Source: Vibrio cholerae ATCC 14035
Lineage (GTDB): Bacteria; Pseudomonadota; Gammaproteobacteria; Enterobacterales; Vibrionaceae
Direction: 5' to 3'
NCBI RefSeq assembly: GCF_000621645.1
Contig: NZ_JHXR01000050.1
Coordinates: 1-6,004, forward strand
Length of the DNA stretch: 6,004 bases
Under the pieces are notes generated by a model. It had not been told where the DNA came from. It worked only from the letters and a program-made list of their open reading frames with translations, and did no database searches. The translations under genes and the position numbers were made by a program. The first letter of the stretch is position 1. Each line of letters opens with the position of its first letter. Below, one piece after another: positions 1 through 6,004 of this stretch.

Positions 1-97
1 CGCGTGGCGTTTCCAGTCCCATTGAGCCGCGGTGGTTACGGTTGGTGTGTTTGAGTTTTGTGTTATGCGTTGTCAGCCCCTTAGGCGGGCGTTAGCC
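1..97 (+). repeat. VCR-type attC, 3' part only (truncated by window start)
   Basis: Matches the distal ~97 nt of the other VCR copies (cgcgtggcgtttccagtccc...gccccttaggcgggcgtta). R' core GTTAGCC at 91-97. Confidence 0.95.
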
Positions 98-120
98 GTT
101 TGAAAACTTGCTATGCTCAG

Positions 121-140
121 AGTGATAGAATAGTATCACT
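121..140 (+). promoter_or_regulatory. Putative TA promoter (extended -10) overlapped by a palindromic operator
   Basis: TGATAGAAT at 123-131 fits the extended -10 pattern TGnTAnAAT. No well-spaced -35 (TTGAAA 99-104 is 21 nt away). Perfect inverted repeat AGTGATA (121-127) / TATCACT (134-140), plus a further half-site-like AGTGTT at 143-148. It lies ~25 nt upstream of the antitoxin RBS GGAG (154-157). Confidence 0.5.
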
Positions 141-165
141 TCAGTGTTTCTTTGGAGCAGCTCAA

Positions 166-423
166 ATGAAAGTAGAACTTGTGACGTCACTAAAACGTCA
201 GGCCACTAAGATCCTTGCCGATCTTCATGATACGAAAGAGCCAGTATTGATAACTGAGCACGGAAAACCGTCAGCTTACCTTATTGATGTAGACGACTAT
301 GAATTTATGCAAAATCGTTTAGCGATCCTGGAAGGTATTGCTCGTGGAGAGCGAGCTCTAGCGGATGGCAAAGTGGTCAGCCATCAAGATGCTAAGGACA
401 GAATGTCAAAATGGCTGAAATAA
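166..423 (+). CDS. Type II antitoxin, Phd/YefM (StbD/RelB-like) family, 85 aa
   Basis: MKVELVTSLKRQATKILADLHDTKEPVLITEHGKPSAYLIDVDDYEFM... is a typical Phd/YefM N-terminal domain. ATG 166 is preceded by GGAG with an 8-nt spacer; the tracked start at 100 is an in-frame upstream extension. It overlaps the downstream toxin gene by 13 nt. Confidence 0.88.
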   Translation: MKVELVTSLKRQATKILADLHDTKEPVLITEHGKPSAYLIDVDDYEFMQNRLAILEGIARGERALADGKVVSHQDAKDRMSKWLK

Positions 424-713
424 TTTGGACGGAGCCGGCTCTATCCGACCTGAATGATATTGCTGAATACATCGCGCTTGAAAATGTCGTGGCTGCTAAA
501 CAACTCGTGCAAACCGTTTTTACAAAAGTTGAACGTTTGGCCGATTTTCCAGAGTCTGGGCGCGTCCCTTTAGAACTAGAACACCTCAATTATCGTGAAG
601 TCGTTGTAAATCCGTGTCGTGTTTTCTATAAGTATGATGATGCAAAGGTTCGTATTCTTTTTGTTATGCGTGCGGAGCGAGATTTGCGTCGGTTAATGCT
701 TACGAAACAGTAG
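411..713 (+). CDS. Type II toxin, RelE/ParE superfamily (ParE-like N-terminus), 100 aa
   Basis: IIWTEPALSDLNDIAEYIA...FPESGR...YREVVVNPCRVFYKYDDAKVRILFVMRAERD is the characteristic RelE/ParE 'plasmid stabilisation' pattern. It is translationally overlapped with the upstream antitoxin, the canonical antitoxin-toxin order. Confidence 0.88.
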   Translation: MAEIIWTEPALSDLNDIAEYIALENVVAAKQLVQTVFTKVERLADFPESGRVPLELEHLNYREVVVNPCRVFYKYDDAKVRILFVMRAERDLRRLMLTKQ

Positions 714-727
714 GTTTGGAAAAAAAC

Positions 728-855
728 GGCTAACAAACGCCTCAAGAGGGACTGTCAACGCGCGGCGTTTCCAGTCCCAATGAGCCGCGGTGGTTTCGGT
801 TGTTGTGTTTGAGTTTAGTGTTATGCGTTGTCAGCCCCTTAGGCGGGCGTTAGTG
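728..855 (+). repeat. VCR-type attC (closes TA cassette)
   Basis: TAACAAACGCCTCAAGAGGGACTGTCAACGCG from 731. R' core GTTAGTG at 849-855. Confidence 0.95.
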
Positions 856-874
856 TGATTAAGAGGAAAAACAT

Positions 875-1456
875 TTGAATATACCTCATGAAACGCAGTT
901 TTTCGGTAATTTGGTGGATTTGGATTGTTATGTACAAGACTTATTATTGATACTTGAGAAAACAGAAAGTATTGAGCTTGGTAGTAATTCTGACGGTCTT
1001 ACTTGTGACTGTTTTCCTGACGTTACCCGAAAAAGCCATATTGTTACTGTGCTAATTGTTCTCGAACGGGAATTCTCTGCATTTTGTAATCAGCTCAAGC
1101 TAGCAACCGATCAGCCACTAAAGTGGAATGATCTAAAAGGTAGTGCTATTGAAAGATTTATTAAGTATTGCTCGTCAGTTTGTGGTGTTACCGCACCAGA
1201 AAATCCGTCAAATCTCCAAGATGTTAAAGGGTTAATCGAACTACGAAATTGTATCGTTCACAATGACTCTTGCATTGAGGGGTTTTCTAAAGCTACTGCA
1301 ATAAAACAATTAGCTTCCCGATACGACGGTATCGACATCAATGAAGGTTATATAACTCTTAGTCATGATGCTTGTATCAGGCTTACGGTTGTTGCTTTCA
1401 ACTTTTTAGAAAGCTGGTATCACTCAGTATTAAATCATTTAACTCCATCACACTAA
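875..1456 (+). CDS. HEPN-like domain protein (predicted RNase-type toxin/Abi-like effector), 193 aa, TTG start
   Basis: The ORF fills the cassette. It has no internal Met, so TTG 875 is the candidate start, preceded by AAGAGGA (861-867) with a 7-nt spacer. LIELRNCIVHND (R124-H129, nt 1244-1261) matches the HEPN Rx4-6H motif. The TAA stop (1454-1456) is the TAA of the attC R'' box. Confidence 0.62.
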   Translation: MNIPHETQFFGNLVDLDCYVQDLLLILEKTESIELGSNSDGLTCDCFPDVTRKSHIVTVLIVLEREFSAFCNQLKLATDQPLKWNDLKGSAIERFIKYCSSVCGVTAPENPSNLQDVKGLIELRNCIVHNDSCIEGFSKATAIKQLASRYDGIDINEGYITLSHDACIRLTVVAFNFLESWYHSVLNHLTPSH

Positions 1457-1576
1457 CAAACGGTTCAAGAGGGACAGCCAACGCGTGGCATTTTCACTAT
1501 GCGTTGGTTTTTGTGGTTACGGTGTTATGCGGAAGCTTGGTAGTGGCGTTGGCTGCCCCTTAACCGGGCGTTATGC
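1451..1576 (+). repeat. Divergent attC (not canonical VCR) closing the HEPN cassette
   Basis: Same length class and same termini (TAACAAAC... ...GGGCGTTATGC). The arms read CGGTTCAAGAGGGACAGCCAACGCG / GCGTTGGCTGCCCCTTAACCG instead of CGCCT...CTGTCAACGCG / GCGTTGCCAGCCCCTTAGGCG. The central region is largely different. R' core GTTATGC at 1570-1576. Confidence 0.88.
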
Positions 1577-1638
1577 TTAATCCATAAAAATCAGTAGGTT
1601 GTGGTTGTCGACTCCTTTGGTATTTCGTTCATGTTTTT

Positions 1639-1720
1639 TCGGCAATTCAATATTGTTTTTCGCTGCCTAATGAAGCGGCAATGTATCTGGCGCTGTAAAT
1701 TCTGAGTGATTGCCTCATTG
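1639..1720 (+). repeat. ~82-bp internal module, copy A1
   Basis: tcggcaattcaatattgtttttcgctgcctaatgaagcggcaatgtatctggcgctgtaaattctgagtgattgcctcattg is similar to 1806-1888, 4437-4518 and 4604-4686. Confidence 0.8.
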
Positions 1721-1805
1721 GGCTTTTGAGTCCACGCGAGGTGAGTTTTGCTCTCTCAAGTCGCTTTGAGCAGTTTGGTGCCTTTACTTATAGGCTTAAA
1801 GTTTG

Positions 1806-1888
1806 TCGGCAATTGAGCATTGTTTTGCGCTGCCTAATGAAACGGCAATGTGTCTGTCGCTGTAAATTTCAGTGTTATTACCTCATTG
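1806..1888 (+). repeat. ~83-bp internal module, copy A2
   Basis: tcggcaattgagcattgttttgcgctgcctaatgaaacggcaatgtgtctgtcgctgtaaatttcagtgttattacctcattg. It starts 167 nt after A1 starts. Confidence 0.8.
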
Positions 1889-2085
1889 AGTTGTTGTGCC
1901 AATGTGTGGTGAGTGAGTTTGTCGGAGAGGGTTTCAACATTAGCTGAGTTGATAGATGAAACTCTGCTTTGGTCAGTTCATAGGTAAAATTTGAGTCAGT
2001 TCTAACTCAAGGAAATTCGAAGTTTGGTTAATGATTTCAGTGGGTTACTCTTGAGTTGGTTCAAATGTAAAGTGTTGAAGCTTAA

Positions 2086-2213
2086 GCATAACAAACGCCT
2101 CAAGAGGGACTGTCAACGCGTGGCGTTTCCAGTCCCAATGAGCCGCGCTGGTTTCGGTTGTTGTGGTTGAGTTTAGTGTTATGCGTTGTCAGCCCTTTAG
2201 GCGGGCGTTATGT
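2086..2213 (+). repeat. VCR-type attC
   Basis: TAACAAACGCC from 2089. R' core GTTATGT at 2207-2213. Confidence 0.95.
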
Positions 2214-2262
2214 GAATTTGGTAATTCCTACCCAAAATGGAAATTGTAGAAAAGGAAAAAGA

Positions 2263-2649
2263 GTGAATAAAATAAGGAAAGAGCCTTTGTTGGCAGAGGT
2301 TGAACGTCGACTAGCGAAGCCTATTTTTGGTGAGCGTAATAAAAATTGTGTTGTTGTACGGCTAAATGATGACCTGACAGAAAAAAATAGTATTCAAGAA
2401 AGCACATTTAAGCTGAGAGCTCATGGTTTTAAAGCCAGTATTAGTAATGCTAGAGATTCTTCTTTTGTGGTATTAACGAATGCCAAAGGTGTTGCTTTAA
2501 TAGGGAGCATTGTTGATGTTGAGCCACATGAAGAGCTTGAAGGACGAATTAATATCTATTTCAGGGATCCTTGCCATATTGATTCCGATGAGTTGGCTAA
2601 ATTCGTAACTTGGAACAATAGCAACCCAGTTCGCACAATACGTCTGTAA
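2263..2649 (+). CDS. Hypothetical protein, ~128 aa, non-ATG start (start uncertain: GTG 2263 preferred, GTG 2212 possible)
   Basis: The tracked ORF starts at 2158, inside the VCR, and has no in-frame ATG downstream of it. GTG 2263 is preceded by AAGGA (2252-2256) with a 6-nt spacer. The ORF fills the cassette and ends 9 nt before the next attC R'' TAAC. I recognise no family motif. Confidence 0.6.
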   Translation: MNKIRKEPLLAEVERRLAKPIFGERNKNCVVVRLNDDLTEKNSIQESTFKLRAHGFKASISNARDSSFVVLTNAKGVALIGSIVDVEPHEELEGRINIYFRDPCHIDSDELAKFVTWNNSNPVRTIRL

Positions 2650-2655
2650 AAATTC

Positions 2656-2783
2656 ACATAACAAACGCCTCAAGAGGGACTGTCAACGCGTGGCGTTTCC
2701 AGTCCCATTGAGCCGCGGTGGTTACGGTTGTTGTGATTGAGTTTAGTGGTATGCGTTGCCAGCCCCTTAGGCGGGCGTTATAT
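2656..2783 (+). repeat. VCR-type attC
   Basis: TAACAAACGCC from 2659. R' core GTTATAT at 2777-2783. Confidence 0.95.
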
Positions 2784-2797
2784 GCTAGTGAGGCAAA

Positions 2798-3724
2798 ATG
2801 GATAGTTTGAACTCATTTCGTAATGTGACAGAAAGAGACATTGATCTCCTATTGATTGAAGAGTTACAAGTATCACCTAGCTTTGCAAATTGGTTTGTTT
2901 ACAAAGCTCTGGGAGAGGCTACCACTGTAAAATCACTCGGAGTGTGGCATTCAGTTTCTGACGCTACTTTGGGGGAGTCAGATCTTATTTTTAAATTCCA
3001 ATCTGACAATGGAGTTGTTGAAGGTCTTTTGATAGAAAATAAAATTGATGCAGACGCTCAACCTGAACAAGGTGAGAGATATCAGCTTCGAGGTCATAAA
3101 GGTAAAGAGCAAGGATATTGGGAAGATTTCAGAACATGCATATTAGCTCCTCTGGCCTATCTAGAAAGAAATATAGAGCCATATGACTGTGAAATTGCAT
3201 ATGAAGACATTATTGGCTACTTAAAGTCCAAGAATAGTGCACGTAGTAATTATCGTGCTAATGTCCTGACTTCTGCAGTTGAAAAGCAAAGAAGAGGATA
3301 TGTTTCATGCGTTTCTATAGCGATGACAGAATATGCCAGAAAGTATTTAGAGTACGTTTCTAAATATCATCCAGAGCTTCGGCCAGAAAAAAGTAAACCA
3401 AGAGCAGAAGGGCATACTTGGATTAATTTTTACCCTTTTGGTGTAGAGAAAAAGATGCCGATTGTTCATCAAATTTATGGTGATGCGGTGAAAATTATGT
3501 TTTTGGCTCAAGCAGAAAGGTATGAAGAGTTATCACTCATCTTCAACGATTTCAATGCCCATCCATTAGTGGTCAGGCAATCTGGAAAGTCAGTTATTGT
3601 CGAGGTCAAAGTCCCAAGCATAGACCCTATTATTGAAACGTTCGAAGCTTCATTTCCAGCAGTCCAAGAGGCTATCAAGGTTGCGCTGGATTTGTATGCT
3701 TATTGTGTTGAAAAACGCATATAA
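2798..3724 (+). CDS. PD-(D/E)xK nuclease superfamily protein (PDDEXK_4-like), 308 aa
   Basis: ATG 2798 with GAGG upstream. The N-terminal core reads ERDIDLLL ... GESD62LIFKF ... GLLIE80NK82IDADAQPEQGERY, i.e. D...ExK followed by the Q..RY helix typical of this nuclease family. The TAA stop (3722-3724) is the attC R'' TAA. Confidence 0.72.
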   Translation: MDSLNSFRNVTERDIDLLLIEELQVSPSFANWFVYKALGEATTVKSLGVWHSVSDATLGESDLIFKFQSDNGVVEGLLIENKIDADAQPEQGERYQLRGHKGKEQGYWEDFRTCILAPLAYLERNIEPYDCEIAYEDIIGYLKSKNSARSNYRANVLTSAVEKQRRGYVSCVSIAMTEYARKYLEYVSKYHPELRPEKSKPRAEGHTWINFYPFGVEKKMPIVHQIYGDAVKIMFLAQAERYEELSLIFNDFNAHPLVVRQSGKSVIVEVKVPSIDPIIETFEASFPAVQEAIKVALDLYAYCVEKRI

Positions 3725-3845
3725 CAAACGCCTCAAGAGGGACTGTCAACGCGCGGCGTTTCCAGTCCCATTGAGCCGCTGTGGTTGCAGTTGTTTGTTT
3801 GAGTTCAGTGTTATGCGTTGCCAGCCCCTTAGGCGGGCGTTATGA
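3719..3845 (+). repeat. VCR-type attC
   Basis: TAACAAACGCC from 3722. R' core GTTATGA at 3839-3845. Confidence 0.95.
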
Positions 3846-3863
3846 GGCTATAGGAAAACAAAG

Positions 3864-4250
3864 ATGAATCACGATGAGTTCAACCAATTTTGTCGTTCCT
3901 TTCCTGCTACTACATACGTGGTGCAATGGGGTGGCTCCCATGTTTGGAAAGTGGCGGGAAAAGTGTTTTCTATTGGCAGTATCGGCAAGGATCAGCACCC
4001 CGTTTTTACTTTCAAAACATCGGATTTGAACTTTGAGTATCTGAGTGAACACGATGGTTATATTCCCGCCCCTTACTTCGCCAACCGAGGTATGAAGTGG
4101 ATCCAACAAACGGAGACGTCAGGTGTATTAGACGAAGAGTTGAAGTATTACTTGTCTGAGTCCTACCGTCTTGTTGTGCTCGGGCTTAGTAAAAGGTTAC
4201 AGAAAGAGTTGGGAATTACGTCAAGAGCAGACGGTGAATCCGCCTCATAA
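3864..4250 (+). CDS. MmcQ/YjbR family (DUF419) DNA-binding-fold protein, 128 aa
   Basis: FCRSFPATTYVVQWGGSHVWKVAGKVFSIG...FTFKTS...YIPAPYFANRGMKWIQ...EELKYYLSESYRLVV matches the YjbR/MmcQ pattern as I recall it. AGGA (3852-3855) sits 8 nt upstream of the ATG. The TAA stop (4248-4250) is the attC R'' TAA. Confidence 0.8.
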   Translation: MNHDEFNQFCRSFPATTYVVQWGGSHVWKVAGKVFSIGSIGKDQHPVFTFKTSDLNFEYLSEHDGYIPAPYFANRGMKWIQQTETSGVLDEELKYYLSESYRLVVLGLSKRLQKELGITSRADGESAS

Positions 4251-4373
4251 CAAACGCCTCAAGAGGGACTGTCAACGCGTGGCGTTTCCAGTCCCATTGA
4301 GCCGCGGTGGTTGCAGTTGTTGTGTTTGAGTTTGGTGATAGTGCGTTGCCAGCCCCTTAGGCGGGCGTTATGC
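4245..4373 (+). repeat. VCR-type attC
   Basis: TAACAAACGCC from 4248. R' core GTTATGC at 4367-4373. Confidence 0.95.
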
Positions 4374-4436
4374 TTAATCCATAAAAAATCAGCAGGTTGT
4401 GATTGTCGATTCCTTTGGCATTTCGTTCTGGTTTTG

Positions 4437-4518
4437 TCGGCAATTCAATATTGTTTGTCGCTGTCTAATGAAGCAGCAATGTATCTGGTGCTAAAAATTC
4501 AGTGTTATTGCCTCATTG
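4437..4518 (+). repeat. ~82-bp internal module, copy B1
   Basis: tcggcaattcaatattgtttgtcgctgtctaatgaagcagcaatgtatctggtgctaaaaattcagtgttattgcctcattg. Confidence 0.8.
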
Positions 4519-4603
4519 CAATATTGAGTCTGCGCGGGGTGAATGTTGCTGGCTCAAGTCGTTTTGAGCCGTTTGGTGCCTTTACTTACAGGCTGAAAGT
4601 CAG

Positions 4604-4686
4604 TCGGCAATTGAGCATTGTTTTTCGCTGCCTAATGAAACGGCAATGTGTCTGTCGCTGTAAATTTCAGTGTTATTGCCTCATTG
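4604..4686 (+). repeat. ~83-bp internal module, copy B2
   Basis: tcggcaattgagcattgtttttcgctgcctaatgaaacggcaatgtgtctgtcgctgtaaatttcagtgttattgcctcattg. It starts 167 nt after B1 starts. Confidence 0.8.
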
Positions 4687-4882
4687 AGTTGTCGCGCCCA
4701 TGCGTGGTGAGTTGGTTTATCGGAGAGGGTCTCCACATTGGCCTAGTTGCTAAATGAAAGCCTGCATTGGTCAGTTCATAGGTAAAAATTGAGCCAGTTC
4801 TAATTCAAGGAAACTCGGAGTTTGGCCAATGATTTCAGTTGGTTATCATTGATTTGATTAAATGTAAAGTGTTGAAGCTTAA

Positions 4883-5010
4883 GCATAACAAACGCCTCAA
4901 GAGGGACTGTCAACGCGTAGCGTTTCCAGTCCCATTGAGCCGCGGTGGTTACGGTTGTTGTGGTTGAGTTTAGTGTTATGCGTTGCCAGCCCCTTAGGCG
5001 GGCGTTAGGT
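4883..5010 (+). repeat. VCR-type attC
   Basis: TAACAAACGCC from 4886. R' core GTTAGGT at 5004-5010. Confidence 0.95.
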
Positions 5011-5042
5011 GAATGGTCAGTGGATTGAACAAGGACAGTTTT

Positions 5043-5438
5043 ATGAAATGGTTTTTAGCTTTTTGGCTCGTTCTCACAAGCTGTTTTTCGGTTAGCTTGT
5101 ATGCCAATGACGCCGTTTTACAACAAGCTTATCAATCGCAGCAAAGTGACTTGCAAGTTCAAGGACTTGGACAAGTAGTAAAAGTGTTGCCCGACGACAA
5201 TGATGGTTCGAGGCATCAAAAATTCATCTTAAAGCTCAATAGCGGACAAACATTGCTGGTTGCACATAACATCGACTTAGCACCAAGAATTCCGAACTTG
5301 AAAGTTGGCGATAGTGTTGAGTTTTATGGTGAATACGAATGGAACAAAAAGGGTGGGGTTCTTCACTGGACTCATAAAGATCCTCAAAATCGTCATGCTC
5401 ATGGTTGGTTAAAACACAATGAGCAGGTGTACGAGTAA
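5043..5438 (+). CDS. DUF3465-like exported protein, 131 aa
   Basis: ATG 5043 is preceded by AAGGA (5031-5035) with a 7-nt spacer; the tracked 5013 start adds 10 aa without an RBS. The N-terminal signal sequence is MKWFLAFWLVLTSCFSVSLYA. The mature part (VKVLPDDNDGSRHQKFILKLNSGQTLLVAHNIDLAPRIP...GDSVEFYGEYEWNKKGGVLHWTHKDP) matches the DUF3465 pattern as I recall it. Confidence 0.8.
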   Translation: MKWFLAFWLVLTSCFSVSLYANDAVLQQAYQSQQSDLQVQGLGQVVKVLPDDNDGSRHQKFILKLNSGQTLLVAHNIDLAPRIPNLKVGDSVEFYGEYEWNKKGGVLHWTHKDPQNRHAHGWLKHNEQVYE

Positions 5439-5442
5439 ATTC

Positions 5443-5571
5443 ACCTAACAAACGCCTCAAGCGGGACTGTCAACGCGCGGCGTTTCCAGTCCCATTGAGC
5501 CGCGGTGGTTTCGGTTGTTGTGTTTGAGTTTAGTGGTAATGCGTTGCCAGCCCCTTAGGCGGGCGTTATGT
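5443..5571 (+). repeat. VCR-type attC (variant with CAAGCGGG instead of CAAGAGGG)
   Basis: TAACAAACGCC from 5446. R' core GTTATGT at 5565-5571. C at 5462 where all other copies have A. Confidence 0.95.
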
Positions 5572-5603
5572 GTTTTTCTGGAAAACTTTCATAGCTCTGC
5601 GCT

Positions 5604-5609
5604 TATAAT
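5604..5609 (+). promoter_or_regulatory. Possible cassette-internal -10 box
   Basis: Perfect TATAAT at 5604-5609, ~19 nt upstream of the ATG at 5628. Only a weak -35 candidate (TGGAAA 5579-5584, 19-nt spacing). Confidence 0.3.
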
Positions 5610-5627
5610 TCAGACGTGAGGTGCACT

Positions 5628-5849
5628 ATGTCTGAAAATCAAAACGTTAAAAGAGCTGAACCGATTGAAACGTGTTCATATAAGAGTCCTTGTGTTCGTC
5701 ATTGTTGTTTAGATGACAAAGACATCTGCATAGGTTGTGGCAGGACTATTGACGAGATATGTCGTTGGAGTAGTGCAACAAATAGCGAAAAACAAGAAAT
5801 ATTAATCAATTGCTTAGCTAGAGTTCAGGGCCGAAATATATCGACATGA
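5628..5849 (+). CDS. DUF1289-like Cys-rich (putative Fe-S/metal-binding) small protein, 73 aa
   Basis: SPCVRHCCLDDKDICIGCGRTIDEICRW matches the SPC..C...C.GC.RT..EI..W signature of the DUF1289 (YdhL-like) family. ATG 5628 is preceded by GAGG (5618-5621); the tracked GTG 5616 start adds only 4 aa. Confidence 0.8.
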   Translation: MSENQNVKRAEPIETCSYKSPCVRHCCLDDKDICIGCGRTIDEICRWSSATNSEKQEILINCLARVQGRNIST

Positions 5850-5952
5850 AGCATCTTAGTCTTGTGTATATGATAGTTTTTTATCGAATGCTGTTTGGCA
5901 TAAATGCCTTTCGCTACCCCTTTAAATGGAAGGGTGGGCATCAGAAACACAC

Positions 5953-6004
5953 ACATAACAAACGCCTCAAGAGGGACTGTCAACGCGCGGCGTTTCCAGT
6001 CCCA
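5953..6004 (+). repeat. VCR-type attC, 5' part only (truncated by window end)
   Basis: TAACAAACGCCTCAAGAGGGACTGTCAACGCGCGGCGTTTCCAGTCCCA from 5956. Confidence 0.95.

Follow-up and report, generated by a model that had tools for sequence, protein, structure and literature searches.

Non-coding cassettes that recur as paralogs in Vibrio superintegrons have been on record since Boucher et al. 2006 (PMC1382264), whose families are rich in paralogs, stay above 80% nucleotide identity between species, are conserved from end to end and lack a synonymous-site pattern. More recently, Blanco et al. (NAR 2024, PMC11014356) assayed cassettes of this kind for promoter activity, among them C2 (between VCA0325 and VCA0328) and C7 (between VCA0428 and VCA0431) of V. 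cholerae N16961. C2 had a sense promoter of about PcW strength and an RNA-seq rise in transcription inside the cassette, whereas C7, which has a 78-aa ORF, was kept out of the authors' gene-less set and was used as 'ORF-carrying control', had no promoter activity and served as their promoterless control. In the same study 11 of the 13 V. vulnificus cassettes V1–V13 were promoter-positive, V7 and V12 being inactive; the published 5′RACE start sites were scattered, and the measured strengths lay around PcW. Two further systems resemble these in concept: the Pc promoters of mobile integrons, which are outward, of sigma-70 type, and give transcripts that cross attC into the next cassette, and the ORF-less cassettes of Treponema integrons, whose cargo, as far as the citation of Tansirichaiya et al. 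in PMC11014356 describes them, is a promoter.

The DNA analysed here, hereafter the window, is a stretch of 6,004 nucleotides of V. cholerae ATCC 14035 (contig NZ_JHXR01000050.1, positions 1 to 6,004), in which an earlier note had pointed out two collinear 637-nt cassettes at 1571–2207 (copy A) and 4368–5004 (copy B), both on the plus strand. Alignment confirms them, and both intervals are complete cassettes belonging to a single multi-copy family of Vibrio superintegrons that does not code for protein. With a slash marking the crossover, the sites are G/TTATGC at 1570/1571 and G/TTATGT at 2207/2208 for copy A, and G/TTATGC at 4367/4368 and G/TTAGGT at 5004/5005 for copy B, which gives each copy the G/TTRRRY bounds and the own 3′ attC of an integron cassette. 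Copy A consists of a 522-nt non-coding body and a VCR-type attC at 2086–2207, which runs from the R″ box GCATAAC through the G of the R′ core and was recognised from repeat families D1–D5 and from R″/R′ complementarity; the VCR of copy B, recognised from the repeat families, occupies 4883–5004. Extended R″/R′ complementarity joins the cassette ends (TTATGCTTAA at the start with TTAAGCATAA before AAC), and the same pattern is found in other cassettes of the window. The bodies (1571–2092 in copy A) are 87.2% identical, with 65 mismatches and two offsetting 1-nt indels, and the attC parts 94.8% identical. One indel lies in the A-run (1585/4383), as had been claimed, and the other at 2062/4859, about 12 nt away from the 2050/4848 given before. 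Since divergence is 12.2% within the candidate ORF (1726–1947) and 12.7% outside it, the similarity is indeed spread evenly and continues beyond the stop of that ORF. Among the fetched loci, the best match of copy B is a V. metoecus copy (97%).

Judged by homology, this family forms the V. cholerae-clade branch of a 'gene-less' superfamily that extends over Vibrio and includes C2, C7 and V1–V13, and probably also P1 and P4 from Blanco et al. As DNA sequences, C2 and C7 are members of the family itself, with its 5′ end TTATGCTTAATCCATAAAAATCAG and 3′ end AAATGTAAAGTGTTGAAGCTTAAGCATAAC, and are about 90% identical to the window copies without being the same sequences; C7 has the same two-unit architecture, whereas C2 is a single-unit deletion form. 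V1–V13 are more distant, at 50–57% identity; each has just one unit (about 355 nt), and their attC types are different. If gene-less means that a cassette lacks both an annotated gene and any ORF above 210 bp, the window copies do not qualify, with an ORF of 219 bp plus stop in copy A and of at least 231 bp in copy B, much as their two-unit homolog C7 was likewise left out; by homology, to the C2/C7 family and the V1–V13 superfamily, they belong with the gene-less cassettes. The 'ORF-less' label of the earlier note is true only operationally, as the 73-aa ORF matches Pfam DUF3709 and is an annotated protein in hundreds of genomes. The families of the 2006 paper share with the present one the paralogy and the even conservation described above, and the 45-copy CMCP6 family among them presumably belongs to the same superfamily. 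The repeats are thus a known kind of element, a paralogous non-coding cassette type already described and very common, and their novelty had been overstated, because such cassettes were described in 2006 and C2 and C7 promoter-assayed in 2024.

A feature unmentioned before is that a stretch of about 112 nt is directly repeated inside each body, with a period of 167/168, as seen in local self-alignment and in a four-unit alignment. In copy A unit 1 spans 1635–1746, with the superfamily-conserved islands TCGGCAA (1639–1645), TTGCCTCA (1710–1717) and GAGGT (1738–1742), and unit 2 spans 1802–1914, with TCGGCAA at 1806–1812 and, at 1878–1885, TTACCTCA as its form of the TTGCCTCA island; in copy B the stretches matched by local alignment are 4436–4518 and 4603–4686, all on the plus strand. 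Tandem Repeats Finder did not detect this repeat, because the units are just about 79% identical. Units 1 and 2 are 78.6% identical when taken from the same copy and 78.4% when taken from different copies, and the duplication is therefore older than the radiation of the family. This old internal duplication sets the V. cholerae-clade branch apart from the rest of the superfamily.

The family is abundant. Vibrio arrays totalling about 0.4 Mb yielded 73 full-length DNA copies, all in array orientation and up to 8 per 17 kb, and 13 of 40 pairs of neighbouring copies are directly adjacent. All 119 nhmmer hits have the strand of the array, as do all 205 hits of a second search. Homologs of full length are present in V. 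mimicus, V. metoecus, V. ordalii, V. floridensis, V. chanodichtyis and Grimontia hollisae. Neither the cassette nor its ORF has a match in phage collections; the plasmid matches examined are situated in cassette arrays, one relative sharing the array of a conjugative plasmid with qnrVC6. A MITE or IS fragment was considered and rejected, as the end complementarity is the R″/R′ stem of attC and every copy found lies between attC sites.

Across the superfamily, sequences fall into four clusters, 84–88% identical within and 50–67% between, every one of V1–V13 belonging to cluster 1 or cluster 2. Where the other three clusters are in agreement, 19.8% of columns are variable, compared to 38.2% elsewhere (Mann-Whitney p 3.8e-12), and this depletion of polymorphism is significant in each of the four. 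A sequence-level constraint is therefore real: short DNA islands, kept even at 50% overall identity, are common to the four diverged clusters and poor in polymorphism within them, so that of the function at the RNA or DNA level suggested before, the constraint on sequence has stood. The collinear islands shared by V1–V13 and the window family are TAAAATCA, TCGGCAA, TTGCCTCA, GAGGT, TGAGT and GTTA..CT. Tentatively, they could be read as the sequence grammar of an integron-specific cis element, TAAAATCA..TT (which resembles the IHF consensus), TCGGCAA, TTGCCTCA, GAGGT, TGAGT.A.TTC and GTTA..CT together making up a regulated promoter or a protein-binding platform that would control array transcription or cassette mobility. 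If this doubtful reading were true, most Vibrio 'gene-less' cassettes would be one ancient functional family and not assorted decayed genes. FliA, sigma-54, LexA and CRP motifs were looked for by eye near the islands, and none fits. A promoter alone leaves the strongest islands (TCGGCAA, TTGCCTCA, GAGGT and the 5′ TAAAATCA...TT) unexplained.

A candidate outward promoter can be located. Copy A has a weak sigma-70-like pair, TTGGTT-16-TACTCT, at 2024–2051, about 35 nt 5′ of its attC, and copy B a stronger form, TTGGCC-16-TATCAT with 9 of 12 matches, at 4822–4849, both on the plus strand; the TAnnnT elements occupy 2046–2051 and 4844–4849, and a transcript from such a promoter would be expected to begin some 7 nt further on. 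The homologous position in all four clusters of the superfamily carries TTGnnn, a spacer of 16–18 nt and TAnn[C/A]T with a G at −14, some 35–45 nt before attC; BPROM chose the same site in V1, V4, V7, V8, V10, P1 and P4, and the −10 of cluster 1 matches exactly that of PcW, TAAGCT (Table S4 of PMC11014356). This conservation appears only under the relaxed TTGnnn/TAnnnT pattern at the 3′ island, as strict sigma-70 scoring across the superfamily gave no conserved site; a conserved antisense promoter did not turn up either. The site is present in active and inactive members alike (C2 and C7, V1 and V7), and BPROM scores do not correlate with the fluorescence of the tested cassettes. The GSP4 primers published for V7 and V11 overlap the candidate −10, and transcript starts at this site could therefore have escaped detection there. 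Because C2 is positive and C7, the closest tested homolog, negative, promoter activity is not transferable by homology. Substitutions in the islands (V7 TTGCCTAA, V12 TAGGT, C7 unit 1 TTGCTTCA) were considered as the cause of the promoter-negative state, and are not relied on since their letters come from machine-read text with evident errors. The plus-strand TSS list of N16961 chromosome 2 contains 340479 and 345757 (Krin 2018, PMC5963079); the locus used to place these starts on C2 and C7 is not collinear with N16961 and gives no reliable coordinates. Whereas Pc lies in the integron platform, the candidate site lies inside the cassette and is predicted from sequence; the Treponema promoter cassettes, from another host with an atypical integron architecture, are alike in concept.

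On balance, we lean towards a non-coding superintegron cassette family with a chance ORF, which most likely works in cis, as DNA, and would have a weak promoter role. Going by the published assays, most of the tested superfamily members behave as weak sense-strand promoters, around PcW in strength, that boost transcription of downstream cassettes, and the TTGnnn-(16–18 nt)-TAnnnT pair 35–45 nt 5′ of attC is a candidate for the promoter of the superfamily. We infer that copies A and B may themselves be promoters, that this site could be the one that fires, and that the other islands would have roles of their own; in the window, the candidate promoter of copy A would read into the next cassette, which has a 128-aa ORF, and that of copy B into a DUF3465 cassette. 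Copies would multiply and persist by integrase-mediated cassette duplication, reshuffling and horizontal exchange, with purifying selection acting on a handful of short DNA islands.

Against a non-coding reading stands first of all the ORF itself. A real gene for a small Cys-rich protein, annotated as such in RefSeq, with a degenerate partial duplicate upstream, would correspond to the 73-codon ORF at 1726–1947 in copy A, its 77-codon homolog at 4524–4757 in copy B (the frame being open upstream to 4311, inside the preceding attC) and the truncated DUF3709-like frame of unit 1 at 1601–1705 (34 codons, 24 bits), all on the plus strand. The ORFs of copies A and B score 68.6 and 75.2 bits with Pfam PF12493 (DUF3709), far over the gathering cut-off of 22, that of copy A matching the full 33-position model; the name 'DUF3709 domain-containing protein' is attached to 807 annotated protein clusters; and the frame is intact in 49 of 57 distinct homologous copies (29 of the 33 bystander copies included) and disrupted in 8, the six nonsense variants being all rare (mean frequency 0.026). 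Because of this intactness and rarity, selection may act merely for an open frame, by translation without functional product. The variants themselves are nonetheless those of a neutral sequence: in the 57 copies synonymous, missense and nonsense changes number 55, 138 and 6 against a neutral expectation of 54.7, 137.6 and 6.8, which gives a dN/dS-like ratio of 1.00 (95% CI 0.73–1.36) with equal frequency spectra. Thus the check across homologs proposed earlier does not bring the ratio below 1, and the reading that this is no protein gene holds, the ORF frame behaving like the five other frames and the flanks. In pairwise comparisons the ORF frame has a pN/pS of 0.62, and the other five frames range over 0.65–0.93; variable sites by codon position are 24, 27 and 30, with neither 3-periodicity nor third-position excess; and nucleotide diversity is 0.106 in the ORF and 0.098–0.109 outside, so that the ORF is no better conserved than its flanks. 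Its TTG start, the absence of a Shine-Dalgarno sequence (SD) and its Cys-rich product had all been correctly noted. Among 1.8 billion representatives there is no protein homolog below about 60% identity, and clustering at 50% leaves only 18 representatives, all at least 62% identical and many of them fragments; the AF2 model has no confident fold (pLDDT 45, pTM 0.25), and the PDB holds no relative. In the single-unit and Z-type relatives (the latter about 70% identical), as in the other clusters, indels shift the frame whilst the nucleotide islands stay. Neutral variants, lack of distant homologs and frame-breaking relatives with preserved DNA motifs together mean that the sequence is non-coding: we judge the 73/77-codon ORF a by-product of the sequence and not a selected gene, the same tests suggest that the ORF of C7 is not under selection, and a protein gene is very unlikely. 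PF12493, meant as a protein family, here describes a frame devoid of protein-level selection, distant homologs or confident fold, and looks like a translated non-coding repeat. Two other coding signals were followed up and dropped. Relatives have long ORFs in all three plus-strand frames, yet TAA, TAG and TGA are at least as frequent as in dinucleotide shuffles, and the 5′ ORF of clusters 1 and 2 (MLNHVKSV...), which takes the ATG of the R′ box as its start, is frequently broken and has a pN/pS equal to that of another frame.

The readings that place function in RNA, or deny it altogether, have to be measured against the same islands. A functional RNA (sRNA, decoy or sponge), trans-acting or otherwise, could work through short conserved single-stranded motifs instead of a conserved fold, and it would accord with the mutual complementarity of the three strongest islands (TCGGCAA with TTGCC, GCCTC with GAGGT), with the SD-like appearance of GAGGT and with the internal transcription starts of relatives; a variant in which the mutually exclusive pairings GGCAA/TTGCC and GCCTC/GAGGT form a switch is conceivable. 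Still, unit 2 has GTGGT in place of GAGGT, the body lacks an internal terminator-like 3′ end, and no Rfam covariance model matches at E<=1 on either strand of the whole window. RNAalifold, applied to 50 sequences of the family and 21 of the superfamily, found no covariation-supported structure on either strand, the superfamily consensus having a structure energy of −3.45 (plus strand) and −3.01 kcal/mol (minus strand) without compensatory changes, the invariant 5-bp GGCAA/TTGCC being the sole pairing to survive. At family level the covariation term is only −2 kcal/mol, with double changes in 5 of 109 pairs, and single-sequence z-scores are −1.4 and −2.1. The suggestion of a structured or known RNA thus finds no support in the Rfam and RNAalifold results, that of a defence-related RNA finds no evidence, and we think an RNA function improbable. 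PADLOC has no match to the ORF or cassette. Even less credible, to the point of being scarcely worth entertaining, is a type I toxin-antitoxin-like locus, in which a hydrophobic peptide, its SD sequestered by the CCTC island, would be under antisense RNA control. It takes its appeal from a 22-codon hydrophobic ORF at 1748–1816 (LLSQVALSSLVPLLIGLKFVGN) downstream of an SD-like GAGGTGA, from a predicted anti-SD/SD hairpin in unit 1 (pairs 149–153/175–179), and from the type I system VCA0495 that Krin and co-workers reportedly described in 2023 elsewhere in the V. cholerae superintegron. That mini-ORF was rejected, as its length (17–22 codons) and frame vary across clusters, the shared CAAAGTCGCTTTG being read in different frames. 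No frame has a coding signature, and the locus shows neither a conserved small hydrophobic ORF nor an antisense RNA with a conserved promoter of its own; C7 is promoter-negative, and antisense activity among V. cholerae cassettes was confined to C5, C8 and C10 (PMC11014356). A weightier alternative, though one we consider unlikely, is that of a selfish or passenger cassette of no benefit to host or integron, whose efficient VCR attC lets copying and exchange outpace decay, and whose islands serve its own propagation only, or else mark sites of gene conversion or of a low mutation rate. The option was raised in Boucher 2006 (PMC1382264), and fits the very high copy number, the frequent tandem copies, the discrete clusters, tight within and distant between in the manner of transposon subfamilies, an interior that looks neutral for both coding and RNA structure, and the inactivity of C7. 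What it does not readily accommodate is that four independently evolving clusters share a site-specific constraint, with islands kept at 50% identity, that most superfamily members tested drive transcription, and that, as argued in PMC11014356, excision readily removes useless cassettes.

Database entries named 'DUF3709 domain-containing protein', of which there are thousands, are probably non-coding DNA in translation and inflate the gene counts of Vibrio pangenomes, and the 'DUF645' and 'DUF3265' entries may have a similar problem. The homology of C2, C7 and V1–V13, with a fixed motif set and a positionally conserved outward −35/−10, means that the statement 'promoters cannot be found in silico' can now be put to a concrete test by mutagenesis. 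With as many as 8 direct repeats of about 520 bp in 17 kb, arrays offer substrates for homologous deletion and duplication, and the repeats confound read mapping as well. The relative alongside qnrVC6 in the cassette array of a conjugative plasmid gives the family a clinical angle.

The pairing of the two cassettes is real: copy A (1571-2207) and copy B (4368-5004) are each a complete cassette, with a VCR of its own after a body of 522 nt. The bodies are collinear and 87.2% identical (65 mismatches, plus a 1-nt indel at 1585/4383 that is offset by another at 2062/4859), and the attC sites are 94.8% identical. Similarity is spread evenly in and out of the 73-codon ORF of copy A (1726-1947), as the earlier note had it, with 12.2% divergence within this ORF and 12.7% outside. 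That note overlooked a direct repeat of ~112 nt in each body, with a period of 167/168 (units 1 and 2, at 1635-1746 and 1802-1914 in copy A and at 4436-4518 and 4603-4686 in copy B). Units 1 and 2 are 78.6% identical in the same copy and 78.4% across copies, as against 88% between first units and 91% between second units; since like units resemble each other more than unit 1 resembles unit 2, the internal duplication is older than the diversification of the family.

The window is part of a V. cholerae-type superintegron, with VCR attC repeats at 0.5-1 kb intervals, and its remaining cassettes match V. cholerae arrays at 97-99.5% identity. Four of these have recognisable products (a Phd/ParE toxin-antitoxin pair, a YjbR-like protein, DUF3465 and DUF1289), and the two with ORFs of 193 aa (875-1456) and 308 aa (2798-3724), neither of which matches Pfam, may be defence-related, given weak PADLOC matches to RTasHEPN (DRT; E=1.2e-4) and PDC-S26 (E=7e-4), respectively. 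Beyond the window, six additional species have DNA homologs of the whole cassette, aligned over positions 2-520 of 520. By nhmmer there are 73 full-length copies in 36 loci (~393 kb); distinct copies, counting the two of the window, amount to 57. All follow the array strand, at densities of up to 8 per 17 kb, and in 13 of 40 neighbouring pairs the two copies adjoin directly. There are single-unit forms as well; their unit 1/unit 2 crossover points vary, and they seem to have arisen by separate deletions between the repeats.

A further two-unit form (Z-type), ~70% identical to the family, is found in arrays of V. cholerae as well as on conjugative plasmids of Vibrio. In the cassette array of pVPH2 (NZ_KP791968.1) it occupies 6001-6518 of the fetched locus, two cassettes downstream of qnrVC6 and adjoining a ParDE cassette; NZ_KX957968.1 also carries it, the hosts of these conjugative plasmids being V. 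parahaemolyticus and V. alginolyticus. The attC preceding copy A (1457-1570) departs from the canonical VCR (AACAAACGGTTCAAGAGGGACAGCCAACGCGTGGCATTTTCACTATGCG...), and the same type follows a Z-type cassette in another fetched locus (L032, 7589 onward), again directly upstream of a family copy.

The 73-aa ORF scores 68.6 bits against Pfam DUF3709 (cut-off 22) and retrieves 807 protein clusters, almost all named 'DUF3709 domain-containing protein', from V. cholerae, V. paracholerae, V. mimicus, V. metoecus, V. vulnificus and V. parahaemolyticus. What DUF3709 describes is very probably the translation of a non-coding repeat. Nucleotide diversity is flat along the cassette (0.106 in the ORF, 0.098-0.109 outside), the DUF3709 frame has a pairwise pN/pS of 0.62, the remaining five frames 0.65-0.93, and variable sites number 24, 27 and 30 at the three codon positions. 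When each variant was classified against the consensus, stratified by transition/transversion, this frame held 55 synonymous, 138 missense and 6 nonsense variants, where neutrality predicts 54.7, 137.6 and 6.8. The resulting ratio of 1.00 (95% CI 0.73-1.36; control frames 0.90-1.07), from the kind of test that the earlier note had called for, bears out its non-coding reading, and allele frequencies are no different for missense than for synonymous variants. A homolog search over 1.8 billion representatives (50% clustering) returned only 18 matches, all at least 62% identical and many of them fragments; the AlphaFold model of the product has a pLDDT of 45 and a pTM of 0.25, and no PDB relative was found. 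More diverged relatives carry indels of non-multiples of three, which shift the frame, and retain the flanking nucleotide motifs. These data leave room for an ORF kept open but indifferent to its sequence, since it is intact in 86% of the copies (broken in 8 of 57) and all nonsense variants are rare; with six events only, this rarity is not significant.

Copy B also has an uninterrupted 148-codon ORF (4311-4757). It runs from within the attC that precedes the copy, crosses unit 1 in a frame other than the DUF3709-like reading and enters unit 2 in the DUF3709 frame, which shows how gene callers yield 'DUF3709' variants of 86-107 aa. Similar doubts may apply to two other names. Pfam DUF645 ORFs (36-60 aa; in the fetched locus L017 at 5015-5204, 10654-10843, 13478-13667 and 17401-17592, among others) lie inside a second multi-copy gene-less family, C3-C6 and C8-C10 of Blanco et al. 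2024, directly after its GATGCTTCAA motif, and non-coding cassettes may underlie DUF645 as a second such protein family. Small 'DUF3265 domain-containing protein' ORFs sit at cassette ends or junctions (3810-3920 and 6501-6698 of the pVPH2 locus, L042), the latter starting at the 3′ end of the Z-type body and continuing beyond its R'' box; DUF3265 may be another spurious family translated from repeats.

The earlier suggestion of a function at the RNA level finds no such support. Rfam gave no match at E<=1, single-sequence fold z-scores are -1.4 and -2.1, and RNAalifold on 50 family members gave -59 kcal/mol over 520 nt with a covariation term of -2 and double changes in 5 of 109 pairs, the minus strand being weaker than the plus. 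Across the superfamily described below, only an invariant 5-bp GGCAA/TTGCC pairing remains on either strand. Taken together, these results do not support a structured RNA.

Weak nhmmer matches led to further gene-less cassettes of ~355 nt which, with the single-unit forms, make four clusters (84-88% identity within, 50-67% between) with different attC types. Common to them are the collinear islands TTA..T.AA, TAAAATCA...G.TT, TCGGCAA, TTGCCTCA, G.GGT.AG, TGAGT.A.TTC, GTTA..CT and the R''-proximal end. Of the columns that agree in the other three clusters, 19.8% are variable within a cluster, as compared with 38.2% of the remaining columns (Mann-Whitney p 3.8e-12; significant in each cluster), and because they are less variable within every cluster the islands are no alignment artefact. 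This polymorphism pattern points to purifying selection at particular non-coding positions. Unit 2 of copy A has TTACCTCA (1878-1885) in place of the near-invariant TTGCCTCA, which copy B has in both units. By eye, the 5′ island (A)AAATCAG(C/T)AGGTTG (1583-1603, 4380-4401) is one mismatch away from the IHF consensus WATCAANNNNTTR, and its cluster 3 counterpart, AATCAATTGCTTG, fits exactly; a distance of 12-30 nt separates this island from the recombination crossover.

Copies A and B belong to a known class, with functional data published on close homologs. Boucher et al. 2006 (PMC1382264) already described the same behaviour for Vibrio non-coding cassettes, reading them either as selfish elements or as promoters/RNAs of use to the integron. 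Of the 30 cassettes assayed by Blanco et al. 2024 (PMC11014356), the supplementary sequences identify C2 as a single-unit and C7 as a two-unit member of the window family, the latter with a 78-aa ORF; all 13 V. vulnificus cassettes (V1-V13) fall in clusters 1 and 2, and TCGGCAA-type motifs also occur in P1, P4, F2 and F3. In that study C2 had sense promoter activity similar to that of the mobile-integron promoter PcW, with RNA-seq coverage climbing inside it, 11 of the 13 V cassettes were promoter-positive, and C7 had no promoter activity. In the machine-read, error-prone supplementary text, the promoter-negative V7, V12 and C7 each appear to have an island substitution (TTGCCTAA in V7, TAGGT for GAGGT in V12, TTGCTTCA in unit 1 of C7).

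Every cluster has, at a homologous site towards the 3′ end of the body, a TA-starting −10-like hexamer (TAAGCT, TAATCT, TAACCT, TATTCT, TATCAT, TATTAT or TACTCT) with G at −14 and a TTG-starting hexamer 16-18 nt upstream, the spacer sequence varying by cluster. The plus-strand candidates are TTGGCC-16-TATCAT in copy B (4822-4849; 9/12 matches) and the weaker TTGGTT-16-TACTCT in copy A (2024-2051). BPROM chose the same site in seven cassettes of Blanco et al. 2024. Every reported start is upstream of it, and starts there may have been missed because V7 and V11 have optional GSP4 RACE primers that overlap it. The candidate −35/−10 cannot be the whole story, being found in active and inactive cassettes alike. 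Separately, a promoter-like TTGCCA-17-TATGCT (4346-4374) runs across the boundary from the upstream VCR into the opening bases of copy B, and would arise only where a TTATGCT-starting cassette comes after a VCR.

In conclusion, whilst function in copies A and B themselves is something we infer, this work adds evidence against DUF3709 as a protein, the internal duplication, the union of most assayed gene-less cassettes in one superfamily with selected islands, and an outward promoter candidate conserved in position.
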